Part shown: one piece after another, positions 1-64,000 of the stretch
How positions within the stretch are numbered: the first letter of the stretch is position 1
Layout of the letters: each line of letters starts with the position of its first letter
Source of the DNA: a virus
Length of the DNA: 64,000 nucleotides
Virus record (IMG/VR): IMGVR_UViG_3300026097_000008
Span: 64,001 to 128,000 of that record
Strand: one strand, 5' to 3'
Program-made: the position numbers and the translations under genes
The notes under the pieces: generated by a model
The model's database searches: none
The model's input: only the letters and a program-made list of their open reading frames with translations
What the model was told of the DNA's origin: nothing

Positions 1-1122
1 TGCTAAAACTTGATCTGCGGCGGGTGATGCAGTAGTTGTATCTACATCACTTAAAGCATCTATACTAATAGAATTAAGGTCCGAAGCGGTGACTGTATAA
101 TCCGTTATGTAATTTTGTAAATCACTTATTTGGCTTTCTGTTATAGATAATGCTGATTGATGCTGTATCACACTAGACTGGGTTATATTTGCATCTGGTA
201 CATTCGCCCAAACCACTGCGGCAGTAAGATCATTAGCTTCTGTTGTTAATGCTCCTATACCTGTAGCAGTAGGCGGGGTAAATTTAAACTCTCCTGTGCT
301 GTCGTTGTATGATATAGCACCGTTTCCGCTAGGAGTATTTTCAACTCCTATGCTAAAGCTATCAAGAGCAACAACTGAAGGAGTGTTTGATAGGTTGTTG
401 TAATCTAGATAATATGCACTATCAAACCCGTCAAGTGTATCTGCATCTGTGCCTGCGCCGCCTGTCGTAGCATCAGCACCCGGCGCCCAATTTGATCCAT
501 TCCATTTTAGAACCTGCCCTGTAGTAGGAGAACTGCTTGTTGTGTCAACGTCTGATAAAAAATCTATAGAGAAAGGTGATAAATTTATAGTGACTTCATC
601 AGTATCAGTAGCAATACTAGTAGATATATTTGTTCCACCTGAAATAGTTAGAATATCAGTAGCACTGTCTGCAGAAGTTACGCCCTGATCAGCTGTAATA
701 GTTGCAAATGTATCCTGTGTAGATCCTGTTGCATTTATTGTTAGAGTATTATCAACAATACTAGTAGTGACATTATTGCCACCTGCAACAATTAGAGTAT
801 CATTAGTTGTTTGTGCTGTCCTTGATCCATTGTCTGCTGAAAAAGTTGAAAATAAATTTTGTGAGCCGCCGCCGGCTTGACCATTAATTGTTAGAATATC
901 GCCTACTATTTCTGTTGTAATATTATTGCCACCTGCAATAGTTAAACTATCAGCTGCAACATCGGCTACAGTAAACCCAGTATCAGCATTAAATCTTGTA
1001 AAAACATTTACTCCTGCAACAGATTGACTAATATTCCATGCAGATCCGTCCCACTGCCATGTAGTTGTACCGTCTGTAAAAGTATCTCCTATAGTAGGAC
1101 TAGCTGGAAAATTTAATGCCAT
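1..1122 (-). CDS. Virion structural / tail-fibre-like protein, 5' part only (runs off the window edge)
   Basis: Not in the ORF track. ATG at 1122 preceded by AGAGAGG. Reads MALNFPASPTIGDTFTDGTTTWQWDGSAW..., then ~45-aa repeats F.T..AD.G...A...D.LTI.GG.N..T.I, as in T4-like fibre proteins. Confidence 0.75.
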   Translation of the reverse strand, partial: MALNFPASPTIGDTFTDGTTTWQWDGSAWNISQSVAGVNVFTRFNADTGFTVADVAADSLTIAGGNNITTEIVGDILTINGQAGGGSQNLFSTFSADNGSRTAQTTNDTLIVAGGNNVTTSIVDNTLTINATGSTQDTFATITADQGVTSADSATDILTISGGTNISTSIATDTDEVTINLSPFSIDFLSDVDTTSSSPTTGQVLKWNGSNWAPGADATTGGAGTDADTLDGFDSAYYLDYNNLSNTPSVVALDSFSIGVENTPSGNGAISYNDSTGEFKFTPPTATGIGALTTEANDLTAAVVWANVPDANITQSSVIQHQSALSITESQISDLQNYITDYTVTASDLNSISIDALSDVDTTTASPAADQVLA

Positions 1123-1140
1123 TATAACCTCTCTTTGTAT

Positions 1141-2712
1141 TTACCGTAATCTCAAGTTTATATTTTTTAGTTGACTTGATCCTTGTGTTTGCACAGGTTG
1201 ATCACCATACTTTGAAAATAAAAATTTATTTGGTGCGCCTAATAAGCTTGTTCCGAAAACAGCGTAATCATTATCTAATCCGGTTGTGAACATAGTAGAC
1301 TTTGCATCACTTGTGACACGGTTTTTAATCTGTGTAGGTGTAAAATTTGGATTGACTTGCAAATGTTGTGCTATTACGCCTGCTGCTTGCGGAGCTGCCA
1401 TACTTGTTCCATTAATCATTGCAATTTTAAAATTTGTATCTTGTGGATAATCAATAGTAGAATAAATGCTACTGGTGCTGCATGTGCTTATAATATTAGT
1501 ACCCGGTGCAAATAAGTCTAGTCTAGGACCTCTACTAGTAGAATTTGCTGTTTTATCTTTATACTCACTTCCGTCTAGCTGAGTATCGTCGTCACTGTTG
1601 CCAACAATAAAAGCATCTGAACTGTATGGGCTACTGCCTCTATGATAAAAGTATGTTTGAGCACCGTAAACAACAGTATTATCATAATCGTCGCCGCCAG
1701 GATTATCACCTTTAAATAAGTCATTACCTGCCGCTATACAAACATGTATTCCTGCAGCAATCATATCATCTACTTCTGCATCAACACTTGCAACTCTTGC
1801 AGGTATAAATCTCGAAACACCATCTTGGGGGATTACTAGTCCCGTTGCCTGCCATAATGCAATATCATTTGCATAAGTCACGCCATAAGTCCAATTTGAT
1901 CCTCTATAGGTGCCGCCTGTAGGATCATCTGATCTAACACTTGCAAACCCCCAGCTCATATTTACAACTGTAGGTCTACCATTTGTTTTATTCAAATGCC
2001 AGAGCCTTATTGCATCAAATGCATCCGCAGTCGGTATGCCAGATCCACTATCGCCTGTGCCTTCAAGTCCTGCTAATTTTTGACCATATATATGTGCCCC
2101 TTTAGCCCACCCATATGTAAGTCCTGCTGCAATGCCTGCACAATGCGTCCCGTGGCCATCTGTATCTCTGTCATGATTAATACTTTGGCCGCCTATTAGT
2201 CCACTTGCGCTATACCAATCTATAAGTCTAACTCGTGTATTTCCGTTATAATCATTAAAATCAGGATGATCTACCTGTAAACCACTATCCTGAACTACTA
2301 TATCAACCCCTGTGCCGTCGAGAGCATATGGATATACGCCGCTAGCAACAAGACTATTTCGGTAGATATTAGTTTCTTCTATACAACGTCGTAGACCCCA
2401 ATTTACTTGCTGAGAATTAAGCACAGTAGGCTTGTTAAAATTTGCGTTTTGAAAGGCTCTCTTGCCTATTACAATGTCTGTTCTTTGGTCTACAGGAATT
2501 TCTACACTTAACACTCTGGGATCGTTTTGTAAATCTACAGCTTCTTGATCAGTTAGCATCCAATGTGTCATACGCTTCGAGCCAATTCTAGGATTAGCTA
2601 TATCAACAGTTCGATTAGGGATAGGACCACTACCTGATGAGGCTGACAATTCTGCATCAAACTCTTCTAAGTCTATTCCTTTGTGAACTACTACAACGTA
2701 CTCTTTTTCCAT
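1141..2712 (-). CDS. Subtilisin-like serine protease (peptidase S8), probably virion-associated
   Basis: Catalytic motifs VVQDSG (Asp), HGTHCAG (His), AAGN (oxyanion Asn) and GTSMAAP (Ser). The start is probably MEKEY at 2712, a TAATG overlap with the upstream gene, rather than 2730. Confidence 0.9.
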   Translation of the reverse strand: MEKEYVVVVHKGIDLEEFDAELSASSGSGPIPNRTVDIANPRIGSKRMTHWMLTDQEAVDLQNDPRVLSVEIPVDQRTDIVIGKRAFQNANFNKPTVLNSQQVNWGLRRCIEETNIYRNSLVASGVYPYALDGTGVDIVVQDSGLQVDHPDFNDYNGNTRVRLIDWYSASGLIGGQSINHDRDTDGHGTHCAGIAAGLTYGWAKGAHIYGQKLAGLEGTGDSGSGIPTADAFDAIRLWHLNKTNGRPTVVNMSWGFASVRSDDPTGGTYRGSNWTYGVTYANDIALWQATGLVIPQDGVSRFIPARVASVDAEVDDMIAAGIHVCIAAGNDLFKGDNPGGDDYDNTVVYGAQTYFYHRGSSPYSSDAFIVGNSDDDTQLDGSEYKDKTANSTSRGPRLDLFAPGTNIISTCSTSSIYSTIDYPQDTNFKIAMINGTSMAAPQAAGVIAQHLQVNPNFTPTQIKNRVTSDAKSTMFTTGLDNDYAVFGTSLLGAPNKFLFSKYGDQPVQTQGSSQLKNINLRLR

Positions 2713-3953
2713 TAGACTAAGCTCGCCCATGCTCCGTTTTCGTAAACTTGTGCTTTGTTTAAAGTGCTATCATAAACCATATCGCCGTTTATCGCTGCAA
2801 GTGCATTTTTTTCTGTAGTTGTAAAGCTAGGCAATCTCAACGGACCGTTTTGGACAATCACACCGTCTGGTGCAGAGAGTGTTAATGTGCTTGCGCTTTG
2901 TATTTCCGGTAATCCAATTCCATTTGAAACAAAATTTGTAGCGTATGCATTATTATCTACAGTAAGATCATTTTCTACTGTTAAATCACTGTTCATCGTC
3001 ACATTTGGAATTATAGATATTCCGCTACTGTCGTCAGTTGTAATTGTTGATGTATTAAATGTAAAATTTCCTACGCTTCCAGATCCGCCGCTAGCATTTG
3101 TAAAGGAAAAATTTCCTGAACCATCTGTTGTTAAAACCTGTCCTGATGTACCATCACTTATGCCTAGGTCTAACAAACTTGTAGGCACAGGGGAACTTGG
3201 TTGCACCCATTGTCCGCTGTCGTCGTCTACCACATATATGTATAATCTCCCATTTGCACTATTATACCATATATTGCCTGCCTCTGGCGAGCTAGGTGCA
3301 GAGTCACTAATGTCAGTACTAGCTCCGCCGGATCCGGATCCAGGATCAGCGGTAGTAATAGTATTTCCCATGTCTAGATGATTTTGGCACCAATAATATA
3401 GTGTAGTCGGTGTCTGGTCTGTGATTGTAATTGCAACACTACGTTGCTCTGCTCTTTCGAACCCGTCCCAGTATCCTTGCTTGGTCACTACTTTATTATC
3501 TAGTTTATATACTACTCTATCAGTGTAAACAGTACCGCCACCAAGTTCCCCGTTAACATTATCTGAACTAAAATTTAAAGGATGTTGATTATTTGTAGTA
3601 CCAACGGCATTAGGATACCATACATTAGTTGAATCATTTTGATTAAAAATGTAGGTATAACCTATAACAAAACTTAGTGCTGGATTGTTTTCATCATTTA
3701 GGATGTATTTGTTGCCGGCACCGGTATCATTAATTACAACATTATAAGTTTTGGTTGCTATACCCGATAGGCTATTATTAGTAAGAACTTCAAAACCGCC
3801 AGCTAACTTACCACTATAAAGTCTTAAACTACTTGTTTCTGAATCAAAGAATACTTCACCACTAGATCCAACATTTCTATCAAGAAAATCATTTGGTCTT
3901 GGAATTATTCTTATTCTATCTACTATAGGTGCTGATGACATCTTTATCCTCAT
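2712..3953 (-). CDS. Virion structural protein with a cupredoxin-like domain and fibre modules
   Basis: Contains HPLNFS...TLYYWCQNHLDMG, a DGTSGQVLTTDGSGNFSF fibre motif and a C-terminal LRLP...GDMVYD...W module. A late promoter lies upstream. The start may be MSSAP (3941). Confidence 0.65.
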   Translation of the reverse strand: MRIKMSSAPIVDRIRIIPRPNDFLDRNVGSSGEVFFDSETSSLRLYSGKLAGGFEVLTNNSLSGIATKTYNVVINDTGAGNKYILNDENNPALSFVIGYTYIFNQNDSTNVWYPNAVGTTNNQHPLNFSSDNVNGELGGGTVYTDRVVYKLDNKVVTKQGYWDGFERAEQRSVAITITDQTPTTLYYWCQNHLDMGNTITTADPGSGSGGASTDISDSAPSSPEAGNIWYNSANGRLYIYVVDDDSGQWVQPSSPVPTSLLDLGISDGTSGQVLTTDGSGNFSFTNASGGSGSVGNFTFNTSTITTDDSSGISIIPNVTMNSDLTVENDLTVDNNAYATNFVSNGIGLPEIQSASTLTLSAPDGVIVQNGPLRLPSFTTTEKNALAAINGDMVYDSTLNKAQVYENGAWASLV

Positions 3954-3967
3954 TTATATTGCTACTG

Positions 3968-3974
3968 TATTTAT
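3968..3974 (-). promoter_or_regulatory. T4-type late promoter (ATAAATA)
   Basis: AATAAATA on the minus strand in the intergenic gap before the 413-aa gene. A gp55 homolog is encoded in this window. Confidence 0.6.
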
Positions 3975-4008
3975 TCAATGCTATAGCATTATATTTTTGA
4001 GATAAATC

Positions 4009-4419
4009 TTAAAAGAGTAATGTTTTGTCTGATATCTCTTGAATTTTATCGTTTTTTAACACAAATTTAGTTATGTCATCTAGATGAATATGATAAGGAG
4101 TATTATCTGGAACACTAACAAATGGAACATGGTGATATGTTTGCACTGTTTCGCCTAACCAGTCCTCTTCTATAACTGGAATTTTCATAACATCTTCGTT
4201 GAATCCTTTTGTAGTTCCAATTACAAATTTTTCTTTCCCGTCATCTTCGTCTATATAAAAAATTATTACTTCGTTTTCTTTTAACAAAGCACGTATCCAG
4301 TTTCTTAATGTTTCACGATCTTTTTGGCTTTTGTAAAGGGCTGTGGCGTCGCCTTCTTTAACTTTTCTTTTCTTCACTGTATAGGTCACAAGCTCATGTG
4401 TCCGTAATTCTTCAATCAT
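4009..4419 (-). CDS. Hypothetical protein (possible small SH3/WYL-like beta-barrel)
   Basis: 136-aa ORF with GGAGG RBS; last gene of the enzyme operon. The fold guess is weak. Confidence 0.55.
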   Translation of the reverse strand: MIEELRTHELVTYTVKKRKVKEGDATALYKSQKDRETLRNWIRALLKENEVIIFYIDEDDGKEKFVIGTTKGFNEDVMKIPVIEEDWLGETVQTYHHVPFVSVPDNTPYHIHLDDITKFVLKNDKIQEISDKTLLF

Positions 4420-4421
4420 GC

Positions 4422-5156
4422 TTATCCTCCAAAATGTTTGTAATACAAATCTTGTATTATATTTCTTTTAAACGTAAAATTTGCACTTCTAAAATATTTC
4501 TTTTTGTCTAACCAAAATTTGTCTAAACTATTCATTTCTCTGCATACTATATCATAATCTTTTTCAGATAATGGAATTATATGAGCCAATGGTGTGCCTG
4601 CTTTAATCAACACGTCGCCTTTTTGAACATTGTAATATAATTGAATATTTATTTCATTACTATACCCAGGATTGAGAATACCGATAGAACTTTCAAATTC
4701 AAAATTATCTGGATATGCAATAGGCAACATTAATAATTTTACACCTCTAGGTGCAACAACGTGCCATGGTGTATTTATTTTTACAAATGTATTAAGACTC
4801 CACGGCTTAATAGGCATTTCTGTGCCGACTCCGTTAGATTGATTTTCTACAATGTTAACTTCCGGTGTCAAACTGGCGAGATCTGACGAAGGCACAGTCC
4901 ATGTAAACTCGTCTGGATTGCCGTTGGTGCTTATAATAACATCATGCCACATTGGCACAACAAATCCGTGCTTAAATAAATCGAATATACCAGGACACTG
5001 ATATATATGACTCATTGACCCTAAAGTTCTATTCTTTTTCTTTACATAGGAATCTCTAGCTATTTTTGTCCAAGCTGGCATCGCATCCTTTGCTTTTACA
5101 ATAGGATATAAATCTGGAAGTCCCGGAACAGTCGAATAAAATTCTATTTTTTTCAT
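4422..5156 (-). CDS. Conserved phage protein (DUF6065-like / dUTPase-like beta-clip fold)
   Basis: Motifs CPGIFD..GFVVP, INTPW...P.G..LL and IKAGTPLAHIIP, typical of proteins found beside phage 2OG oxygenases. ATGA overlap with the upstream gene. Confidence 0.55.
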   Translation of the reverse strand: MKKIEFYSTVPGLPDLYPIVKAKDAMPAWTKIARDSYVKKKNRTLGSMSHIYQCPGIFDLFKHGFVVPMWHDVIISTNGNPDEFTWTVPSSDLASLTPEVNIVENQSNGVGTEMPIKPWSLNTFVKINTPWHVVAPRGVKLLMLPIAYPDNFEFESSIGILNPGYSNEINIQLYYNVQKGDVLIKAGTPLAHIIPLSEKDYDIVCREMNSLDKFWLDKKKYFRSANFTFKRNIIQDLYYKHFGG

Positions 5157-5725
5157 ATTATCACATCATACGCTATATTAATTCGTTCTATATCTGAATT
5201 GTTGTATTCAACTTCGTGTGGTAGCCAAGAAGGCCATAAAACAAGATCTCTATCTTGTGGCAAATAATTGAAATCTCTAGTGTACGGCGAAGCATTACAA
5301 CAGTCCCCTAAAATATTAGCAGGATTGATTATACGTAAAGATCCTGTACCAGTACCTTGGATATAGTATACTCCTGAAAAAATTGCAGATTTGTGTGAAT
5401 GCATTGCATTCCTTGATTGGGGTTGATTGATGTTTGTCCAATAGTTTATTTTTAAATTATGTTTGCCTAAAGTTTCCATCTCTTGTGCAAAGAAATGATC
5501 TTTTTCGCTGTATAACTCAATAGCACGAAAGCATTTATCAGTAATTGCTTTGAGAAGCCAATCTACGTTTTTATACACATGTCCTGATCTCCAACAGCCG
5601 TCATTGCTCCTTGGTGCGCCTGGTTCGTGTCTGATTTCAGAAATTTGTTTTAGTAAGTCTTTAATTTCGTTGTCAGTTCCGATATTAGGTGTTGCATCTA
5701 AATGAGCTTCAAATAACGAAATCAT
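5153..5725 (-). CDS. 2OG-Fe(II) oxygenase superfamily protein (HxH type, TIGR02466-like)
   Basis: W.NIN, HSH, FSGVYY, LVLWPSWLPHEV and ERINIAYD. The start is probably MISLF at 5725 (ATGA overlap). Confidence 0.85.
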   Translation of the reverse strand: MISLFEAHLDATPNIGTDNEIKDLLKQISEIRHEPGAPRSNDGCWRSGHVYKNVDWLLKAITDKCFRAIELYSEKDHFFAQEMETLGKHNLKINYWTNINQPQSRNAMHSHKSAIFSGVYYIQGTGTGSLRIINPANILGDCCNASPYTRDFNYLPQDRDLVLWPSWLPHEVEYNNSDIERINIAYDVII

Positions 5726-7233
5726 GTGTTGTACCAATCTGTTAAGTAATCGTAATGGTTTTCGAACATACCTTCGGCAAGATCGAGGCGTTTTCTATGG
5801 CATTCTAAAAAATATTCAGCATATTGTTTTTCTTTTTCAGATAACGGTGATTCGACATCCTTATATGCACCGCCTGCATGCAATACACACCACCATTGTA
5901 CTACATTAAACATTGAATTAGGTGCAATATTAAAGAATCTTTTTGGCACTGGCAAGAATAATTCTAGTATTTCTCTTGCTCTTTCTGGTAAATTTTCTAA
6001 AGATTGCGTTCTAAAAGATTTCCAAAAATCTGTATCTTCTTTTGTTGAAAAATAATAATGAGCCCATACAAATGCTAGAATCTCGTTTGACATAAAATCA
6101 AAATTGTTGTTTATAGCATATTTTTGTTGTTCGCCCCATATATTACCACTAGTATTCAAGACTCCTGCAATGTCTGATACAACACTAGTTGTAAATGTTA
6201 TACCTGTAGCTTCTAAAGGTTCTACAAATCCTGCACTTAATCCTACTGCGCAGACATTTTTTACAGCAATTTCTTTATGATATCCGCATTTCATTTTTAA
6301 ATGTCTTGCGGGAGCAACAAACTCTCCAATTTTTTGTCTCAATTCTTGTTCAGCACTTTCTGCATCAATAAATTTAGAAGAATATACATAACCATTACCG
6401 ATACTTTTGTATGTAGGAATCGTGAACATCCAACCCGAATCCATAGCTGTAGCTTTGGTATACGGATGACATTCTTTTTGTGGATTAGTAAACTGAGTCC
6501 TAATAACAACAGCATTATCGTTGGGCAAATACTTTGTATAATCTATAAAAGGTACTTTTAGTTTTTGTTCTAACAATATACTTGCAAATCCTGTGCAGTC
6601 TATGAATAAATCAGACTGGTAAGTATTTGCATCTTCATCAATTAACGAATCTATACCTTCTTGATTTACTTTAACATCTGTAATTTTAGTATCAATATAT
6701 GTTATTTTGTCTGCTATTAAATGCTTTATAGTTTTTATAATATCGTACGCACCAAAATGCACTGCGCCAAAATCTGATGGTCCCATTCTATGATTTACAT
6801 CTAAATAACTGTCAAATTTCTGACATATATTCTTTTTTGCTAGCCTATAAGCAGGATGCCAATCTGCAAATTCACTATATGGCTTGTCTATAAAATAGTC
6901 ACTTGTGTAAAAGTTATGTGCTATGATGCCATTATCTTGATTATCATTGTCAACAAAGTAAGATTCATTATTCCATCCAATAAGCTCTACTCCGTACTTA
7001 AATGATGCATTACTATCTTTCATCCACATATGTGGGGGTATACCACATTCGCTTAAAAATTTTGTTGTGAAAGGCTGTGTCCCTTCGCCTACACCGATAG
7101 GACCTTGTTCTGAATCTTCGATTAAAACAATTTCTGTTGGTATTTTCAAGTTTTTTATAAGATATGCTGCTGTAAGCCATCCGCTTGTTCCGCCGCCAAA
7201 AATTGTAATTTTTTTAATTTTTTTTAGATACAT
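5722..7233 (-). CDS. Flavin-dependent halogenase, tryptophan halogenase (PrnA)-like
   Basis: GGGTSG FAD motif, IGVGEGT, conserved Lys in ASFKYGV, FIDCTGF, GWMFTIP (variant of WxWxIP) and GFVEPLEATG. Confidence 0.88.
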   Translation of the reverse strand: MYLKKIKKITIFGGGTSGWLTAAYLIKNLKIPTEIVLIEDSEQGPIGVGEGTQPFTTKFLSECGIPPHMWMKDSNASFKYGVELIGWNNESYFVDNDNQDNGIIAHNFYTSDYFIDKPYSEFADWHPAYRLAKKNICQKFDSYLDVNHRMGPSDFGAVHFGAYDIIKTIKHLIADKITYIDTKITDVKVNQEGIDSLIDEDANTYQSDLFIDCTGFASILLEQKLKVPFIDYTKYLPNDNAVVIRTQFTNPQKECHPYTKATAMDSGWMFTIPTYKSIGNGYVYSSKFIDAESAEQELRQKIGEFVAPARHLKMKCGYHKEIAVKNVCAVGLSAGFVEPLEATGITFTTSVVSDIAGVLNTSGNIWGEQQKYAINNNFDFMSNEILAFVWAHYYFSTKEDTDFWKSFRTQSLENLPERAREILELFLPVPKRFFNIAPNSMFNVVQWWCVLHAGGAYKDVESPLSEKEKQYAEYFLECHRKRLDLAEGMFENHYDYLTDWYNT

Positions 7234-7235
7234 AA

Positions 7236-7832
7236 TTAGTCCTTAAAATCAAAATAAATGTTAAACGCTAAAGATATTCTTGTGTCATTGCTTTTATTAG
7301 GCAATACTTTATGCAATAACCAACTAGGAAATAACAATATCATTTCATCTAAAGGTTCTACAGTAAGTAAGTTGCTGTACTTATTTGAATGATGTGGAAA
7401 GCTAGCTACAAAAGGATTAGTGCTCTTAAATTGTATATCTCCACTATTTTTCGGTGCTCTATAATAATAGCAACCACTGAACATATTTGGCTGATAACCA
7501 TGTTCATGTAGTCCAATTACCTGATCTTTTGTAAAGGTATTCAACCATGAACCTAAAATATATGTGCTAGTCTTTTTGTATGGATAAGTCAACTGGTCTA
7601 AATATTTTCCTGCATGATTAATAATTTTAGTTTCAATTATTTTCATATCGAACTCTTTTATTATATCTGTAGAATTCTCATGACTAAAAGTTGTGTTTGC
7701 CGTGTCGTTATCCGGCTGCCAATCATTCTTAAATACTGCATGAGACATTGCATGTATAAATTCTCTATCTATGCTGTCACTAGTCTCTATTTTACCCATA
7801 TATATAGGAGTACTAAAAAAATTTTCTATCAT
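7236..7832 (-). CDS. 2OG-Fe(II) oxygenase superfamily protein (HxH type)
   Basis: FSTPIY N-terminus, SWLN, HEH, FSGCYY, LLFPSWLLHKV and TRISLAFN. The start is probably MIENFF at 7832 (ATGA overlap). Confidence 0.85.
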   Translation of the reverse strand: MIENFFSTPIYMGKIETSDSIDREFIHAMSHAVFKNDWQPDNDTANTTFSHENSTDIIKEFDMKIIETKIINHAGKYLDQLTYPYKKTSTYILGSWLNTFTKDQVIGLHEHGYQPNMFSGCYYYRAPKNSGDIQFKSTNPFVASFPHHSNKYSNLLTVEPLDEMILLFPSWLLHKVLPNKSNDTRISLAFNIYFDFKD

Positions 7833-9496
7833 TTTCGTATCACAACTACATATAATCCGTTCCACCACTCGTTTTTATTTTCTTCTGAGTTGAGGAGCAT
7901 TTTTTCGTATACAGCAATTCCGTTTGAATTGTTTATACCCTGTCTAGCACCATCTACAACACCCTGCCAGTTTGCATCATCAAAAACTAGTATAGCTTCA
8001 TTTGCAAGTGCAGGCCAATAGTGTTCAACTGCTTTAGCCACACTAGTTTCATCGTGAGGACCATCATAAAAGAACATTTTGATGCTGTTTTGCGCAGGAG
8101 ACACATCAACACTAAATAAATCTTGGTTGAGTACGACTACATTAGAGTCGCCTCTGTGTTTTTCTAAATTTTTAAAAAATACATTAATATCGTTATCTTC
8201 AGCAACTTCACCGTTTTGCGATGCTATTCCTTCACTCCAATGATCTATTGCTACAGCTTGAATAGGATTATCTTTCAGTACCGCACATAGTGTTGCACCT
8301 AAATAAGTTCCAACTTCCATATAAGTATCTACACCCTGAGCGAGAGTATTTAAAAGTGTTTGTACTCTCGGTGATGTTAATCCCGGAATATCTAAATTTA
8401 TAGTAGGTATACCCGAATTAGCAATACACTCTGCTGCGTGTTTTACTAATTCGCTATGTTGTATTTTTGATTTTACTTCGTATATTTTGTCACAGTACTG
8501 GCATTCCCAACAATCAAACTTACAATTTTTAATTTTTTCTCGCCATACGTTAATTGGCTTTTCTACTAAATTTGTTTCTTGTAAATAAGGTGCAAAATTA
8601 TCGTTAAGAAGAGTTTCGTTTCTATCCCATTTACGAATTATTTCCATTGTTTCGTATAGTCTACTAATTGCTTCTCTTCCATGCATTTTAAACACATCTA
8701 TTCCAAGATCATTTAAAAATTCCTCCCAGTCCTCTTTCCACGGAGGTAAATCAGCATTTTTTAAATGCACTGCCGGGTCTTGTACGTCCCATTTAGGACA
8801 GCTGACTCTGCTAATAGGATCATTAAAATATTGCGGACTACTTCCTTCTCTAGTGTTATTAAATTCAAAGTGCTCTACCATCATTGGACAGTTGCCAAGA
8901 CATCCTTCATTTGCAAGTAAACTAATGTGTATTTCTTTGCCTAAATTTTCTTTTACCCATTCTTTAGCAGTTTTAATTCGTAGCAAAGTGTCTCTGTCTC
9001 GCATTAGATCTCTATCTAAATTTATGTAGTCGAAACCGGCTTTGGCAAGATTTACAATCTCTGCGGCGGTTCGTACTTCTCTTAAGATTGTATTTTTTAC
9101 TTTTAGTTTAGGAAATGCTTTTTGTATTTGCCCTGTAGCCATCCAGTGTGTATGAGGAACAGTAGCAGTATGTACTCCGGCATCATATAATGGTTTAAAA
9201 TGATATATAAAAGTGTCTAAGTTTTTTTGAGTAGGAGGTACTTGAATATTGTTAAAAGTTGCACTTAAAGGAATACCCGTATAATGCTGTATTTGTAAAG
9301 CTGCATCTATAGCATACTTATAGTCTTCTTCGTAAACAAAAGTATCTCCCATTGCGTCTTGGCTAAAGGGAGGTATACGGCTTGTGAAATATATATCATA
9401 AATTAGATGTTTATACTCTACAACAAATTTTATAAAATCCTGATATTGATCTGGACTAAGTTTCGGATTTAATGGAATACTAAAGATTTTTTTCAT
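7829..9496 (-). CDS. Fusion of a U32-family (peptidase U32 / Fe-S hydroxylase-like) domain and a class I SAM methyltransferase (Methyltransf_24-like)
   Basis: N-domain: LDRDLMRD, LLANEGCLGNCP...H, VFKMHGR (compare U32 LKIEGR) and Cys cluster CKFDCWECQYC. C-domain: YMEVGTYLGAT (motif I), AIDHW, FFYDGPH and LVFDD. Confidence 0.75.
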   Translation of the reverse strand: MKKIFSIPLNPKLSPDQYQDFIKFVVEYKHLIYDIYFTSRIPPFSQDAMGDTFVYEEDYKYAIDAALQIQHYTGIPLSATFNNIQVPPTQKNLDTFIYHFKPLYDAGVHTATVPHTHWMATGQIQKAFPKLKVKNTILREVRTAAEIVNLAKAGFDYINLDRDLMRDRDTLLRIKTAKEWVKENLGKEIHISLLANEGCLGNCPMMVEHFEFNNTREGSSPQYFNDPISRVSCPKWDVQDPAVHLKNADLPPWKEDWEEFLNDLGIDVFKMHGREAISRLYETMEIIRKWDRNETLLNDNFAPYLQETNLVEKPINVWREKIKNCKFDCWECQYCDKIYEVKSKIQHSELVKHAAECIANSGIPTINLDIPGLTSPRVQTLLNTLAQGVDTYMEVGTYLGATLCAVLKDNPIQAVAIDHWSEGIASQNGEVAEDNDINVFFKNLEKHRGDSNVVVLNQDLFSVDVSPAQNSIKMFFYDGPHDETSVAKAVEHYWPALANEAILVFDDANWQGVVDGARQGINNSNGIAVYEKMLLNSEENKNEWWNGLYVVVIRK

Positions 9497-9522
9497 AATT
9501 TTACTTTTCGGTAGTTTCTATT

Positions 9523-9551
9523 AGTATAACGGATTATTTTAAAAAAAGCAA
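9523..9551 (-). promoter_or_regulatory. Sigma70-type promoter for the enzyme operon
   Basis: TTGCTT (9551-9546), 17-nt spacer, TATACT (9528-9523), 26 nt upstream of the ATG at 9496. Confidence 0.65.
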
Positions 9552-9566
9552 GAGTTTTTTAAATAA

Positions 9567-10088
9567 TTACTTTTCATTTCCTGGCCATTTTATATTGAAC
9601 TCAGGTTCCCTAGGCGTTTTGTTCATAGCCGGCGATGCCGTGACTTTGTAATAGTTATGCAAAATAAGTTCACATTCTTCTTTGGTAGAACATGCTTCAA
9701 CTTTTTGAAGTAATTTTTTTAGGATCTTTTTATCGGTAAGATTTTCATTTGCATACAATCTCATTGCTGATTTTATCAACACTGTGACGTTTTCTTTATC
9801 TTTATCAGTTAGTCTATAAACATATTTTTCCCACTCTACATCGCCAGAAGCTGTCACAATGTCTTCTGCTTTACTTACTGGCTCAGTTACACTAACTACA
9901 TCTCTGTATGCATTTGTTAACACAGCAGATTTAGCAACTTCTTCAGATAATTCAATATAATTTATCCAATCAATATATGCACCGTCTGGAATATAACGCA
10001 TAGTAAAGTGCCAATAATCGCCTACTACTTTACTGCCTTTAGGTATTCTAGGATCATTATCAGCTATCGTCGGATGTATTATATACAT
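9567..10088 (-). CDS. Hypothetical protein
   Basis: 173-aa ORF overlapping the upstream gene; no recognised motif. Confidence 0.6.
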   Translation of the reverse strand: MYIIHPTIADNDPRIPKGSKVVGDYWHFTMRYIPDGAYIDWINYIELSEEVAKSAVLTNAYRDVVSVTEPVSKAEDIVTASGDVEWEKYVYRLTDKDKENVTVLIKSAMRLYANENLTDKKILKKLLQKVEACSTKEECELILHNYYKVTASPAMNKTPREPEFNIKWPGNEK

Positions 10089-10950
10089 TTAATATATTTC
10101 CTTGATCTACAGCCGATGCACTAGGAGCATTTACTGATAACTTCAATTCTGCATCGGAATCCTCTGTTGGCGGCTTTGTTAAAAATGCTGTATCTGCATT
10201 ACTATCTAACGCTAGTTTTTCGTCAATATTAGCTTGTATATTTTTTTGTATATGTTGCAGTTGCGTACCATAATTCATTGCTAGAGATAATGTTTCTGTT
10301 TGCTGGGTAGGAGACATACTAAGTATAGCATCCATATTTCCTGTGCCGACCCTTCCGTAAAACAACAAATCGGTAGCAGCTTGTTTAGCAAGTCTGTTAG
10401 TCCAATATTCTGCTTCGTAATAATCCTCTGCGTCAGTATCCATAATATCCATATATGTTCGGCCAGAACCATCTGGCAATAATGCTTCGTCTGAATTTAA
10501 AAATTCTTGTATTAAATCTAAAATTTGTTGTCTTTCTAGATACCAATTAAGCAACCGTCTTCTTGTTAATACTTGAGTACGGTTAAGCTCTTTTGCTTCT
10601 AGTAAATGCTCTCTACGATCAAAATCGTCAATTGCATTTTGTGCTTGATGCTCGTGTCTTTCAATCTGAATTTGCCATTTTTCAATATCATATTCTAATT
10701 TTCCAATAGCTTCTTCCCTTGATTTTAATTCAAGCAACCATTGACGCAGTTTGCTAAAGGGAGTGATTTGAGTTTCCCCTACAAACCAACGCATTTTATA
10801 TTTTGGATTTGCCCACTCTTTATTTTGCGAATAATCCAAAAGTGCTACTTCTTTTTCCGATAGTTGCGAAACATCGCTTAGAAGTTCGCTTTTATGTACT
10901 TCTGTTTCTTTAGCAAATTGTGACAGTCTGTCAGGCATATTAGATTCCAT
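10060..10950 (-). CDS. Coiled-coil protein, possibly a fibre-assembly partner
   Basis: Long heptad-rich helical region (RQWLLELKSREEAI...). The RBS AAGGAG favours a start at MESNM (10950). Late promoter ATAAATA at 10978-10984. Confidence 0.65.
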   Translation of the reverse strand: MESNMPDRLSQFAKETEVHKSELLSDVSQLSEKEVALLDYSQNKEWANPKYKMRWFVGETQITPFSKLRQWLLELKSREEAIGKLEYDIEKWQIQIERHEHQAQNAIDDFDRREHLLEAKELNRTQVLTRRRLLNWYLERQQILDLIQEFLNSDEALLPDGSGRTYMDIMDTDAEDYYEAEYWTNRLAKQAATDLLFYGRVGTGNMDAILSMSPTQQTETLSLAMNYGTQLQHIQKNIQANIDEKLALDSNADTAFLTKPPTEDSDAELKLSVNAPSASAVDQGNILNVYNTSDDS

Positions 10951-11026
10951 GTTGTCTCCTTTAAAAAACATACATTATATTTATTAATTGAAAATTTATG
11001 ATTATATTATATTGGCAGAAAGAGTA

Positions 11027-12079
11027 TCAATCTCTCCAAGAACATACACCAGAACTAGCTCCTGGTTTCCCTTTTGGCTCCATTGAACTACCGCCTCTAA
11101 AGCCGCTTTCAGATACGTAATTCCATCTGTGTGAAATATTATTTTGCTGTCCGTTATACATACCAATCATATATTGATGATCTTGGCCCATGGTATAGTT
11201 TTCTTCGCCTGAGTCCCCTACAGGTTTAGATACAGTGCCAGAAGTTGTATTTGTTGTCCAATTAGTTCGACGATAATTGTTGCCGCCTCTGTATGTTCCT
11301 TCATTGCCAGCCCAAGCGTATTGTCCTTTGGAATTTACAGCTTTTTGTTGGTGATGATTGGCTGGATCAGTTCCGCCTCTGTTCGAAGCTGTTCTAGTAG
11401 AAAAGTTAAATGTAATACCATTATTTCCTTCGTACATTATGCCATACGTTTCGGTGCTCATACCCCATGTAGTACCACTGTACATAGTTGCACCGATAGT
11501 ACCTGTAAGTGTTTTGGTTGTCAAATTATATTCTTCAACAAGTGTATTTTCACCATTTAGCCAGGTTTCATAATGTTCTCTAAAAACGCCTCCATAATTG
11601 TGTCTCGATAGTGCCAAATTGCGATCAATGTCAGTAGCTTGTGTTTCAGTTCTCATGTTAAATGCAATTGTATAATTTGAACTAACTGAATGTCCACCTC
11701 CAGCACCAAAAACATATGCGTAATCTTTAGAACATGCTCCCCACTGATAGTTAAATGCAGCTTCGATTGCTCCGTCACCTAGGTTATAAGTGGTATCAGT
11801 GGCGGTGATTGTTCTATTGAGATTGTTCCAAGCTACACTGCTTTGGTAGCCGCCTTGCATATAACCATTATTTATAATTGTTCTAGTAAGAAAAGGTATG
11901 GTCATTTCAGACCATCCTGCACTAGTAGTGTACGTGCCGTCTTGATAATATTCGACTACACTATTATCTGTATTGTAGCGTATTCTGCCAGCATCATTAC
12001 CTGGACGCTGGGCTGTTGTACCTTTGGGTAATCTTAAATAGTCAGTGCCGTTAATAGTAGTGTTTTTTAATGTTGCCAT
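11027..12079 (-). CDS. Virion appendage protein, paralog A (adapter module plus Gly/aromatic beta-repeat, propeller-like)
   Basis: N-terminal LRLPKGTTAQRP...RYNTD...EYY module, then ~45-aa beta-rich repeats. Colinear paralog of 12089..13138. Confidence 0.65.
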   Translation of the reverse strand: MATLKNTTINGTDYLRLPKGTTAQRPGNDAGRIRYNTDNSVVEYYQDGTYTTSAGWSEMTIPFLTRTIINNGYMQGGYQSSVAWNNLNRTITATDTTYNLGDGAIEAAFNYQWGACSKDYAYVFGAGGGHSVSSNYTIAFNMRTETQATDIDRNLALSRHNYGGVFREHYETWLNGENTLVEEYNLTTKTLTGTIGATMYSGTTWGMSTETYGIMYEGNNGITFNFSTRTASNRGGTDPANHHQQKAVNSKGQYAWAGNEGTYRGGNNYRRTNWTTNTTSGTVSKPVGDSGEENYTMGQDHQYMIGMYNGQQNNISHRWNYVSESGFRGGSSMEPKGKPGASSGVCSWRD

Positions 12080-12088
12080 ATTATTATC

Positions 12089-13138
12089 CTAATCTCTCCA
12101 AGCACATACACCAGAACTTGAACCTGCTTTGCCTTTTGGCTCCATTGTAGAGCTACCTTGGAATCCGCTTTCTGTAGCATAATTCCAACGCCAAGATCTG
12201 TTGTTTTGTTGCCCATTATATTGTCCAAGCATATACTGGTGATCTTGTCCCATGGTAAAGTTTTCCTCGCCACAGTTGCCGTCTGGTTTTGCTACTGTAC
12301 CTGAGTCAGTTGTATTTGTTGACCAATTGGTTCTGCGGAAGTTTGATCCGCCACTATAACTTCCTTCGTTGCCTGCCCATGCATACGTACCTTTTGAGTT
12401 TACAGACTTTTGCTGATCGTGATTGGAAGGTGTAGTTCCGCCACGACTGGATTTTGTTTCAGTAGCAAATACAAATGTTTCTGCTGTATTTGCAGCGTAA
12501 AATAGCGCATAGTCCTCGTGGCTCATGCCCCATGTTGAACCTGACCTATAATTTTGTCCTATATTTCCGCTGCTTGTTTTAGTCACTAAATTGTATTTGT
12601 TAATATTACTATCACTATCTCCCGACATCCAAGTTTCGTAGTGTTCTCTAAAAATGCCACCGAATCTCCATCTGTTACTTGGCAGACTTCTATCTATGTC
12701 TGTCATTTGCTGTTCAGTACGCATGTTGTAAGCAATAGTATAGTTAGAACTAACCGCATGGCCGCCGCCTGCACCAAACACATATGAATAGTCTTTAGAA
12801 CATGCTCCCCATTGATAGTTGAATGCTGACTCAATTGCAGAGTCGCCTAAGTTTGTAGTTGTGTCAGTAGCAGCAATAGTTTTATTCAAATTATTCCACG
12901 CTGCACTACTTTTATACCCGCCTTGCATGAATGCTGTTGTTATAATTGTTCGAAAAGGAAATACGAGAGAACTTAATTCCCAAGCAACACCATTCCAATA
13001 CTCTAATTTACCACTGTCACTGTTGACCCTCATGCCTGCTATATTATCGGCATTTTCTGCTGGACGCTCGGCATCATTACCTACCGGCAATCTTAAAAAT
13101 CCTGTATCGTCTATTTCTGTATTTTTTAAAGTTGCCAT
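12089..13138 (-). CDS. Virion appendage protein, paralog B
   Basis: Same architecture as paralog A, with long identical peptide blocks (AFNYQWGACSKDY, TMGQDHQYM, MEPKGK). Confidence 0.65.
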   Translation of the reverse strand: MATLKNTEIDDTGFLRLPVGNDAERPAENADNIAGMRVNSDSGKLEYWNGVAWELSSLVFPFRTIITTAFMQGGYKSSAAWNNLNKTIAATDTTTNLGDSAIESAFNYQWGACSKDYSYVFGAGGGHAVSSNYTIAYNMRTEQQMTDIDRSLPSNRWRFGGIFREHYETWMSGDSDSNINKYNLVTKTSSGNIGQNYRSGSTWGMSHEDYALFYAANTAETFVFATETKSSRGGTTPSNHDQQKSVNSKGTYAWAGNEGSYSGGSNFRRTNWSTNTTDSGTVAKPDGNCGEENFTMGQDHQYMLGQYNGQQNNRSWRWNYATESGFQGSSTMEPKGKAGSSSGVCAWRD

Positions 13139-13971
13139 TAGAACCCTCCTCTTGCTAAAAGGGCTGATGATAGTCCCCTAATTTCATTTTCATTAAGAAC
13201 TCTGTCCCACGCAGCAAGGAACTGCCATTTCCAATCGCTTGGTTCACTTGTATTACTAGTGTGTGCTCCGACTCGTAAATTTGTTGGACCGTTAGATCCG
13301 CCTGTTGACTGCGCTCTCATAGTACCGTTCTTCCAATATTGCCATTCGTCTACACTTAAACCGCCTTCAAAATTAGTTCTACCTGTTCCTGTGTGTACAC
13401 CCCATTGATTATTACCTGCGCCTCCACCGCTTGAACTACTTTGAATTACCCAACCTTCTGCAAAGTATCTCACATCGCCATCGCTCCAGTGGCCTAACAA
13501 CCAGTTGTTTCCGCCTGGACCTGTAGTAGTAATTCTTCCTCTAGTGCCGCCGTTGTATCCACATAGTGTCATAACAGTGTATGGCTCACTGCTCATGTCT
13601 ACAGCAAAATCAATTCTGCCTGCACTTTGTCCACCAGTAAGGTATTTTGAACCTGTTCCTGAAGTTTGTTCTGTTACAGTTCCTGAAATTGTCACAGTTC
13701 TGTTGTTGCCGCTAATGTCTGTGAGTGTACTGCCGTCCCAGCTATCTGGATTGCCTACATCACACAACAACTGTAATCCTCTCATAGGTATACCGTCTTT
13801 GTTAGTTTCGGCATTTATCCAAAAACCCATCCAATAAAATTCAACATAACCCAAATCAGTATTAAATCTCATATCGCCATTTACTGGACTGGATGGTCTT
13901 TGAGCTGTAGTGCCTCTTGGCAGATATACAGATCCTGTATCATTAATTGTAGTGTCCAGTAGCGTAGCCAT
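13138..13971 (-). CDS. Virion protein with adapter module and LamG/ConA-like lectin C-domain
   Basis: LPRGTTAQRP...MRFNTD module; D.GNP.SW....L.DISGN.R and terminal WDRVL.E.EI motifs typical of phage LamG-like domains. Confidence 0.65.
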   Translation of the reverse strand: MATLLDTTINDTGSVYLPRGTTAQRPSSPVNGDMRFNTDLGYVEFYWMGFWINAETNKDGIPMRGLQLLCDVGNPDSWDGSTLTDISGNNRTVTISGTVTEQTSGTGSKYLTGGQSAGRIDFAVDMSSEPYTVMTLCGYNGGTRGRITTTGPGGNNWLLGHWSDGDVRYFAEGWVIQSSSSGGGAGNNQWGVHTGTGRTNFEGGLSVDEWQYWKNGTMRAQSTGGSNGPTNLRVGAHTSNTSEPSDWKWQFLAAWDRVLNENEIRGLSSALLARGGF

Positions 13972-14858
13972 TAATAACCTCTGCTTTTAAGTCTATTTAC
14001 TTCGGATGATAATTCTTTCACTGCTTCGATTAGATAAGCACTTAGTTTTGTATAGTTTATTCCTTTTGGATTTCCGTCACTGTCTTTGGATACAAGATTA
14101 GGAAGGATTTCGTTTACCGTTTCAGCAATTAATCCTGCTTCATTCTTTGTTGAGCCGTCTTTTCTATCGTAAGTGACTCCGTCAAGTTTTGTTATAATGT
14201 CTAGTGCATCGATGATAGGATTTACATTTTCTTTTAGTGTGATACTTGAATCCTCTACAATTGTAGTTGCAGTCATAGTAGTAAATTGTCCGGTATTTCT
14301 TGTTGTGCTACCAATTGGAGTATTGTTAATTGATCCGCCTGTAATAGGAACTCCAGAAAGACCTCCTGATAAAGTTAGCGATACAGCACTTAATACATTA
14401 CAGGATAAAGTACCAGTGCTAGGTTGATATGTTAATTTCGAACTGCTAACATTCAGTCCTGCAATAGATCCGCTAGTTGAATCTGTGAATGACGGGTAAT
14501 AAGTACTCGAATCAGCATTTTGATCGCTTACTGTGATTCCGCTTGTTATAAAAGATAAGTTTCCATTTCCATCAGTCGACAATACAGAGCCAGCGCCTCC
14601 ATCAGCAGCAGGAAAGGTTAAAGTATAATCTGCACTTACAGTTCCAGGTGCTTGCAGTGTTACAAAATTACTGGCGTTGTCACTTAAAAGCAACCCGTTA
14701 TTATTTGCAATTTGTAAGTCATTAGAGGAAACTGTCACACCCGAACCGCTAGGATTAAAATTAATGTTTTCGTTAGGCTGTGACTGGAAAGTATTATCAA
14801 CGGACGCCAAAGTTCCTAATATTGGTCCACCTACGATTCCTGTTGTAATTTTACGCAT
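13971..14858 (-). CDS. Tail fibre protein with C-terminal intramolecular chaperone (peptidase S74)
   Basis: S-S..LKENV..I..AL....L.GV.Y, GLIAE.V..ILP.LV and INY..L...LIEAVKEL form the S74 autocleaving chaperone signature. Confidence 0.8.
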   Translation of the reverse strand: MRKITTGIVGGPILGTLASVDNTFQSQPNENINFNPSGSGVTVSSNDLQIANNNGLLLSDNASNFVTLQAPGTVSADYTLTFPAADGGAGSVLSTDGNGNLSFITSGITVSDQNADSSTYYPSFTDSTSGSIAGLNVSSSKLTYQPSTGTLSCNVLSAVSLTLSGGLSGVPITGGSINNTPIGSTTRNTGQFTTMTATTIVEDSSITLKENVNPIIDALDIITKLDGVTYDRKDGSTKNEAGLIAETVNEILPNLVSKDSDGNPKGINYTKLSAYLIEAVKELSSEVNRLKSRGY

Positions 14859-14867
14859 TTGTTTTCC

Positions 14868-15188
14868 TTATGATGTTGCTGTTTCTATACCGTACACAAC
14901 TGCTGTTACATCAGTTCCACTAGCATAAACAACTATGTTTTTACCTGCATCTAATACAACTCCGCCTCGTTCAACAGTACCGTGTCCTAGTAATTCAGTA
15001 TCATATTCAATATATTCCTCATCACTTGGAGTACCTGATGCTGCTAACGCAATTCTAATATCGCGTGATGTTGCGTTTCTATTTGTCACATTTATTGTAA
15101 CTACACTAAATGTTGCTGCAGGAACAGTATACACAACAGTGTCTGTTGTTGCTGTTAATGCTTCTTGTCCTAATATACCTGTTGCCAT
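14868..15188 (-). CDS. Small virion structural protein (paralog of 31012..31341 and 39926..40282)
   Basis: Shared pattern VYTVPA...V..I.V.N ... VVLDAG..I.V.....V.AVV...E. Confidence 0.65.
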   Translation of the reverse strand: MATGILGQEALTATTDTVVYTVPAATFSVVTINVTNRNATSRDIRIALAASGTPSDEEYIEYDTELLGHGTVERGGVVLDAGKNIVVYASGTDVTAVVYGIETATS

Positions 15189-15209
15189 TTTATTTCCTCT
15201 CCGGTAGCT

Positions 15210-18200
15210 TTATCTTAAAAAGTAATTGTATGCTAATGGTAATCCAAGTACAGTACCTGTAAAATTAACATTTGCTTTAATATTTATCGTTTCACCGCTT
15301 ACCGTAGTAATTGTGTTGGTGCCTAGGAAGATGTCCCCAGCTGTCACACTGTTTACGTTAAGAGTGGCTCCGCCTCCACCAATTTGTGATTCAATATATG
15401 CTTTGATTGCACGTTGAGTAGGCACAACAGTGTCACTGTTTGCAGTAAAGAATGGATCTGTACTGAATTCTGTGATACTTGCACTATTACCACCTAGCGT
15501 GACTTCACCTAGTGAAAGTTCTTGGAGTCCTGCAATATTAAACGCTTCAGCGTTCAACGTTGCTACACCAGTTGCCTGTTCAACACTAAACAAATCACCG
15601 ACCCTAAAATTACCATCTTGGTCTGTAGCTGTAAAGAATACTCTACCGCCATCTGAGTCTGTTGTTTCTTTGGTTTGATCTGGATCGTTTATCGGCACTC
15701 CTGGATAATTTGTATCTGTGAAATTACCAGTTCCGATATCTAAGAAGTCGTGTCCTGTTAATCGAACTTGCGAGAATCTAATACGTAGTGTTACACCGTC
15801 GCCATCTTGTGGAGTGTCTTCGATTTCCATTGATGGTGTAATTTGTAAAAATGCTGTATAGCTTCCATCATTACTTCCAAGAAAACTAACTGTATTAACA
15901 AGTTTGAAGAACTGCCCGGGTAAACTATCAAATTCTATATTTGATCCATTTACAGGACGATCACTTAACCGTCTAACAGCAATAAATGTACCGTCTTGGA
16001 AGAAATCAGCAACACCGTTTGAATTTTGTGTATCCATACTTGCTGTAGCTGTAATAAATCCACTACCCCTGTTTACAAATGTAGGATTACCGATCGCACC
16101 ATTACCTATGCGCGGAGTTATAAGCACATCATTAATGTTATTAGGATCTGTTACAGTATCTGTAGGAGCACTTGTATATCCATGTCCCGGTTCTGTTATT
16201 CTTACTTCGAATATTTGTTCATTTGCTACAGCTACTCTTGCTCTAGCAGTTACACCTATTCTCATGTCAACATGGGCTGTAGTTGCGCCAGCGCCTATTG
16301 CTACAAACTTAGGCGTTTGTCCTGGATTGCCAAATGCGATTGCATTTAATCCGCCTGTGTACGTATCTGATAGTGTATATCCGCCACTTGGCCAATAAAC
16401 TCCGTCTTCGGAATATGCAACTTGATTTGTGTCATCAGTTGTCACCACAAATTGTCCTTGACCGTATGCAATCTTAGCACCTACTGTACCAGGTAAGGCA
16501 CCAGATACTGCTGTCCAATTTTGGCCATCTAAGCTATATGCTATTCCTGTTGTATCGTCAGTAATTGCTACAAAACGTCCATTGCCCCAGACTACATCTG
16601 ACCAACCTGCTGTAGTTGGCATGCCTGTTGCTTCTTGGGTCCATGTAATACCATCTTCGGAATAAGCCATTTCCTGACTGCCGTTCTTGACAGCAACAAA
16701 TATACCTTTACCGTATGTAAGTGCAGTATATCCTGTGGATGGCAATGCATTTGATGTTATAGTCCATGTTTGACCGCCATTATCTGAATATGCAACGTCT
16801 CTATCATTATCTCCTATCACAACAAATCGTGTCACACTTGAACTAACTTGTCCTGCTGCTACGCTTGATACTGCACTAACTGTAATTGCAGGTGTAGGCG
16901 AATTTGCAGTCCAACTAGATCCATCTGAAGAATAATTGACAAGCAGATTATTTGTAGCACCATATCCTACTACCATTGCAGTGCTAGGATTTAATGTTGT
17001 GGATCCGTCATCGATTAATGCACTTGTAATATTTGTCCATGCTGTGGCACTAGTAGCAAGTGTCACACTTGTATCAAAATCGGTGCCATCTACACTTGAT
17101 TCAGCTGCTGTACCTGCATCGGGTATTGCAATAAACTTACCCTTACTGCCTAATCCTGTGAAGTCAAAATCTACAACAGCACCTGTATTAGCGTTTATAG
17201 TAGATACAGTTATGACAATGTCATTAGCTGGCGTTGCGCCGCCAACGCTAGTTCCTGCTATAGTAAGTGTATCCAGTCGTGTATAATCTTGTCCAGCAGC
17301 ATTTAGTGTAAGATAATACTTAGAACCGTTTCTAATTACATCAAAAGTAGCACCTGTACCGTCGCCCTGCGAAGTAGTTGCAACACCTGTATATTCTGCA
17401 GATGTTTCCATGTAATGCATTGCATTCCAAGTATCTGATGTCAGTGTTGTTGCTTGTGTATTTGCTTTGGTCGGGCTACTAAACGAAATTCTAGGCTCAA
17501 TCAAATAAGTTGATGTAGAATTAGGAGCAACAATTGTTGTACCCGGTACTACATGATCCCAACCTGCTGTGCCGTCTGTTTCCTTAATTACAGTAGCAAT
17601 CTTTGATCCAGAATTATATGTATCAATGATACCAAAATTACCTGCACCTGCGCCGCCTGTAATATATACTTTCATTCCCGGATATGCTGTAGAACTATTT
17701 CCGTCTGTTGCTGCAAGGGTGACTTGCGATGTAGTTCCTGCTTGCGCAGTGTTTGTGACTACAAGATATCCACTTCCGCCAGCTGTTGCATCTGGATTAC
17801 CCGTTGAGTCATCTACTTCTATTATTCGTCCTTCAAACAATGCTTGATCACGGAATTCATCTGCAACTAACTCTTCTGCGGTTCCTGCTCCAAAGATATC
17901 AATTACTGCTTCAGTATATTCATTACCTGCATGACTAAATTCAAGTCCAAGCAACTCGTTTGTATCAGTAAACACACTTGCTATTGTTGCATTATATTGT
18001 GTTTTGTTATCAACAATAGCTGTGACTGGAGTTTCGTCTGGATCGACTCCTTCTGCTACACTACCAAATGTACCATACGAGTTATTACCATTAGTTGCTC
18101 GTACTCTGCCGCCAGTTTCTGCTAGATAGCCAATGTGAGAGTAGTATGTGAACACAGATACAAGTTCTGCTCTACCGTTGTTAAGGATGTGAGCACCGAT

Positions 18201-21200
18201 ACCGTCACTAATAACCTGTGTAAAGTCATTGCTTACAATAGAGTCATTACCGCCATTATGTAAAGCGCCGTCAATACGTTGTCCTGTAGCAGCAAAACCA
18301 AATGTAGTTAGATTTTGTACATAAGGCGAACGTGCAGTAATCCATACACGTTCGTCATCTGGGCCCCAACCTGGATCTAGACTTGCATATGCTCCGGCTG
18401 TAGGACGACTTGTTCCAAATTCGTTTGCAGGACCAAGATCTCCTCTTAATCCGTCTAGTGTTTGTAGTCGTAGTCCTGTACCATTGCGTAGATAATACAT
18501 ATCTTCTTCTTGTGATCCAATAATACTGTTCACATAGTATCGTGAAGCAAGTTGTGTTCTATAACTACCAGGTAAGTAGATTGTTATGTTATCAGTATAA
18601 GATCTCTTCCACATTTGCGGCCAAGTAAGATCATATTTAATTGCATCTACGTATTCTCTTACATCTCTAGCACATAGTACTCTATCATACTCATATTCTT
18701 TTACTACATAGTATCCTTCACTATAATCAGTAATGGTAGTATCAGAGCCGCCACCTGCAACACTGTATTGTGACGCAGAAATTGTAAATGCTGTAGCACT
18801 TAATATATCTTGAACATAGTATGTTGTTGATGTGCTAAATCCTGCATCTGTAACTGCATCAGTACTATCGTCTGGATTTTCAAATTTGATAGGCATTCCT
18901 ACTTCGAGCCAATCAGTTGATGCAATACTTAATGAATTTGTTGCAGGGTCAGTTGAAGTCACTATTGCTTTAAAATATTCGTCTACATATGATAATGCTT
19001 CGTCTACAATAAATTCTTTGTTAAGTTCTAGTTGTCTAATTGCATTATAGACTTCTACGTCTTCTACAGCATCATTTCCGCCTTCTGGTGCTCCGCTCCA
19101 AATTATATCTTCTACCCATTGCCAAGTACTGTTTATCCCTGCAATTGCTGTTGCATTCCCACCTACATTCTGAACAGCAAGAGTTCTAGCAAATTCGTTA
19201 GCTGCTATTGTTGCTGTTTTTTGATTGCCAAGTATTTTTGCACTAGGTTCTCTCAAATAGCTATAGGCTGCGACTATACTTGCAAAGTTAGTTCCGAGCA
19301 TCCAGTCATAACGTGCAGCAAGTGCAATTTTGCCAATGTCTCTTTGACATTTTGCCTGATCATAATTAAAATCATTGTATGTAGTGTTAATATACTGTAT
19401 TGTGTCGACAATAACATCTTCTCTATCACTTGCAATATCGCTATGAGCTGTTTGATATTCAGCACCTTGATTTGTAATTGTTGGGAATGTGATAGCAGGC
19501 ACACTATCAGTATTGCCAGCTGTTAAAGCATTACGAGTGATGTCAATTTTGTTATCTAACTCATCTGCTTCTGTCGAAGTTGCTGGTGTGCCTGGTGTGG
19601 TTTGGGTTTCGCCGTTTCCTGATTGTTTAGTGTACGTACCGTCTTCAGTGACCACAGCTCTTACTACAGTTTTTAAATGATTATATGCAGCTATTATTTC
19701 AGTTGTGTAGTCTGCATATTCTGTATAAACTGCATTATCTAAGAAGTAAACATCGACATTTCTTGTGCTTGCTTGTGTACCTTGATAAAGTATATCATAA
19801 GTTAAAGCATCAACAAAGTATCCGATGTTTGCTCTATACAAGTTTGCATCATATACAAAGCTGTACGTATTGTTGATGTATGCAATAACGTCTTCTACAA
19901 TAAATGTTCTGTTAGCAACAAGATTATCTTTAGCATCTTTGCGATTTTGAACCACAGATCCAGGATCTGGGAAGGTTAACGCATCCGCATCTCCATCGCC
20001 TGGCGCTGCTGTTCTAAATGTGCCATTTCTTATAATATCGACGATCTCGTCGTAGGCAGTATCTATTCTATCACTAGCATTTGAAGAACCAACAGCACTC
20101 GATCCGTCTGTGGTGACACTTATTTTTAATTGATCTCTTGCATATCTAATTGCACCGACAGTTTGTGTAATTTGATCATTAATAACAGTATAAGACATAG
20201 GTCTTTGATATGCAATGCCATTGTATACAGCATTAAAGTTTGTTCCTAGTGCAACATCGTAAGAAGTATCTGTAATAATTTTTCTTAAATCTCTACGGCA
20301 TTTACCACTATCATACGTAAAGCTACCAAAGTTTTTACTTATAAAGTCAATTGTTTGTTCTTTTATTGTAGGCAATCCAGTTTCGAGTAATTCACTTGCC
20401 GAAGTTAATGCACCGTCAACATTACTCAAACTAGGATATACTGTTGCTACAGTATCAACGCCATTATTAATGATACTTGTAATATTGTCCATCAAGTTGC
20501 CAATTCTAGTGGCAGAGTTTGCATCGCCACCTACACCTGCTCTTTGCGGAAATGGAATTGTACTTACATCGCCCTCTGTGGCTTCAGTTTGCGATACCGG
20601 ATTTACAGTAATATTTCTTCCAACAGTTTGTAATAATGCTTTTAAGTTTCCATATGCTGCTAAAGTTGCGGCTTTTTCACTAGAATCTATTTGCAATGTT
20701 CCAGTTCTACCATTGTAGTATGCTTCGCCTGCAATAACACTTTGGAAATTGCCACCATATGTTAAATCATATCGTAGAGCATCAATAATAAATCCTACAT
20801 CTTGTTTACATTTGGTTCTGCTGTACTTTAGGTTAGGATAATTTTCTGTAATATAAGCAATAGTTTCGTTTTGAAAAAACTCTTTGTTTATGAAAATTAA
20901 ATCTCTAGCTCTAGCATCGTTTGTGTCAACAACACCACTTTCGTAGTATCTTGGCAAGTCAGCTTCAACTTTATTACCTAAACTTGCATCTGATTTTCTT
21001 TTAATTGTTCTGGCCAATTTTTCTACAGATGGTCCAACCACTGAAGTTTCTGCATAAGGCCAGCTTTGATCTTGTGTTTCTGTATTACCGGTTGTAGGAG
21101 TCACAGCAGATCCAGTAACAATATCATCAACAACAGATTTTACTCTGTCTAGTGCATGATAGCTGTAAGTAAAATCTTTCGCAGGAGTAAGCGCACTATT

Positions 21201-21422
21201 TGCAGCAGTTCTCGCTTGTACATTAGCAGAACGCAATTCGTCTCCCATAATACAACATTCTGCAGGTACAATTATAGGCAGCACTTCGTAGTATTTTCCT
21301 GTAGAAACTTTCACTAATGTACTTCTTATTACTCTTGCAGGAACATTTGTATCGTCACCGGCTGTGATAGCGTCTGTTACTATTCCGCTTAGTTCCGTAA
21401 TTGTTTCAAATATAGTTGCCAT
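15210..21422 (-). CDS. Giant virion structural protein (2070 aa); C-terminal part of a split gene
   Basis: Helical KCxRD repeats, a beta-helix block (SPYVQNLTT...NDFTQVISDGIG), Asp-box/BNR-like YS.DG..W repeats and C-terminal GHDFLDIGTGNF...TDQDGNFRVG. Paralog of 23848..30573. Confidence 0.75.
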   Translation of the reverse strand: MATIFETITELSGIVTDAITAGDDTNVPARVIRSTLVKVSTGKYYEVLPIIVPAECCIMGDELRSANVQARTAANSALTPAKDFTYSYHALDRVKSVVDDIVTGSAVTPTTGNTETQDQSWPYAETSVVGPSVEKLARTIKRKSDASLGNKVEADLPRYYESGVVDTNDARARDLIFINKEFFQNETIAYITENYPNLKYSRTKCKQDVGFIIDALRYDLTYGGNFQSVIAGEAYYNGRTGTLQIDSSEKAATLAAYGNLKALLQTVGRNITVNPVSQTEATEGDVSTIPFPQRAGVGGDANSATRIGNLMDNITSIINNGVDTVATVYPSLSNVDGALTSASELLETGLPTIKEQTIDFISKNFGSFTYDSGKCRRDLRKIITDTSYDVALGTNFNAVYNGIAYQRPMSYTVINDQITQTVGAIRYARDQLKISVTTDGSSAVGSSNASDRIDTAYDEIVDIIRNGTFRTAAPGDGDADALTFPDPGSVVQNRKDAKDNLVANRTFIVEDVIAYINNTYSFVYDANLYRANIGYFVDALTYDILYQGTQASTRNVDVYFLDNAVYTEYADYTTEIIAAYNHLKTVVRAVVTEDGTYTKQSGNGETQTTPGTPATSTEADELDNKIDITRNALTAGNTDSVPAITFPTITNQGAEYQTAHSDIASDREDVIVDTIQYINTTYNDFNYDQAKCQRDIGKIALAARYDWMLGTNFASIVAAYSYLREPSAKILGNQKTATIAANEFARTLAVQNVGGNATAIAGINSTWQWVEDIIWSGAPEGGNDAVEDVEVYNAIRQLELNKEFIVDEALSYVDEYFKAIVTSTDPATNSLSIASTDWLEVGMPIKFENPDDSTDAVTDAGFSTSTTYYVQDILSATAFTISASQYSVAGGGSDTTITDYSEGYYVVKEYEYDRVLCARDVREYVDAIKYDLTWPQMWKRSYTDNITIYLPGSYRTQLASRYYVNSIIGSQEEDMYYLRNGTGLRLQTLDGLRGDLGPANEFGTSRPTAGAYASLDPGWGPDDERVWITARSPYVQNLTTFGFAATGQRIDGALHNGGNDSIVSNDFTQVISDGIGAHILNNGRAELVSVFTYYSHIGYLAETGGRVRATNGNNSYGTFGSVAEGVDPDETPVTAIVDNKTQYNATIASVFTDTNELLGLEFSHAGNEYTEAVIDIFGAGTAEELVADEFRDQALFEGRIIEVDDSTGNPDATAGGSGYLVVTNTAQAGTTSQVTLAATDGNSSTAYPGMKVYITGGAGAGNFGIIDTYNSGSKIATVIKETDGTAGWDHVVPGTTIVAPNSTSTYLIEPRISFSSPTKANTQATTLTSDTWNAMHYMETSAEYTGVATTSQGDGTGATFDVIRNGSKYYLTLNAAGQDYTRLDTLTIAGTSVGGATPANDIVITVSTINANTGAVVDFDFTGLGSKGKFIAIPDAGTAAESSVDGTDFDTSVTLATSATAWTNITSALIDDGSTTLNPSTAMVVGYGATNNLLVNYSSDGSSWTANSPTPAITVSAVSSVAAGQVSSSVTRFVVIGDNDRDVAYSDNGGQTWTITSNALPSTGYTALTYGKGIFVAVKNGSQEMAYSEDGITWTQEATGMPTTAGWSDVVWGNGRFVAITDDTTGIAYSLDGQNWTAVSGALPGTVGAKIAYGQGQFVVTTDDTNQVAYSEDGVYWPSGGYTLSDTYTGGLNAIAFGNPGQTPKFVAIGAGATTAHVDMRIGVTARARVAVANEQIFEVRITEPGHGYTSAPTDTVTDPNNINDVLITPRIGNGAIGNPTFVNRGSGFITATASMDTQNSNGVADFFQDGTFIAVRRLSDRPVNGSNIEFDSLPGQFFKLVNTVSFLGSNDGSYTAFLQITPSMEIEDTPQDGDGVTLRIRFSQVRLTGHDFLDIGTGNFTDTNYPGVPINDPDQTKETTDSDGGRVFFTATDQDGNFRVGDLFSVEQATGVATLNAEAFNIAGLQELSLGEVTLGGNSASITEFSTDPFFTANSDTVVPTQRAIKAYIESQIGGGGATLNVNSVTAGDIFLGTNTITTVSGETINIKANVNFTGTVLGLPLAYNYFLR

Positions 21423-23803
21423 TAATAGCCTCCTCCGCTACCTGCCCCGGTTGATGTTGATAATGTTGTTGCACCCCCACCGGAAATAATGCTGTCGTAT
21501 TCTAAATCTGCTTGATTTCCAAGGGCTGTTTCAAAATATTGTTCGACGATAGCAGTTGAATTATCTCCATTGGTTGTTTGATAATTTACATCAGGTGCTT
21601 CTTGTTTGAGCACATTTTCGATTAGTGTCAAGCCGTATTGTATACTTGCTACTGTTTCTGCTTCTTGTCCTAAAATATAAAATTGGCCTGGTTCATTTAC
21701 ATATTTAAGGGCTGCTTCTCTACTTCTAACGTTTCCGCCGTGAGTAAGATCCCAAATAAATGCATCAATGAGTAATCCCATGTCTCTTTCGCACTTTGTA
21801 CTATCATATTCAAATGCAGTTGTAAATGGAGCATTATTGTTTGTAATTTGATAATCTGTCCATTCTACAATTTCACGCTGTATAAAACGTCTGTTTAATT
21901 CTAACAGTCTAGCTGCTGACGGAACTTTTGTTCCTCTTTCAATCTGTTGTGTTGCATATCTAATAGTTCTAAAAGGTCTGTCTATTGATATACCATATTC
22001 TGGCGCAGGTGCATCTACACCGTGCTCTGCCACATAATATACATCATCAGACGTACCTAAAGTTGCCCATTCGGGAATGCCACTTGCACTTACAGTAAGT
22101 ATTTGACCATTTGTTCCTATAGGCAATCTTGTTGGACCTACGCTACTGTAATATACAAGATCTCCTGTTGTAGTTAAAACACCTTGTTCTGATCCTACAG
22201 CAATAATGTTCCAGTATGTTCCTGATGTATCTAAATCAGGACGAGAATTTTCTGCTCCGCCGCCTGGATCTGTTTCTGTTTCTGTTGAAAAATCATCACC
22301 TTCTGAAATATGCTGTTGAATACATATATAGGAGTTATCTCCATAACGTGCGACGTCGCCCTGTAAATATTCTTGATCGTCTAACCATTCGCCACGCCAT
22401 CTTAAGCCTTCAGATATTTTTTCCCAGTACAATGCATTTGGTGGTTCTTGATTTTGATGGTCTTGTATACATCTATAAGTCCAAGAACCGTGGCTAACTA
22501 CCTGTCCTACCTCATATTCAAACCCTGCTGAGTCATCGCCCCATGGGCCTAAAAACTTTAATCCTTCTGAAAAAAGATCCCAGTCATCAGCGGAACTTGG
22601 AGGAATTGATCCTGTATGATTAGTCTTTGAAACATATTGGTTTCCGCCATATCTAACAATGTCACCCGCTTGATATTCTGTTTCAATATTCCACTGGTTT
22701 TCAAATACTAAACCTTCAGAAAATTTACTCCAATTTGCAATATCGGTTTCAAAATCAGCCGATGCAGTATGATATGCTGTTGCTATCCATGTTGTCGGTC
22801 CGTATTTTACAATGTCATTAATCTTATATTTTGTGCCAGTTGCCCAATCGCCTTTGTAATCAAAACCTTCATTAAATGCTTCCCATTTTAAAATGTCAGT
22901 TTCTAATCCATCTCCTGAACCTAAGGCAACTGATTGGTGTTCATCAATACATACATACGAGCTTCCGCCATATTTTACAAAGTCGTTTAATCTATATACA
23001 AAGTCTTCGTGCCAGTTGCCTTTCCAATCTAATCCGTCTGTAAAATTGTCCCACTTACTTGCATCATCCGTTTGCCCTCTACTAATAACTTCTACAGAAG
23101 CAGTACTGCTCATTCCTGCATGATGATAACAAAAATAGTATAGAGTATCGGGTGCATCTTCTGCGACTGTAATACGCATTTGTCTAGTGGTTGCTGCTGC
23201 AAATCCAGCATCATATGCCGCAGCATCATCTACTTCTGCACCATCTAAGAAATAGGACACACCATCTGTATAAATTGTTCCGCCATTATGTGTACCGTCT
23301 TGTGTTGTACTCATAACCATCGGATGCCTTGCTACTCCTGCTCCAGTAAACAAATTAGTTGCATCGTCCTGATTCCAAACGTATGTCCAACCTCTCATCA
23401 TTTGTAAATCTGGGTGTGCAACACCGTCAATTCTAAATATACCGTTGCTTACACTCGGATCATCTCTTACAGTGACAACATAGTTTTCTGTGCCTGTATT
23501 TGACCCTGAGGTGTGTCTTTCATTTGCAATGTAAAGAGAAGACCCGTATTTTGCAATATCACCTACAAAATACTCTGTATCGTTTCTCCAATCACCTCTC
23601 CAATTTTGGCCATCGCTTACAAGATTCCATTTTGGAGGTGTAATTTCAAAATCTGTATAGAAACTTTCAGATGCAGTGTGACCTATCACACAAATATAAA
23701 TTTTTCCACCAACTGCTACTACATCGTCTTGAAAATAGGTTGTACCAGTGACCCATTGATTTTTCCAAACAAATCTTAATCTACCAAGTTTAAATTCTGC
23801 CAT
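21422..23803 (-). CDS. Virion structural protein (793 aa); N-terminal part of a split gene
   Basis: W....Y..GD.V.YGG..Y.C...H repeats (carbohydrate-binding-module-like), a cupredoxin-like domain and YYVAEHG.D...PFRTI. Corresponds to the N-terminal portion of 23848..30573. Confidence 0.75.
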   Translation of the reverse strand: MAEFKLGRLRFVWKNQWVTGTTYFQDDVVAVGGKIYICVIGHTASESFYTDFEITPPKWNLVSDGQNWRGDWRNDTEYFVGDIAKYGSSLYIANERHTSGSNTGTENYVVTVRDDPSVSNGIFRIDGVAHPDLQMMRGWTYVWNQDDATNLFTGAGVARHPMVMSTTQDGTHNGGTIYTDGVSYFLDGAEVDDAAAYDAGFAAATTRQMRITVAEDAPDTLYYFCYHHAGMSSTASVEVISRGQTDDASKWDNFTDGLDWKGNWHEDFVYRLNDFVKYGGSSYVCIDEHQSVALGSGDGLETDILKWEAFNEGFDYKGDWATGTKYKINDIVKYGPTTWIATAYHTASADFETDIANWSKFSEGLVFENQWNIETEYQAGDIVRYGGNQYVSKTNHTGSIPPSSADDWDLFSEGLKFLGPWGDDSAGFEYEVGQVVSHGSWTYRCIQDHQNQEPPNALYWEKISEGLRWRGEWLDDQEYLQGDVARYGDNSYICIQQHISEGDDFSTETETDPGGGAENSRPDLDTSGTYWNIIAVGSEQGVLTTTGDLVYYSSVGPTRLPIGTNGQILTVSASGIPEWATLGTSDDVYYVAEHGVDAPAPEYGISIDRPFRTIRYATQQIERGTKVPSAARLLELNRRFIQREIVEWTDYQITNNNAPFTTAFEYDSTKCERDMGLLIDAFIWDLTHGGNVRSREAALKYVNEPGQFYILGQEAETVASIQYGLTLIENVLKQEAPDVNYQTTNGDNSTAIVEQYFETALGNQADLEYDSIISGGGATTLSTSTGAGSGGGY

Positions 23804-23820
23804 TTTTTACTCCGCTTACA

Positions 23821-23827
23821 TATTTAT
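23821..23827 (-). promoter_or_regulatory. T4-type late promoter
   Basis: GATAAATA upstream of the GGAG RBS and the ATG at 23803. Confidence 0.6.
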
Positions 23828-23847
23828 CATTATCTATATTTTTAAAA

Positions 23848-26800
23848 TTATTGTATGGTATCATTGAAAGTCCTAAAGTAAAGCATTTGAGAAATAATAG
23901 TCCCTTGTATATCTGTGATATTTCCGTTCTCGTCGCTAGTAAAGAATTGAACATCAACTGGAATATTTACATATCCGTCAGATACATTATCTATAACATT
24001 ATTTTCTGTTCCGATGAGAACTTGACCTGCTTGTATTCCTCCAGCTTCGAGATCGGAACCGCCTACACTTAGTCTATCTGCTAGAAAAGTTGCAATAGCT
24101 CTCTGGGTCGGAATAACATTATTAGAATCCGCAGCAAAAGTTGGGTCAGTACTGAATTCGCTAACAACTGTTCCTGATCCACCGAGTCTTACACCACCTA
24201 GTGCCAATTCACTTAGGCCATCTAAGTCAAAAAATTCAGCACTGATAGTGACAATACCTGTCGCCTGATCTACACTAAACAGTTCTCCTGCTCTAAAATT
24301 ACCATCTTGGTCAGTACTTGTATAAAATACTCTACCACCGTCTACTTCTAAGACTTCGTTTTCAGGAGCTGCGGTAAAGAAATTACCCCCTGCATATATT
24401 TCAGGATAATTTGTTTCTAAAAAGTTTCCTGTGCCAATATCTAAAAAGTCATGGCCTGATATTCTGCATTGTGAAAATTTTGTTCTAAGTGTTGCTGAAG
24501 TGTCATGCGCAAGATTGTCTTCGTTTTTCAAACTAGGAGAAATAGTAAATCTAACTAACCGTGTGCCGTTTCCAGTATCATCTTCACCAAGATCCTCTAC
24601 ACCAACAGCCGAAAATAATTTTTTGTCGTTGGGATCAAGGGTGTTAATATCGTCAATAGTGTCGAATCTAACCTGTGCTCCTGGGCCAGGAACAACTGAT
24701 ACTCCAGTTACTGTCACTGTATTAGCTTCTGGGACAATATCTGCAAATCCGTCACCTAAAATTTCAATAGTAGATGTGCTTGTTCTATAACCCGTTCCTC
24801 TATTTACAAAGTCTGGTTGCGTTAGTACCCCATTACCTATTCTGTTATCGGTTTCCACTTCTGTGATAAATTGATTGTCTGTCACTGTGATAGTAATTGG
24901 GTTGTCGTCACTATATCCGCTACCCGGATCCCAAATTTTTATATTTCGGAACGAACCTTGGAATACGTCAGCTCTTAATTTAGCTTGGGCGCCTGTATAG
25001 ACTTCGTTAAGGCCGCCTGTTGTTGCATCATTTGCAAATACATGCCAACGGCCAATATGATCAAAATTAGAAAATGTTGCAACTTTGTTTACTCCAGGTG
25101 ATCCTAAAGTTCTTTCATACCAATAAAGACCATCTTCTGTTGTTGCTACGTACAAAGATCCTCCGTTAGAATCCTGTGCTGTCACAAAAAATACTCCTTG
25201 CGAAAACTTAATATCATGGAAGGTCAAATCTGTGTCTGGACTTGAAACACTTACTCCATCTGGTGCATTAGTCCCAGTATACCAAGTAGCGCCATGATCT
25301 AAACTATATGCCGTTGACCCGTCTTTTGCAATAGCAAGGAATCTGTTGTTTCCAAATGCCATACCCGCCCAATCGTAATCTCCTGCTGGCAAAACTCCCG
25401 AATTTAATGTCCAAGTCGCACCATTGTCGCTTACAGCTACATCTCTTGTCTGTGATCCTGTAATCGCTACAAACTTACCTGCGCCATGTGCTATTGCTTG
25501 GTATTGATCAACTGTAGAATCGCTTCCAGCTGGTAAAGATGCTGAACTCCAGGTTAACCCATTCGGACTATATACCACAGAATTTCCTGTTAGACTTTGC
25601 GCTAGTACAACAAATCTGCCGCCTCCGAACACACCGTCTATCCAGGTTTCGTCTACTGGTAAACTTCTTGTTGTCCATGTTGCTCCTGTTTCAGACCACG
25701 CAACAGTATTTCCGCTTTCAGGAACAATCACAAATTTTCCATTTCCGTTTAATACTTTTCTAAAAGGACCGTTGAAAGGTAAATTAGTTTCTGACCAACT
25801 TTGACCATCATCACTCCATTGAGCATAATTTGGTTCTGCGGCTGCAACTATTCTTCCTTCTCTTCCTGTTCCGCTTTGACTGAATGTTTGTATGCTATTT
25901 GTACTATCGTCTGATACATCTGTCACAGTAAGCACTAGATCATTATCGGGTGTTGCGCCCCCTAACTCTGTGCCTAGTATAGTGAATGTATCATTTATTG
26001 CATAGCCTGCTCCAGGATCAGTAAGAGTGACTGTATATATGCCACTATTCTGTACTACCGTCACTGTTGCAGCAACAGCTTCTCCGTCAAACGTTTCGCC
26101 TGTGCCTGTGTTTAGATCTATACCGGTAAATGTTTCTGTAATGCCGCCAAATGCCGCATCTGAATATGTACGATTACTTGGTAAGTTTCTTAATGTAGTA
26201 GTAAATCCTGGGTGATTGGTTGTTAACCTAGGCTCAATTCTATAAACAGCAGTACTATCTAGCTCTGACTCTATCGGAGTACCCGGAAGTATGTGATCCC
26301 ATCCTGGTGTACCGTCAGACTCTTTAATTACATCACAAACTTTTGAAGCTTGATCGTATCCGTTAACTATACCATATTGTCCTATGCCATCGCCGGCAAC
26401 AATTAATATTCGCATACCATCAATTTCACTTAAGAACTGTGTGGTTTCATTTGTATTTAAAATTATTCTATCTTCTGCACTTGTGGTAGTTTGTGCGGAA
26501 TTTTGTTTTACCAGATAATTTGATCCGCCTTCTGACCCAGATCCAGAAGAGTTTACAAGTCTTGCCTGGAATAACGCTCCGTCTCTAAAATCAGTAAACA
26601 ACACATTAGCATCTGCACCTGCTCCTGTAATTTCTGCGGTTGCTGTAGTATAATTTTCTCCCGTATGACTGTATTCTAAAGCAAAGATTTTATCAGTTGG
26701 GCCGCCAGCAAAGGCTTCTACTACTTGAGCTTCATTGTTTCTATTAAAGACTGATATAGTTTGTGGAGTTTCTGTAGGGTCATTACCTTCGGCAATACTA

Positions 26801-29800
26801 CCAAACTGTCCGTACGAGTTGTTTCCGTTTGTAGCGCGAATAATTCCGCCGTCTTCTGCTAAGTATCCAACTTGCGCATAATATGTAAACACAGATACAA
26901 GTTCTGCCCTTCCATTATTCAAAACCCAAGCGCCAATTCCATCACTAATAACTTGCGTAAAATCGTTTGAAGTCATAGATTTATTACCGCCATTGTGTAG
27001 ATTGCCGTCGATTTTTTGTCCTATGGCTGCGGTTCCTAGAGTTGTCACACCTTGTATGTACGGAGAACGATTGTTGATCCATGTTCTTTCGTCTGCTGGT
27101 CCCCAACCTGGATCTAAAGAACAATATGCTCCTCCTGTTGGTCTTTGGAACTGTGCAAACACACCTGGAGGATTAAGTCCACCGCGCAATCCGTCGACAG
27201 TACAGTTTCTTAACCCTGTAGTGTCTCTTAGATAGAACATGTCGTCAATTTGACTTCCTAGAACCTGACTTGCAAATCTTCTGCCTGCAAGAGTAGTTGC
27301 ATAATTACCGCTAAAGGTTAAATCTCTATTAAAGGCTCTAATTAGAGAATATACGTCTGCTTTTATATTATCCGGGTAAAAGGTTATCGACGGATATGTA
27401 TCTTCTAAAAAGCCTATGATTTCGTTGTATATAAATTCTCTATTTGCTTGTAAAATAGCACCTGCATTAGCAATATCTTGATCAGGGTTTGCTTCGTTGG
27501 ATCCTGTCACAGTAGGATTATTACCGCCTGATAGTAATCTAGCTTCTATTGTGTTTTTGTAATCTGTAATCAAAGCACTTGTTGCGTTAGTGCCATCTAG
27601 ATTTGAAGATGCTAGAGTTTTATTTTGGCCAACACCGCCTGTATATCCGCCACTTACATCTTGATTAGTAAGTAAATTATTTAAGAAAGTAAGAACATAA
27701 TCTAAATATGCCGAGACGTAAGTATAATGTCCGTCGTATTCGGTTTTTGGACTATTTGCAATTATTGTTGTAGATCTTAATTCGTCGCCCATTACTACAC
27801 AACCCGCAGGTATAATAATAGGACAATTTTCTTCATATCTTCCTGTTGCAATTGATACCTTTGTCGGAGTAAGAGCAGGTATGTTATCCTCTATATATTC
27901 GCATGCATGTCTAATTGTTTTGAATGGAGAGTATAATGTTCCATTTCCTGTAATATCACTTCCTTTTGTAGAAACATAGATTACTTCGGCATCGTTAGTG
28001 ACTTCTCGCCAAAATACTTCTAGTTCTTCACTTACCGAAAGTTTCTGATTTGCTGTTCCAATAGGTATGCGCAACGAACCTTCGGTACTGCCGTCTCCTA
28101 CATTTTCTCTGTTTAGACCGTATGATAATAAATCACCAATTTGAAGCATTCCGCCTGGCTGGCCAGCTTGTATGAGTGTATCCCAGAAATTAAAAGTATT
28201 TCCGTTATCTCCTGGAAAATTTAAATTTGACGAAATATGTTCGATATTACACACATAGGCTGTACCTAGATAACTTACAACTTCTCCTACAGAATACCTT
28301 TGTCCAGATTGCCACTGACTCGAAAATACATTTCCAGGTAGTAGTAATTCCCACTGAGCTGTATCAACTTCTGTACCTTCGTCTACTATAATGTTAAGTT
28401 GATTTCCTTGATTTGCATTGAAATGACCATAGTAATATAATGTATCCGGTGCGTCAAGTGGCACTGAAAATTCTATTGTACGCACTGTAGCATTTTGAAA
28501 TCCTGTGATATATTGATCTACAGTTAACTCACGACCGTCTAATTTGTAAACTACGCCAGTTGTGTAAGCTGTACCACCCAGCACTAAATCTCCATCCTCA
28601 CTAGTACTAAATTTAAGTGGATGATATAGTGGATCATCCTCTCCTATAAGAGAATATTCGTTGTTAGAGGAATCAGATTGATCAAATATATAAGTAGCTC
28701 CCTTGATTAGATCAAGCTGTGGTTTTTCTACTCCGTCTATATAAAATGCTCCTGCATTTTGATTTGATGCATTATCTAGTCCTACCGTGATTACTTTTGT
28801 AAGGTTTTTTGCGCTTTCATCTATATCAGTAAGTGCTTGATAAAGTCTGCCGCCTCTAAGAATTATATCACCTGGACGATATTCTGTTTCAAGATTCCAT
28901 TCGTTTGTAGCGTATATGCTTAATGAATTCCCCTGATTAAGACCGTTATGACCAAAATAATACAGGGTAGCCGGCGCACCAAAGTCAACGGTTATTTCAA
29001 CTGTGCGTGTAGAAGCTGCTTCGAACCCGTTCATATAATCATTCATAGATACAGCGACACCGTCTAATTTATAAACAACTCCTGTAGAATAATGACTAAT
29101 AACGTCATTATTTCTACCATCACTTATTGTACTAAACATAAATGGATGATATGTTCCTCCAAAGCTACTATTTGTAGCATCAGATTGATCAAAAATGTAA
29201 GTTGATCCTTTTACTAGATCCAGTGTAGGTTTTTCGACACCGTCTATATAAAATACGCCAGTCGCAAGTCCATTAACTGTATCCGTACCTACTGTCACAG
29301 TCTTTTGCACTAATCTACTAGATCTAAAGTTATATGTTTTTGATAATAAAGACCAATATATAATAGGTATTTGTACCGTAATAGACGATGCTCCTGCTAT
29401 ACCAGTTTGATTTTCACTTGCATAATAAAGTGTTTCGGGTGTACCTGTATTAATAGCGATTCTTAGTTCTCGCTGTGATGCTGCGTCAAATCCTGCTACA
29501 TATGCAGCTCGATTCGCTACTTGAACTCCATCTAGAAAGTATGTGACTCCGGTACTATAAGCAGTGCCGTCACCTAATATTCCATCTTGTGTCGTGCTTA
29601 AATCTAGCGGATAACCGTCATTGGTTGCAGAATCCTGATTAAATATATAAATTCCATTAGGCACAAATGTTAGATTTGGTGTTTGTGTATCGTCTATAAG
29701 ATAAACATCTCCGCTTCCTCCGTCCTCAACTGTGACAGTATATGTAGTAGTCACGACGGTTTCACTATCTTCTTGTTCAGCTGAGGTTGATGGTAATTGA

Positions 29801-30573
29801 TTACTATTAGTTAAATTTGCATAATATAAATATCCGCCGTATCTTACAACATCACCAACTTGATATGTTTCTGAACTTGACCAATCTTTTTCGTGTTGAT
29901 ATCCTGGAAATTCCAATGTAAAATTTGTTGTACTAAAAGAACTTGTAGAAGTATGTGTTGTATTACATACAAAAATACTTCCGCCATATTTTACTCTATC
30001 GTTTTTTCTATAAGCAGTACTAGAAGTCCAAGCTCCTTTATAGTCTACGCCTTCATAAAATTCTCGCCAGTCGCTAATATTATCCTCTAATAACGATCCT
30101 GAATTGTGTGCAGTTATACATTCGTATACATAGCCGTTATATTTTACAATTGCACCAGGAGCGTAATCTATGCTAGTATTCCAATCTCCTAGATAATCGA
30201 TACTTGCAGCAAACACAGTCCAATTAGAATAATCAGTGACAAAGGATGTAGAAGAATGACTAGCGGTACAAAGATATAGATGACCGTTATAAAGCACTAT
30301 ATCACCTAAATTATAATTTACAGAAGTTATCCAATCACCGAGGAAAGATCTACCGCTAGTCATTACTACCCAACGAGGTTGCGGTTGCGGAGGATTAGAC
30401 CCTGGTAATATAGCATTTAGATCATTACGAAATGCACTATCTGCAACGTGTGCTATCAAACAAACATAACTTTTTCCGTTAACACGAATAATGTCATCTC
30501 TTCTATAACTTGCTGCGGCTGTCCACTCACCTCGCCATCTATATTTAAATTTATCTAAACTAAATTCTGACAT
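23848..30573 (-). CDS. Giant virion structural protein (2241 aa)
   Basis: CBM-like W..Y..GD.V.Y repeats, three cupredoxin-like domains, a beta-helix block and BNR-like repeats. Colinear with 21422..23803 plus 15210..21422. Confidence 0.75.
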   Translation of the reverse strand: MSEFSLDKFKYRWRGEWTAAASYRRDDIIRVNGKSYVCLIAHVADSAFRNDLNAILPGSNPPQPQPRWVVMTSGRSFLGDWITSVNYNLGDIVLYNGHLYLCTASHSSTSFVTDYSNWTVFAASIDYLGDWNTSIDYAPGAIVKYNGYVYECITAHNSGSLLEDNISDWREFYEGVDYKGAWTSSTAYRKNDRVKYGGSIFVCNTTHTSTSSFSTTNFTLEFPGYQHEKDWSSSETYQVGDVVRYGGYLYYANLTNSNQLPSTSAEQEDSETVVTTTYTVTVEDGGSGDVYLIDDTQTPNLTFVPNGIYIFNQDSATNDGYPLDLSTTQDGILGDGTAYSTGVTYFLDGVQVANRAAYVAGFDAASQRELRIAINTGTPETLYYASENQTGIAGASSITVQIPIIYWSLLSKTYNFRSSRLVQKTVTVGTDTVNGLATGVFYIDGVEKPTLDLVKGSTYIFDQSDATNSSFGGTYHPFMFSTISDGRNNDVISHYSTGVVYKLDGVAVSMNDYMNGFEAASTRTVEITVDFGAPATLYYFGHNGLNQGNSLSIYATNEWNLETEYRPGDIILRGGRLYQALTDIDESAKNLTKVITVGLDNASNQNAGAFYIDGVEKPQLDLIKGATYIFDQSDSSNNEYSLIGEDDPLYHPLKFSTSEDGDLVLGGTAYTTGVVYKLDGRELTVDQYITGFQNATVRTIEFSVPLDAPDTLYYYGHFNANQGNQLNIIVDEGTEVDTAQWELLLPGNVFSSQWQSGQRYSVGEVVSYLGTAYVCNIEHISSNLNFPGDNGNTFNFWDTLIQAGQPGGMLQIGDLLSYGLNRENVGDGSTEGSLRIPIGTANQKLSVSEELEVFWREVTNDAEVIYVSTKGSDITGNGTLYSPFKTIRHACEYIEDNIPALTPTKVSIATGRYEENCPIIIPAGCVVMGDELRSTTIIANSPKTEYDGHYTYVSAYLDYVLTFLNNLLTNQDVSGGYTGGVGQNKTLASSNLDGTNATSALITDYKNTIEARLLSGGNNPTVTGSNEANPDQDIANAGAILQANREFIYNEIIGFLEDTYPSITFYPDNIKADVYSLIRAFNRDLTFSGNYATTLAGRRFASQVLGSQIDDMFYLRDTTGLRNCTVDGLRGGLNPPGVFAQFQRPTGGAYCSLDPGWGPADERTWINNRSPYIQGVTTLGTAAIGQKIDGNLHNGGNKSMTSNDFTQVISDGIGAWVLNNGRAELVSVFTYYAQVGYLAEDGGIIRATNGNNSYGQFGSIAEGNDPTETPQTISVFNRNNEAQVVEAFAGGPTDKIFALEYSHTGENYTTATAEITGAGADANVLFTDFRDGALFQARLVNSSGSGSEGGSNYLVKQNSAQTTTSAEDRIILNTNETTQFLSEIDGMRILIVAGDGIGQYGIVNGYDQASKVCDVIKESDGTPGWDHILPGTPIESELDSTAVYRIEPRLTTNHPGFTTTLRNLPSNRTYSDAAFGGITETFTGIDLNTGTGETFDGEAVAATVTVVQNSGIYTVTLTDPGAGYAINDTFTILGTELGGATPDNDLVLTVTDVSDDSTNSIQTFSQSGTGREGRIVAAAEPNYAQWSDDGQSWSETNLPFNGPFRKVLNGNGKFVIVPESGNTVAWSETGATWTTRSLPVDETWIDGVFGGGRFVVLAQSLTGNSVVYSPNGLTWSSASLPAGSDSTVDQYQAIAHGAGKFVAITGSQTRDVAVSDNGATWTLNSGVLPAGDYDWAGMAFGNNRFLAIAKDGSTAYSLDHGATWYTGTNAPDGVSVSSPDTDLTFHDIKFSQGVFFVTAQDSNGGSLYVATTEDGLYWYERTLGSPGVNKVATFSNFDHIGRWHVFANDATTGGLNEVYTGAQAKLRADVFQGSFRNIKIWDPGSGYSDDNPITITVTDNQFITEVETDNRIGNGVLTQPDFVNRGTGYRTSTSTIEILGDGFADIVPEANTVTVTGVSVVPGPGAQVRFDTIDDINTLDPNDKKLFSAVGVEDLGEDDTGNGTRLVRFTISPSLKNEDNLAHDTSATLRTKFSQCRISGHDFLDIGTGNFLETNYPEIYAGGNFFTAAPENEVLEVDGGRVFYTSTDQDGNFRAGELFSVDQATGIVTISAEFFDLDGLSELALGGVRLGGSGTVVSEFSTDPTFAADSNNVIPTQRAIATFLADRLSVGGSDLEAGGIQAGQVLIGTENNVIDNVSDGYVNIPVDVQFFTSDENGNITDIQGTIISQMLYFRTFNDTIQ

Positions 30574-30574
30574 T

Positions 30575-31012
30575 TTAGTATCCTTCGTTTGGTTGGCTAT
30601 ATGTTGTAATTACATCTGTGTCTGGTCCGTCACCGTATGCAGGAGATGATATATTTGTTGGATATGTGTATGTTTCTGATAATCTCTGAATAAACTGGCC
30701 GTCACTAGGGTCTATAAAATATGTTAAACTTCTGTTATCCCATCTAAATTGCGGATAACGTAAATTGTCGTTTACAATTTCGTGATCTTCGTTAATTCCT
30801 GCCAGGTAATTAATACCTTCTTCAAAATCAAGATAGTTTTCTGCTGCTACACCAATATCGTTTATTACAGCAATATTTTCGTCGCCTCCTGATAACTGAT
30901 CTATTTTTACTAAAAAAAGTTCACCGTCGTCATTTCTACGCATACCATACATATATCTTTTAATAAAACCGTTGATTACGTCAGTAGGACTTGTTCCTAT
31001 ATAATATGTCAT
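30575..31012 (-). CDS. Hypothetical virion-associated protein
   Basis: 145-aa ORF tightly coupled within the structural operon. Confidence 0.6.
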   Translation of the reverse strand: MTYYIGTSPTDVINGFIKRYMYGMRRNDDGELFLVKIDQLSGGDENIAVINDIGVAAENYLDFEEGINYLAGINEDHEIVNDNLRYPQFRWDNRSLTYFIDPSDGQFIQRLSETYTYPTNISSPAYGDGPDTDVITTYSQPNEGY

Positions 31013-31341
31013 TATGTTATCTCCACATAGCTTACTACTACGTCAACTGCATCATCTACACTCGACCTTACAAGCAATCTATTACTAGGTGCAAGTACTA
31101 GTTTTTCACCTGTACTCACTGCTCTCAAACTAGTTCCTGCTGGTAAAATACTATCTTTTAGATAGTAGCCGCTAACACTAGTATCGTCTTCAACTAACAC
31201 ATCTACGTAAACAAACTGATTTGTTAGATTTGTAAAACTTAAACCAAGTATTGTGACTCTGGTTGTCGGTAGTGTTTCGTAAATTAACACAGGTACTGTA
31301 CCACAATTTTTTATTACTGTATTTTTTAATAGTGTTGCCAT
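31012..31341 (-). CDS. Small virion structural protein
   Basis: Paralog of 14868..15188 (GEKLVLAPSNRLLV...VDVVVSYVE). Confidence 0.65.
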   Translation of the reverse strand: MATLLKNTVIKNCGTVPVLIYETLPTTRVTILGLSFTNLTNQFVYVDVLVEDDTSVSGYYLKDSILPAGTSLRAVSTGEKLVLAPSNRLLVRSSVDDAVDVVVSYVEIT

Positions 31342-31344
31342 TTT

Positions 31345-34300
31345 CTATCCAAATATTAAAACTTTTTCAATTGCTATATCTTCTGCATCTTGGAAGCTGA
31401 TACCACCTGATGCTCCAGCAACAGAAACCCAATTAGTCCCGTCAAATAATTCAACCCTTGCATCATCAGTATTGAAACGTATCATTCCTGTAACACCTGT
31501 TGGTCTAGTGACATTACCCCCAACTGGTAAAACTACTCCATAAGTTCCGTCTATGTTTACATAACCATCACCAGTCGTTGTGAAAGTAGTAATAGCATCT
31601 TCTACAGTATTAGTTATAGTATTGTCTTTAAATCCAAAATTCTCAAAAACAACTCTTCCAGTCCCTTGTGCAGATAATTGCAAATCAGTGTTTGTTGTAG
31701 TAGTACTTATCACATTACCATCTACTTCAATGTCATCTACGGTTACTCTATTCGCATTAAATCTAGACGAATCTATATCTGCTACTGCTACTCCGTCAAT
31801 ATAAAATCTTATGACGTTGTCATTTGCTCCGGGAGTAAGTTCTGCCGTAATACGAGTATTTCCGTCTAAATCTTGTAATCCATTTAGCCGTATCCAATTA
31901 GTGCCGTCGTATCCTTCAAATTGTGCAGTGTCACTGTTAAATCTAATTTGTCCTGCATTTGCGCTTGGTCGATCTCCTGTACCCCCTACAGGTAATTTGA
32001 GTGCTCCTGTACTATCTATATTAACTAATCCTGTACCAGGTGATAATGTCATATCACCTGTGGTTGTAATAGTACTGTCTTTTATCGAAAAATCGTCAAT
32101 AACAATAGATCCGGTTCCTGCTGCACGTAGTTCTAGATCAGAATTAGAAATTGTTGTTGTAATAAAATTATCATCTATCAGGATATCGCCAGTCGTAAAG
32201 TTATTCGCTTGAATAGTACCAGCACTTTCTATATCATTTACAGTCAACGTACCGGTTATATTTACATTATTACCAACGGTTATGTTTCCTGTGACTTCTA
32301 AATTTTGAGACATTTGAACATCATTACTTGGTACATTTACTACACCAGACCCGTTCGCACGTAATATTAGATCTGTATCTGCTGTTATTGTTTCTACAAC
32401 ATTGTTGTCAATTAATACAGTGTTATTTGTAAAACTGTCTGCTGTTATCAAACCTGTACTAATTATATCAACTGTAGTAGTTGCTCCGTTTACTGTAAAG
32501 TCATTGTTTACTGTAAAATCGTTAGTCGGTATCAGTATTTTACCTGTGCCATTTGCTCGTAGTTCAAGATCAGTATTTGAGGATGTAGTAGTGATAAAAT
32601 TATCGTCTACTAGTATTTCTTCAAACTGTGCAGAAGCACCTACATTAATGTCCTGTTCTACTGTGACATCGCCAGACACACTTGTGTCTCCTGTCTGGTC
32701 AAAATCTCCTACAAGTGTCACTGTACCTGTAATATTTGTATTAGCAAGAGTTGCGGTTCCATCAACATTAAGATCTTGATCTATTTGTACATCGTTACTA
32801 GGCACAACAACGTTGCCTGAGCCGTTTGCTCGTAAATCCAAATCAGCGTTTGAATCTGTTGTTGTAATGTAATTTTGTGTAATTTTTATGCCGTCAATGT
32901 CTGCTTCATTAACATATATATTACTCCAAGTTTTTGATGCACTACCAAGATTATATGTTGAAGTTAAACTAGGTAATAAGTCACTGTCTATACCTGCAAC
33001 AATTTGTATTGTATCACTAGGGTCATTACCTACAGTAATATTACCCCCAATAGTCACATTTCCTGTGACATCAAGATCACCTGTGATATTGACATTATTA
33101 TTAAGATTGATTATGTCACTACTTGCAGTAAAGTTTACGTCTCCTGACAAGCTTTCTATAGTATTACCACTTATTCTAAGATTACCAGTATCTATTCTTT
33201 CGCCGCTTACAAATGTAGTATCGCCGCCTGTGGTAAATGTTGCACCAGTAGTTAGGTCTATGTTTAGAGCACTTGCAACAAAGTTTACAGTTCCGTCATC
33301 TTGATTTACATAGAATAAATCACCTACTCTAAAATCACCTTTGTGGTCAACACTGTTATAGCGTATTTTTGCACTATTAGATTCTACTACTTCATTTTCT
33401 TGTATAACTGTAGCTGCGTCATTTGTGACTTCTTTACCATTTCCGATATATGCTAAATTTTGTCCTATAGCATATACAATCACGCCGTCGCCGTCGCCTA
33501 CTAATCCAAAATTTCCGTAAACAGATGCAGAGCCGATCATGCGCATTTCAGCGCCGAAGTCGCGTTTGTCTATGTTGAGTATTTCTGTGGCTGTTTCTGT
33601 GCCGTCACTTATACTTTGTGGAGTAGTATCAAAACCGTCTAAATCATCGAACTTGCCTGCGATACTGATTACATCTCCATCAACTGCTGCAATAGTTCCT
33701 GTAACAACAGTTGAGCTATCAGTTGATGTAAATGTAACTGTTGCACCTTCAGTAAATGTTCCGCTAGTTCCGCCTAAACGTATATGCGTTTGTCCTGCAC
33801 TTTTTAAACCTAAATTACTATTATACGCATACAAACTTCTATTTGCAAAATACGTAAAGCTGTTTAGCCATTCAATACGTACACCGTTTGTAGCTACAAC
33901 ACCATCTACACCAGGTACAATAAATGTGACACTATGGAACAGCATACTTGCTTCTTTAGAATTTGCTGTAGCATATGAACCGTCTATGTATGCTCCTTTA
34001 CCTGCGTCACCTGAATTAAATCCTCTTGGATCTTCTGCTGTAGTTGTGCTACCTGCTGTAATTACTGTAACATTTCTAATATAAGGAGAACGTGTAGTGA
34101 CTTCAAAGTCTGTTGCGAAACGGAAAGCATATCCGTTGTTAGGGTATACTTTATTTCCATTACTACAGCTAAATGTTAGATTTGACACAAATACACTATG
34201 ACCTACATAGCTATCGTGTGCTGCATCTAAATCTATTGTTAGCACACCAGTAGTGTTATCATAAGTTGCATTGTTTATATCGATCGGTGCAGTGCTGTCA

Positions 34301-35385
34301 CTAAAGTCAACAGTTCCGCCACTTACGTATGTATGTGCTTGTGGTGCTGTACCTATGTTAACTTTGATAGTGTTTGCATCAACAACTTCAGTAATATCAA
34401 AATAATTCCCGCCGCTGTAGAAGCCTTTAATAGTAACATCTTCTACAGTGCTTTCACCATTTACAAGTATTGCATCATTATAGCGTGTTTCTGTAGTAGG
34501 TTGTATTGTGACACTTCTTAAACTTGTACCTTTTAGAGTGACTCCAACTGGTACAGTTAGCGGAAATTCTTCTGTGTAAACACCGGGATAAATGTGAACA
34601 GTATCTCCTGCTGTTGCTAAACTTAGTGCGTATTTGATAGTACCTACAGGATCTTGCTGGTGTGTTCCTGTATTTGTGTCGCTACCATTTTCGGCAACAT
34701 AAAAAATATTTCCTTGACGAAGCACTAGATCAACTCCGTCAACTACTAATGCAGTAGAACTAATTGATCCTGCTACAAAGTTATCTACCCAAACATCAGA
34801 CCACTGTTTTCCGCCGCTTAATGGGTCACTTCCTAAGGTATATGTGCTAGTTGTATCCGGTATAATATTGCTTGCTACTTCTGCATTGAATGTGACGTTG
34901 TCTGTATCAGCATCACCAATTGTAATATTGCCGTCTGCTGTGATATTTCCAGTAGCATGTATATTACCGTCTACGTTCATAGATGCAGCAACTTCTACTG
35001 TGCCTGTTCCGTTGGGTCGTAGTTCTAAATTGGCATTTGAATCATTAGTGCTGATAATGTTGCCTTCAATATCAATGCTATCTATTCTTGCACGATTTTG
35101 ATATACAACAGTGTCTAGTGTTCCTAAGTTTAGGAATCGATTAGGTGTGCTAATTGTATTGCCAACTATGTTAATATCAGCAATATCAGCTTCTGTGTCT
35201 ACAATAAGATTTGTAGTTCTAGTGGTTCCGATTACGTCTAATTCGTGTTGAGGCGCATTTGTTTTGACGCCGATGCGCTGGTTATTTACATCTAGATATA
35301 ATAGATCAGTCTCAAAGGCTAAATCAATCCCATTACGGATCAAGTTAGACTTCAAGAGCGGACCTGATATGCGACCTACAGCCAT
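31345..35385 (-). CDS. Large virion structural / fibre protein (1346 aa)
   Basis: GRISGPLL N-terminus, repeated I.T..SN.DLELRA.GTG units, a beta-helix block and two C-terminal LP.G....RP...IRFN modules. Paralog of 35532..39092. Confidence 0.75.
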   Translation of the reverse strand: MAVGRISGPLLKSNLIRNGIDLAFETDLLYLDVNNQRIGVKTNAPQHELDVIGTTRTTNLIVDTEADIADINIVGNTISTPNRFLNLGTLDTVVYQNRARIDSIDIEGNIISTNDSNANLELRPNGTGTVEVAASMNVDGNIHATGNITADGNITIGDADTDNVTFNAEVASNIIPDTTSTYTLGSDPLSGGKQWSDVWVDNFVAGSISSTALVVDGVDLVLRQGNIFYVAENGSDTNTGTHQQDPVGTIKYALSLATAGDTVHIYPGVYTEEFPLTVPVGVTLKGTSLRSVTIQPTTETRYNDAILVNGESTVEDVTIKGFYSGGNYFDITEVVDANTIKVNIGTAPQAHTYVSGGTVDFSDSTAPIDINNATYDNTTGVLTIDLDAAHDSYVGHSVFVSNLTFSCSNGNKVYPNNGYAFRFATDFEVTTRSPYIRNVTVITAGSTTTAEDPRGFNSGDAGKGAYIDGSYATANSKEASMLFHSVTFIVPGVDGVVATNGVRIEWLNSFTYFANRSLYAYNSNLGLKSAGQTHIRLGGTSGTFTEGATVTFTSTDSSTVVTGTIAAVDGDVISIAGKFDDLDGFDTTPQSISDGTETATEILNIDKRDFGAEMRMIGSASVYGNFGLVGDGDGVIVYAIGQNLAYIGNGKEVTNDAATVIQENEVVESNSAKIRYNSVDHKGDFRVGDLFYVNQDDGTVNFVASALNIDLTTGATFTTGGDTTFVSGERIDTGNLRISGNTIESLSGDVNFTASSDIINLNNNVNITGDLDVTGNVTIGGNITVGNDPSDTIQIVAGIDSDLLPSLTSTYNLGSASKTWSNIYVNEADIDGIKITQNYITTTDSNADLDLRANGSGNVVVPSNDVQIDQDLNVDGTATLANTNITGTVTLVGDFDQTGDTSVSGDVTVEQDINVGASAQFEEILVDDNFITTTSSNTDLELRANGTGKILIPTNDFTVNNDFTVNGATTTVDIISTGLITADSFTNNTVLIDNNVVETITADTDLILRANGSGVVNVPSNDVQMSQNLEVTGNITVGNNVNITGTLTVNDIESAGTIQANNFTTGDILIDDNFITTTISNSDLELRAAGTGSIVIDDFSIKDSTITTTGDMTLSPGTGLVNIDSTGALKLPVGGTGDRPSANAGQIRFNSDTAQFEGYDGTNWIRLNGLQDLDGNTRITAELTPGANDNVIRFYIDGVAVADIDSSRFNANRVTVDDIEVDGNVISTTTTNTDLQLSAQGTGRVVFENFGFKDNTITNTVEDAITTFTTTGDGYVNIDGTYGVVLPVGGNVTRPTGVTGMIRFNTDDARVELFDGTNWVSVAGASGGISFQDAEDIAIEKVLIFG

Positions 35386-35400
35386 CTCTTCTCCTCAACA

Positions 35401-35495
35401 CGGGGATCCTGTCCCTCTAGCCTAAATTTTCAGCTTGCGCTCTTTGCTGGCTAACCACAGTTTGACCCTGCAATACAATGGTCGCTGTACTGCAT
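35401..35495 (-). ncRNA. Candidate structured cis-regulatory 5' leader
   Basis: Lies between late promoter ATAAATA (35502-35508) and the GAGGAG RBS. Stems UGCAGUACA/UGUAUUGCA, UAGCC/GGCUA enclosing AGC-GCAA-GCU, and GGGA/UCCC. Confidence 0.5.
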
Positions 35496-35531
35496 TAGTA
35501 GTATTTATGTGTTTTAAAGAAAAGGTGCTTA

Positions 35532-38500
35532 TTACCCGTAAATTAAAGTTTGAATTAGACTTATATCGTCCATTTCGGCTTCACTTACAGCTTCAAATGC
35601 TCCAGCTGATGTTTGCCATTGATCACCAATCCAAGTTTCCATTTCTCCTGAATCTGTATTCACACGAGTTTGACCAAGGATTGGTGATGCAGGTCTATTG
35701 CTGTTTGAGCCTGTAGGTATTTTGACGGCACCGTCGCCGTCAAACTGATAATAACCGTCGTCTGTACTACTAAAAACTAGGGGCTCGTCGGTTGCTGTAT
35801 TTTGAATGGTGCTACCAGAAACTTTAATGTTGTCAATTATAACACCGCCAGATCCGTCTGGTCTTAATTCAAGATCAGAATTTGAAACTGTTGTGCTTAT
35901 ACCAAGGCCGTCTATAAGTATATCATCAACCTGTAAACCGTGTATATTAATGCCGTCGCTATCAAAATTTCCTACTTGTATATTTGCAATATCTAATAAT
36001 AATGTATCATTTGTTGGGTGGGCTCTTAAATTAGTTAAGCTATTATCTGAGTAAACACCGTTAAAAAATATATTTGATGTAGCATATCCTTGAAATAAAT
36101 TTTTATCAGTATTCAACCGTATTTGAGATTGGGTGAGTGTATCGTCAGGTCCAATTGGTAATTTTAATGCTTTAGTACTATCAATAATTAATTGATCTTC
36201 AACATCTAATACAATGTCTGTAAGCGAACTATCCGGAGTTGTTTTACTACCTATAGTATTGTTTGTAAATTCAAGAATCTCTAAATATATACTTCCAGCA
36301 CCGGCTCCGCGGAGTTCAAGATTTGAATTAGAATTAGTGGTTGTAATTACATTATCAAATATTTGAATATCAGTACTACTGGTCATATCTTCCATTGCAA
36401 AGCTATCTGTGATATTAATCGCGCCAACTGTGATAGAGTCAGAGGTTAGATTTTCTCCAGAGATATTATTAGAAGTAGTTAAATTTTGTGTAATATTCAC
36501 ATCATTACTAAAAAGTACATTTCCTGTTGCACGTATGTCAAGATCAGCGTTTGATATATGAGTTTCTATTATGTTTGTCTGAGTGCGCACTGTACTATTA
36601 TCAAAATTTACTGCTTCTACTTGTGTTGCACTTATCCAATCACTGGAATAAACTGTTCCTTGTGTATCAAAGTTATTTGTTAATACTAAATCTTCTGTAG
36701 GAACAAGTATATTTCCAGTACCTGAAGCACGTAATTCAAAATCTGTATTAGAAGTTGTAGTGGTTATATAATTATCATCGATTTTTATTTCTTCAAATTG
36801 CGCAATTTGAGCTACGTTTAGATTTTGGGTTATTGTTAAATTTGTAGTAGAAAAATTATTATTAAGTGCAATAGCACCTGCAGTTGTTAAATCATTTGTA
36901 GAAAGATTGTTTATAAAAGTAGTGGTTTGAACTTGAAGATTGTTAGTAATATTTAAATTTTCATCTTCAAAATATATACGTCCGGTACCGTTTGCGCGAA
37001 ATTCAAGGTCTGCATTTGAATCATTAGTAGTAATTACATTATCAAATAATTGTACGTCACCTAAGTTTGCTTGACTTCCGTGTACTATATTCCAAACTTT
37101 TGTTGGGCTTCCTAGATCAAATTGGAGAGTTTGATTTGGTACAAGATCCTGATCAAAATCTACATTAAAGTCTACTGTATCCGTTGACTGATCACCTATA
37201 GTATTCAGTGTGCCATCAAAACTGAGATTTCCTGTAATATCAAGATCTTTTAAAATATTAGTGCTAGATGTAAAATTTATATTTCCAGCCGCACTGTCTA
37301 TTTCAATATTTCCAGACAGACTACGGATAGTGTTTTCTCTAAAACGAATATTTCCTGTTTCTACTCTTGTGCCGTCAATAAATGTTGTACTGCCGTTTGT
37401 AGTCACGGTCATGCCGCCTAACGAATCAATATCCGCTTCGGTTAAAACTAAGCTTGTTTCTCCTGATTCCTGATCAACTAAAAAATTGTTGCCTACTCTA
37501 AAATTGCCTAAATGATCTTCTGTTTGGAAATATATTCTACCAGAATTAAGTTCTGACACTTCTTGGCTCTGTATAACTCTACTTGGGTCATTATCTACAA
37601 ACTTGCCGGCGCCTATATAGGCCATGTTGTGTTGTATTAAGTACATTAAACAATCAGAGCCATCTGCTACTGCGCCATAATTACCGTACACGTTTGCACT
37701 ACCAATAGAGCGTATTTCTGCACCATACTTTACAGTACTGCCATCAGTACTTAAATGACCAGTAACTCCGTCGAATGCATATAAACCTCTATTCGCAAAA
37801 TATGTAAAACTGTTAAGCCATTCTACCCTAACACCATTGGTCATTGTAAGGCCGTCCACTCCGGGTGTGATAAAGGTCACACTATGAAACAACATACTTG
37901 CTTCTTCGCTTGCGCTTAAAACATCAGCACCATCTACCAAAGCACCTTTACCTGCGTCGCCGCTAGCAAACCCCCTAGGATCACTTGCACTAGTTGTAGT
38001 GCCTTTGGTGATAACTGTGACATTTTGTATATATGGAGAACGTGTTGTGACTACAGTATTAGGTGCAAAACGGAAGGCGTACCCGGTATCATTTCCGCTG
38101 TCATAATAAAAATCAGTAATAGTAAGATTTTGAACTGTACTTTCACCATTTAGGTGGAAAATATCTTTTGACTGATCTGCACTCGTTGGACGTATAAACG
38201 TATTCCTGTAATCTTCCCCTACAATATTAACATTAGTAGGAACAACTAGTGGAAGTTCTTCTTCGTATCCGCCAGCGTATACATAGATTGTGACTGGCCC
38301 ACTTGTACTTGCATCTGCAAAATCTAAAGCACGTTTTAAAGTTTTAAAAGGACCATTTGGATGATCACCTACATTAGAATCGTTGCCGTTTTCAGCTACA
38401 TAAATTATATTTCCTTGCCTACTAGATAGGAAGACCGGTCCTACTGCAACACTAGCAGTTGTAATGCTTTGACCGTTTAAAAATACAGAATACAAATCTT

Positions 38501-39092
38501 TCCATCTTTTAGAAGGAGTTCCTAAAGAATATGTGTTGTTTTGATCAGGTATAATACTACTATTGACATCAGAGTTTATGATTACAGTATCTTGTGCTAA
38601 AGCATCACCTAAAATTATACTTCCGTCAAAAGTAATATTTCCTGTAGCATGCAAACTTCCGGCTATGTTTACATTATTATGTACATCAAGTATTCCTGTA
38701 CCATTTGTTTGTAAATCTAAATTACTATTAGATCTATAAGTAGAAATAGTATTATCAGTAATACTAATATTATCTGTTTGAAAATTGCTAAGACTAATTA
38801 TTTCACTTGCATTAAGATTTATATCTCCTGTGAGATTATTAATATTATTTGTATCAATAGAAAAATCTGAAATATTTGCACTAGTGCTTGCGATTAAATT
38901 AATAGTTTTAGTTGTGCCAGAAATATCTGCTGTATTTCCAGGATCGCTTTTGTTGACTCCGATTAATCCGGTGTTAACATCTAGAAATAAAAGTTGTGTG
39001 TCATCTTGCGTGTTTCGAAACGCTAGATCAATTCCGTTTCTTTCTAAATTAGCGTTTAATAAAGGACCAGATATTCTACCTACTTGTGCCAT
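35532..39092 (-). CDS. Large virion structural / fibre protein (1186 aa)
   Basis: Colinear paralog of 31345..35385 (ASMLFHSVTFI.PGVDG, NGVR.EWLNSFTYFANR). Perfect TATAAATA at 39112-39119 upstream. Confidence 0.75.
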   Translation of the reverse strand: MAQVGRISGPLLNANLERNGIDLAFRNTQDDTQLLFLDVNTGLIGVNKSDPGNTADISGTTKTINLIASTSANISDFSIDTNNINNLTGDINLNASEIISLSNFQTDNISITDNTISTYRSNSNLDLQTNGTGILDVHNNVNIAGSLHATGNITFDGSIILGDALAQDTVIINSDVNSSIIPDQNNTYSLGTPSKRWKDLYSVFLNGQSITTASVAVGPVFLSSRQGNIIYVAENGNDSNVGDHPNGPFKTLKRALDFADASTSGPVTIYVYAGGYEEELPLVVPTNVNIVGEDYRNTFIRPTSADQSKDIFHLNGESTVQNLTITDFYYDSGNDTGYAFRFAPNTVVTTRSPYIQNVTVITKGTTTSASDPRGFASGDAGKGALVDGADVLSASEEASMLFHSVTFITPGVDGLTMTNGVRVEWLNSFTYFANRGLYAFDGVTGHLSTDGSTVKYGAEIRSIGSANVYGNYGAVADGSDCLMYLIQHNMAYIGAGKFVDNDPSRVIQSQEVSELNSGRIYFQTEDHLGNFRVGNNFLVDQESGETSLVLTEADIDSLGGMTVTTNGSTTFIDGTRVETGNIRFRENTIRSLSGNIEIDSAAGNINFTSSTNILKDLDITGNLSFDGTLNTIGDQSTDTVDFNVDFDQDLVPNQTLQFDLGSPTKVWNIVHGSQANLGDVQLFDNVITTNDSNADLEFRANGTGRIYFEDENLNITNNLQVQTTTFINNLSTNDLTTAGAIALNNNFSTTNLTITQNLNVAQIAQFEEIKIDDNYITTTTSNTDFELRASGTGNILVPTEDLVLTNNFDTQGTVYSSDWISATQVEAVNFDNSTVRTQTNIIETHISNADLDIRATGNVLFSNDVNITQNLTTSNNISGENLTSDSITVGAINITDSFAMEDMTSSTDIQIFDNVITTTNSNSNLELRGAGAGSIYLEILEFTNNTIGSKTTPDSSLTDIVLDVEDQLIIDSTKALKLPIGPDDTLTQSQIRLNTDKNLFQGYATSNIFFNGVYSDNSLTNLRAHPTNDTLLLDIANIQVGNFDSDGINIHGLQVDDILIDGLGISTTVSNSDLELRPDGSGGVIIDNIKVSGSTIQNTATDEPLVFSSTDDGYYQFDGDGAVKIPTGSNSNRPASPILGQTRVNTDSGEMETWIGDQWQTSAGAFEAVSEAEMDDISLIQTLIYG

Positions 39093-39111
39093 TAAAGTCT
39101 CCTTGACACAG

Positions 39112-39119
39112 TATTTATA
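39112..39119 (-). promoter_or_regulatory. T4-type late promoter, perfect TATAAATA
   Basis: Exact match to the T4 gp55 consensus, followed by AAGGAG and the ATG at 39092. Confidence 0.75.
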
Positions 39120-39122
39120 GCT

Positions 39123-39926
39123 TTATTTGTTGAAATTATGTAGGACTGTTACAGGCTTATCAAGATCAACCGGCGACGTAAAAGATAGATACCAACCTGG
39201 TAAATATGGTCCGGTGCTTGAACCTACTTCTAGAATAAACCCAGTGCTAGAAACATAGTTTCCAATATTTGCACCTGATGTGTCTACGGCTAATTCTAAA
39301 CGTGTAGCAGTTGGTGCGCTTACAACTCCATGACTTCCTGGTGAGCTAGAATCATCAGTATTCAAGTTTTCTAAATTATCATCAGTACTAGATTCAACAC
39401 CACTAACATACACTTGATCTCCGGCGCTTAATCCGTGAGATCCTGATAATTCTATTACAGTTGTTGTGCCTACACTAATAATATTAATTACTTCTAATCT
39501 ATTACCAGGATTTTGTGTTAGTGTATAGTTTGTACCAAAAATTTGAAATACATTTTCTACAAATACAAGTATGTCTGTAGATCCGCCGCTGTTTTGTGGA
39601 CTAGGGTAATCTGTATCGCCGTTATCTAAAGGTCCAAATAGTGTTTCAACAGCATCGCCTGAGCCAAGATTTTGTTGTACAATAGTCCTTGGTTCTTTAT
39701 AACGACCTTTGCGCCAGGCTCCATCTTGATAAAATTCAAATTCGTTAGCAGTTGTATTGTAGCGTATATGACCGTTTGTAGGATTGTCAGGACGCTGCGC
39801 TTCTGTACCTTTTGGTACAAGCATAACATTAGTACTATCTACAACTACCTGGTCGTTAACATCATACTTAACGCCCTTTCCGTAAATATTACGTAGATTA
39901 GTATTTTGCGCTTTTAATAATCTCAT
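39123..39926 (-). CDS. Virion structural protein
   Basis: VPKGTEAQRP...IRYNT module, ILVFVENVFQ and a HGLSAGDQVYVSGV beta domain common in T4-like baseplate and neck proteins. Confidence 0.65.
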   Translation of the reverse strand: MRLLKAQNTNLRNIYGKGVKYDVNDQVVVDSTNVMLVPKGTEAQRPDNPTNGHIRYNTTANEFEFYQDGAWRKGRYKEPRTIVQQNLGSGDAVETLFGPLDNGDTDYPSPQNSGGSTDILVFVENVFQIFGTNYTLTQNPGNRLEVINIISVGTTTVIELSGSHGLSAGDQVYVSGVESSTDDNLENLNTDDSSSPGSHGVVSAPTATRLELAVDTSGANIGNYVSSTGFILEVGSSTGPYLPGWYLSFTSPVDLDKPVTVLHNFNK

Positions 39927-40282
39927 TAAACTTCCAAATAGCTAATGGTTGCTGCCAAATCTGTATTACTACCGCCTACATCAGGCTCTGCAACAAAAGC
40001 CACAACATCACCTGCATCTAAAACAACACGCTCTGTGTCAAATGTAAAAGTTTCTCCTGCAGGTAATGTCAGTTGTCTAACTACGCATGTTCTTGTATTA
40101 GACAATGCTTGACCGTTAGGAATTAAGTGTAAATCAAATATTGCATCGTGCGATGCTGCATCAACTGCACCCGGGTCGTATGTATTACAAACAAGTATAT
40201 TTGTAATTGCATATTGCGTATCTGCAGGCACAGTTATAATATCTAATTGTGTGGTTGTAAGTCTTTGATTTACTATTGCCAT
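39926..40282 (-). CDS. Small virion structural protein
   Basis: Third paralog of 14868..15188 (ITVPA...AITNILVCN...RVVLDAGD). Confidence 0.65.
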   Translation of the reverse strand: MAIVNQRLTTTQLDIITVPADTQYAITNILVCNTYDPGAVDAASHDAIFDLHLIPNGQALSNTRTCVVRQLTLPAGETFTFDTERVVLDAGDVVAFVAEPDVGGSNTDLAATISYLEV

Positions 40283-40293
40283 TTGTTTTCCTC

Positions 40294-41322
40294 TTAGAAT
40301 AGCATGCTAAAAATTAGTGATCTATTTCTACTTATTAATTCGTCTGATGTATTACTTTTATTTACAAAATAAATCCCGCTGCCGCCTTCTGCTTGAGTTT
40401 TGGAATAAATTTTTACTCCTTCGGTCGGTGCATTTGGATCAATAAATGCATCATCGTCATTTGGTGTTTCAGAAATCTCCAAGTTATCGTTTATCTTAAC
40501 AGTTCCAGTTCCAGGAGATTTTAAAATCAAGTCTTCATTACTGTTGACTGTACTAATTTCGTTATTTTGGACTTTTATATTTGCAACTTCTAGTCTGTTT
40601 GAATAGAAATTAGCAATAATCGATCCGTCTACTGTAGCGACTATTGTACTCTCAACACTAGTTTCGCTATCATCTTCAGTTGCTAGTCGTGTGTCGCCTT
40701 CTTCAATTGCATCTTGCAAATTCGTAGATAAAGCAAAATCTACATAGTCTACTACACCTTTTGCATTAGGTATAAAGTCATTATTTAATACAGCCGGCGC
40801 AACAATACTACCTGCAGAGTAATTAAAAACATTTTCTTCGTAGTCTGTTGTTCCTGCAACATTTATAGCACTACCTGGAGTAGTTATATAAAGTGTTCCC
40901 TGAGCGTTTATACTGTTAACACTGACTGGTAATAATTGACCTGCTGCATTTTCAAATACAAAACTTCCGTTGCCGCTAGAACCTCCTGTGACATAAGGAA
41001 CACTTTCGTCAAACAATAATCTTGCTTCTGATAAACTTCCTCTGTCTATTCCAATTCCTGCTTGAAATCCCAATGCTGCACTGATACCATCTCCAGTCTG
41101 GCCTTCATTAAGTGTAATAATATTATCTGCGATTGTAGTGACGGTAGATTCAACAGTAGTAGTGATACCTTTAACTTCTAAGTCTCCGGTTATCACTACT
41201 TTTCCTCTGTCGGTAGTATAGCCTCCAGTAGTGTCAAGTGTAATCAATCCTCCAGAAGCATCTGATGGATTGTCCACTACAATTTTATAATTGCCGTCTT
41301 TTACTCTAACTACTCTTGACAT
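40294..41322 (-). CDS. Virion structural protein
   Basis: ITGDLEVKGITTTVES...IADNIITLN...GIGIDRG fibre-type motifs. Confidence 0.65.
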   Translation of the reverse strand: MSRVVRVKDGNYKIVVDNPSDASGGLITLDTTGGYTTDRGKVVITGDLEVKGITTTVESTVTTIADNIITLNEGQTGDGISAALGFQAGIGIDRGSLSEARLLFDESVPYVTGGSSGNGSFVFENAAGQLLPVSVNSINAQGTLYITTPGSAINVAGTTDYEENVFNYSAGSIVAPAVLNNDFIPNAKGVVDYVDFALSTNLQDAIEEGDTRLATEDDSETSVESTIVATVDGSIIANFYSNRLEVANIKVQNNEISTVNSNEDLILKSPGTGTVKINDNLEISETPNDDDAFIDPNAPTEGVKIYSKTQAEGGSGIYFVNKSNTSDELISRNRSLIFSMLF

Positions 41323-41334
41323 TGATTACCCTTA

Positions 41335-41820
41335 TTAGATTGCTGTAAGAATAAGCACGTTTTCAGCAGAGTCGTTATCAACATACCAAGTATACTGGTT
41401 GTCGTCGAACCCTGTAATCTTACGTCCTGAAATTTTCTTTACAAAGACTTGAGTTCCTGAATCAGTTCCTACAAATCCACGTAGTACCATTTCGTTATTA
41501 CCAATGCCCGACGACCCGTCATCATCCACAAGTTTACATACTCCTACGCCGTTAGCTTCTGAATATACTTTGAATCTACGAGCACCTTTTTGTTGTAAAA
41601 TATAGCAACTGTTTGGTCCATCATCTTGCACATCTACCGCTGCTGTGCTTGAAACTTTAGCTTTGTACACTGGAATGTTATATCCTTTTTGACGATCTGT
41701 GCTTGCAGATGTAGTATCAAATCCGTGGATATTACGGCCGTCTCCTGTATCAGGGTATCCTGATGTGCTTGTTGTTGATCCTAGTGGACCGAAGTTCTTT
41801 TTACCTAGTGGTCTTCCCAT
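41335..41820 (-). CDS. Hypothetical late protein (possible head decoration or neck protein)
   Basis: MGRPL..K.FG N-terminus and YILQQKGARRFKV; strong AAGGAG RBS; downstream of a late promoter. Confidence 0.6.
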   Translation of the reverse strand: MGRPLGKKNFGPLGSTTSTSGYPDTGDGRNIHGFDTTSASTDRQKGYNIPVYKAKVSSTAAVDVQDDGPNSCYILQQKGARRFKVYSEANGVGVCKLVDDDGSSGIGNNEMVLRGFVGTDSGTQVFVKKISGRKITGFDDNQYTWYVDNDSAENVLILTAI

Positions 41821-41837
41821 TTGTTTTCTCCTTTTTA

Positions 41838-41912
41838 AGAAGTCCGATGCAGGTTCTAGCTGCTACGCTGTGGGTACAGCATAAGTCCGCCTCGCGGCAC
41901 ACTATCTGACAT
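41838..41912 (-). ncRNA. Candidate structured 5' leader (multi-stem)
   Basis: Follows late promoter GATAAATA (41916-41923). GUC.GAU/AUC.GAC closes GCC-GCGA-GGC, GCUGU-ACCC-ACAGC and GCAG...CUGC, ending just before the RBS. Confidence 0.5.
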
Positions 41913-41924
41913 ATGTATTTATCA

Positions 41925-41963
41925 AAAGAGAAAAAAGCCCGACACAGTTAAGCATCGGGCTTT
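41925..41963 (-). terminator. Rho-independent terminator
   Basis: AAAGCCCGA...TCGGGCTTT stem, extendable by G-U pairs on the minus strand, followed by TTTCTCTTTT. Confidence 0.8.
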
Positions 41964-41965
41964 AT

Positions 41966-42176
41966 AAAAAAGTGGGTGAAGGACTTGGGTTTACCTCCAA
42001 CTAAGCGCCTAGATACCTTTCATCGTTAACACTTAGAACCTTGCTCTGTCTAGTATGACAGTGTGCGTACTCCTAGTCTCCTAAGTCTACGCCGGGCACT
42101 ACCCCTAACAAGTGCGCTTATCCTCTCTAGAAACAGGATTATTAGCGCCAACCCTTGTAACAACGTCTTGCTACAG
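41966..42176 (-). ncRNA. Candidate independently transcribed structured ncRNA (~210 nt)
   Basis: ORF-free and GC-richer than its flanks, bracketed by a sigma70 promoter and a terminator. At least six stems are visible (see findings). Confidence 0.65.
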
Positions 42177-42181
42177 TAATA

Positions 42182-42209
42182 ATAATAACATCACTGCAAC
42201 AAATGTCAA
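42182..42209 (-). promoter_or_regulatory. Sigma70-type promoter
   Basis: TTGACA, 16-nt spacer ending TGT, then TATTAT (extended -10), immediately after the capsid terminator. Confidence 0.65.
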
Positions 42210-42231
42210 CCACTTTTTTTAAAAAAGTCAT

Positions 42232-42257
42232 AAAAAAAGGCCCCGTAGGGCCTTTTT
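42232..42257 (-). terminator. Rho-independent terminator of the major capsid gene
   Basis: AAAAAGGCCC-TACG-GGGCCTTTTTTT, with a cUACGg (UNCG) tetraloop; potentially bidirectional. Confidence 0.9.
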
Positions 42258-42280
42258 CTTGTTGTCGTTCTAAGTTAAAC

Positions 42281-43450
42281 TTAGCTGAATGACAAGTTCC
42301 CAGTTGTAACTGTGATCTCGTCTAGGTAGTCAGCTGCATTACCTAGTGACGATGCTGTGTTTGATAGCTCAACATAACCATAACGTGTCATGAATGATAC
42401 GACTGGCTCAAATGTTGATGGATCTAGTACAACACCACTGCTCATCAATGGAATGTATGGGCAGTAGAACGCTGCTGCGTCTGATTCTGAAGTACCTTTG
42501 TACCCAACAAGAATGTTGTCATCAGATGCATATGTGTTTACATACACTTTCATTGCATTGTTCAATGTACCAACCATCTTAGTGTTAGTTGGTGCTTCGA
42601 ATGTACCTTCTGTTGTACGTGCAAACGCTGAAGTAGTTGCTGACTGTAGGATTGTTAACACTGTTGGTGAAACAACTGCCCAATTACCAGCACCACGACG
42701 TGTACGCTGTGCGATACGGTTTGCTGCGCGGTTCATAAGAACTGCTAGAGCAGCATGCTCGTCGCCAACGAATGTTGCAGTACCACTTACTGCTGCCTGA
42801 TCGTATGTATCAGTTGCACCAGCTAGTGTGAATAGTGAAGCAAGTACTTCTTGGTCGATTTCAGCAGTAATCTCTTGAGCAAGTGCTGCCATGATTTCTG
42901 CTTCTACGTCGATGCCGTGCTGCGACTGAGCGTCTTGTGCAGACTCAAAAGTCCAACGTGCGCTTAGTTTACGAGTCTTAGCTTCAACTGTTTGCTTCAA
43001 GATTTGAATGCTTAGTCTGTTTCCAGCTGCACCTTCTAGTGCTGCTGTTGCATCAGCTTTAGCAGTTGTAGCATTACCCGAGTATGCTTCTGCAATCTTG
43101 AATGGGCTTAGAGCCTCTTCGCCTGCTACTGCGCCGCTTGCGTCTGAGCCAGCTGTGTCCGAATAACGAACACGTAATGTGTGGATTTGACCCACAGGAC
43201 CAGTCATAGGCTGAACACCTACAAGCTCGTTTGCAATGACTGTTGGCATTACACGACGAATAACTGGAAGAATAACACGGTTAAGTGTTGCGATATTACC
43301 GGCAGAGGTAGCACCAGCTGTAGCAGTCTCTGCGAGATACGAGCGAGTATTCTCTAGAGTAGTTGCCATAACAGATTTCTTTGTGCCTTGTAGGCCTTCA
43401 AGTAGAGCTGTTTTGGTGTCCTGCCAGCGACTTTCTAGTAGTTCTGACAT
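42281..43450 (-). CDS. gp23: Major capsid protein, T4 gp23 family
   Basis: RRVMPTVIANELVGVQPMTGPVGQI, VEAKTRKLSARWTFE.AQD...HGIDVEAE, AFYCPYIPL and TRYG. Confidence 0.95.
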   Translation of the reverse strand: MSELLESRWQDTKTALLEGLQGTKKSVMATTLENTRSYLAETATAGATSAGNIATLNRVILPVIRRVMPTVIANELVGVQPMTGPVGQIHTLRVRYSDTAGSDASGAVAGEEALSPFKIAEAYSGNATTAKADATAALEGAAGNRLSIQILKQTVEAKTRKLSARWTFESAQDAQSQHGIDVEAEIMAALAQEITAEIDQEVLASLFTLAGATDTYDQAAVSGTATFVGDEHAALAVLMNRAANRIAQRTRRGAGNWAVVSPTVLTILQSATTSAFARTTEGTFEAPTNTKMVGTLNNAMKVYVNTYASDDNILVGYKGTSESDAAAFYCPYIPLMSSGVVLDPSTFEPVVSFMTRYGYVELSNTASSLGNAADYLDEITVTTGNLSFS

Positions 43451-43462
43451 AATTATCTCCTT

Positions 43463-44560
43463 TTATAATCCAGCTAGACGTTTAATGTCAACGACATTGT
43501 GTTCGTCTGCTGTTCTACTAACGTTAGTTTGTGACTGTGTGTCACGGTTGCCTGTTACTTCTTTTGCCTCTGATAATACTGCCTTCTTTGCCGGTGTCTT
43601 ACCATCGATAACTGATGGTAGATACTTATCAAACGCAGACTGTAGTCTGTTTGTTTGAACCGATTCAAGTAAATCTGTCATGATTTCTTTTTGGTCCTTG
43701 CTTAGAGGACTTACAAGATTACTCATAACTTCTTTGCGTTCTGCTAATGCTTTCATTTTACCAATTTCTGCATCTTTGCTTTCTGCAAGTTGTTTTTTCT
43801 TAGCCGCTTCTGCTTTTGCTTCTGTAAGTTGCTTGTCTTTTAGAGCAACAACTTTCATTAGTTTAGCAGTTTCTGATTTCTCATTTAAGTGGCTAGTTGA
43901 ATATTCGTTCGCAAATGCTTCGAATAGCTTGCGACCGAAGTCGTTTCTACGTGCTTCTTCGATATCTTCTTTAAGTGCAGTAATTTCACTTGTGAGTGTC
44001 TTACTGACAATATCTGATACCTTGTTAGCACTTGTTTCGACAAAGGATTTTTTAACCTCTGCGAATTTTGATTTTGCTTCTTTAACAAGTTTAACTTTTG
44101 TTTCTGCAAGATCTTTTTTATCTTCGTGGAACTCAGCAATTTCTTTAGCTAGTGCATCTACAACAAAGTTCTCTAGCATGCCAAACTTGTCAGCAATTGC
44201 TTTTTGATCTTCGTGTAGTTCTGAAATTTCTTTTGCAAGAGACTCTGCAACAAAACGCTTCATTAGATCAGCATTTTCACGCATTGCAATGGCATACTTT
44301 GCCTTTGCTTCTGCAAGTTGCTTTCTATCATCTGCAAATTCTGCAATTTCTTCTGCAAGACGCTCTGAAAGCATAGCATCGATAGCTTCAACCATAGTTG
44401 ACTTATCGTGCTCGTACTTTTGTGCAAATTCTTCGCGAAGCTCAGCTGTGACAGCTTGCTTATTCTCGAGGATTTTTGCATTCCAAGCCTCTTCAATTTC
44501 CGCACGAACATCTTCTGAAACAACATCGTTCTCGAAAAGTGTTTTTAGTGCATCCAACAT
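43463..44560 (-). CDS. gp22: Prohead core scaffolding protein, gp22-like
   Basis: Glu/Lys/Ala-rich coiled coil between the protease and capsid genes, containing the KLFEAF motif. Confidence 0.8.
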   Translation of the reverse strand: MLDALKTLFENDVVSEDVRAEIEEAWNAKILENKQAVTAELREEFAQKYEHDKSTMVEAIDAMLSERLAEEIAEFADDRKQLAEAKAKYAIAMRENADLMKRFVAESLAKEISELHEDQKAIADKFGMLENFVVDALAKEIAEFHEDKKDLAETKVKLVKEAKSKFAEVKKSFVETSANKVSDIVSKTLTSEITALKEDIEEARRNDFGRKLFEAFANEYSTSHLNEKSETAKLMKVVALKDKQLTEAKAEAAKKKQLAESKDAEIGKMKALAERKEVMSNLVSPLSKDQKEIMTDLLESVQTNRLQSAFDKYLPSVIDGKTPAKKAVLSEAKEVTGNRDTQSQTNVSRTADEHNVVDIKRLAGL

Positions 44561-44573
44561 AGTGTTCTCCTTT

Positions 44574-45200
44574 TTATTGGAGTCGACTGATTATATTAAT
44601 CAGCGATTCTTTTAAATATTTTTGTGCCTTAGGGTCTTCTTTTGTTGCCTGTGCTAATTCGTATGCCTTGTATCCTCCACGAGCATTCATTAAGTGTTCG
44701 TAAATTGGTGTAGGATATGCACCAGGGGCGCTAGGCTGAGCCACTACGTCCACGGTGATAATTTCAAAATCAGAGACAGTATTACTGCCGTCTTCTGATA
44801 CATTTCCGCTACCACGCGATGAAACACCTAGCTTAACTCCGCTTTCAAGCATTGTTTTAACTAAGGTGCCCATCGGTGTAGGTAGGATTTTCATCTTTCC
44901 ATAACCATTAGCATCGTCCATCCACATTTCTGTAATCATGTGCGATACTCTATCTAGGTTAACATTAAGTCCATCTGGATGATCAACTTCGCCGAGAACA
45001 CTATAACCTCCGCTAATTTGATCGTTGAGAGTTTTGACAGCCCTGCCAATTTCATTTACAGGGTACACACGCTGGTTAGCGTTGCGTACTCCGCCTTGTA
45101 TACAAATACCTTTCATATACAAGTCTTTTCCTTCGTTGGCATTCTCAACTACAATCCTTGCAGCATCAAATGTCAAATGCTCTCTTAAAAAGTTGTTCAT
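44574..45200 (-). CDS. gp21: Prohead protease, gp21 family
   Basis: NANQRVYP, LGEVDHP, VSH, PTPMG, GVSSRGSG and DVVAQPSAPGA. Confidence 0.93.
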   Translation of the reverse strand: MNNFLREHLTFDAARIVVENANEGKDLYMKGICIQGGVRNANQRVYPVNEIGRAVKTLNDQISGGYSVLGEVDHPDGLNVNLDRVSHMITEMWMDDANGYGKMKILPTPMGTLVKTMLESGVKLGVSSRGSGNVSEDGSNTVSDFEIITVDVVAQPSAPGAYPTPIYEHLMNARGGYKAYELAQATKEDPKAQKYLKESLINIISRLQ

Positions 45201-45223
45201 TCAAACTTTCCTCTTTATACTGC

Positions 45224-46174
45224 TTACTTTGCTCTTTTTGGAGCACCGTTTAGTGGTGATCCTGCGCTTTTGTCAGCAGTCTCTGGCTTGCCCTTTTTCT
45301 CAGCGCCGTGGCCAGGTTGTGACTTCATTGATTTTGAAGCCTTTCCACCAGGTACATTTACGTTCCCGTGTGAATCTTCTTTAGTATTTGGAGCAGCTAG
45401 ACCACCTTGTGTGCCGCCTGTTCCGCCGTCACCGCCTGCTGTAATATTAGACGCTGTTCCGCCCATATCGTTTTTACCAGCTACAGTTGACTTTGTGTTT
45501 GCACCATTGTCGCCCATTTTAGCATTGACTTTTTCTACATACTCACGCATTTCTTCTGCGTTAGATTTTTTCATTTTCTTTTTGCCTTCTTCGACGTTGT
45601 CTTCAAATGATTCCATTTCGTTGTCATCATCTTCGCCTTCGTCGTCCATGTCCATGTCGTCTCCGCCCATATCCATGTCGCCGTCTTCGTCTTCTTCGCC
45701 TTCGTCGTCACCGGCCATCATTTTTTCAAATTCAGCTTTTAGATCTTGTAGTGCATCTTCTAGGTCTTCAACACGGTCGTCTAGATCTTCGTCATCGCCG
45801 TCCATGTCCATACCGTCTTCGTCGCCCATCTCTGGCTCCATAGCACCCATCATGTCGTCTGCTGGGTCACCGCCCATCATGTCCATCGGATCTGCTTCTA
45901 CTTCAAACTCGTCTAGATCGAAGTCTTCAGACATTTCTTCGTCTTCGTCTTCATCTTCATCTTTTGATTCGTCAACTTCTTCATCATCTGACTCATCTAC
46001 TTCTTCGTCAGAAGCTTCGTCAACTTCTTCGTCTTCTAAATCTGCTTCTAATAGTGATTCATAAATGTCACGTGATTTTTCAACCACGATCTCGTGGAAT
46101 AGCTCTTCCGCACCGTCACGATCTTCGTTGACTAGGCGCTCAAGCATTTCTTCAAACTTATTGCGTGTTGCCAT
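45224..46174 (-). CDS. Highly acidic prohead core protein (gp67/68-like position)
   Basis: Asp/Glu/Met-rich low-complexity protein upstream of gp21; AGGAG RBS; TTAAATA at 46221-46227. Confidence 0.6.
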   Translation of the reverse strand: MATRNKFEEMLERLVNEDRDGAEELFHEIVVEKSRDIYESLLEADLEDEEVDEASDEEVDESDDEEVDESKDEDEDEDEEMSEDFDLDEFEVEADPMDMMGGDPADDMMGAMEPEMGDEDGMDMDGDDEDLDDRVEDLEDALQDLKAEFEKMMAGDDEGEEDEDGDMDMGGDDMDMDDEGEDDDNEMESFEDNVEEGKKKMKKSNAEEMREYVEKVNAKMGDNGANTKSTVAGKNDMGGTASNITAGGDGGTGGTQGGLAAPNTKEDSHGNVNVPGGKASKSMKSQPGHGAEKKGKPETADKSAGSPLNGAPKRAK

Positions 46175-46275
46175 TACTTTTCTCCTATAAATGTTATACC
46201 TATGGTAAGGCTGTCAGTTGTATTTAACATACTGCGAGAAAAGTACGTAGAAATAGGCCAAAAACGGCGTATTTT

Positions 46276-47028
46276 TTAACAGTTGCCAGAAAAGTCGAAA
46301 ATTCTTTGAAAATTTTCTACTGTTATTGTATTAAAGTTGTCAAATTTATTTAGTTCGTCAGGCTGATAATTATCAGGTGCTATAACTCTAATGTAGTGAG
46401 TTTGTTTATGTTCTTGAATAACACTTTTAGTTTGACGCAACCAATTTCCAAAAAAAGTAGCACCATCTAATGACTTTTTATAGTTAGGTGTATCAGCATA
46501 CATGTTATTAAAACGCTTTCCATTTTCTAGACCTTGATAATCAAATCCTAAAATGTAAATTGTTTTATATCCATGCTGACTTGCTAGCCATAATGCTGTA
46601 GGACCACTGCTCCAACCTTTTGAAGGATTGAAATAATTGAATCCTTGCATGCGTTGGTATGCTTTGTTTGGATTGGTCCATACTTCGTGTTTTTTTTGAT
46701 ATCCGGACTTGTTTATTTCTAATATCATTTTAGTATCAACAGCAACTAGATAGTCAGGGTTAAATGTTCTATATAGAGCATTGCAACCGTATGTATTTCC
46801 AAATTGTGTTAAATTTTCCGGATTTATAGGTGATCTACTAGTTCCATTGCCAAGAACAAAGGCTGTGTTCTTTTTTTCTAATCCTATATTCTTTGTAGGA
46901 GCAGCAATAAATTCTATTTTTTGTTCAGGATCTTTATTCAGACGTTTTTCTTCTTTTTGTCTACGCCTTTGTTCTTTAATAATTTTCCACTGAGATTTAG
47001 AATATTGAGATTTATCAATTTTAGCCAT
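46276..47028 (-). CDS. Putative glycosyltransferase-like protein (Maf / sialyltransferase-type Rossmann fold)
   Basis: AFVLGNGTSR, YGCNA.YR, PDYLVAVD, SSGPTALWLA and IYILGFD, the pattern of CstII/Maf-like nonulosonate transferases. Confidence 0.55.
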   Translation of the reverse strand: MAKIDKSQYSKSQWKIIKEQRRRQKEEKRLNKDPEQKIEFIAAPTKNIGLEKKNTAFVLGNGTSRSPINPENLTQFGNTYGCNALYRTFNPDYLVAVDTKMILEINKSGYQKKHEVWTNPNKAYQRMQGFNYFNPSKGWSSGPTALWLASQHGYKTIYILGFDYQGLENGKRFNNMYADTPNYKKSLDGATFFGNWLRQTKSVIQEHKQTHYIRVIAPDNYQPDELNKFDNFNTITVENFQRIFDFSGNC

Positions 47029-47276
47029 TATACTCCGCCGGCTGCTGCTTGAGCTGCTATTCCATACATTTGTCTTACAAAGTCTAGTTCTTTTGACTTT
47101 TCATTTGTATGTAGCTCACTTGCTTTCCTTGCACGGTTTATTTGGCGTAGAGTAAGTCTTGTTTTGCGAGTATCGTCTAAGTCAACAATACTATCGTCAT
47201 ACTGAGGATCGTAGCGATCGTCTTCGATCGGCTCAATAGTTTCTTTGTCGTAATAAAAAAGTTCTCTCAGTATCAT
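47028..47276 (-). CDS. Small conserved head-region protein
   Basis: 82 aa; DTRKTRLTL.QIN.. and VRQMYG motifs; TATAAATA at 47282-47289 just upstream. Confidence 0.65.
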   Translation of the reverse strand: MILRELFYYDKETIEPIEDDRYDPQYDDSIVDLDDTRKTRLTLRQINRARKASELHTNEKSKELDFVRQMYGIAAQAAAGGV

Positions 47277-47284
47277 GTTAGTAT

Positions 47285-49039
47285 TTATATCGTTTGATCA
47301 GTTGTTGCGCCAGTCGGTGCTGGTTCTTGTCCTGTGACAGTATCAGGTGGAGTTGCTTCAGGTCCTGTTTCTGCTTCTCCTTCAATAGGAGCTAAGTCTT
47401 CTGCTCCATCTAAGTCTGCACTAATACCTGCACTACTAATGCCTGCGGAGCGCATTTCACCTGCTGCATCAGTTGATGGTTGATCTAGTGTTTCGTCATT
47501 TTCTTCACGCCATAGACGTTCATTTTCTGCAACTTCTTCGTCGCTTAGTCCAAGGAATCTTTTAAGCGCAAATCTATTAGACATGTAAGGTATAGCACTC
47601 ATTTGTGTAAATGTCGGAACGCGACTGTTGTCTAGTTCTGCTTGACGATAGCTTGCAAAATTCTGTGGCGGCATAAACTTGAGGTCAAACATGTTAGTAT
47701 CAATGTTTACACCTTTTTCTAATAAGAAACGTTTAAATTCTTGATTAAACTGTTCTACTACTAGGCCTTGTAGACGTTCGCAATAAGTGTTAAAACGTAG
47801 CTCTTGAATATAAGCTGTGCCTACTCTACCGTCGTTATAGCTAGTTGCTCCGTCATCAGCGCCGGTAGGCAAATATGAACTCGGGATTCGTAAGCCGCGT
47901 ACAAGCTTATTAGTAAAGTATCTAAGATCATCAATTTCTCCTAGGTTAGTTCCGCCCGGTAGTGTTTCAACTTTTGATCCACGACCTTCAGCAGTTTGTG
48001 GGAAGAAGTAGTCTTCGTTGATTGACAGCGGATTGTAAGAACTGTCTATGACATTTGTGCCTCCGCCTGTCTGCGATGGGATACGTCTTTGATGTATTTC
48101 CGTCTTGACACGTTCAACAAATTGCATCGCCAAGTGACTTGGCATATTGCCCACATCAACATAGAATACTCTTCTTTCTGGAGCTCTCTGCACACGATAG
48201 ATAATAATCGCGTCTTCAAGCAATTCTTTTTGTTTGTAAACTTTAAAAATAGTTTCTAATAAACTATTTCCAAACGGAAAATTGTTGTCTAATCCTTCGC
48301 TTAAACTGAGATGCATAACATGCTCCGCAGCAATAGCAATTTCGCCTTCTTCAATAGTAAATCTATTTCCATTTTGTACAGGGGAGTTCCCTACCATACC
48401 TTGTGCACCGCCAGTAAAATATCCTTGGCCACCTGGTACATTTGGAGATTGAATATTACCATTTGTAATATGCGGACTAGTTGCTACTAGATCTTTAAAA
48501 TTAAGATTAATATCTTTTATTACATATTGCTCAGGAGTTTTTCCTTCGCTTTCGTTTACAATTATACGTGTGACTTTTGCTGGGTCTACGTAAAATAATT
48601 TTTTAGTTTCAGGATCTCTAAGAAAAAATTGATCGCCATACTTAAATGTATTACGAAAAACACGAAACATACGTGTGTCAAATTGTTGCAGTTTTACCCA
48701 TTGCTTAAGGTATTGTCCTAAAATTTGTACTTCTGTGTTTGTTGCACTTTTATTAAACTCAAAATCAAAATTTGTATTATTTCTTTTGTTTTTTTGTGTA
48801 CAAAATTCAGCAAGGATATCAAGTGCTGCATTAACTTCTGAATCTTGATCCATTGTGTTATACTGCCCGTAGCGTTCAACACGATTAGGCGAACCTACAT
48901 ACACGTCTGGAAGATAACTAGAATAGTTTGATCGTGCAGGACCAGCTTGTGTTCCGTTTCTCGATCCGTTTATAGGTGAGTAATTGCCGCTAGGGTTGTC
49001 ACCTGTAGGTACTGGTGTGAAGTACTTTTTCCAGCTCAT
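47285..49039 (-). CDS. gp20: Portal protein, T4 gp20 family
   Basis: EDAIIIYRVQRAPERRVFYVDVGNMP, EDYFFP, GRGSKVETLPGG.NLGEIDD..YF..KL...LRIP.S. Confidence 0.95.
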   Translation of the reverse strand: MSWKKYFTPVPTGDNPSGNYSPINGSRNGTQAGPARSNYSSYLPDVYVGSPNRVERYGQYNTMDQDSEVNAALDILAEFCTQKNKRNNTNFDFEFNKSATNTEVQILGQYLKQWVKLQQFDTRMFRVFRNTFKYGDQFFLRDPETKKLFYVDPAKVTRIIVNESEGKTPEQYVIKDINLNFKDLVATSPHITNGNIQSPNVPGGQGYFTGGAQGMVGNSPVQNGNRFTIEEGEIAIAAEHVMHLSLSEGLDNNFPFGNSLLETIFKVYKQKELLEDAIIIYRVQRAPERRVFYVDVGNMPSHLAMQFVERVKTEIHQRRIPSQTGGGTNVIDSSYNPLSINEDYFFPQTAEGRGSKVETLPGGTNLGEIDDLRYFTNKLVRGLRIPSSYLPTGADDGATSYNDGRVGTAYIQELRFNTYCERLQGLVVEQFNQEFKRFLLEKGVNIDTNMFDLKFMPPQNFASYRQAELDNSRVPTFTQMSAIPYMSNRFALKRFLGLSDEEVAENERLWREENDETLDQPSTDAAGEMRSAGISSAGISADLDGAEDLAPIEGEAETGPEATPPDTVTGQEPAPTGATTDQTI

Positions 49040-51345
49040 CTAGCTCTTACCCCTTGTAATAGATTACCGCTTGCACCTCTTAGTGCATCTACAGTTTTGT
49101 TGCCTGTTCTTGACATATTGTTATTTATTGAAACTAATTGTAACATACTTTGGTTAAGAGTGTCAAGTAATTGCTCCATGCGCTGGGTGCTTATAGCAGG
49201 ATCATCATTTATTGCGCTTTTCAATTCTTCAATTGTGTTAGTAAGATCGTTGCTAGTATTATTTTCGGGCATATTTTCTAGTCTAGATCGTAAGTTGTTG
49301 GCCATTTGCATCATAGAGCTTTGCATAGATACAGATTCACTTCTCATAGAAGGCATAATAGATCCCATTGCTTGTTGCATAGATGCTGATTCACTTTGCA
49401 TAGCTGTTTGCATTTTAGGTATATTATTTTCTATCACCTGTTGCATAGATGCTGATTCACTTTGCATAGCTGTTTGCATTTTAGGTATATTATTTTCTAT
49501 AACCTGTTGCATAGATGCTATTTCTTCTTGCATATTAGGAAGAATTACGCCATTTGCACCTGGAACAAATGTTTCTGGACCTTCTTCGCCTACAAGGTAA
49601 GATCTACCTGTGTTGACTGGACCGCCTAGAGCTCTTGCTCCGTCTCGTTGCACTCTAGCTTTGTCTAATGCACTTGCAACTTGATCAGAATTAAAACCTA
49701 AACCATTTAAAATATCAGGTAAATTTACAATTTCTGTACGCAAGGCATTAGTAGTAATTAAAGGTTTAAATAAACTTGTAAATGGACTTAGTTCAGCAAT
49801 TTCTGGATCTACTTCTCCAGGCGTTACTCCTTCGACTATACCTTTACCTATTTCGCCTGCGCCTATAGCTATTGAACTTATCGCCTTCAGCCCTTCGGCA
49901 GCAGAGTTCTGTAATTCAGTATTAGCACTTAGATTTCTTCCAATTTCTTGATTGATGCCGGCAGCACTATCAGCTAGTGCAACGGTTGCTATGTTTATTT
50001 CTCTAGATATTGCTTGCCCTTCTGCTTCTCCTCCTCTTTGAGCACCAACTCGATCTCTTGCTTCGGCTTGGAATCTTCTAGCAGCTTCGGCTTCGGTGAC
50101 GTCTCCAAACCCGCCTGTATATTTTTGTCCAGATGCTTCTGCTCTTTCGCGAGCCATTTGCGCTCGCATTTGTTCTATGCCTAGTCTAGTATTTTCAGTT
50201 TGTGCAAGATTGTCGGCTACAGTTTGTCCTACACCACTTACTTGACCTAAAGAAGCTGCCGCAGTATTAGTTGCACTTACATATTCAGATGCAGAAACTT
50301 GCACAGCTCTGTCAGCTTGTTCTCTAAGTCTTATTCGCTTGGTTTCTGCATCTTCTTCGCTTTTTAACACAGCTGCCATTTGCCTAATTTGTTCAGCTAC
50401 TTGAGGATTCATTGCAGCAAAATTCTTAGTAAGGTCACTCATAGGAGCACCAGATTGTATCATGTCTTGAAAAAATGCTTGAGCCTGCTGACCAGCAGGA
50501 GCTAGACCTGCAAATGCTTCGTCAAATCCTCCCTGGATTCCTTCAAGGCCTTGAGCTTCTAAGCGTCTCAGTGCAGCTATATTTCTACCATCACGTTGTG
50601 CGTCTACAAGGCTTTGGCGTTGCTGGTCTGCACTTTCGCCTGTAATTTCTGCCATATAAGCAAGATTTTCAGCCATATTTAGAGTAGCTTGAGCAACTTG
50701 ATCTGGCCCCATTCCTTCAAGCATTTGTTGACGTCTTAGAAGGTTTGCATTATCTAGCAAGAACTCGTTTGCTTGTTCTATAGTATATCCTAGGTTCATC
50801 ATTCCTCGGATAACTTGACCGTCTTCGAACATTGCACGAGATAATTCTGCAAATCTTTTAGCGCCGTTGTTTACACCTGTGCCTAACCCTGCCAAGGAAT
50901 CACTATTTTTACCAACTAGATCTGCAAATGCTTCTAAAGGCATTCTTGTATTAGCAGCAGCAGATCTTAATGCACCTAGGTCTCCATTAAACCCTGCACC
51001 TACTTTAGACAAAGCTTGAAAGGTAGCGTTTGTGTTGTCTAAGTATCCAACTACGCCTTGCACAGAATCGCCAAACAATCCAAGGATACCGCCTATAGCA
51101 GGCACTTCTTTTGCTAATCTATTAACATTTCCTGTAAAATCGCTTACAGATCCGCCTGCACGACTAACAAATCCTGTAAGGTCGCCAAAAGCACCTTCTA
51201 ATTCTTTTGTCTTTTGTCCAAATTTTAAAGAAGATTTGTCAGAGGACGCCCTAGGCTGGGATAGGGTTGATCCTTGCTGCCTTAATGATTTTGCAAGGGC
51301 TTCTATGCTTTCGGGAGATAGATTTACTTCTTCTGTTGCTGACAT
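49036..51345 (-). CDS. Tape-measure-like protein
   Basis: Long Ala/Gln/Gly-rich helical protein with the RALGGPV...YLVGEEGPETFVP...G.I motif of tape measure proteins; divergent from the gp26-like gene. Confidence 0.65.
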   Translation of the reverse strand: MSATEEVNLSPESIEALAKSLRQQGSTLSQPRASSDKSSLKFGQKTKELEGAFGDLTGFVSRAGGSVSDFTGNVNRLAKEVPAIGGILGLFGDSVQGVVGYLDNTNATFQALSKVGAGFNGDLGALRSAAANTRMPLEAFADLVGKNSDSLAGLGTGVNNGAKRFAELSRAMFEDGQVIRGMMNLGYTIEQANEFLLDNANLLRRQQMLEGMGPDQVAQATLNMAENLAYMAEITGESADQQRQSLVDAQRDGRNIAALRRLEAQGLEGIQGGFDEAFAGLAPAGQQAQAFFQDMIQSGAPMSDLTKNFAAMNPQVAEQIRQMAAVLKSEEDAETKRIRLREQADRAVQVSASEYVSATNTAAASLGQVSGVGQTVADNLAQTENTRLGIEQMRAQMARERAEASGQKYTGGFGDVTEAEAARRFQAEARDRVGAQRGGEAEGQAISREINIATVALADSAAGINQEIGRNLSANTELQNSAAEGLKAISSIAIGAGEIGKGIVEGVTPGEVDPEIAELSPFTSLFKPLITTNALRTEIVNLPDILNGLGFNSDQVASALDKARVQRDGARALGGPVNTGRSYLVGEEGPETFVPGANGVILPNMQEEIASMQQVIENNIPKMQTAMQSESASMQQVIENNIPKMQTAMQSESASMQQAMGSIMPSMRSESVSMQSSMMQMANNLRSRLENMPENNTSNDLTNTIEELKSAINDDPAISTQRMEQLLDTLNQSMLQLVSINNNMSRTGNKTVDALRGASGNLLQGVRAR
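49375..49519. repeat. 66-bp in-frame tandem repeat (2 copies plus a partial copy)
   Basis: 49375-49440 and 49441-49506 differ at one base and encode ASMQQVIENNIPKMQTAMQSES twice. Confidence 0.9.
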
Positions 51346-51381
51346 TTGTATTCCAAATTAAAATATACGTACTTAATTTAT

Positions 51382-51407
51382 TATAAATACTTGTACAATG
51401 TATTTAG
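51382..51407. promoter_or_regulatory. Face-to-face late promoters in a near-palindrome
   Basis: TATAAATA (+, 51382-51389) and CTAAATA (-, 51407-51401) flank TTGTACAA. Confidence 0.65.
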
Positions 51408-51419
51408 CGAGATTATAAT

Positions 51420-52286
51420 ATGAGTAGTTTTCTTCAAAATTATCAAAGACAACCTAAACTTTTTATAGATTTACCTAGTAAAGGAAAATACTATGATGCG
51501 TCTATTGTAGAAGATGAACAGTATGTGCAAATTCCTGTATTTGGAATGAATGCAATGGACGAAATTATGTTTAAAACTCCTGATGCATTGTTCGGAGGCG
51601 AAGCTACAGCACAAGTTATACAGAGTTGTATTCCTACAATTAAAGAACCGTGGAAGCTAGTAGGCTTTGATATTGATTTTATTTTAATTGCAATAAGAAT
51701 TGCTACCTACGGCGACGATATGGCTGTATCAACACAATGCCCTAAATGTGCAGAAAGAACAGAAAACAACCTAAGTTTAACCAACATGATTCAAACTTAT
51801 GAAACTTTTCCAGTTGATCATAGCTTTTCTATAGACGATCTAACATTTAATCTTAAGCCTTTGACATATAAGCAAATGACAGATTTTAGTATCGAAAACT
51901 ACACTTACGAACGGCAACTTTTACAAATTGCTCAACAAACAGAAATGTCTGATGATGATAAAAATAAAGCAACACAAGACATATACAATAAAATTAACGA
52001 CTTAAATTTGCGTGTTGCTATTTCATATGTTAAATCTATTTCTAACAATACAGAAGCAGAAACTAATATTGAAAATATAACACAATTTATTATTCAAAAT
52101 GACGCTGTTTTTTATAATAATTTAAAAGACAGTGTATTTGAACTAAGCAATCGTTGGCGTGTTCCTAAAATGACTGCACAGTGTGCAAATGAAGAATGTA
52201 ATCATGAGTATGAATCAAAAGTAGAATTGGATTACTCAAATTTTTTCGGACTCAAATTCTTACACTCTCGGAATCTGATCTCTTAA
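51420..52286 (+). CDS. Baseplate hub assembly / tail chaperone protein, gp26-like
   Basis: RQPKLFIDLPSKG, DIDFILIAIRIATYG, CPKC and C.NEEC.H Zn motifs, and terminal NFF, matching the T4-like gp26 pattern. Confidence 0.7.
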   Translation: MSSFLQNYQRQPKLFIDLPSKGKYYDASIVEDEQYVQIPVFGMNAMDEIMFKTPDALFGGEATAQVIQSCIPTIKEPWKLVGFDIDFILIAIRIATYGDDMAVSTQCPKCAERTENNLSLTNMIQTYETFPVDHSFSIDDLTFNLKPLTYKQMTDFSIENYTYERQLLQIAQQTEMSDDDKNKATQDIYNKINDLNLRVAISYVKSISNNTEAETNIENITQFIIQNDAVFYNNLKDSVFELSNRWRVPKMTAQCANEECNHEYESKVELDYSNFFGLKFLHSRNLIS

Positions 52287-52480
52287 GTTTAGTAGACGAT
52301 TACGAAAACGATGTAAAACGTATCAAAGACGAACGTTATAGGTTGGGTTGGTATATGAGAGGTTCAATAACATATCAAAATCTAATGTATAATATTACTA
52401 GAGATGATATTGAAATCTTAAACAATATTATCAAAGATAATATAGAAGCTACAGAAAAAACTAGATTGCCTTTAATTTAA
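52214..52480 (+). CDS. Start-less -1-frame ORF (gp51-like), probable frameshift extension of the gp26-like gene
   Basis: Open from 52214 to TAA at 52478-52480: ...RTQILTLSESDLLSLVDDYENDVKRIKDERYRLGWYMRGSITY...EKTRLPLI. The slippery A_AAT_TTT_TTC at 52238-52247 lies in the overlap. Confidence 0.6.
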   Translation: MKSRIGLLKFFRTQILTLSESDLLSLVDDYENDVKRIKDERYRLGWYMRGSITYQNLMYNITRDDIEILNNIIKDNIEATEKTRLPLI

Positions 52481-52483
52481 TTC

Positions 52484-53782
52484 TTATCCAGGATCTCCTG
52501 AACGCATAATTTCTTTTGCTTCTTCTTTTCCGCGCTTATAAGCAGCTTGCATTTTTGGATTTGATTTAATAAAGTCTTTAATAATTGCTTTTGCTTTGTT
52601 AGGATTTATTGCATTATTCTTGTTTTCTGTATAGGTTATACTATCTCTTACAATATCTCCTGCATCGTCGGCACCGGCTATTCCCCCTAACCAGTCTAGA
52701 CGTTCGCCAAACCATTGTTGAGTTCCGTCAACTGCTAGTGCAGTTCCTAAAATTCTTGCAGGGTTCATTAGAGGTCCAGACATGTTGTTTTCTAACCAAT
52801 CATTAATTCCTAAAGATTCAAATAACTGATACAATGCCATAGTGCCGCCTACTACAAAGGCACCGCCTGCAACAAGTGATAATATAGCACCAACCCCGCC
52901 AGTGCCTATAGAAAATCCTGTAAGCAAGGCGAATGCTGTCCATCCTCCTGCTAGTACAATGCTTATAACAGCTTCAACTATTAATTGATTAAATCTTTCT
53001 ACAGCTTCTAAATATGCTCTACTTACGCCTGGTGTAAGATTACCGTTTTCTAAACCTGTTAAAAATGCTTGGCGTCCTGCTTTATCAACATTATTAGCAT
53101 CGTTTTTTATAGCTCGTAAATAAGCATCCAGTTGATCTTCGAAAGCAGATATATTAATTGCAGAATTTAAAACTACAGCAATTTTTGTACTAAAAAGTGC
53201 CTTAAGTGTTGAAGCTACACGTGATCCTAAAGCGTCTAATATTTTTCCTAATAAACCTTTTGGAGGATCGTCTGGAGTATCAGGAGTATCTGGTTTAGCA
53301 GTAGGCTTTACTTTATCATCTCCAGGACGTACATCTTTACCAGCAGCCGAATTGCGAATACGTTCTGCTTCTGCATCTGCTGCTGCAATCTGTGCTCTAG
53401 TATATGATTGACCATTTACCTTAATTTTTCCGTGTCTAGACAACTTTCTTTGTTGGCTTCTACTAAGACTATCACTTGTAGGTGTGCCAGGTTTAACACC
53501 TGCTTTTAATTCACCAGGATCTTTAGGAGTATCAGTAGGTGTTGCAGGACCAACTTTAGGAGCATCGCCTTTAGGCTGATCTACGATTGGAGTTGGCGCT
53601 TTTGCACCAGGCAACATTTCCTTAGCTCGTATTTCAGCAGCATATCTGTTAGATGCAATAGATGTTTTTCCATCAGGAGCAGTAATTTTTATCTGTCCGT
53701 CATCAAGTGTATCAAAAGAAAATCCTTGAAGTGGTCCTTTTTTTACAATAGTTTTTGCTTCTGTTATTTGATATACCTTCAT
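52484..53782 (-). CDS. Late protein with predicted transmembrane helices (possible ejected internal virion protein)
   Basis: MKVYQITE N-terminus, Pro-rich linker and hydrophobic Gly-rich segments (AVISIVLAGGW..., GVGAILSLVAGGAFVVGG); ATAAATA at 53808-53814. Confidence 0.6.
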   Translation of the reverse strand: MKVYQITEAKTIVKKGPLQGFSFDTLDDGQIKITAPDGKTSIASNRYAAEIRAKEMLPGAKAPTPIVDQPKGDAPKVGPATPTDTPKDPGELKAGVKPGTPTSDSLSRSQQRKLSRHGKIKVNGQSYTRAQIAAADAEAERIRNSAAGKDVRPGDDKVKPTAKPDTPDTPDDPPKGLLGKILDALGSRVASTLKALFSTKIAVVLNSAINISAFEDQLDAYLRAIKNDANNVDKAGRQAFLTGLENGNLTPGVSRAYLEAVERFNQLIVEAVISIVLAGGWTAFALLTGFSIGTGGVGAILSLVAGGAFVVGGTMALYQLFESLGINDWLENNMSGPLMNPARILGTALAVDGTQQWFGERLDWLGGIAGADDAGDIVRDSITYTENKNNAINPNKAKAIIKDFIKSNPKMQAAYKRGKEEAKEIMRSGDPG

Positions 53783-53817
53783 AATCGTCCTTCGATATTG
53801 TTAAGTATATTTATGTC

Positions 53818-54388
53818 TCAACTTCGTTGATCCAAGTTTTCGCTATCGCTCAAACTGTTTACTTCGTAATTAATTATGTGATATATTATTTGAAACGCAT
53901 TATTACGAAGTAATAATGTTTAAGTTTCATGTAGATTGTTTCAGTCAGACGGAACCTGTTACGGTTCCATCTAATCTCAAAAATAGCTTCATGTGAGTTC
54001 GCCACCAGCCGAGACTTGGAAGTAGGTGTTTTCTGCTACACAATGGGCTCTGACCTTTCCCAACCTACGTCGACATCACATAATGCGCATTTATTTGCAC
54101 TTTATCTGTAAAAATACAAGTTAAAGTGCAAATGATTGCACACTATGCTACCTTCCGCTTCGTTCCTGTTGCTAAGAAGTTTTTGTGTGTAATTTGCAGT
54201 TTTTCGAATGACAGCAATTCATCCTATGTCAATACGTTGGGCATATGGTTCGAACCCTCAGACTCACTTCCATTTTTCAGGATACTAGGATCTACCTAGG
54301 GGAGTGTCTCAACATGTTACGTGTGCTCCGATCAAGGATGCTTTTTCCACAGCGGTATTACAATCTGGCCCGCTAACCTTATGTGCTG
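53818..54388 (-). ncRNA. Candidate large structured ncRNA and/or replication-origin region (~570 nt)
   Basis: The longest ORF-free stretch in the window. It has many stems whose imperfections become G-U pairs on the minus strand, and a cluster of C-GAA-G mini-hairpins. Confidence 0.55.
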
Positions 54389-54625
54389 TTATATGCTGCC
54401 TTTTGGTAACCATGTAACAAATTTGCCGTTGCAATCGTTACATATTACTTTGCCTGCGTGTGGGCCTAAATCTAACTTTATAACTTGCCAGTTGTGATTT
54501 TCGTGGATGCCTAACTTGATATCTTTCTTAGGTTTTTTCTTTTTCAATTGATTGCGTTCAATTGCTTCGGCATAGTGATCTATCTTATCGTATTGATTAC
54601 GTTTTTGATGATTTAACTTTGCCAT
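54389..54625 (-). CDS. Small basic Zn-ribbon protein
   Basis: Lys-rich N-half and GPHAGKVICNDCNGKFVTWL (H/CxxC). Confidence 0.6.
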   Translation of the reverse strand: MAKLNHQKRNQYDKIDHYAEAIERNQLKKKKPKKDIKLGIHENHNWQVIKLDLGPHAGKVICNDCNGKFVTWLPKGSI

Positions 54626-55043
54626 GTTCTAAAAGTGCCGTCCTAAGTTTTTCTGACCCGCCTACTCTAACATTAATAATACCATTGTAGTATTCATCTG
54701 TTTCAAGTACACGCCTGTCAAATTGTTCTCTTGCCTCTATGTAGGACATTTCGCCCCTACCTTTACATAGGTATAATATTTCTCTTGTGAAGTTTTCTGG
54801 GCCTAGTGCTGCAACGTCAGCATTGAGTCTATCAGATGATCCCCAATAGTCTTTCCAATCGCTTTCTTTTGTGCCGCGCCTTTTATTTTTCTTGCCTTTG
54901 AGTGGAGGTTTGGTAGTTTTAAATTTTGCAAGTTTTTTGCCTATATATTTTTGCCCAGTAGTTAGATTGGTTATGAGATAAACAAAACCTTCGTATTCGT
55001 CTGGTATTGTTTCTATTACTTTGCCTTGATAAGTCCACTCCAT
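54597..55043 (-). CDS. GIY-YIG (Seg-like) endonuclease
   Basis: GFVYLITN....KYIGKK, YWGSS, F.REIL, conserved E and YYN. A stand-alone catalytic domain with no long DNA-binding tail. Confidence 0.8.
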   Translation of the reverse strand: MEWTYQGKVIETIPDEYEGFVYLITNLTTGQKYIGKKLAKFKTTKPPLKGKKNKRRGTKESDWKDYWGSSDRLNADVAALGPENFTREILYLCKGRGEMSYIEAREQFDRRVLETDEYYNGIINVRVGGSEKLRTALLEHGKVKSSKT

Positions 55044-55067
55044 GCGTGTACTTACCGATTGCCTATG

Positions 55068-55265
55068 TTATTTGCTTTCTATCTTGGTTTGATGCTTTTC
55101 GTGTATTTCTTCCATGCGGGCCTTTGCAAGTTCTCGTATTTTTCTTAACCAACGCCTTGCTTCTCTGTGTGTTCGCACACTATTTCGAGCCTCAAACTTT
55201 TCGTTTGCCTTAAAATAGGCCATGTATGCCTTTGTTAGTTGATCGTGTGTATCGTCTTCAATCAT
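55068..55265 (-). CDS. Small basic helical hypothetical protein
   Basis: 65 aa; TAATG overlap with gp46. Confidence 0.6.
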   Translation of the reverse strand: MIEDDTHDQLTKAYMAYFKANEKFEARNSVRTHREARRWLRKIRELAKARMEEIHEKHQTKIESK

Positions 55266-57037
55266 TAATCTACAATGTCTATGTCATTTGCATATGACGT
55301 AAAGCCATTCTCCTTCACAACTTTCATAACATGATTAACTCTTCCAACTAATTCGTCTTTGTGCGAGATTAGATAGACATTTTTATCACGTTCGCGCCCC
55401 ATTTTCTTAAGGACGCTTAGTGCATTTTCTACACCAGCGGTATCCATACCGCTATCGATAAGTTCGTCAATGAACAGTAAGTTAATGTTTTGATATAAAC
55501 TTTCCCAAACATCTCTAAATGCAAAGCTCATACCTAATATAAGTCTGTTGCGCTCACCACGACTCAGATTATCAAAGTCTAGATCCTGACCTAACTGTGT
55601 AATTTCAACGTTTAGATCATTTTGGAATACAACTTGATGCGGCAGACCCAAACGATCGAGATAGTATGTAAGTCTATTGTTTAGATATGCGAGATTTTGA
55701 TCAATAATTTTCTTACGTATAAAACTATCTTTGTTTGTAAGAAGTTTAAGCAAAAATTCTTGGTGTTCCTTAAAGCTTGTAAGATCATTTACAGGCATCC
55801 AGTCAATATCTTGTAGTGCAGTTTCTGTCAGATCGTTAATTTGTTCTTGATAAGGATCTGCTTCTGTTTGCTTTGCTTCTAATGTTTGTTTTAAACTATC
55901 AACATTCTGTCTATGTTCGTAAGCTTCTTTAGCAGTTTCATAAAATGTATTAGGACGTCCGTTGATATCGCCAATTTCACCTAATCCTGCAAGAACATCT
56001 TGTAGTTTTGTACTAACTTCGGTTTGATATGCTATTGCATCGTTTAATTCTTTAGTTTTTCTAGACAAAATTTCTTCTTTTTTGTCTGCGTGAAGCTCTT
56101 GTCCGCAAGTATAACATGTAGCATCGTCAAGATTTGAGATGTCTTTTTCTGCTTTTTCAACACTTTTATCAGCACGTAATAGTGCCGAGTCCAGTGTGCT
56201 TTTTTCCTTATTAAGAGCCAAAATAGCATTGTTCATTTCTGTCCAATTAGACAGTTTTTCGTGTGCTTCTAGCTCGGCATCAATATCTAGTTTTTCTAAT
56301 TGTGCAATACCCTGTGATAATTTTTCACAATCTTGCTTCTGTTTAGATTGCCAAGCACGTTGTCTACCTTCTAATGTGCTAATGCTTTCATTAATTTTTT
56401 CATTAGCTGTTTGAATTGCATTAATTTTTGCAGTTTCCTCTGTGATTGCTTCTTTGGTCACACGAACTTGTTCTTTAAGTGCTTCTGCCTTTTCTGTAAG
56501 AATCGTAATACCTAACAATTGTTCGATAATAGCACGTTGATCATTTGCTCGCATACTTAAGAACGGCTCAGTGTAGGTATTAAGTGCAACAATATGCTTA
56601 AACATATCGTGACTCATGTTTAGTAAGTCATTAATAAATTCTTGTGTTTTACGACTATCGCCTTGCGATTCATCGATCATTTCTTGTTCTTGATCATTAA
56701 TATAAAACTTAAGAACGTTAGGCGAACGTCCTCTTTCAATACGATAATCTTGTCCATCTTTCTCAAAATGCAAAGTCACTAACATTCCCTTGCTATTTGT
56801 CTTATTAATAAGATTATTACGCTTGATGTTAGTCAATGCAGTACCGTATAATGCATACGATAGTGCATTAATAATAGTTGTTTTACCAGTACCATTGCGG
56901 GATCCGCTGTCGTCTCCGCCTTGATCTAGATTTTCACCTAGCACAAGTGTTAATTGTTCTCTATTAAAGTCAACAGCTTGAGTTTGATTGCCCACGCTCA
57001 TAAAATTCTTGACGGTAAGATCTTTAATTTTTATCAT
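55265..57037 (-). CDS. gp46: Recombination endonuclease ATPase subunit (gp46 / SbcC / Rad50)
   Basis: KNFMSVG, Walker A NGTGKT, Zn hook CYTC, signature LSRGE, Walker B LLFIDE and ISH. Confidence 0.93.
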   Translation of the reverse strand: MIKIKDLTVKNFMSVGNQTQAVDFNREQLTLVLGENLDQGGDDSGSRNGTGKTTIINALSYALYGTALTNIKRNNLINKTNSKGMLVTLHFEKDGQDYRIERGRSPNVLKFYINDQEQEMIDESQGDSRKTQEFINDLLNMSHDMFKHIVALNTYTEPFLSMRANDQRAIIEQLLGITILTEKAEALKEQVRVTKEAITEETAKINAIQTANEKINESISTLEGRQRAWQSKQKQDCEKLSQGIAQLEKLDIDAELEAHEKLSNWTEMNNAILALNKEKSTLDSALLRADKSVEKAEKDISNLDDATCYTCGQELHADKKEEILSRKTKELNDAIAYQTEVSTKLQDVLAGLGEIGDINGRPNTFYETAKEAYEHRQNVDSLKQTLEAKQTEADPYQEQINDLTETALQDIDWMPVNDLTSFKEHQEFLLKLLTNKDSFIRKKIIDQNLAYLNNRLTYYLDRLGLPHQVVFQNDLNVEITQLGQDLDFDNLSRGERNRLILGMSFAFRDVWESLYQNINLLFIDELIDSGMDTAGVENALSVLKKMGRERDKNVYLISHKDELVGRVNHVMKVVKENGFTSYANDIDIVD

Positions 57038-58044
57038 AGTTCGTTATAAATGTCCAAAAGTGTTTTCTTGTCGTAGTTAGTAGTGTCTAATGCAGATATT
57101 TCTCCTGCAACAATCTGATCAACACTTTCAAAGTGCTGAATGTCTAATTGTGTCGAAATTTCTTCCATTTGTTTTTGCGGAATAAGACTTATCTCTCTAC
57201 AGTTGTATTGTCTAATGAATGTCTCTTTGATAAATTGTGCTTCTTCATAACTGATAGGCTTATCAATAGTGACACGTAGGTACATTTTAGGTTTTATAAT
57301 ACTTTCGATATTATCTAGTAAATTGCTTAATGCTATAGTTCTGTATTTAGGACAATTAGGCCAGTTAATATATTCAGGTTCCTTGCCGTTTTCGCGATCA
57401 AGGATCATCATACCACGCTCGTCGTCTCCAGCATCTGCATAGTTATGGGGAAATGCATTACCTATATAGTGTACTTTACCTTGTTTTTGCCGCTTGTGAA
57501 AGTGACCACTGAATACATATTCTTGATTTTTAAAATGTTCTACTTTTAAATCACCATGATCAGGCATTTGCACCATAGCGTTCATGTAAAAGCTAGGAAG
57601 TTCAAAGTGACCAAACATGTATTTGGCTTTGATCTTTTCAATCTTCTTCCATTCATCGCCTACTAGCCACGGAACAAGACACACGTCGTCTTCTTGATAA
57701 ATTTCATCAACAAATGTAATACCTGGAATATGTTTTGCAAATGCAGTTGAATTTACGTCACGCTTGTCTTTGTAGTATAAATCGTGGTTGCCGTCAAAGA
57801 AGTAAAACTTTTCAAAAGCAGAACCAAGTTTTTCCATACTACGAATGGTTGCATCCATAGTCGTAAGGTTAAGACTGTTGCGATTGTGATGCCAATCGCC
57901 ACAAAAGATACCAGTTTCACAACCATTGGCTTGTGCTTGTTCGATAAACCAGTCGACAAATTCTTCGCAATCGTCGTTGTGTACACGCGAGTTGCCTTTT
58001 AGACCAAAATGGATGTCTGTAAACACCGCAGCTTTTTTAAACAA
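57034..58044 (-). CDS. gp47: Recombination endonuclease nuclease subunit (gp47 / SbcD / Mre11)
   Basis: Metallophosphoesterase motifs DIHFG, GDWHH, GNHD, GHFE and SGHFH; TTG start. Confidence 0.92.
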   Translation of the reverse strand: MFKKAAVFTDIHFGLKGNSRVHNDDCEEFVDWFIEQAQANGCETGIFCGDWHHNRNSLNLTTMDATIRSMEKLGSAFEKFYFFDGNHDLYYKDKRDVNSTAFAKHIPGITFVDEIYQEDDVCLVPWLVGDEWKKIEKIKAKYMFGHFELPSFYMNAMVQMPDHGDLKVEHFKNQEYVFSGHFHKRQKQGKVHYIGNAFPHNYADAGDDERGMMILDRENGKEPEYINWPNCPKYRTIALSNLLDNIESIIKPKMYLRVTIDKPISYEEAQFIKETFIRQYNCREISLIPQKQMEEISTQLDIQHFESVDQIVAGEISALDTTNYDKKTLLDIYNEL

Positions 58045-58071
58045 AATTAAATTCCTCTTTTATGCTGTCTT

Positions 58072-58100
58072 ATAATAGCAGTTTTTTTGACAGGTGTCAA
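58072..58100 (-). promoter_or_regulatory. Sigma70-type promoter for gp47-gp46
   Basis: TTGACA, 17-nt spacer, TATTAT with a TGn extension. Confidence 0.75.
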
Positions 58101-58110
58101 GAGAATTTTG

Positions 58111-58938
58111 TTATTTTTCATTATTTTCTGCTTCTCGTTTAAGAGCAGCTTCCCACTCTCCTGCATGTTGTCTAGTATGACTTGGATTGAGATCGTTCAT
58201 TTCTAGAATATCATCTCTAATGTTTTGATTGCGTTTTTCAATATTGATAACTCTTACAAATGAGTTTGTCACAGCCGCAGTATAATACGCAAAAGGATTC
58301 TGTGATTTTGATTCGTCAAACTGTAATCCAATCTGAGCAAGTTGTAGAATTGCTTGACCGCGCATTTCGTCATTGTAAGTATAACCACGAACATTACCGC
58401 GAGTAGCATATCGATCACACAATTTCATCCACATAAGTGCAAGTTTGTCAGTTGCCTTACCGTGATCTTTTGAAAAATGTCCGTTTTCCATACCTCCTAT
58501 CCAGTGACTTTTACCTACGCAAACAAGTTCGCCGTCCTCGTTAAACTTAAAATGTTGAAAAGGAGGAAAGTTAAGCTTAGTTTTTGTATCTGCAACAGTT
58601 TTTGGATTCTTTTTTCGTCCAGGTTCCTCTGGAATATGATCAAAAGTCATAATACGAAAGATAAGTTCTTCTTTTGTAATCTTTTTATAATCAACTTCGC
58701 ATTCTGCTAATTTAATCTTTTCGCCTGCTAGTTTACGCGAATCAAAGTCTTGATGTTGCAATCTTTTTGCTTTGTTTCTTTTTGCTTCTGCTATTGTTCT
58801 AATATTAATTTTTTCAATACTAGGTAATATAATATCGTATTGCCCGTATTCTGATTCAACATAGCTACAAAACTTGTTTTTTGATTTGTGTATTTCTTTC
58901 AAAATATCTTTATTGTTAAGGTAATTTGTTTTCCTCAT
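58111..58938 (-). CDS. gp55: Late-transcription sigma factor, gp55 family
   Basis: NYLNNKD N-terminus, GYTYNDEM and FDESKSQNPFAYYT....SF.R.I..EK. Confidence 0.85.
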   Translation of the reverse strand: MRKTNYLNNKDILKEIHKSKNKFCSYVESEYGQYDIILPSIEKINIRTIAEAKRNKAKRLQHQDFDSRKLAGEKIKLAECEVDYKKITKEELIFRIMTFDHIPEEPGRKKNPKTVADTKTKLNFPPFQHFKFNEDGELVCVGKSHWIGGMENGHFSKDHGKATDKLALMWMKLCDRYATRGNVRGYTYNDEMRGQAILQLAQIGLQFDESKSQNPFAYYTAAVTNSFVRVINIEKRNQNIRDDILEMNDLNPSHTRQHAGEWEAALKREAENNEK

Positions 58939-58959
58939 GAGTTCTCCGTTATTTTAACT

Positions 58960-58988
58960 ATTATAATATACGCAGATAATTTTGTCAA
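58960..58988 (-). promoter_or_regulatory. Perfect sigma70 promoter for gp55
   Basis: TTGACA (58988-58983), 17-nt spacer, TATAAT (58965-58960). Confidence 0.85.
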
Positions 58989-59016
58989 CTAAATAATGTA
59001 TAAGGAGACTAATCTC

Positions 59017-59904
59017 ATGGCCGGGTACGATGACGCAATTTTACGACAAGCTAGAGCACAACAAAGTTCTACACGTTCACAACAACGAAATTCTGTTAAT
59101 CCACAACAGTCTGTACAAAACTTTTTAGGTTCAGCAGGCAGATTTGGACAAAATTTAGGCAATGCTGTTGTAGATGTTGGCAAACAAGTTGTAGGCGAAA
59201 TTGCAAGTGCAACAGGATTTGGTAGATTTCTTCGAGGTGCAAATTTACCTGTATTTGGTATGCCAGGCGGAGCAGGGTTTGCTGAAGGCGCCTGGGCAAG
59301 TCAAGATCCTGGTGACTGGCGTGTGAGATTAAGTATTCCTCCTAATTTTAATTTACCTGGGCCGCTAGGTACAAAGCTAGCTGCTACTAACGGTATGGTG
59401 TTTCCTTATACACCGCAAATTATTTTGCAACATTCTGCACAGTATGGTCAGCTAAGACCTACACATAGTAATTATCCTTTTCCGGTATATCAGAGTAGCT
59501 CAGTTGATACAATTAGTATAACTGGAGAGTTTTTAGTAGAAAATACAGACGAAGCAAAATATTGGATAGCCGCTGTACACTATCTTAGAAGCGTCACTAA
59601 AATGGCGTATGGTGAAACAAGTAATCAAGGATCGCCTCCTCCTGTGGTGCGACTAAACGGGTACGGAGACTTTGTCTTAAAAAACGTTCCTGTAGTTGTC
59701 ACAGTATTCAATGTAGACATGCCTACAGATGTCGACTATTTGCATGTACCAGATATCGGACCGCAAGGCACATGGGTACCTGTAAGAAGTCAGATTGCAA
59801 TCCAAGTCACACCAACATATAGTAGACGTGCTGTGCAGTCATTTAGTCTCGACAAATTTGTAGCAGGCGGATATGCTAACAGCAATGGAGTAGGATTTAT
59901 CTAA
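59017..59904 (+). CDS. Baseplate / tail-tube initiator-like protein
   Basis: FPYTPQI, PTHSNY, GSPPPVVRLNGYG and NVPVVV..F, a tube-fold pattern. AAGGAG favours a start at MAGYD (59017). CTAAATA at 58989-58995. Confidence 0.6.
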   Translation: MAGYDDAILRQARAQQSSTRSQQRNSVNPQQSVQNFLGSAGRFGQNLGNAVVDVGKQVVGEIASATGFGRFLRGANLPVFGMPGGAGFAEGAWASQDPGDWRVRLSIPPNFNLPGPLGTKLAATNGMVFPYTPQIILQHSAQYGQLRPTHSNYPFPVYQSSSVDTISITGEFLVENTDEAKYWIAAVHYLRSVTKMAYGETSNQGSPPPVVRLNGYGDFVLKNVPVVVTVFNVDMPTDVDYLHVPDIGPQGTWVPVRSQIAIQVTPTYSRRAVQSFSLDKFVAGGYANSNGVGFI

Positions 59905-60206
59905 TGGCAAGTTATACATCAACAAGTCCATGGCATAAAACAAATATAGTTAGAGGACAGTATCTGGATGTTTTAACAATTCGACCTGTACCTGCAGAAA
60001 GTGACGATGTATTATACACAATAGAAGTTCAGTATACACATCGCCCTGACTTGCTAGCATACGATATGTATGGCGATAAAAATCTTTGGTGGGTATTTGC
60101 CCAAAGGAACATGAATATAATAAAAGATCCTATTTACGATATTGAAGCAGGAGTAGAAATTTATGTTCCTAAGGGCGAAAAGCTACAACGAGTATTAGGA
60201 ATCTAA
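59904..60206 (+). CDS. Baseplate wedge protein, gp53-like (LysM-like)
   Basis: RPDLLAYDMYGD.NLWWVFA..N...DP......G..I.VP. Confidence 0.75.
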   Translation: MASYTSTSPWHKTNIVRGQYLDVLTIRPVPAESDDVLYTIEVQYTHRPDLLAYDMYGDKNLWWVFAQRNMNIIKDPIYDIEAGVEIYVPKGEKLQRVLGI

Positions 60207-62885
60207 ATGTCATTTGTACCCCAAAACTGGAAAGACAGATTAAGTGCAGCTGGTCGCTCTATAGAAGAACGTGCAGAAGGTGTAGCTAGCGGTTTAGCAA
60301 AAAATGTAGGGCAGTCTGCTCGAATAGATGTAAACGGAGTAGCTAGTGCAATAGAAGGTGCTGCTTCAGAGCTTACTGGTGCTACAGTAGATTTAGCAAA
60401 GAGTGTAAATGGACTTACTGGACAAAGTATAGCAGATGGCATTAGTGGTGCTGTAGCAGGAGCAACAAGTGATTTTGTTAATGGCATTACCAATCAATTA
60501 GGAGGAGTGCTAGGAGGTCTCCTTGGCGGCGACAAACAACCTAATCCATTAGATCAATATGCAAGCTACAATTACGATATTACACTAGGATGTTTAACCT
60601 CGTTCGAAGTAAATTTACCAGACTTTACTTATAGACGTAGAGAACCCTTTGTCACAGTTTTACGAAGCAGTGGCGGAGATACTAGAGGTAGTCGATTATT
60701 ATTTGAAAACGGCGGAAAAACCGAATATTTTATAGATGACCTTGAAATCGATTCTATTGTTGCACCTAATGATAATACAAGACTTACTAATGCACATTCT
60801 ATTAGTTTTAATATTTTAGAACCGTATAGTATGGGCAATTTTTTAGAAGCACTACAAGTCGCTGCTCTTACAGCAGGACATAAAAATTATATAGAAGCCC
60901 CTTATTGCCTTATTATTCAATTCAAGGGTTGGGATGATTTTGGAAGACCAATAAGCGTTCCGAATACTAGAAGAGTGTATCCTCTAAAATTTGTCGACAT
61001 TAAATTTGATATAGACGAAGGTGGTAGTAATTATAAAGTTCAAGCTATACCTTATAATGAAGTTGCACTTACAGATGAAAATCAAGCGTCTCATACGGAC
61101 ATACAAATACAAGGCAGAACAGTAGCTGAAATATTACAAACAGGAGCAGAAAGTTTATCCACAATTTTAAATAATAGAGAATTGCAAAGGGTAGAAGCAG
61201 GTCAAATAGAAACTGCAAATCAATATGTAATAATGTTTCCTACATCAACCAGCAGTGTAGAAGAAGCCTTACTTGCAGGTCCTGAGAATAATGACGGCGC
61301 AACTTCTGCCAGTTCTGCTGACAGTGAAAGTGCTGGTATGCGAGAACTTACAGAAGAACAAAAGCAAAGATTATTTGAAAGTATAACAGGAATTCAAAAT
61401 GGAGAAGTTCCCGCAGACTTTGATGCAGAACTTGAAAAGATAGCCGGAATAGTTGTAAGAAGATCTGACTACGGCGAACAGATTAGAGAATACGCCGAAA
61501 AAGTAGAAAACACCAATGCAGTCGGCCAGGCATCTTTAGTAAAAACTAATTTAGACGGCGGCACTCAACCTATGGCAACTCCAAATTTAAGCGAAGATGA
61601 AAATCAACCAGGAAAATTTAATAGATGTCAGATTGGAAGAAGTCAAGACTTACGTTGTATGACTTTTAGTTCTGGTAAAAGAGTGCAAGATATGATCGAA
61701 CAAGTTGTACTTGCTAGCGAATTTGGTAGAAGTATAGCAACTGCTGAATCAGACGCAAATGGGATGGTAAATTGGTTTAGAATAGAATCGCAAGTATACC
61801 TAGTGGGCGGAAGCGAACAAGTTGATAGAACTGGCGAACAAGCAAAAGTTTTTGCTTATAGAGTAGTGCCCTATAAAGTTCATAGGAGTGTATTCCAATC
61901 ACCTACTCAGAGTGCTCCGGGAATTAATAATTTATTCAAACAAGCAGTTAAAGAATATAATTACATCTATACAGGATTAAACAAAGATATAATAAATTTT
62001 GATATACGCTTTGATTTAGCTTTTTTTACCGGAGTAAATGGCGACCTAGGACAACTAAGTTCTGATTCTCAGCAAGGCGGCGCCCAAGAAATAGCTAGTG
62101 GCAATAATAGATCAACTCCAGCTATACCAGAGGGAAATACCGAAGCTCTAGCAAATGGAAAAATAAAAGAAAAAGTTCCAGGTGCAAACAAACTAGACGG
62201 TGGCGGCCTAGTCTTACATCCTGAAAATATTATAGGTATGAATTTCAACGAAAACCTTGTTAATAATCCTGTAGACCTTGTAATGGTAGATTTAGAAATC
62301 GTAGGAGATCCGTATTACCTAGCGGATAGTGGTATAGGAAATTACAATTCACGTCCACTAGGAAGTTTGCTAAATCTAACTTCAGACGGCACCATGGCAT
62401 ATCAAGATAGTGAAGTAGACATTGCAATAAACTTTAGAACACCATTAGATTATGGATCCAATGGTTTAATGGAATTTCCTGGACTAGGAACTCAGCCTGT
62501 AAGAAAATTTAATGGGTTATATAAAGTTATTTTTGTAAAGCATACGTTTAATGGCGGACAATTTACACAAAAACTTGAATTAATTAGAAGACGCTCCCAA
62601 GACGTTGCAGCAGAGCTTGCATCCGTACAAAATACTGGCGCAGTAGAACTTGGAAGTTCAGATAAGCAAATTTCCGAAACTCCAGAGATATCAGCATCAG
62701 GCAGCGGAGCAAGTCGTGGAGGTACAGGTGGACAAGCGAGCCAAGGCACGCCTACTAGAGGAACCGAAGGATACGGTGAAGGTCAAGTTGACCCTGGCAT
62801 AAATCGTGCAGCAACACAAGCAGAAGCTACAAGAGTAAGCAATGTTCAGTCTGCTAGAGCAAACGGCGCAAACATAGGATTCTAG
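60207..62885 (+). CDS. Baseplate hub protein (gp27/VgrG-like position)
   Basis: NPLDQYASYNY, F.I.EPYS, LEIVGDPYYL and GLYKVIFVKHTFNGGQFTQ.LEL.R; sits between the gp53-like and gp5-like genes. Confidence 0.6.
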   Translation: MSFVPQNWKDRLSAAGRSIEERAEGVASGLAKNVGQSARIDVNGVASAIEGAASELTGATVDLAKSVNGLTGQSIADGISGAVAGATSDFVNGITNQLGGVLGGLLGGDKQPNPLDQYASYNYDITLGCLTSFEVNLPDFTYRRREPFVTVLRSSGGDTRGSRLLFENGGKTEYFIDDLEIDSIVAPNDNTRLTNAHSISFNILEPYSMGNFLEALQVAALTAGHKNYIEAPYCLIIQFKGWDDFGRPISVPNTRRVYPLKFVDIKFDIDEGGSNYKVQAIPYNEVALTDENQASHTDIQIQGRTVAEILQTGAESLSTILNNRELQRVEAGQIETANQYVIMFPTSTSSVEEALLAGPENNDGATSASSADSESAGMRELTEEQKQRLFESITGIQNGEVPADFDAELEKIAGIVVRRSDYGEQIREYAEKVENTNAVGQASLVKTNLDGGTQPMATPNLSEDENQPGKFNRCQIGRSQDLRCMTFSSGKRVQDMIEQVVLASEFGRSIATAESDANGMVNWFRIESQVYLVGGSEQVDRTGEQAKVFAYRVVPYKVHRSVFQSPTQSAPGINNLFKQAVKEYNYIYTGLNKDIINFDIRFDLAFFTGVNGDLGQLSSDSQQGGAQEIASGNNRSTPAIPEGNTEALANGKIKEKVPGANKLDGGGLVLHPENIIGMNFNENLVNNPVDLVMVDLEIVGDPYYLADSGIGNYNSRPLGSLLNLTSDGTMAYQDSEVDIAINFRTPLDYGSNGLMEFPGLGTQPVRKFNGLYKVIFVKHTFNGGQFTQKLELIRRRSQDVAAELASVQNTGAVELGSSDKQISETPEISASGSGASRGGTGGQASQGTPTRGTEGYGEGQVDPGINRAATQAEATRVSNVQSARANGANIGF

Positions 62886-62886
62886 A

Positions 62887-64000
62887 ATGACATCACCTAA
62901 TGAAGAAAAACGCACCAAAAGCGGAACCGCAGGACCATTAGATGGCCCAGGTCCTTATCTTGCAAAAGTTAAAAGTCATTTAGACGGAGAGTACATGGGC
63001 AGACTCGAAGTAGAGTTGCTTAAACATAATACAGAAGGCAACTCAACGGAAACAACAGGTCAATTAGTCACAGTTCAATACCTTAGTCCGTTTTATGGCA
63101 TAACCCCGTATAAAGGTGTAAGTGAAAATGAAGGCGGACAGTATTCACAGAGTAGTTATGGGTTTTGGGCTGTACCGCCTGATATTGATACTACTGTGCT
63201 AGTAATTTTTGCAGAAGGTAATAGAGGTCAAGGATTTTGGATAGGCTGTGTACAAGACCAATATATGAATTTTATGACTCCGGGTCGCGCCAGCACAGGA
63301 TATAACGAGGAAGAATCTGGACAATTAAGGCCTACAACAGAATACAATAAACGGACAGAAGATGGCGCAGGAAATAATCCAACACAATTTATAAAACCGT
63401 GTGATCAAGATGCATGTGATATGCTTAATAGATCAGGATTAATGTCAGATGCAATAAGAGGACATACTAGTTCTAGTGCAAGACGAGAAGTGCCTAGTAT
63501 GGTATTTGGTTTAAGTACTCCGGGACCAGCAGATTGGAGAGATGGCTCTCCTAGAGTTGCATATGGAGAAGAGTTTGGACAAAGTCAAGTTCCATTTAAT
63601 AGATTAGGTGGAAGTACATTTGTTATGGACGACGGCGATCCTAGTATGTATAGAACTAGTCCGCCAGGAGAAGGACCAAGTGCATATGCATCTATAAGCG
63701 CCGGCGGATTACCAGAATATCCTGCCAATGAATTGGTACGTATTAGGACACGCACAGGACATCAAATACTTCTACATAATTCGGAAGACTTAATTTACAT
63801 TCAGCATGCAAATGGTTCGTATATAGAATTTACTTCAAATGGGAAAATCGATGTTTACGCTAAAGACAGTGTTAGTGTACACTCTAATAACGATATAAAC
63901 TTAAAAGCAGATCGTAATGTTAACATAGAAGCAGGTAGTGCTATCAATATAAAATCAGGAACAAATACAAATATTGAAACAGGTTCAGAGTTTAATTTAA
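62887..64000 (+). CDS. Baseplate spike / hub protein, gp5-like, partial
   Basis: Not in the ORF track. ATG at 62887; OB-fold pattern GPYLAKV...D...MGRLEV...SYGFWAVPPDIDTTVLVIFAEG....GFWIGC, then RIRTRTGHQILLHNSEDLIYI and beta-helix repeats. Open to the window end. Confidence 0.8.
   Translation, partial: MTSPNEEKRTKSGTAGPLDGPGPYLAKVKSHLDGEYMGRLEVELLKHNTEGNSTETTGQLVTVQYLSPFYGITPYKGVSENEGGQYSQSSYGFWAVPPDIDTTVLVIFAEGNRGQGFWIGCVQDQYMNFMTPGRASTGYNEEESGQLRPTTEYNKRTEDGAGNNPTQFIKPCDQDACDMLNRSGLMSDAIRGHTSSSARREVPSMVFGLSTPGPADWRDGSPRVAYGEEFGQSQVPFNRLGGSTFVMDDGDPSMYRTSPPGEGPSAYASISAGGLPEYPANELVRIRTRTGHQILLHNSEDLIYIQHANGSYIEFTSNGKIDVYAKDSVSVHSNNDINLKADRNVNIEAGSAINIKSGTNTNIETGSEFNL

Follow-up and report, generated by a model that had tools for sequence, protein, structure and literature searches.

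What do six genes packed tightly beside the tail-fibre genes of a phage do, and do they act together? The window, a stretch of 64,000 nucleotides (positions 64,001 to 128,000 of IMG/VR record IMGVR_UViG_3300026097_000008), derives from a marine, T4-like phage in which such a block (g1–g6, Table 1) adjoins the tail-fibre genes. The initial annotation described it as a self-contained operon of tailoring enzymes inside the fibre module. The reading preferred here, tentatively and with somewhat less than even confidence, is that of a mosaic, modular cassette for oxidation, methylation and halogenation, in which two recurrent modules have been joined in this clade and which most likely acts on fibre proteins.

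Table 1. Features of the locus, with positions counted from the first letter of the window.
Feature	Position	Strand	Length	Basis or remark
Three short-fibre paralogs	11027..13971	-	350, 349, 277 aa	phrog_1417
u303 (phrog_1409, T4-GC 353)	10060..10971	-	303 aa	constant upstream partner of g1
u173, small variable protein between u303 and g1	9567..10088	-		25 loci
sigma70-type promoter, TTGCTT-17-TATACT	9523..9551	-		upstream of g1; read in sequence
g1, whole gene	7829..9496	-	555 aa	
g1 N-terminal domain (aa 1-345), Cys-rich U32-like TIM barrel	8462..9496	-		AF2 and structural match
g1 C-terminal domain (aa 346-555), class I SAM-dependent methyltransferase	7829..8461	-		Pfam Methyltransf_24
g2, 2OG-Fe(II) oxygenase, PF13759 / TIGR02466	7236..7832	-	198 aa	Pfam, NCBIfam
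g3, flavin-dependent halogenase, Trp_halogenase family	5722..7233	-	503 aa	Pfam 2e-90
g4, second 2OG-Fe(II) oxygenase, PF13759 / TIGR02466	5153..5725	-	190 aa	Pfam, NCBIfam
g5, dUTPase/dCTP-deaminase fold, DUF6065-like (phrog_7084)	4422..5156	-	244 aa	AF2 and VIA-align
g6, orphan protein	4009..4419	-	136 aa	no family match
Downstream fibre-like gene	2712..3953	-		PHROG baseplate-wedge and tail-fibre hits

The block consists of six open reading frames between 9496 and 4009, placed as in the initial annotation, and the junctions from g1 to g6, re-read in the sequence, are likewise as described: an ATGA overlap, a 2-nt gap, two further ATGA overlaps and a 2-nt gap. Homologs that align from residue 1 back the ATG starts of g2 and g4. 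The setting in a fibre module is confirmed by a Peptidase_S74 chaperone domain and fibre-like PHROG hits around the block. The proposed sigma70-type promoter is weak, matching the consensus at 8 of 12 positions, and such matches show no excess over chance in the AT-rich region (62 found versus 60.7 ± 6.9 expected). Its position, however, is kept in 10 of 11 relatives, though the rest of the intergenic sequence has diverged, and in two of them it reads TTGACA-17-TATAAT (L012) and TTGACA-17-TATACT (L021), each with a TG extension. Late-type ATAAATA motifs lie, as had been proposed for the flanking structural genes, 13-37 nt upstream of the fibre-like gene that starts at 3953 (ATAAATA at 21 nt, TATAAAT at 5 nt), of u303 (start 10971; 13 nt) and of four other genes, whereas none precedes g1; the exact TATAAATA shows no enrichment across the window (5 occurrences versus 9.4 expected). 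The sequence supports the view that g1–g6 encode tailoring enzymes, are coupled in translation and stand behind a sigma70-type promoter that is conserved. PHM2_101, the P-HM2 ortholog of g1, falls into the Late (D) expression class, as do its neighbours on the fibre side (PMC5082946 supplement); expression ahead of the structural proteins, as proposed in the initial annotation, is therefore a hypothesis for this block. Transcription of g1–g6 would probably start at the conserved host-type promoter, and transcripts begun at the late promoter preceding u303 would probably run on into the block as well.

The N-terminal domain of g1 is modelled as eight beta/alpha units (AF2, pLDDT 79), and its best VIA-align match is the U32 peptidase Mk0906 (5d88; Z 14.6, rmsd 3.6, 219 aa), followed by generic TIM barrels (Z 12.9). 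Pfam U32 (PF01136) gives no match in g1 at E<=10, and hhalign aligns the barrel with 18 genuine U32 proteins only at -mact 0.05 (273 columns, P 0.014); this permissive alignment recovers hallmark U32 segments (g1~U32: LDRDLM~LARELS, NEGC..GNC~HGAmC....GrC, KMHGRE~KIEGRM). In contrast to the Fe-S hydroxylases TrhP, RlhA and UbiU/UbiV, with which it has the U32-type barrel in common, g1 aligns at only two of the four cysteines that are canonical for the Fe-S site; it carries an extra CX3CX2CX2C cluster and has no counterpart of the C-terminal U32 domain. C199, C203, C233 and C325 are invariant in the barrel; C329, C332 and C335 do not vary in a set of 29 sequences and reach at least 90% conservation in one of 36. 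Fe-S binding and hydroxylation are putative functions of this barrel, whose family appears to be largely confined to phages: a pattern-limited search of ~185,000 species genomes yielded cellular homologs on 3 short MAG contigs. The C-terminal domain matches Methyltransf_24 above the cut-off (1e-11), with E394, G396, G400, T402, D418, D478, H481, D506, D507 and N509 invariant, and homologs of g1 carry the JGI name "predicted O-methyltransferase YrrM".

Both oxygenases are recognized by Pfam (3e-18 for g2, 5e-17 for g4) and by TIGR02466 (73 and 65 bits, cut-off 62.5), and the 155-kb record holds no other PF13759 genes. The PDB sequence matches of g3 include PyrH, RebH, PrnA and VirX1 of cyanophage Syn10 (6QGM; 2e-51 over residues 5-417). 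Like VirX1, a member of the same Pfam family, g3 has GxGxxG together with the Lys and Glu of catalysis, and among 32 clade members GxGxxG, K79 and both Glu of FxEPLE show no variation. The two proteins are only ~30% identical, however, and g3 differs in two motifs: WxWxIP reads WxFxIP (23 of the 32), and in FxxPxxSxG Ala stands in place of Ser (30 of the 32). In Syn9 and Syn10, tandem halogenase genes are followed directly by a g5 homolog, without the fusion behind which g3 lies. The model of g5 (pLDDT 89) has the beta-barrel fold of trimeric dUTPases and dCTP deaminases, a superfamily that supplies all top 22 VIA-align hits (best Z 9.5), and segments resembling its motifs 1, 3 and 4. It differs in the Asp at the catalytic, motif-3-like position, which is variable and replaced by Asn in the window, in the absence of the Gly-rich motif-5 arm, and in ~100 extra residues that include a helical C-terminus. 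The nearest language-model clusters of g5 carry DUF6065 (score 0.97), and Pfam finds neither DUF6065 nor dUTPase in it. For g6, Pfam, PHROG and NCBIfam gave no match, and atlas scores stay below 0.85. Of the family labels initially given, those of the methyltransferase, the oxygenases and the halogenase are thus upheld by Pfam and NCBIfam; "U32" is backed by fold and permissive alignment but not by Pfam, and "DUF6065-like" by language-model neighbours but not by Pfam, the fold being dUTPase-like.

Whether the genes belong together was assessed across 82 related loci, 56 of them informative. All six are kept in just 3 of the 56, the fusion stands without any of the five downstream genes in 23, g2 is present in just 10, and some loci keep the halogenase while missing one or both oxygenases; the description as a self-contained six-gene operon therefore fails. 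The predicted association of the fusion with the Trp/Tyr/Asn-rich paralogs, which have a common N-terminal anchor motif of ~50 aa, is borne out: in 58 of 60 loci g1 has a paralog homolog upstream, and in 64 of 70 it has u303 within 1.5 kb on that side. The intervening u173, without a family match, is found mostly in the window's clade, and the downstream fibre-like gene follows the cassette in relatives too. T4-GC 353 and T4-GC 354 occur in the same 5 of 16 cyanophage genomes (PMC3037559 supplement). The T4-GC 351-354 genes (Syn19_043-046, PHM2_098-101), all annotated as hypothetical proteins, have the orthologous order of fibre paralog, u303 homolog and fusion (g1 ~43-48% identical); there, however, g1 overlaps the u303 homolog and lacks a promoter of its own, and what comes after it is unrelated, for instance denV in Syn19 and P-RSM1, with no halogenase module attached.

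Co-occurrence of the enzymes, too, is found, in that barrel–halogenase, halogenase–dUTPase-fold and oxygenase–dUTPase-fold links recur in distant lineages. Two lineages, the window clade and that of L127 and L128, have a halogenase directly behind the barrel, the identity of the distant barrel-only group being 26-32%. Halogenase–g5 pairs recur at ~30% identity: a g5 homolog lies directly downstream of the halogenase in at least 12 of 16 isolate records (Syn10 among them), and this arrangement is seen in Syn9, S-RIM44, S-CREM1, where the annotation reads triphosphate nucleotidohydrolase, and Sf phages. Among isolates, halogenases are found in several different genome regions. g4 usually lies directly upstream of g5, halogenase-free loci included, and g6 is restricted to halogenase-bearing loci (15 of 24 versus 0 of 32 without halogenase), with the order of g5 and g6 swapped in some relatives. 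Distant barrels have Gly_rich_2 fibre-like genes and a tail assembly chaperone as neighbours (L127, L128, L130), lie two genes upstream of a protein hydroxylase gene of the Asp/Asn beta-hydroxylase family (L131), or stand next to a PTPS/QueD-like gene and PNKP (L129). In Ralstonia jumbo phage RP31, a u303 homolog directly precedes a barrel-only gene, which is followed by a transporter-like gene (DUF401/CitMHS); no fibre paralogs are detectable near this pair.

An unlikely but serious alternative is the tailoring of pyrimidines in nucleic acids or nucleotides. g1 would then be a fused TrhP/RlhA–TrmR-like pair for C5 hydroxylation of uracil or cytosine and subsequent O-methylation, g5 would bind a (deoxy)pyrimidine nucleotide, and the halogenase and oxygenases would add further C5 chemistry; targets could be tRNA wobble bases, which could aid the decoding of AT-rich phage genes, or phage DNA and its precursors. 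The substrates of characterized U32 hydroxylases related to the barrel are RNA pyrimidines or ubiquinone rather than proteins (PMC6599085, PMC5727448, bioRxiv 10.1101/587956), and 5-hydroxypyrimidines are the product of all those that act on nucleic acids (PMC6599085, PMC5727448). The coupling in g1 resembles the B. subtilis operon of trmR, encoding a catechol-OMT-like methyltransferase, with trhP1 and trhP2 (PMC6599085), and hydroxylase–trmR fusions exist for trhO/yceA (PMC6599085, PMC5727448). The YrrM-like naming, the fold, motifs and S-CREM1 annotation of g5, the PTPS/QueD-like and PNKP neighbours and the chlorination of a nucleotide by AdeV, a 2OG halogenase (PMC8407142), point the same way. 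Given the g5 fold and the U32/TrmR precedents, a pyrimidine substrate seems more credible than the initial annotation allowed. The g1 barrel, however, has neither the C-terminal domain of U32 proteins nor their canonical CX6CX15CX3/4C motif, the catalytic Asp of g5 is variable and its Gly-rich motif-5 arm missing, and close relatives carry the genes only sporadically, with none in the window clade placing them in replication or nucleotide-metabolism modules. We know of no flavin halogenase that acts on a pyrimidine, and DNA-modification genes are usually early or middle, whereas the P-HM2 ortholog is late.

Small-molecule metabolism seems rather improbable; a host aromatic (indole, tryptophan, phenol or quinone) would be turned into a hydroxylated, methoxylated or halogenated product serving as toxin, signal or redox agent in infection, much like an auxiliary metabolic gene set. 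Small molecules are the usual substrates of characterized flavin halogenases and catechol-type O-methyltransferases. In vitro, VirX1 accepts many free heterocycles for halogenation (PMC8407142), a quinone ring is what UbiU and UbiV hydroxylate (bioRxiv 10.1101/587956), reviews count cyanophage prnA among metabolic genes, its substrate being unknown (PMC2984593, PMC10452541), and the transporter-like gene in RP31 would fit as well. Metabolism would, however, leave unexplained why the anchoring behind fibre paralogs and u303 is almost universal and is seen again in distant lineages; family searches found no NRPS, PKS or prenyltransferase scaffold builders near g1–g6, and the scarcity of cellular barrel homologs also argues against it. 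Quite improbable is a lack of joint function, with independent accessory genes gathered at a hyperplastic insertion site and packed by general genome compaction, which would fit the very variable downstream content, swapped or missing genes, scattered isolate halogenases and unrelated genes such as denV behind the fusion, but neither the pairs that recur at deep divergence, including u303–barrel in the Ralstonia phage, nor the exclusivity of g6, nor the single conserved promoter serving the block.

The preferred reading, a fibre-directed cassette, draws on the overlapping or near-abutting junctions, the conserved promoter position and the intact cofactor and catalytic residues of methyltransferase and halogenase; the dispensability of five of the six genes among close relatives and the two altered halogenase motifs argue against it. 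Its link to the fibre module is suggested by the place of g1 behind the paralogs and u303, by the fibre-like and protein-hydroxylase neighbours of distant barrels and by late co-expression of the P-HM2 ortholog with its fibre-side neighbours, and links among the enzymes by the recurrent barrel–halogenase and halogenase–g5 pairs, g6 exclusivity and g2 and g4 as sole PF13759 genes. The substrates of U32 relatives, the nucleotide-binding fold of g5, the RP31 pair and the PTPS/QueD-like neighbour speak against a fibre target. Phage hyperplastic regions gather unrelated genes, so that location in the structural module is weak evidence of a structural target. A bulky target would be in keeping with the description of the VirX1 active site as large, accessible and able to accommodate bulky substrates (PMC8407142).

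Gene order, family and fold assignments, the conserved promoter and the linkage patterns are observed; for chemistry, target and timing we infer the following. Module A would comprise u303 and g1, fixed behind the short-fibre paralogs, with g1 combining a U32-like, Cys-rich TIM-barrel metalloenzyme and a SAM-dependent catechol-O-methyltransferase-like domain. Module B would comprise halogenase g3, dUTPase-fold g5, one or two TIGR02466-type oxygenases (g2, g4) and orphan g6, with g5 and g6 presumably being subunits for binding or specificity, not catalysis. The enzymes may work within the infected cell to hydroxylate, O-methylate and halogenate an electron-rich aromatic group, most likely the side chain of Trp or Tyr in the short-fibre or appendage proteins encoded alongside; adsorption would be tuned in this way. 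The g1–g6 cassette thus offers a route to learning what viral halogenases do.

As judged from the sequence, the region is established as a translationally coupled block for redox chemistry, methyl transfer and halogenation, with intact core residues and a conserved promoter. On the same grounds, the cassette is established as a composite of two recurrent modules: (i) u303, a 303-aa protein encoded upstream, together with g1, the U32-like barrel/methyltransferase fusion, and (ii) the halogenase g3 together with the dUTPase-fold protein g5, the oxygenases g2 and g4, and the orphan g6. The ATGA overlaps and 2-nt gaps described in the initial annotation are all present, following one another from g1 to g6 as ATGA, 2-nt gap, ATGA, ATGA and 2-nt gap; the ATG starts of g2 and g4 are supported by homologs that align from residue 1. 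Common strand, coupled junctions and one conserved promoter, as in an operon, are found together, and co-inheritance is limited to sub-pairs. The source record is a 154,976-bp IMG/VR virus of 44% completeness (CheckV estimate); since it is this incomplete and some g1-bearing relatives reside on contigs of 307-332 kb (loci L035 and L064), the phage may be a jumbo phage. With a cyanobacterial host in mind, psbA was looked for and not found in this 155-kb record, itself estimated to be only 44% complete, and megablast returned no DNA match to isolate phages.

Features of the tailoring cassette and its flanks (window positions)
Feature	Positions	Strand	Basis or remark
g1, U32-like barrel/methyltransferase fusion	9496-7829	-	ORF listing and direct reading
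g2, 2OG oxygenase	7832-7236	-	ORF listing and direct reading
g3, halogenase	7233-5722	-	ORF listing and direct reading
g4, 2OG oxygenase	5725-5153	-	ORF listing and direct reading
g5, dUTPase-fold protein (predicted)	5156-4422	-	ORF listing and direct reading
g6, orphan	4419-4009	-	ORF listing and direct reading
Sigma70-like element TTGCTT-17-TATACT	9551-9523		Inside the 70-nt spacer before g1
Palindrome	3968-3990	-	Perfect, 14 nt; between the g6 stop and the next gene's late-type ATAAATA
Short-fibre paralogs, 350, 349 and 277 aa	11027-13971	-	N-terminal ~50 residues near-identical (MATL.NT.I..T..L.LP.G..A.RP...), then diverging
295-aa protein	13971-14858	-	C-terminal Peptidase_S74 intramolecular chaperone domain, 2.6e-11
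Peptidase_S8 (subtilase), 529 aa	1141-2730	-	After the downstream fibre-like gene

For comparison, 91 IMG/VR loci, 82 of them distinct, were gathered via the halogenase and via g1, and all window proteins were mapped. u303 is located at most 1.5 kb upstream of g1 in 64 of 70 loci, and a short-fibre paralog precedes g1 in 58 of 60; the fusion and the appendage paralogs, whose shared neighbourhood had been proposed as a check, thus do co-occur. Where 4.5 kb or more of sequence is available 3' of g1 (56 loci), g5 is found downstream in 28, g4 in 24, g6 in 15 and g2 in 10, the halogenase in 24 (a frequency that is overstated because 11 loci were found through it), none of these five genes in 23, and all six genes in the window order in 3. 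The orphan g6 is confined to halogenase-bearing loci (15/24 versus 0/32), and the g4-g5 pair is found also without the halogenase. In the isolate cyanomyoviruses Syn19, P-RSM1, S-CAM4 and P-HM2, the fusion (~43-48% identical) stands after the same fibre-side genes and is followed by unrelated genes. Given this variable downstream content, the block is not the self-contained six-gene unit that the initial annotation had made of it, yet its parts are not independent. The first module corresponds to T4-GC 353 (u303) and T4-GC 354 (g1), which occur in the same 5/16 genomes (Sullivan et al. 2010, PMC3037559); the isolates P-HM2, P-SSM4, Syn19, Syn33 and S-ShM2 carry this module and not the second. 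As for the second, g5 homologs are present in 16 isolate records and are positioned directly downstream of a halogenase gene in at least 12 of them, including Syn9, Syn10, S-RIM44 and S-CREM1; Syn10 is the source of the solved halogenase VirX1. In several relatives a second halogenase, far more divergent (20-31% identity), follows the first at a distance of a few kb, along with extra 2OG oxygenases (L026 13117-14379, L029 13877-15082, L032 6997-8370, L028 8677-9693), and in two a second, shorter and diverged g5 paralog adjoins the first (L022 12954-13562, L023 12526-13161).

The barrel also occurs without the methyltransferase. In the Ralstonia phage RP31 (AP017925.1; locus L100, 5371-8056), three consecutive genes encode a u303 homolog (ORF137), a barrel-only protein (ORF136) and a transporter-like membrane protein of the DUF401/CitMHS kind (ORF135), with neither a methyltransferase nor a detectable fibre paralog near the u303-barrel pair. 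RP31, a jumbo phage with a genome of 277 kb, infects a beta-proteobacterium, and a putative dCTP deaminase is encoded four genes further on. Of five loci in a distant group that has the barrel alone (26-32% identity to g1), two have a halogenase directly downstream, three are embedded among Gly_rich_2 fibre-like genes or next to a tail assembly chaperone, and one precedes an Asp/Asn beta-hydroxylase-family gene by two genes. One locus of this group (L129, 3699-7813) has an SLT transglycosylase on one side and a PTPS/QueD-like gene on the other, while PNKP and a GNAT acetyltransferase are encoded upstream; judging by these neighbours, its context is one of nucleic-acid repair or modification, unlike the fibre context elsewhere. 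The barrel family amounts to more than 2,000 sequences at 90% identity and, at 50%, to 556 clusters. A search of ~185,000 species genomes returned it on only three short MAG contigs, but was pattern-limited, so that remote cellular relatives may have escaped it; the U32-like barrel appears largely confined to phages.

The label 'U32' has to be used with care. No PF01136 match was obtained for residues 1-370 of g1, nor any Pfam family for the N-terminal 345 residues, at E<=10; ten distant family members likewise gave neither PF01136 nor another Pfam family, and sequence comparison of g1 with solved structures, by single sequence or profile, gave nothing meaningful. An AlphaFold model of the barrel built from 36 homologs (pLDDT 79) predicts an eight-stranded TIM barrel of the U32 type: of the 48,161 chains compared, the structurally closest is the U32 peptidase Mk0906 (5d88; Z 14.6, rmsd 3.6, 219/247 residues), which is also rank 3 in Foldseek, though its lead is small, with generic TIM barrels next at Z 12.9. 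At default settings, hhalign found no match to 18 genuine U32 proteins; with -mact 0.05, the same 18 proteins aligned over 273 columns (P 0.014) at a probability of only 3%, pairing LDRDLM/LARELS, NEGC..GNC/HGAmC....GrC (the U32 signature) and KMHGRE/KIEGRM. U32 hydroxylases possess four conserved Cys, CX6CX15CX3/4C, which bind a 4Fe-4S cluster (bioRxiv 10.1101/587956). In g1 this spacing is not found: the invariant C199-X3-C203 aligns to the first two Cys of the motif with a 3-residue deletion, the third and fourth positions are without Cys, and extra Cys are present as the invariant C233 and a separate cluster, C325-X3-C329-X2-C332-X2-C335. With a profile alignment obtained at permissive settings and only two of the four Fe-S Cys matched, 'U32' is therefore a reasonable description of the predicted fold and likely ancestry, but not of established membership. 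A radical-SAM reading of the CX3CX2C motif was not adopted: the motif follows the barrel instead of occupying the beta-1 loop, and there was no match to a radical-SAM profile.

The C-terminal half of g1 is a class I SAM-dependent methyltransferase domain, Methyltransf_24 (PF13578, 46-48 bits versus a cut-off of 26.3), in which motif I is invariant (E394-x-G396-x3-G400-x-T402, plus D418). D478, D506, D507 and N509, also invariant, lie where the cation-binding Asp/Asp/Asn triad of COMT/CCoAOMT enzymes would be expected. The predicted complex of g1 and u303 scored 0.01, which speaks neither for nor against binding.

Both oxygenases are of the 2OG-Fe(II) type, g2 scoring 66 bits with PF13759 and 73 bits with TIGR02466 and g4 62.5 and 65 bits (cut-offs 27 and 62.5), and they are the only genes of these families in the whole record. 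The flavin halogenase g3 (PF04820, 2e-90) matches VirX1 at 2e-51 and, in an alignment with PyrH and further halogenases of solved structure, has the catalytic Lys and Glu in register; G13-G18 (GxGxxG), K79, E338 and E341 are invariant in 32 clade sequences. Two motifs depart from consensus: GWMFTIP stands for WxWxIP, with Phe for the second Trp in 23/32 clade sequences, and FVEPLEATG for FxxPxxSxG, with Ala for Ser in 30/32. Since WxWxIP variants occur in active halogenases (PMC8407142), these departures are compatible with activity. For g5, the AlphaFold model (pLDDT 89) shows a predicted jelly-roll beta-barrel of the dUTPase/dCTP deaminase kind; its top 22 structural matches all belong to this superfamily (Z 9.5-4.5, followed by a drop to unrelated folds), with a Foldseek E of 5e-4. 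The motif-3 Asp column is not invariant (mostly D, N in the window and L009, E in L081), and the C-terminus is helical, lacking the Gly-rich arm (motif 5), so we interpret g5 as a binding module and not as a hydrolase. Trimers are formed by VirX1 as well as by dUTPases. The earlier label 'DUF6065-like' for g5 finds an echo in a language-model atlas, where 16 of the 30 nearest clusters fall in the PF19541-carrying set (best 0.97, 23% of its members carrying PF19541), but not in Pfam, which gave no match, DUF6065 (PF19541) included, at E<=10. The orphan g6 matches no Pfam, PHROG or NCBIfam family, has no detectable relatives outside the clade and gave only sub-threshold matches in the protein atlas.

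The sigma70-like element before g1 is weak on its own (8/12 consensus positions), and such matches occur in the region at chance frequency (62 found versus 60.7 +/- 6.9 expected). In the spacer alignment, its place is kept in 10 of 11 related contigs whose surroundings have diverged, the spacers of L012 and L021 reading TTGACA-17-TATAAT and TTGACA-17-TATACT, each with a TG extension. Because the position is kept amid diverged sequence, we take the element as a real host-type promoter; that the cassette has its own sigma70-like promoter is thus upheld by positional conservation, not by consensus score. The T4-type motif ATAAATA is found 13-37 nt upstream of six genes, among them u303 and the fibre-like gene 3' of the cassette, and is absent upstream of g1, in agreement with the late-type motifs assigned beforehand to the structural flanks and not to the cassette. 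No terminator is seen between u303/u173 (u173 being a small variable protein between u303 and g1) and g1, so late transcription probably reads through into the cassette. The palindrome AATGCTATAGCATT beyond g6 is not a classical terminator, since it has no T-run. The initial annotation proposed expression ahead of the structural proteins; in P-HM2, the only phage for which experimental data were found, the g1 ortholog PHM2_101 belongs instead to the Late (D) cluster together with PHM2_099 and PHM2_100 (PMC5082946 supplement). There, the gene overlaps the u303 homolog without a spacer, so expression timing in the window clade may differ from this late pattern. Among the sequencing runs listed, the sequence was present in DNA runs only (marine, saltern and one labelled soil, which may be the source) and in no RNA run.

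The placement of the cassette inside a tail-fibre module is confirmed, its flanks being genuine: a 2070-aa fibre, the S74 protein, the three short-fibre paralogs, a fibre-like gene and the S8 protease. Peptidase_S74 is known from endosialidase-type fibres and spikes, where it acts as the self-cleaving module. From their sequences, the short-fibre paralogs appear to combine a shared anchor with tips that can be exchanged; the two of ~350 aa end in GVC(S/A)WRD. The S8 gene keeps its position in L008, L009, L011 and L021 (53-55% identity), and its product may be a fibre-processing protease.

The cassette enzymes would act on one electron-rich aromatic group, and the preferred target is the neighbouring short-fibre proteins, for three reasons: linkage of the barrel to fibre-like genes recurs in three divergent lineages, a barrel ortholog is co-expressed late with fibre-side genes, and VirX1 is described as having an open active site that accepts bulky substrates (PMC8407142). 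A serious rival target is a pyrimidine. Characterised U32 enzymes make ho5U and ho5C (PMC6599085, PMC5727448), trmR, which encodes a catechol-OMT-like methyltransferase, sits in the trhP operon (PMC6599085), and the predicted fold of g5 is a nucleotide-binding one. Spelled out in full, this rival would make the fusion a viral analogue of TrhP-TrmR; the nucleotide would be presented by the dUTPase-fold protein and receive its halogen from the halogenase. The products would be uracil or cytosine carrying a 5-hydroxy, a 5-methoxy or perhaps a 5-halo group, either in tRNA or in phage DNA or the precursors of that DNA; we regard this particular scheme as a long shot. A role of the cassette in small-molecule chemistry is a further, less probable alternative. 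That the genes, with their recurrent sub-pairs, serve no joint function is more doubtful still.

Halogenases resembling prnA have been on record in cyanophages since 2005; the structure of VirX1 has been determined, and the enzyme has served as a biocatalyst. The cassette enzymes belong to known superfamilies, and the literature has long listed prnA and 2OG oxygenase genes of cyanophages with no substrate assigned (PMC2984593, PMC3037559, PMC10452541); reviews up to 2023 give no natural substrate or role for the cyanophage halogenases. In the literature, no description was found of the barrel family, of its constant pairing with u303, or of the halogenase-g5 pairing beside the Syn10 halogenases. 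The dUTPase-fold protein, the U32-like barrel and u303 are conserved partners open to cloning and joint testing, so that what viral halogenases do in nature can be put to a direct test. Should the short-fibre proteins be the target, a virion protein would be halogenated and hydroxylated by enzymes, and adsorption would be affected; if it is a pyrimidine, a new nucleic-acid modification would result, and in the 5-substituted form the first enzymatic, programmed viral halogenation or methoxylation of nucleic acid. Whichever target holds, the barrel-u303 pair defines an undescribed and abundant marine phage enzyme family.

Follow-up and report, generated by a model that had tools for sequence, protein, structure and literature searches.

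The 64,000-nt window analyzed here (positions 64,001 to 128,000 of the IMG/VR virus record IMGVR_UViG_3300026097_000008; all coordinates below are those of the window) is part of the genome of an uncultured jumbo myophage, Rak2/121Q-like and known from marine and brackish samples. The locus of interest lies on the minus strand and begins with the major capsid protein gene (42281..43450), which encodes a T4 gp23-like protein of 389 aa (Pfam PF07068 Gp23, E 2.4e-101; PHROG 138, major head protein); its counterparts in Vibrio phage 2.275.O, Sinorhizobium phage Phosso, and E. coli phage 121Q are 66-70% identical to it in amino acid sequence. The capsid transcript is ended by an intrinsic terminator (42232..42259) with a 12-bp stem, a GC-rich core, and a following T-run; in the related loci read, too, the stop codon of the capsid gene is followed by a terminator. 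The upstream neighbour of a full-length manA RNA (Rfam RF01745; 41969..42173) is the capsid gene, with 107 nt between the capsid stop codon and the RNA on the same strand.

Directly before manA lies a sigma-70-type promoter with an extended -10 element (42182..42209; TTGACA, 16 nt, TG-n-TATTAT), which agrees with the consensus at 11 of 12 positions and whose -10 element ends 7 nt before the base of the P1 hairpin. Six nucleotides downstream of the RNA begins an intrinsic terminator (41926..41963), composed of a hairpin at 41963-41934 with a 12-bp stem (-19 kcal/mol) and a U-tract. The predicted primary transcript would run from about 42175 to about 41928, a length of approximately 248 nt including the terminator hairpin, and the manA core accounts for 205 nt of it. 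The original prediction had named a capsid terminator, a TTGACA/TGnTATTAT promoter, and a second terminator on this strand, and all three were recovered in scans of the window. The scans gave 6 promoter-like sites against 2.8 expected from shuffled sequences and 4 terminators against 0.7. Only three or four promoter sites of this intergenic kind exist in the 64 kb, that of manA included.

The same organization is found in the relatives. About 40 related viral contigs have manA in this slot, 3' of the gene for the major capsid protein, and wherever both flanks are readable the order is capsid terminator, sigma-70-type promoter, manA, and strong terminator. In 21 of 25 related matches the distance from the end of the promoter to manA is 8-13 nt, in 2 it is 22 nt, and the other 2 have near-variants. 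In 19 of the 22 matches with readable downstream sequence, a terminator hairpin (-10 to -19 kcal/mol) followed by a U-tract begins no more than about 15 nt from the manA 3' end (the exceptions are L005, L020, and L029); the terminator sequence varies between relatives. Fifteen further manA copies of the window type show the same promoter (15/15) and the same promoter and terminator layout, three of them being cut off at or within the terminator. Judged by these signals, manA is organized as a self-contained transcription unit within a late structural module, bounded by a promoter of host type and a dedicated terminator, much as the original prediction had supposed.

The next gene is equipped with signals of its own. 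The T4 late-promoter consensus is TATAAATA, and from its likeness to this consensus we infer that the motif GATAAATAC (41915..41923) is a late promoter. Its core, ATAAATA, occurs at 15 sites in the window, of which 7 are intergenic and located 13-123 nt upstream of gene starts, while 2 further sites are at the end of a gene, shortly upstream of the following start. The motif is followed by a freshwater-2 RNA (RF02980; 41818..41901; 73.1 bits, gathering score 49.9, model positions 1-84), the 5' leader directly upstream of an ORF at 41335-41820; the model takes in the Shine-Dalgarno sequence and the ATG. This late gene encodes 161 aa beginning MGRPLGKKNFG, for which no Pfam or PHROG match, only unnamed viral clusters in the ESM Atlas (at 0.84), and no clear paralogy with the following ORFs were found. 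A homologous N-terminus, MGRP(L/I/V)NK, follows freshwater-2 in relatives.

An Rfam search detected freshwater-2 3' of the capsid gene in 12 of the first 20 related loci, and a motif regular expression detected it there in 34 of 53. In all 34 loci having freshwater-2, the RNA and an ATAAATA motif at most 60 nt upstream of it (34/34) precede the downstream gene, and these include about 10 loci in which the gap from the capsid gene to the late promoter is empty. The T4-type late promoter and freshwater-2 also come next in nearly all of the approximately 40 manA contigs. This anatomy indicates that the 161-aa gene is served by freshwater-2 and not by manA.

The RNA itself was identified by an Rfam cmscan of the window, in which RF01745 was matched with 78.6 bits (gathering score 55.2; E 2.6e-18) over model positions 1-192 of 192. 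The segment 41969-42173 is a genuine member of the manA family, and since a full-length match above the cut-off was obtained, it belongs to a catalogued family and is not a new class of RNA. A likeness to manA had been suggested in the original prediction and proves correct; the alternative offered beside it, a new class, falls with the strong Rfam match, as the prediction itself had allowed. The proposal of a structured RNA free of ORFs is borne out, the sole frame inside being one of 37 aa with a TTG start (42050-42163, minus strand).

The manA fold combines the hairpins P1, P8, and P9 with a closing helix, the P2/P3 arm, and a four-way junction (P4-P7), and the minimum free energy (MFE) fold computed from the sequence alone contains the same helices as the Rfam structure. 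Five of the seven stems first proposed are present in both the Rfam alignment and the MFE fold: P1 (UGUAGCAA/UUGUUACA), P3 (AUCCU/AGGAU), P6 (GCGUA/UACGC), P7 (CUGUC/GACAG), and P9 (GGAGG/CCUUC). The other two, GCACU/AGUGC and a long-range UAAGCGC/GCGCUUA, find no support there; the strands of the latter belong instead to P2 (GCGCU/AGCGC) and P8 (CUAAGUG/CGCUUAG). The 3' pairing UUGG/CCAA, once interpreted as a switch, reflects covariation inside the single hairpin P9, which is GUUGG/CCAAC in relatives and GGAGG/CCUUC in the window. A pseudoknot reading of the square brackets in the Rfam structure was considered and rejected, as these denote the closing helix, a nested element that is also present in the MFE fold. 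Most relatives in the clade score below the Rfam cut-off (29.7-53.8 bits) yet are clearly homologous. A blastn search of manA against cultured phages returned only one short match, in the phage Mosig; for this family, searching by sequence lacks the necessary sensitivity.

Covariation was assessed with 27 matches from the capsid clade, which gave 23 distinct rows. A plain MAFFT alignment (A1) was out of structural register, and covariance-model alignments (A3, A4) were therefore used. In these alignments, which lean towards the structure of the model, 91.3% of paired cells among the 23 relatives can pair, compared with 60.9% upon shuffling and 38-48% when the partners were slid. The covariation score was 0.684 against 0.208 in shuffled alignments and was reached in 0 of 500 shuffles. 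Changes on both sides are present at 43 of 48 pairs in the 23 distinct relatives. P8 is paired in 94.6% of cells, and the closing helix is built from five different complementary sequences. The window and the locus L086 differ at 7 of 205 positions, and 4 of these 7 form two compensatory pair swaps in the P6 extension. The substitutions indicate that the manA structure is under strong selection in this clade.

Between the window and the locus L040, manA is 96.6% identical, the capsid genes 79%, the freshwater-2 region 68%, and the spacer around the manA promoter only 35%; the difference of manA from the capsid genes and the freshwater-2 region suggests either strong constraint or recent exchange. 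The placement of manA next to the capsid gene appears incidental. The gap from the capsid terminator to the late promoter is an insertion hot spot, which in relatives may be empty or be filled by genes for small proteins, by a small ORF with a glutamine riboswitch, or by manA, either alone or accompanied by a tRNA. In two relatives (L020, L029) manA is separated from the terminator by a tRNA-Gly gene and is thus part of a stable-RNA operon. In the cultured relatives Vibrio phage 2.275.O, Phosso, and 121Q, neither manA nor freshwater-2 was found above threshold, a blank that is not proof of absence. The manA sequence is present in sequencing runs from marine, salt-marsh, saltern, and estuary sites, in keeping with the habitat catalogued for the family.

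In three studies, metatranscriptome libraries gave contigs located entirely within manA; these are Logan contigs, which carry no information on ends, strand, or level. Examples are contigs of 157 nt (one difference) and 177 nt, both of which end at 41980. The promoter and terminator flanks have almost no metatranscriptome contig cover, to which no weight is given, as all four runs are Logan contigs and cannot show transcript ends; the capsid region is heavily covered. Since RNA libraries can contain DNA, the contigs inside manA give a faint hint of expression.

The manA motif was originally placed in 5' UTRs and rated a probable riboswitch (Weinberg et al. 2010, PMC2864571), and its catalogued range comprises marine metagenomes, T4-like cyanophages, and some gamma-proteobacteria. 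The RNA described here has the same helices as catalogued manA, among them P1 with its GACG hairpin loop, the closing helix, the four-way junction, and the P9 hairpin at the 3' end, and its carrier is again a marine or brackish phage, but one related to Rak2/121Q jumbo myophages and not a T4-like cyanophage or Photobacterium. It differs from catalogued manA in having its own promoter and terminator, with a second promoter and a second Rfam leader before the next ORF. Because a terminator, a late-promoter motif, and freshwater-2 intervene before that ORF, manA is not in the "potential 5' UTR" position on which its Cis-reg type in Rfam is based, nor is it in the relatives. This position is a matter of context and not of the RNA itself, and so its absence lowers the cis-regulatory claim and leaves membership in manA untouched.

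A different aspect of the family is presented in a 2026 preprint (bioRxiv 10.64898/2026.07.01.735769), in which manA RNAs form decamers, octamers, and a 60-mer cage in cryo-EM; the intermolecular contacts named there are L5-L7', L8-L9', L3-L8', and a GNRA L6, and manA is still called a putative cis-regulatory element. The helix numbering used here was deduced to match that of the preprint, because only hairpin loops are named in it and L6 is GNRA. The counterpart loops of the window are complementary, with UAGUG/UACUA (5 bp) for L5-L7, UUUC/GAAA (4 bp) for L3-L8, and GGU/ACC (3 bp) for L8-L9, and its L6 is a GNRA loop (GAGA). The two cases belong to the same Rfam family; the oligomers, known from that one preprint, were seen in vitro with other manA sequences, and the observation on the present RNA is one of sequence complementarity.

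Loop pairs were compared across relatives by the run length of Watson-Crick pairing in cognate pairs and in partner-permuted pairs, a test that ignores phylogenetic relatedness. For L8-L9 the run length was 4.12 against 3.32 in permuted pairs (reached in 0 of 5000 permutations), and the pairs themselves differ among relatives (AUGAUC/GAUCAU, CUGAU/AUCAG, AGGAU/AUCCU, CAGAA/UUCUG, GAGA/UCUC). For L3-L8 the values were 3.76 and 2.96 (0 of 3000). Three control loop pairs were non-significant and L7-L8 was borderline; L5-L7 is complementary in most sequences but varies too little for the test (671 of 5000). By this measure L8-L9 and L3-L8 co-vary in this clade, a signal that is the same for contacts within and between molecules. 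A kiss of L8 and L9 within one molecule would be sterically awkward, as P8 has about 13 bp with an internal loop, P9 has 5 bp, and the linker between them is 2 nt.

Taken together, these features argue, with a probability of roughly 60%, for manA at this locus as an early small RNA that is transcribed by the host polymerase, acts in trans, and probably self-assembles. With its own promoter and terminator, and with a next gene that has its own promoter and leader, manA is most likely a trans-acting stable small RNA. The host RNA polymerase would start at the base of P1 from the near-consensus sigma-70 promoter with its extended -10 element, presumably from the onset of infection, a timing suggested by the consensus motifs. 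The RNA of about 205 nt then folds into the manA architecture, as covariation, the MFE fold, and the match to the Rfam model show. The strong terminator 6 nt downstream would stop the transcript and insulate the next gene, which would use its own putative T4-type late promoter and freshwater-2 leader; the anatomy of this step is observed and the identities of the promoters are deduced. The most likely molecular behaviour, by analogy with other manA RNAs in vitro, is homo-oligomerization via loop-loop (kissing) contacts.

A bolder extension is less likely than not: manA may never have been a riboswitch, and may be an early phage RNA that builds closed, RNA-only oligomers or cages in the infected cell. 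If so, the co-variation of L8-L9 and L3-L8 would be the evolutionary footprint of intermolecular contacts, and the cages seen in vitro would also exist in biology, where they would have a cargo or target to be found.

Somewhat unlikely, yet the most serious competitor, is a trans-acting monomer directed at a protein of host or phage, for instance a nuclease, an RNA chaperone, or a defence sensor, as its decoy, sponge, or scaffold; the oligomers seen in vitro would then not be the functional form. The original prediction had named an anti-defence decoy or protein sponge as a possible role, which the present results neither favour nor disfavour. The stand-alone unit and strong conservation would suit any trans-acting RNA, the L8-L9 and L3-L8 complementarities of the window are short, and several relatives have a small cold-shock-like ORF directly 5' of the manA promoter. 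However, co-variation of the very loop pairs named as intermolecular in the preprint is unexpected for free protein-binding loops, the intramolecular L8-L9 kiss is probably hindered as described above, and no conserved neighbour gene points to a protein partner.

A cis-regulatory riboswitch or attenuator, in which manA is the ligand aptamer and the terminator hairpin at 41963-41934 the expression platform of the 161-aa gene, is improbable. The Rfam typing and the published rating as a probable riboswitch speak for it, as does the fact that the terminator follows manA on the strand of the next gene. In the MFE folds of 17 of 17 whole transcripts (the window and 16 relatives), however, the terminator is intact beside the manA fold, with no overlap and with its arms unpaired with the manA body. 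Terminators differ among relatives, and no conserved anti-terminator was found in these folds or in the related terminators. In these models the terminator and the manA fold are not in competition, and the locus is predicted to have no riboswitch-type expression platform. Nor has a manA ligand appeared in the literature searched, 16 years after the description of the motif. The downstream gene keeps its late-promoter motif and leader with or without manA, and in two relatives the tRNA-Gly gene separates manA from the terminator; by these arrangements manA is most likely not a riboswitch for the neighbouring gene at this locus.

Other contexts may differ. Pelagibacter phage Mosig EXVC030M (MT647606.1) contains a manA of 64 bits, above the Rfam cut-off and unannotated in the record, with a TTGACA-17-TATATT promoter immediately upstream as in the window. 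Unlike the window copy, it has no terminator, and a rubrerythrin gene, with its Shine-Dalgarno sequence and ATG, comes next at a distance of 23 nt, so that manA has the position of a classical leader, a point in favour of a riboswitch; manA directly before an ORF and without a terminator leaves room for a cis role outside the present locus.

Very improbable is the view that manA is a 3'-UTR element of the capsid mRNA, or a fragment processed from it after terminator read-through, the promoter-like site being fortuitous. Its short distance from the capsid stop codon on the same strand and the abundance of capsid-region contigs in metatranscriptomes would fit, but a strong terminator lies upstream of manA, the type and distance of the promoter are kept across about 40 loci while the spacer is not, and several relatives have further ORFs between the capsid gene and the promoter of manA. 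A small protein gene can practically be dismissed, for although the 37-aa TTG frame exists, the substitutions fit paired RNA helices, the RNA covariance model is matched over its full length, and lengths among relatives differ by non-multiples of three.

The preferred reading of manA as a free, trans-acting RNA changes the question asked of the family. manA has been a candidate riboswitch without a ligand since 2010, and was still called cis-regulatory when its RNA-only cages in vitro were reported in 2026. The present locus and its approximately 40 relatives constitute a clean natural experiment, in which manA is under strong structural selection and appears to have no gene in cis to regulate. 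The question would thereby move from which ligand is bound to what a free, possibly self-assembling phage RNA does early in infection, and the unit, with its consensus sigma-70 promoter and strong terminator, is a compact test construct.

ROOL, GOLLD, OLE, and raiA are structured non-coding RNAs that are often phage-borne and often found beside tRNA genes. manA is much smaller (about 200 nt) and not homologous to them, and none of the four had an Rfam match in the window. RNA-only homo-oligomers have been reported for these RNAs (cited in bioRxiv 10.64898/2026.07.01.735769).

The literature searched contained nothing relevant on freshwater-2. This orphan RNA can now be placed: in a clade of uncultured jumbo phages it is the leader, next to a putative late promoter, of the gene that follows the one for the major capsid protein.

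The flagged feature is real and forms part of a compact minus-strand array behind the capsid gene. The capsid gene (42281-43450; Pfam Gp23, E 2.4e-101) is directly followed by an intrinsic terminator (42259-42232), after which come a near-consensus sigma-70 promoter (42209-42182; TTGACA and TATTAT 16 nt apart, an extended -10 TG, consensus matched at 11 of 12 positions) and a full-length manA RNA (41969-42173). The manA assignment (Rfam RF01745) comes from cmscan, which scored it at 78.6 bits (gathering score 55.2 bits; E 2.6e-18 over the window). The manA region starts 7 nt past the promoter -10, and its sole ORF is a 37-aa TTG frame; a second terminator (41963-41934; 12 bp, -19 kcal/mol) begins 6 nt past the manA 3' end. 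The original prediction had named all three signals, the capsid terminator, the TTGACA/TGnTATTAT promoter and the second terminator, and each was located. Its proposal of a new RNA class falls, since the feature is an ordinary member of an already catalogued family.

The IMG/VR record comprises 154,976 bases (CheckV completeness 44%), and Rfam model searches of the whole record found one manA and one freshwater-2, the latter a leader RNA. The encoded proteins include a T4-like portal, a prohead protease and a gp23-like capsid. This capsid shares 66-70% protein identity with its counterparts in Vibrio phage 2.275.O, Sinorhizobium phage Phosso and the E. coli 121Q/PBECO4 group, cultured phages with genomes of approximately 350-470 kb; the carrier is thus a Rak2/121Q-like jumbo myophage that is uncultured. 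The stretch occurs in DNA runs with the labels marine plankton, saltern, estuary, aquaculture and 'soil'. In these three cultured relatives only 100-150 nt separate the capsid gene from the one that follows, and neither manA nor freshwater-2 was found in them above threshold.

Folding the manA sequence by itself to minimum free energy reproduced the Rfam helices, and the whole-transcript fold has a z-score of -3.4. Among the stems proposed earlier, P1, P3, P6, P7 and P9 are right, and the long-range UAAGCGC/GCGCUUA and GCACU/AGUGC pairings are wrong; the strands of the former pair instead in P2 (GCGCU/AGCGC) and P8 (CUAAGUG/CGCUUAG). The supposed 3'-end switch is in fact covariation of P9, which reads GGAGG/CCUUC in the window and GUUGG/CCAAC in many relatives. 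A capsid-protein scan of IMG/VR yielded 80 loci with capsid identity of 80-93%. Of 83 records searched with the Rfam model, 18 gave full-length manA matches, just four exceeding the gathering score and the others at 29.7-53.8 bits. A covariance model made from the window sequence and the Rfam structure (R1), and a second built from its matches (R2), gave 27 R2 matches spread over 25 loci. In the R2 alignment, standard pairs occupied 91.3% of cells, against 60.9% when shuffled and 38-48% when partners were slid; both sides had changed in 43 of 48 pairs, and the covariation score of 0.684 (shuffled, 0.208) was reached by 0 of 500 shuffles. Because the alignment was fitted to a model and its sequences share ancestry, these figures are generous; the covariation in the aligned sequences is nonetheless unambiguous. 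A closing helix that pairs the P1-P2 linker with the 3' tail occurs in five complementary forms (GGGU/ACCC, GAUAG/CUAUC, GCUUUG/CAAAGC, GCUUAG/CUAAGC and UAUUAG/CUAAUA), and cognate pairs exceeded permuted ones in all 5000 trials.

The transcriptional signals around manA recur across the clade. The promoter (TTGACn, a 15-18-nt spacer ending TGn, TAnnnT) ends 8-22 nt 5' of manA in 23 of 25 hits, with near-variants in the remaining two. A terminator hairpin (-10 to -19 kcal/mol) with a U-tract begins at most about 15 nt past the manA 3' end wherever the sequence beyond could be read, with three exceptions. In two of these, a tRNA-Gly(UCC) gene (L020 4366-4439; L029 4499-4573) sits between manA and a shared terminator, and the manA promoter appears to drive both RNAs as one transcript. 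In the third, locus L005, about 170 nt of unannotated sequence precedes the terminator. This ORF-poor stretch (4626-4815), followed by the terminator and a late promoter, had zero Rfam matches at E <= 0.01 and possibly encodes a second RNA transcribed together with manA. Fifteen further IMG/VR contigs share an exact 25-mer with the manA of the window. All 15 carry the same promoter; 13 have a capsid gene of the same clade just upstream, two being too short upstream to show it; and the terminator, late motif and freshwater-2 follow in 12 of the 12 with enough downstream sequence.

The next gene has signals of its own. In the window, a motif GATAAATAC (41923-41915) lies between the manA terminator and freshwater-2 (RF02980; 41818-41901; 73.1 bits, gathering score 49.9 bits), and the Shine-Dalgarno sequence and ATG of a 161-aa ORF (41335-41820) fall inside the freshwater-2 model. 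ATAAATA occurs at 15 sites in the window; seven are intergenic, 13-123 nt 5' of gene starts in the structural module, and two more are at gene ends, with the next start 12 and 89 nt further on. From its likeness to the established T4 late-promoter consensus, TATAAATA, we infer that ATAAATA is the phage's late promoter. The motif lies at most 60 nt 5' of freshwater-2, as found by regular expression, in 34 of 34 related loci. Together they span 41818-41923 in the window, with freshwater-2 counterparts at L012 4702-4784, L011 5390-5471, L028 4290-4374 and elsewhere. In about 10 loci freshwater-2 starts just 113-152 nt past the capsid stop codon, and terminator, late promoter and leader follow one another with no insert. 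The downstream gene is independent of manA, and freshwater-2 is the 5' leader of the gene after the major capsid gene in this uncultured Rak2/121Q-like jumbo phage clade. The product, with the N-terminus MGRP(L/I)NK..., matches no known family.

Weinberg et al. 2010 (PMC2864571) judged a cis-regulatory function of manA probable and a riboswitch possible, and reported the RNA from marine metagenomes, T4-like cyanophages and two gamma-proteobacteria. The same account is given in a 2023 cyanophage paper, which calls the regulatory role unverified (PMC9964418). In 17 of 17 folded whole transcripts the terminator was intact, and in none did its arms pair with the manA body; these folds thus give no sign of an expression platform. 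In the window and in some 40 relatives, manA forms a gene with its own promoter and terminator that is uncoupled from the ORF behind it, which contradicts the cis-regulatory label for this jumbo-phage clade. The context fits an RNA that acts in trans and probably self-assembles, and is the part worth keeping: a stand-alone manA gene, sometimes co-transcribed with a tRNA. An unannotated manA was also detected at 64 bits in the cultured T4-like pelagiphage Mosig EXVC030M (L108 1845-2052, equal to MT647606.1 ~108164-108371). A TTGACA-17-TATATT promoter lies directly upstream, so a 5' host-type promoter is common to both contexts. Unlike the jumbo-phage unit, the Mosig manA lacks a terminator, and the Shine-Dalgarno sequence and ATG of a putative rubrerythrin gene lie 23 nt past it. 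The terminator, and hence ORF independence, is confined to the jumbo-phage clade among the contexts examined. The Mosig manA stands directly 5' of the putative rubrerythrin gene and a gp32-like ssDNA-binding protein gene.

A July 2026 preprint (10.64898/2026.07.01.735769) describes cryo-EM structures of manA RNAs as octamers, decamers and a pentamer-built 60-subunit icosahedral cage. Of the contacts that it names, the L5-L7' and L8-L9' kissing loops belong to one group, and the L6-P6' GNRA-receptor, L5-L7' and L3-L8' contacts to a second. If helices are numbered sequentially, a numbering that is inferred, the loops named there correspond exactly to the window's hairpin loops, and the window's L6 is likewise GNRA (GAGA). 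In the window, L5/L7 (UAGUG/UACUA), L3/L8 (UUUC/GAAA) and L8/L9 (GGU/ACC) are complementary. Relatives keep L8-L9 complementarity through differing sequences (AUGAUC/GAUCAU, CUGAU/AUCAG, AGGAU/AUCCU, CAGAA/UUCUG, GAGA/UCUC, AUGA/UCAU), and L3-L8 pairs include UACCA/UGGUA, ACCA/UGGU and CCCA/UGGG. When partners were permuted among distinct pairs, a test that ignores phylogeny and to which intra- and intermolecular pairing look alike, the mean complementary run was 4.12 for cognate L8-L9 (permuted 3.32; reached in 0 of 5000 permutations) and 3.76 for L3-L8 (permuted 2.96; 0 of 3000). Of the control loop pairs, three were not significant and L7-L8 was borderline (37 of 3000). As only 2 nt join P8 (about 13 bp, interrupted by an internal loop) to P9 (5 bp), an intramolecular L8-L9 kiss seems unlikely.

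Between the window and its closest relative (L040, identical to L086), identity is 96.6% in manA, against 89% in the terminator, 78% in the promoter, 79% in the capsid gene and 68% in the late promoter plus freshwater-2. Only 7 of 205 manA positions differ, and four of these form two compensatory swaps in the P6 extension. This pattern reflects either constraint on nearly all manA nucleotides or movement of the cassette among related phages. Six metatranscriptome runs each contained about 9% of the sampled words of a 2.2-kb query. In the four runs examined, contigs wholly within manA came from three studies: 157 nt with one difference (X16; 41980-42136), 177 nt (X15; 41980-42157) and two of about 90 nt each (X18). 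These are a weak hint of expression, because contigs are blind to ends, strand and level and RNA libraries may contain DNA.

Among 53 loci with at least 700 nt past the capsid gene, manA was present in 19; other gaps are occupied by a glutamine riboswitch aptamer plus a small ORF, or by small ORFs such as cold-shock-like and IscU-like genes. The gap is thus a hot spot for accessory genes with manA as one cargo among others, and capsid adjacency is not evidence of a functional link. The aptamer (RF01739; L012 4234-4281 and L033 3972-4021; 50-55 bits) stands in the order terminator, TAAATA motif, aptamer, Shine-Dalgarno sequence, small ORF of about 28-50 aa and manA promoter; the same small ORF lies 5' of manA in L040. 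By eye, an IscU/NifU-like Fe-S scaffold ORF (MAYTDAVLEHYNNPKNVGSL...; L038 3775-4200) and a secreted CHAP/NlpC-like ORF (L018 3640-4150) were recognized as further cargoes. An ORF of about 70 aa, with the C-terminus ...GD.VEYE....NG.KYA.N..., cold-shock-domain-like by eye, recurs in this gap upstream of manA (L004, L035, L005, L087-L094) and often terminates within the -35 region of the manA promoter.

Follow-up and report, generated by a model that had tools for sequence, protein, structure and literature searches.

What is encoded in a long gene-free stretch that follows a small nuclease gene in the genome of an uncultured giant phage of marine origin, and does it work together with that nuclease? 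The stretch lies in a window of 64,000 nt, comprising bases 64001–128000 of a 155-kb IMG/VR virus contig (CheckV completeness 44%). Read along the minus strand, the genes are, in order, gp47 (57034–58044), gp46 (55265–57037), a 65-aa ORF, a 148-aa GIY-YIG nuclease (54597–55043) and a 78-aa ORF encoding a putative Zn-ribbon protein (zn78; 54389–54625). The nuclease matches Pfam SegE_GIY-YIG PF19835 (E = 2.5e-35) and phrog_447 (E = 4e-39); the PF19835 catalytic domain covers residues 3–123 and there is no further domain. The zn78 protein has no match in Pfam or PHROG. From the stop of zn78 (54389) to the start of the next gene (53782), an ORF of 432 aa, there is a gap of 606 nt in which no ORF of at least 60 aa is found on either strand. 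The GC content of the gap is 41–44%, compared with ~35% in the flanks. The nearest cultured phages by gp46 are the jumbo myophages PA5oct (48%), then Phosso and Atu_ph07. Elsewhere in the window there are a manA RNA and a freshwater-2 RNA. The initial annotation had proposed that the gap contains an undescribed large phage RNA in the sense of the upstream genes, possibly in complex with the GIY-YIG and Zn-ribbon proteins. The RNA is upheld by what follows and the complex is not.

Comparison with related loci shows that the minus strand of the window between 53891 and 54401 contains a predicted gene whose product is a large non-coding RNA with a stable, intricate fold, belonging to an uncatalogued family. 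The whole RNA would extend from a 5′ AGGCA box to a U-rich tail following a terminator hairpin, ~500–510 nt in all, with its ends placed at the limits of conservation. Homologues of 330–470 nt occur on well over 300 contigs (IMG/VR, JGI and Tara) and divide into two sequence types: type A, to which the window belongs and in which the 5′ domain may be long or short, and type B, with three sub-variants. Exact-motif scans gave at least 120 matches each for types A and B in IMG/VR and at least 120 for type A in the JGI/Tara metagenomes; 19 further type B pattern matches were chance matches. Counts of loci pool IMG/VR and JGI, so that the same locus may count in both. Nearly all of 80 loci fetched via gp46 (81–93% identity) carry the GIY-YIG gene, and those with enough downstream DNA have a copy of the gap that is 65–88% identical by blastn, starting from the GIY-YIG stop codon. 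Neither the 78-aa nor the 432-aa gene is present in any of these 80 loci. Used as an anchor, the 432-aa downstream protein has no relatives in IMG/VR and a few in metagenomes. A blastn search of the element against cultured phages (50,697 records) gave no match, and PA5oct, the closest of them by gp46, has neither the nuclease nor the RNA. The RNA is single copy in the 155-kb contig, and is also found on two contigs (335 kb and 153 kb) of one marine MAG, which may be mis-binned phage. No RNA-sized contigs that might hint at expression were found in the metagenome scan. Marine, estuarine and freshwater metagenomes are rich in the family, which is carried there by giant myophages without a close cultured relative, and the hundreds of natural variants of the RNA are sufficient for modelling the fold.

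In folding against shuffled sequences (20 for each strand) the minus strand has z = −4.9 and the plus strand z = −3.4. Covariation backs 12 helices or more, distributed over a 5′ domain (L1–L5) and a 3′ core (Pa–Pf). RNAalifold applied to MAFFT alignments of the whole element gave inconsistent structures, and a brute-force search for covarying columns across types A and B was swamped by the single A/B split; the helices were defined by hand and then tested. The core is represented by a 157-nt covariance model (R1) comprising Pc, Pd, Pg and Pf. On 100 distinct sequences in an alignment fitted to this model 88.4% of cells are paired, compared with 72.2% in shuffles (none of 500 reaching the observed value) and 32–48% in slid controls, and both sides change in 16 of 23 pairs. 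For the 5′ domain together with Pa the test used 44 sequences in a plain MAFFT alignment, where 95.4% of cells are paired against 84.8% in shuffles (again 0/500) and 31–48% in slid controls; here both sides change in 15 of 33 pairs. Variation in length is limited to the hairpins, whose tips are expandable, while the junctions and loops are invariant. On the minus strand G-U is far commoner than A-C, with 13 G-U and no A-C in Pa, and several pairs of Pf, L4 and L5 that are mostly or always G-U; the annotated observation that mismatches resolve as G-U on this strand only holds across the relatives.

The confinement of insertions and deletions to hairpins, the GNRA loops, the terminator-like hairpin and the wobble asymmetry together point to a minus-strand transcript, and away from both a coding region and a double-strand signal. 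That the element is purely a signal at the level of DNA (single-strand hairpins, iterons or a pac site) with no functional transcript is highly improbable. The asymmetry, read as G-T against A-C, would also fit hairpins in one strand of DNA, the identical direct repeats described below are iteron-like, and C-GAA-G loops are very stable in DNA. However, such a signal does not account for the GNRA enrichment and the terminator-like 3′ hairpin, nor for helices of long range (L4 spans ~85 nt and Pc ~40 nt), and the orientation of the element is always that of the flanking transcription.

The RNA begins with a conserved 25-nt box, AGGCA...CACAUAAGG (54377–54401), that overlaps the end of zn78 in the window and, in most relatives, the GIY-YIG gene at its last codons and stop. 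The box stays downstream of every inserted gene and is duplicated at the window locus; the density of AGGCA upstream is 1.6 per 95 nt, against a background of 0.18. It is followed by hairpin L1 (AGCGG/CCGCU; 54351–54374) with a conserved loop of 14–15 nt, which is 99% paired with A-U/G-U alternation only. The short helix L3 (GUG/CAC; 54321–54350), the middle pair of which is UA in 32 sequences and AU in 12, is formed around the variable hairpin L2 (54325–54341), where both-sided changes occur at 5/5 pairs. L4 is a long-range helix (AUGUUGA/UUGACAU; 54226–54315), 98% paired, with exchanges CG 22/UA 22, GC 24/AU 17 and UA 26/CG 13. It encloses a branch that depends on the lineage, and the segment 54233–54308 is an expansion unique to the phage of the window. 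Two of the stems named in the initial annotation, CUAGG/CCUAG and GUGAGU/ACUCAC, are not backed by the comparison: the first and the GUGAGU arm of the second lie inside this insert, and ACUCAC, with which that arm would pair, falls within a single-stranded box that is conserved. The 5′ domain ends with hairpin L5 (GGAUGA/UCAUUC; 54206–54224) with the conserved loop AUUGYUG, 99% paired and with three pairs changed on both sides.

The 3′ core starts with hairpin Pa (CUUCU/GGAAG; 54152–54179), closed by the conserved 12-nt loop AAYAGGAACGAA. There are 20 distinct complementary strand pairs, and 4.75 of the 5 positions are paired compared with 3.85 when partners are shuffled. Pb (54080–54146) is the long hairpin of 67 nt. 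Its perfect 12-bp core AUUUGCACUUUA/UAAAGUGCAAAU is as first described, while the outer stem is of 10 bp with two G-U pairs, and not the 11 bp given before. In relatives Pb ranges from 13 to 118 nt and is often a GNRA-capped mini-hairpin, GNRA making up 13 of 25 tetraloops. After the junction GAUGUCGAC comes Pc (GUAGGU/ACCUAC) around Pd and the variable Pe (54022–54077); Pd is UGGG/CCCA with a conserved 11-nt loop, and Pc and Pd are 92–93% paired. This nested pair of stems, at 54022–54068, had also been recognized at the outset, as had Pf. In Pc, AGAG/CUCU is replaced within type B by AGAA/UUCU, AAAG/CUUU, CUGC/GCAG and GAGC/GCUC. A pseudoknot between GGUCA of the Pd loop and UGACU is 97% compatible with the sequences, though unproven because the changes are one-sided only. 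A junction pairing GUCGA/UCGGC was dropped, type B2 giving no support. The mini-hairpin Pg (CCAA-GUC-UCGG; 54009–54019) is weaker at 74% paired, with a third pair that is A-C in 56, G-C in 28 and A-U in 21. Hairpin Pf (AGAUGGAACC/GGUUCCGUCU; 53947–53972) has both sides changed in 6/9 pairs, and in type B it becomes UUCGCCC/GGGCGAA and CUUUGCCC/GGGCAAAG. An additional pairing AGAUU/AAUCU around Pf was rejected because one side varies against an invariant other.

On each side of Pf there is a single-stranded heptamer ACAUGAA, within box 1 (ACUC-ACAUGAA-G; 53987–53998) and box 2 (AUCU-ACAUGAA-A; 53925–53936). The two covary by identity. At position 7 the combination in 103 type A sequences is A/A in 86, U/U in 13 and G/G in 3, with one exception, and the twin-box column is the strongest mutual-information partner of this position. 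This covariation amounts to ~3–4 independent events, the U/U class having the appearance of a single clade. The heptamer is GAAUAAU in the two boxes of type B alike. Watson–Crick pairing of the heptamers with each other as CAUG/CAUG fits type A and fails in type B, and no complementary partner was found for them within the RNA. Since the boxes are kept identical and not complementary, a single reader of both sites is indicated, and this suggests one sequence-specific partner that would recognize both heptamers. Boxes that covary by identity and not by complementarity are an unusual feature, and one that is directly testable.

Downstream of box 2 the RNA forms a terminator-like hairpin (53898–53918), which is closed by the loop C(UUC)G and has a U-rich tail behind it. 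The loop is a triloop; its assignment as a cUUCGg tetraloop was wrong. Of 241 distinct tails, 198 have a hairpin of at least 5 bp at this place; it occurs with 51 distinct stems, and the mean ΔG is −7.0 compared with −2.7 for shuffles. At least 5 U are found in the next 10 nt in 59% of tails, and the U-tract is weak in the window. Beyond it a trailer (53807–53869) contains a C-GAA-G mini-hairpin (53859–53869), a hairpin D1 with tandem G-A (53835–53856) and a hairpin D2 (53818–53830); compensatory changes in D1 and D2 are seen by eye in 27 sequences. The trailer hairpins are followed by a late-promoter-like AUAAAUA (53807–53815) for the next, hypervariable gene.

The three conserved mini-hairpins (C-GAA-G and GA-tandem), with an AT-rich spacer directly downstream of the RNA, are features that might be expected of an RNA-primed replication origin, at which the transcript would form a persistent hybrid or present the replisome with its 3′ terminus, in the manner of ColE1 RNA II or the T4 oriF/oriG transcripts. 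The identical boxes would allow pairing with template DNA in two registers, and the cumulative GC-skew minimum of the contig is ~4 kb away. Yet the genes change strand at this very minimum, in the gp47 promoter region, and that is the simpler explanation for it; nor is there a linked gene for an initiator, primase or helicase. T4-type phages, moreover, replicate mostly by recombination. An origin is an unlikely function of the element.

The position of the RNA beside a nuclease gene raises the possibility of a ribonucleoprotein, in which the RNA would guide or activate the minimal GIY-YIG enzyme together with the Zn-ribbon protein. Among the matches listed, 238 loci are informative, and 232 of them have the GIY-YIG gene just before the RNA (118/121 type A in IMG/VR, 68/68 type B and 46/49 from metagenomes); the enzyme has no DNA-binding tail of its own. 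Nevertheless the association breaks down on both sides. In two loci a PD-(D/E)XK nuclease (PDDEXK_15, PF24608) takes the GIY-YIG slot. In four others, L201 and the related L330, L340 and L378, a complete RNA stands amid unrelated genes (glycosyltransferase, methyltransferase, DUF6552 and ClpP) with no GIY-YIG gene; as the contigs are fragments, this absence concerns the locus and not the whole phage. A same-strand ORF again precedes the RNA in these four contexts, at ~50–65 nt in L330, L340 and L378 and ~230 nt in L201. Conversely, a search with R1 of the complete genomes of the cultured phages Melnitz and S-SRM01, whose GIY-YIG enzymes are 70% and 51% identical, found no copy of the RNA. Since the RNA occurs without the nuclease and the nuclease without the RNA, the two are in part unlinked in relatives; adjacency is the rule in the clade and obligatory neither way.

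The Zn-ribbon gene is present in one of ~320 related loci among the matches listed, on a metagenome contig, and in no IMG/VR relative. Genes are often inserted between the nuclease and the RNA, zn78 in the window and others in three further loci, and zn78 is a passenger at this insertion hot spot, a strain-specific insert that separates the nuclease from the RNA. No variable guide-like segment is found either: what varies is the hairpins (Pb, Pe, L2 and the L4 branch), and both ends of the RNA are conserved, with the AGGCA box at the 5′ end and heptamer box 2 at the other. We know of no RNA-guided GIY-YIG enzyme. From the distribution of the loci, then, the RNA is evidently tied neither to the nuclease nor to zn78, it serves the GIY-YIG enzyme neither as a guide nor as a cofactor, and the ribonucleoprotein proposed initially is very unlikely. 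An RNA beside a nuclease gene is a tempting misreading as an RNA-guided system, of which such a position is not evidence. A functional tie could still lie behind the fact that the neighbour is almost always a nuclease gene, of one or the other of two folds.

The genomic setting points to how the RNA would be made. No sigma-70-like site was found on the minus strand, and the 5′ box was discarded as a general promoter since it is not repeated elsewhere in the window. With a unique 5′ box, no such site and a strand switch ~4 kb upstream, at the gp47 end, the RNA looks like the end of the leftward gp47 operon. It would have no promoter of its own and would form the last element of a gp47–gp46–orf65–GIY-YIG(–zn78) transcript, with its 5′ box overlapping the upstream stop and the terminator-like hairpin ending the RNA shortly ahead of the late-promoter-like site that serves the following gene. 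On the sequence comparisons the best reading is that the element is probably an independent trans-acting RNA carried as the tail of the gp47–gp46–nuclease transcript.

The same arrangement might be explained by a cis-acting 3′ UTR of the nuclease operon, concerned with mRNA stabilization, processing or translational control, because the RNA is always directly 3′ of a same-strand ORF, with its 5′ box over the upstream stop codon. This is a distinctly unlikely explanation. A length of 330–520 nt, at least 12 helices and invariant loops exceed what a stabilizer needs, and the RNA is kept behind unrelated genes (GIY-YIG, PDDEXK_15, zn78, DUF6552 and a 108-aa ORF).

How an independent trans-acting RNA might function can be put forward with less confidence. 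As a tentative suggestion, it could serve as a folded scaffold or decoy, with the two identical heptamers flanking Pf presented to two copies of one sequence-specific partner, perhaps a protein dimer, perhaps a nucleic acid. One partner reading both heptamers would cause the boxes to change together and remain identical. It is conceivable, if rather doubtful, that the family represents a new functional class, where the heptamers engage two partner copies, or template DNA in two registers, in a function unlike those of catalogued RNAs. Were this the case, such a function might be, for example, the priming of giant marine phage replication, or the sequestering of a host factor or defence nuclease. 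Bacterial and phage RNAs above ~300 nt with such a density of conserved structure are rare, and most of those solved are ribozymes, RNP cores or self-assembling particles.

A catalytic or self-assembling ‘ornate’ RNA, either a ribozyme or a homo-oligomeric RNA-only particle of the ROOL and GOLLD kind, has to be considered. The size, the many helices, the invariant junctions and the GNRA-capped peripheral hairpins are typical of such molecules, the conserved palindromic words GUCGAC and CAUG offer a possible means of self-pairing, a manA RNA is present in the same phage, and there is a precedent in GOLLD and ROOL, which form RNA-only cages (bioRxiv 10.1101/2024.12.08.627333). But the element is unlike any ribozyme or ornate RNA of Rfam at E ≤ 10, it has no evident substrate or cleavage site, and CAUG becomes AAUA in type B, so that this palindrome is not conserved. 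We consider an ornate RNA of either kind to be improbable.

The search of Rfam 15 (including GOLLD, ROOL, HEARO, group I and II introns, RNase P, tmRNA and ribozymes) gave only generic miRNA-hairpin matches to Pb, all well short of the threshold, and four relatives, L201 among them, had no match. No tRNA or tmRNA was found in the element by ARAGORN. Polynucleobacter-1 (RF01718), an RNA motif of unknown function from aquatic metagenomes (PMC2864571), has no match at E ≤ 10 on 641 nt, nor at E ≤ 1 in the four relatives. A search across 8.4 million papers and preprints found no description of the element. By these comparisons it is a new large structured RNA family, resembling GOLLD and ROOL in kind and a member of neither.

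Several known systems share part of its character. As with group I introns that carry GIY-YIG enzymes (T4 td and I-TevI), a GIY-YIG gene and a structured RNA adjoin in a T4-like phage. Unlike the td intron there is no interrupted host gene, the flanking ORFs being complete and unrelated, and no match to RF00028; the nuclease gene is outside the RNA, and the nuclease is conserved and tail-less. In HEARO/omega-RNA with IscB (RF02033), and in the TnpB reRNA, a large structured RNA likewise adjoins a nuclease gene. In those systems, however, the nuclease is of RuvC/HNH type, whereas here it is GIY-YIG, or at two of the loci PD-(D/E)XK; a guide segment is absent, RNA and nuclease are each found alone, and the element is not in a transposon. 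The likeness to ColE1 RNA II and the T4 oriF/oriG transcripts is that of a long folded transcript ending at an AT-rich, hairpin-bearing stretch; in contrast to these, no promoter of its own is recognized for the phage RNA. In the general character of the molecule there is a likeness to GOLLD (RF01998) and ROOL (RF03087), which are also of several hundred nucleotides with many covarying helices and invariant junctions, phage-borne, mainly metagenomic and of unknown function. The RNA described here matches neither in sequence or structure, is smaller than GOLLD and is not located beside tRNAs, and it differs from both in having two single-stranded heptamers locked to each other by identity.

The large structured RNA (window 53891–54401, minus strand) is preceded on its 5′ side by AGGCA repeats spaced by ~25 nt (window 54397–54470, minus strand), and the same arrangement is found at L201, L330, L340 and L378, four loci where the RNA lies among unrelated genes in the absence of the GIY-YIG gene that is its usual upstream neighbor. 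The frequency of AGGCA upstream of the RNA is ~9-fold over background, and the boxes occur within differing coding genes as well as in non-coding leaders. In two further related loci a PDDEXK_15 nuclease occupies the GIY-YIG slot, located between the RNA and orf65, a 65-aa ORF (L122:1517–2071 and L157:5250–5765). This is a non-orthologous replacement, in which one small nuclease has been swapped for another.

On the 3′ side, the terminator-like hairpin that probably ends the RNA is followed by a trailer (window 53807–53869, minus strand) with three hairpins: a mini-hairpin of the form C-GAA-G, then D1, which contains tandem G-A pairs, and D2, which shows covariation. The trailer hairpins are kept in both sequence types of the RNA, A and B, and are followed immediately by a late-promoter-like AUAAAUA. 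The next gene (window 52484–53782, minus strand) is a variable late-gene cassette with its own promoter; among close relatives its position is taken by unrelated ORFs of 199–523 aa. In many IMG/VR and JGI contigs the assembly ends less than ~100 nt from the RNA element, which suggests a conserved core with hypervariable flanks that break assembly graphs.

The RNA is also present on contigs of 335 kb (L325, PBPT01000016.1) and 153 kb (L326, PBPT01000082.1). Both are probably giant-phage contigs, and their binning into a Candidatus Neomarinimicrobiota MAG is possibly a hint of the host.

The cumulative GC skew of the whole 155-kb contig reaches its minimum at ~122 kb (window ~58 kb), where the leftward and rightward gene blocks diverge, just upstream of gp47, the first gene of the leftward unit. 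Elsewhere in the window, manA (RF01745, 78.6 bits) and freshwater-2 (RF02980, 73.1 bits) RNAs adjoin each other within 41818–42173 (minus strand). Together with the large RNA, they bring the number of structured RNAs in this phage to three or more.
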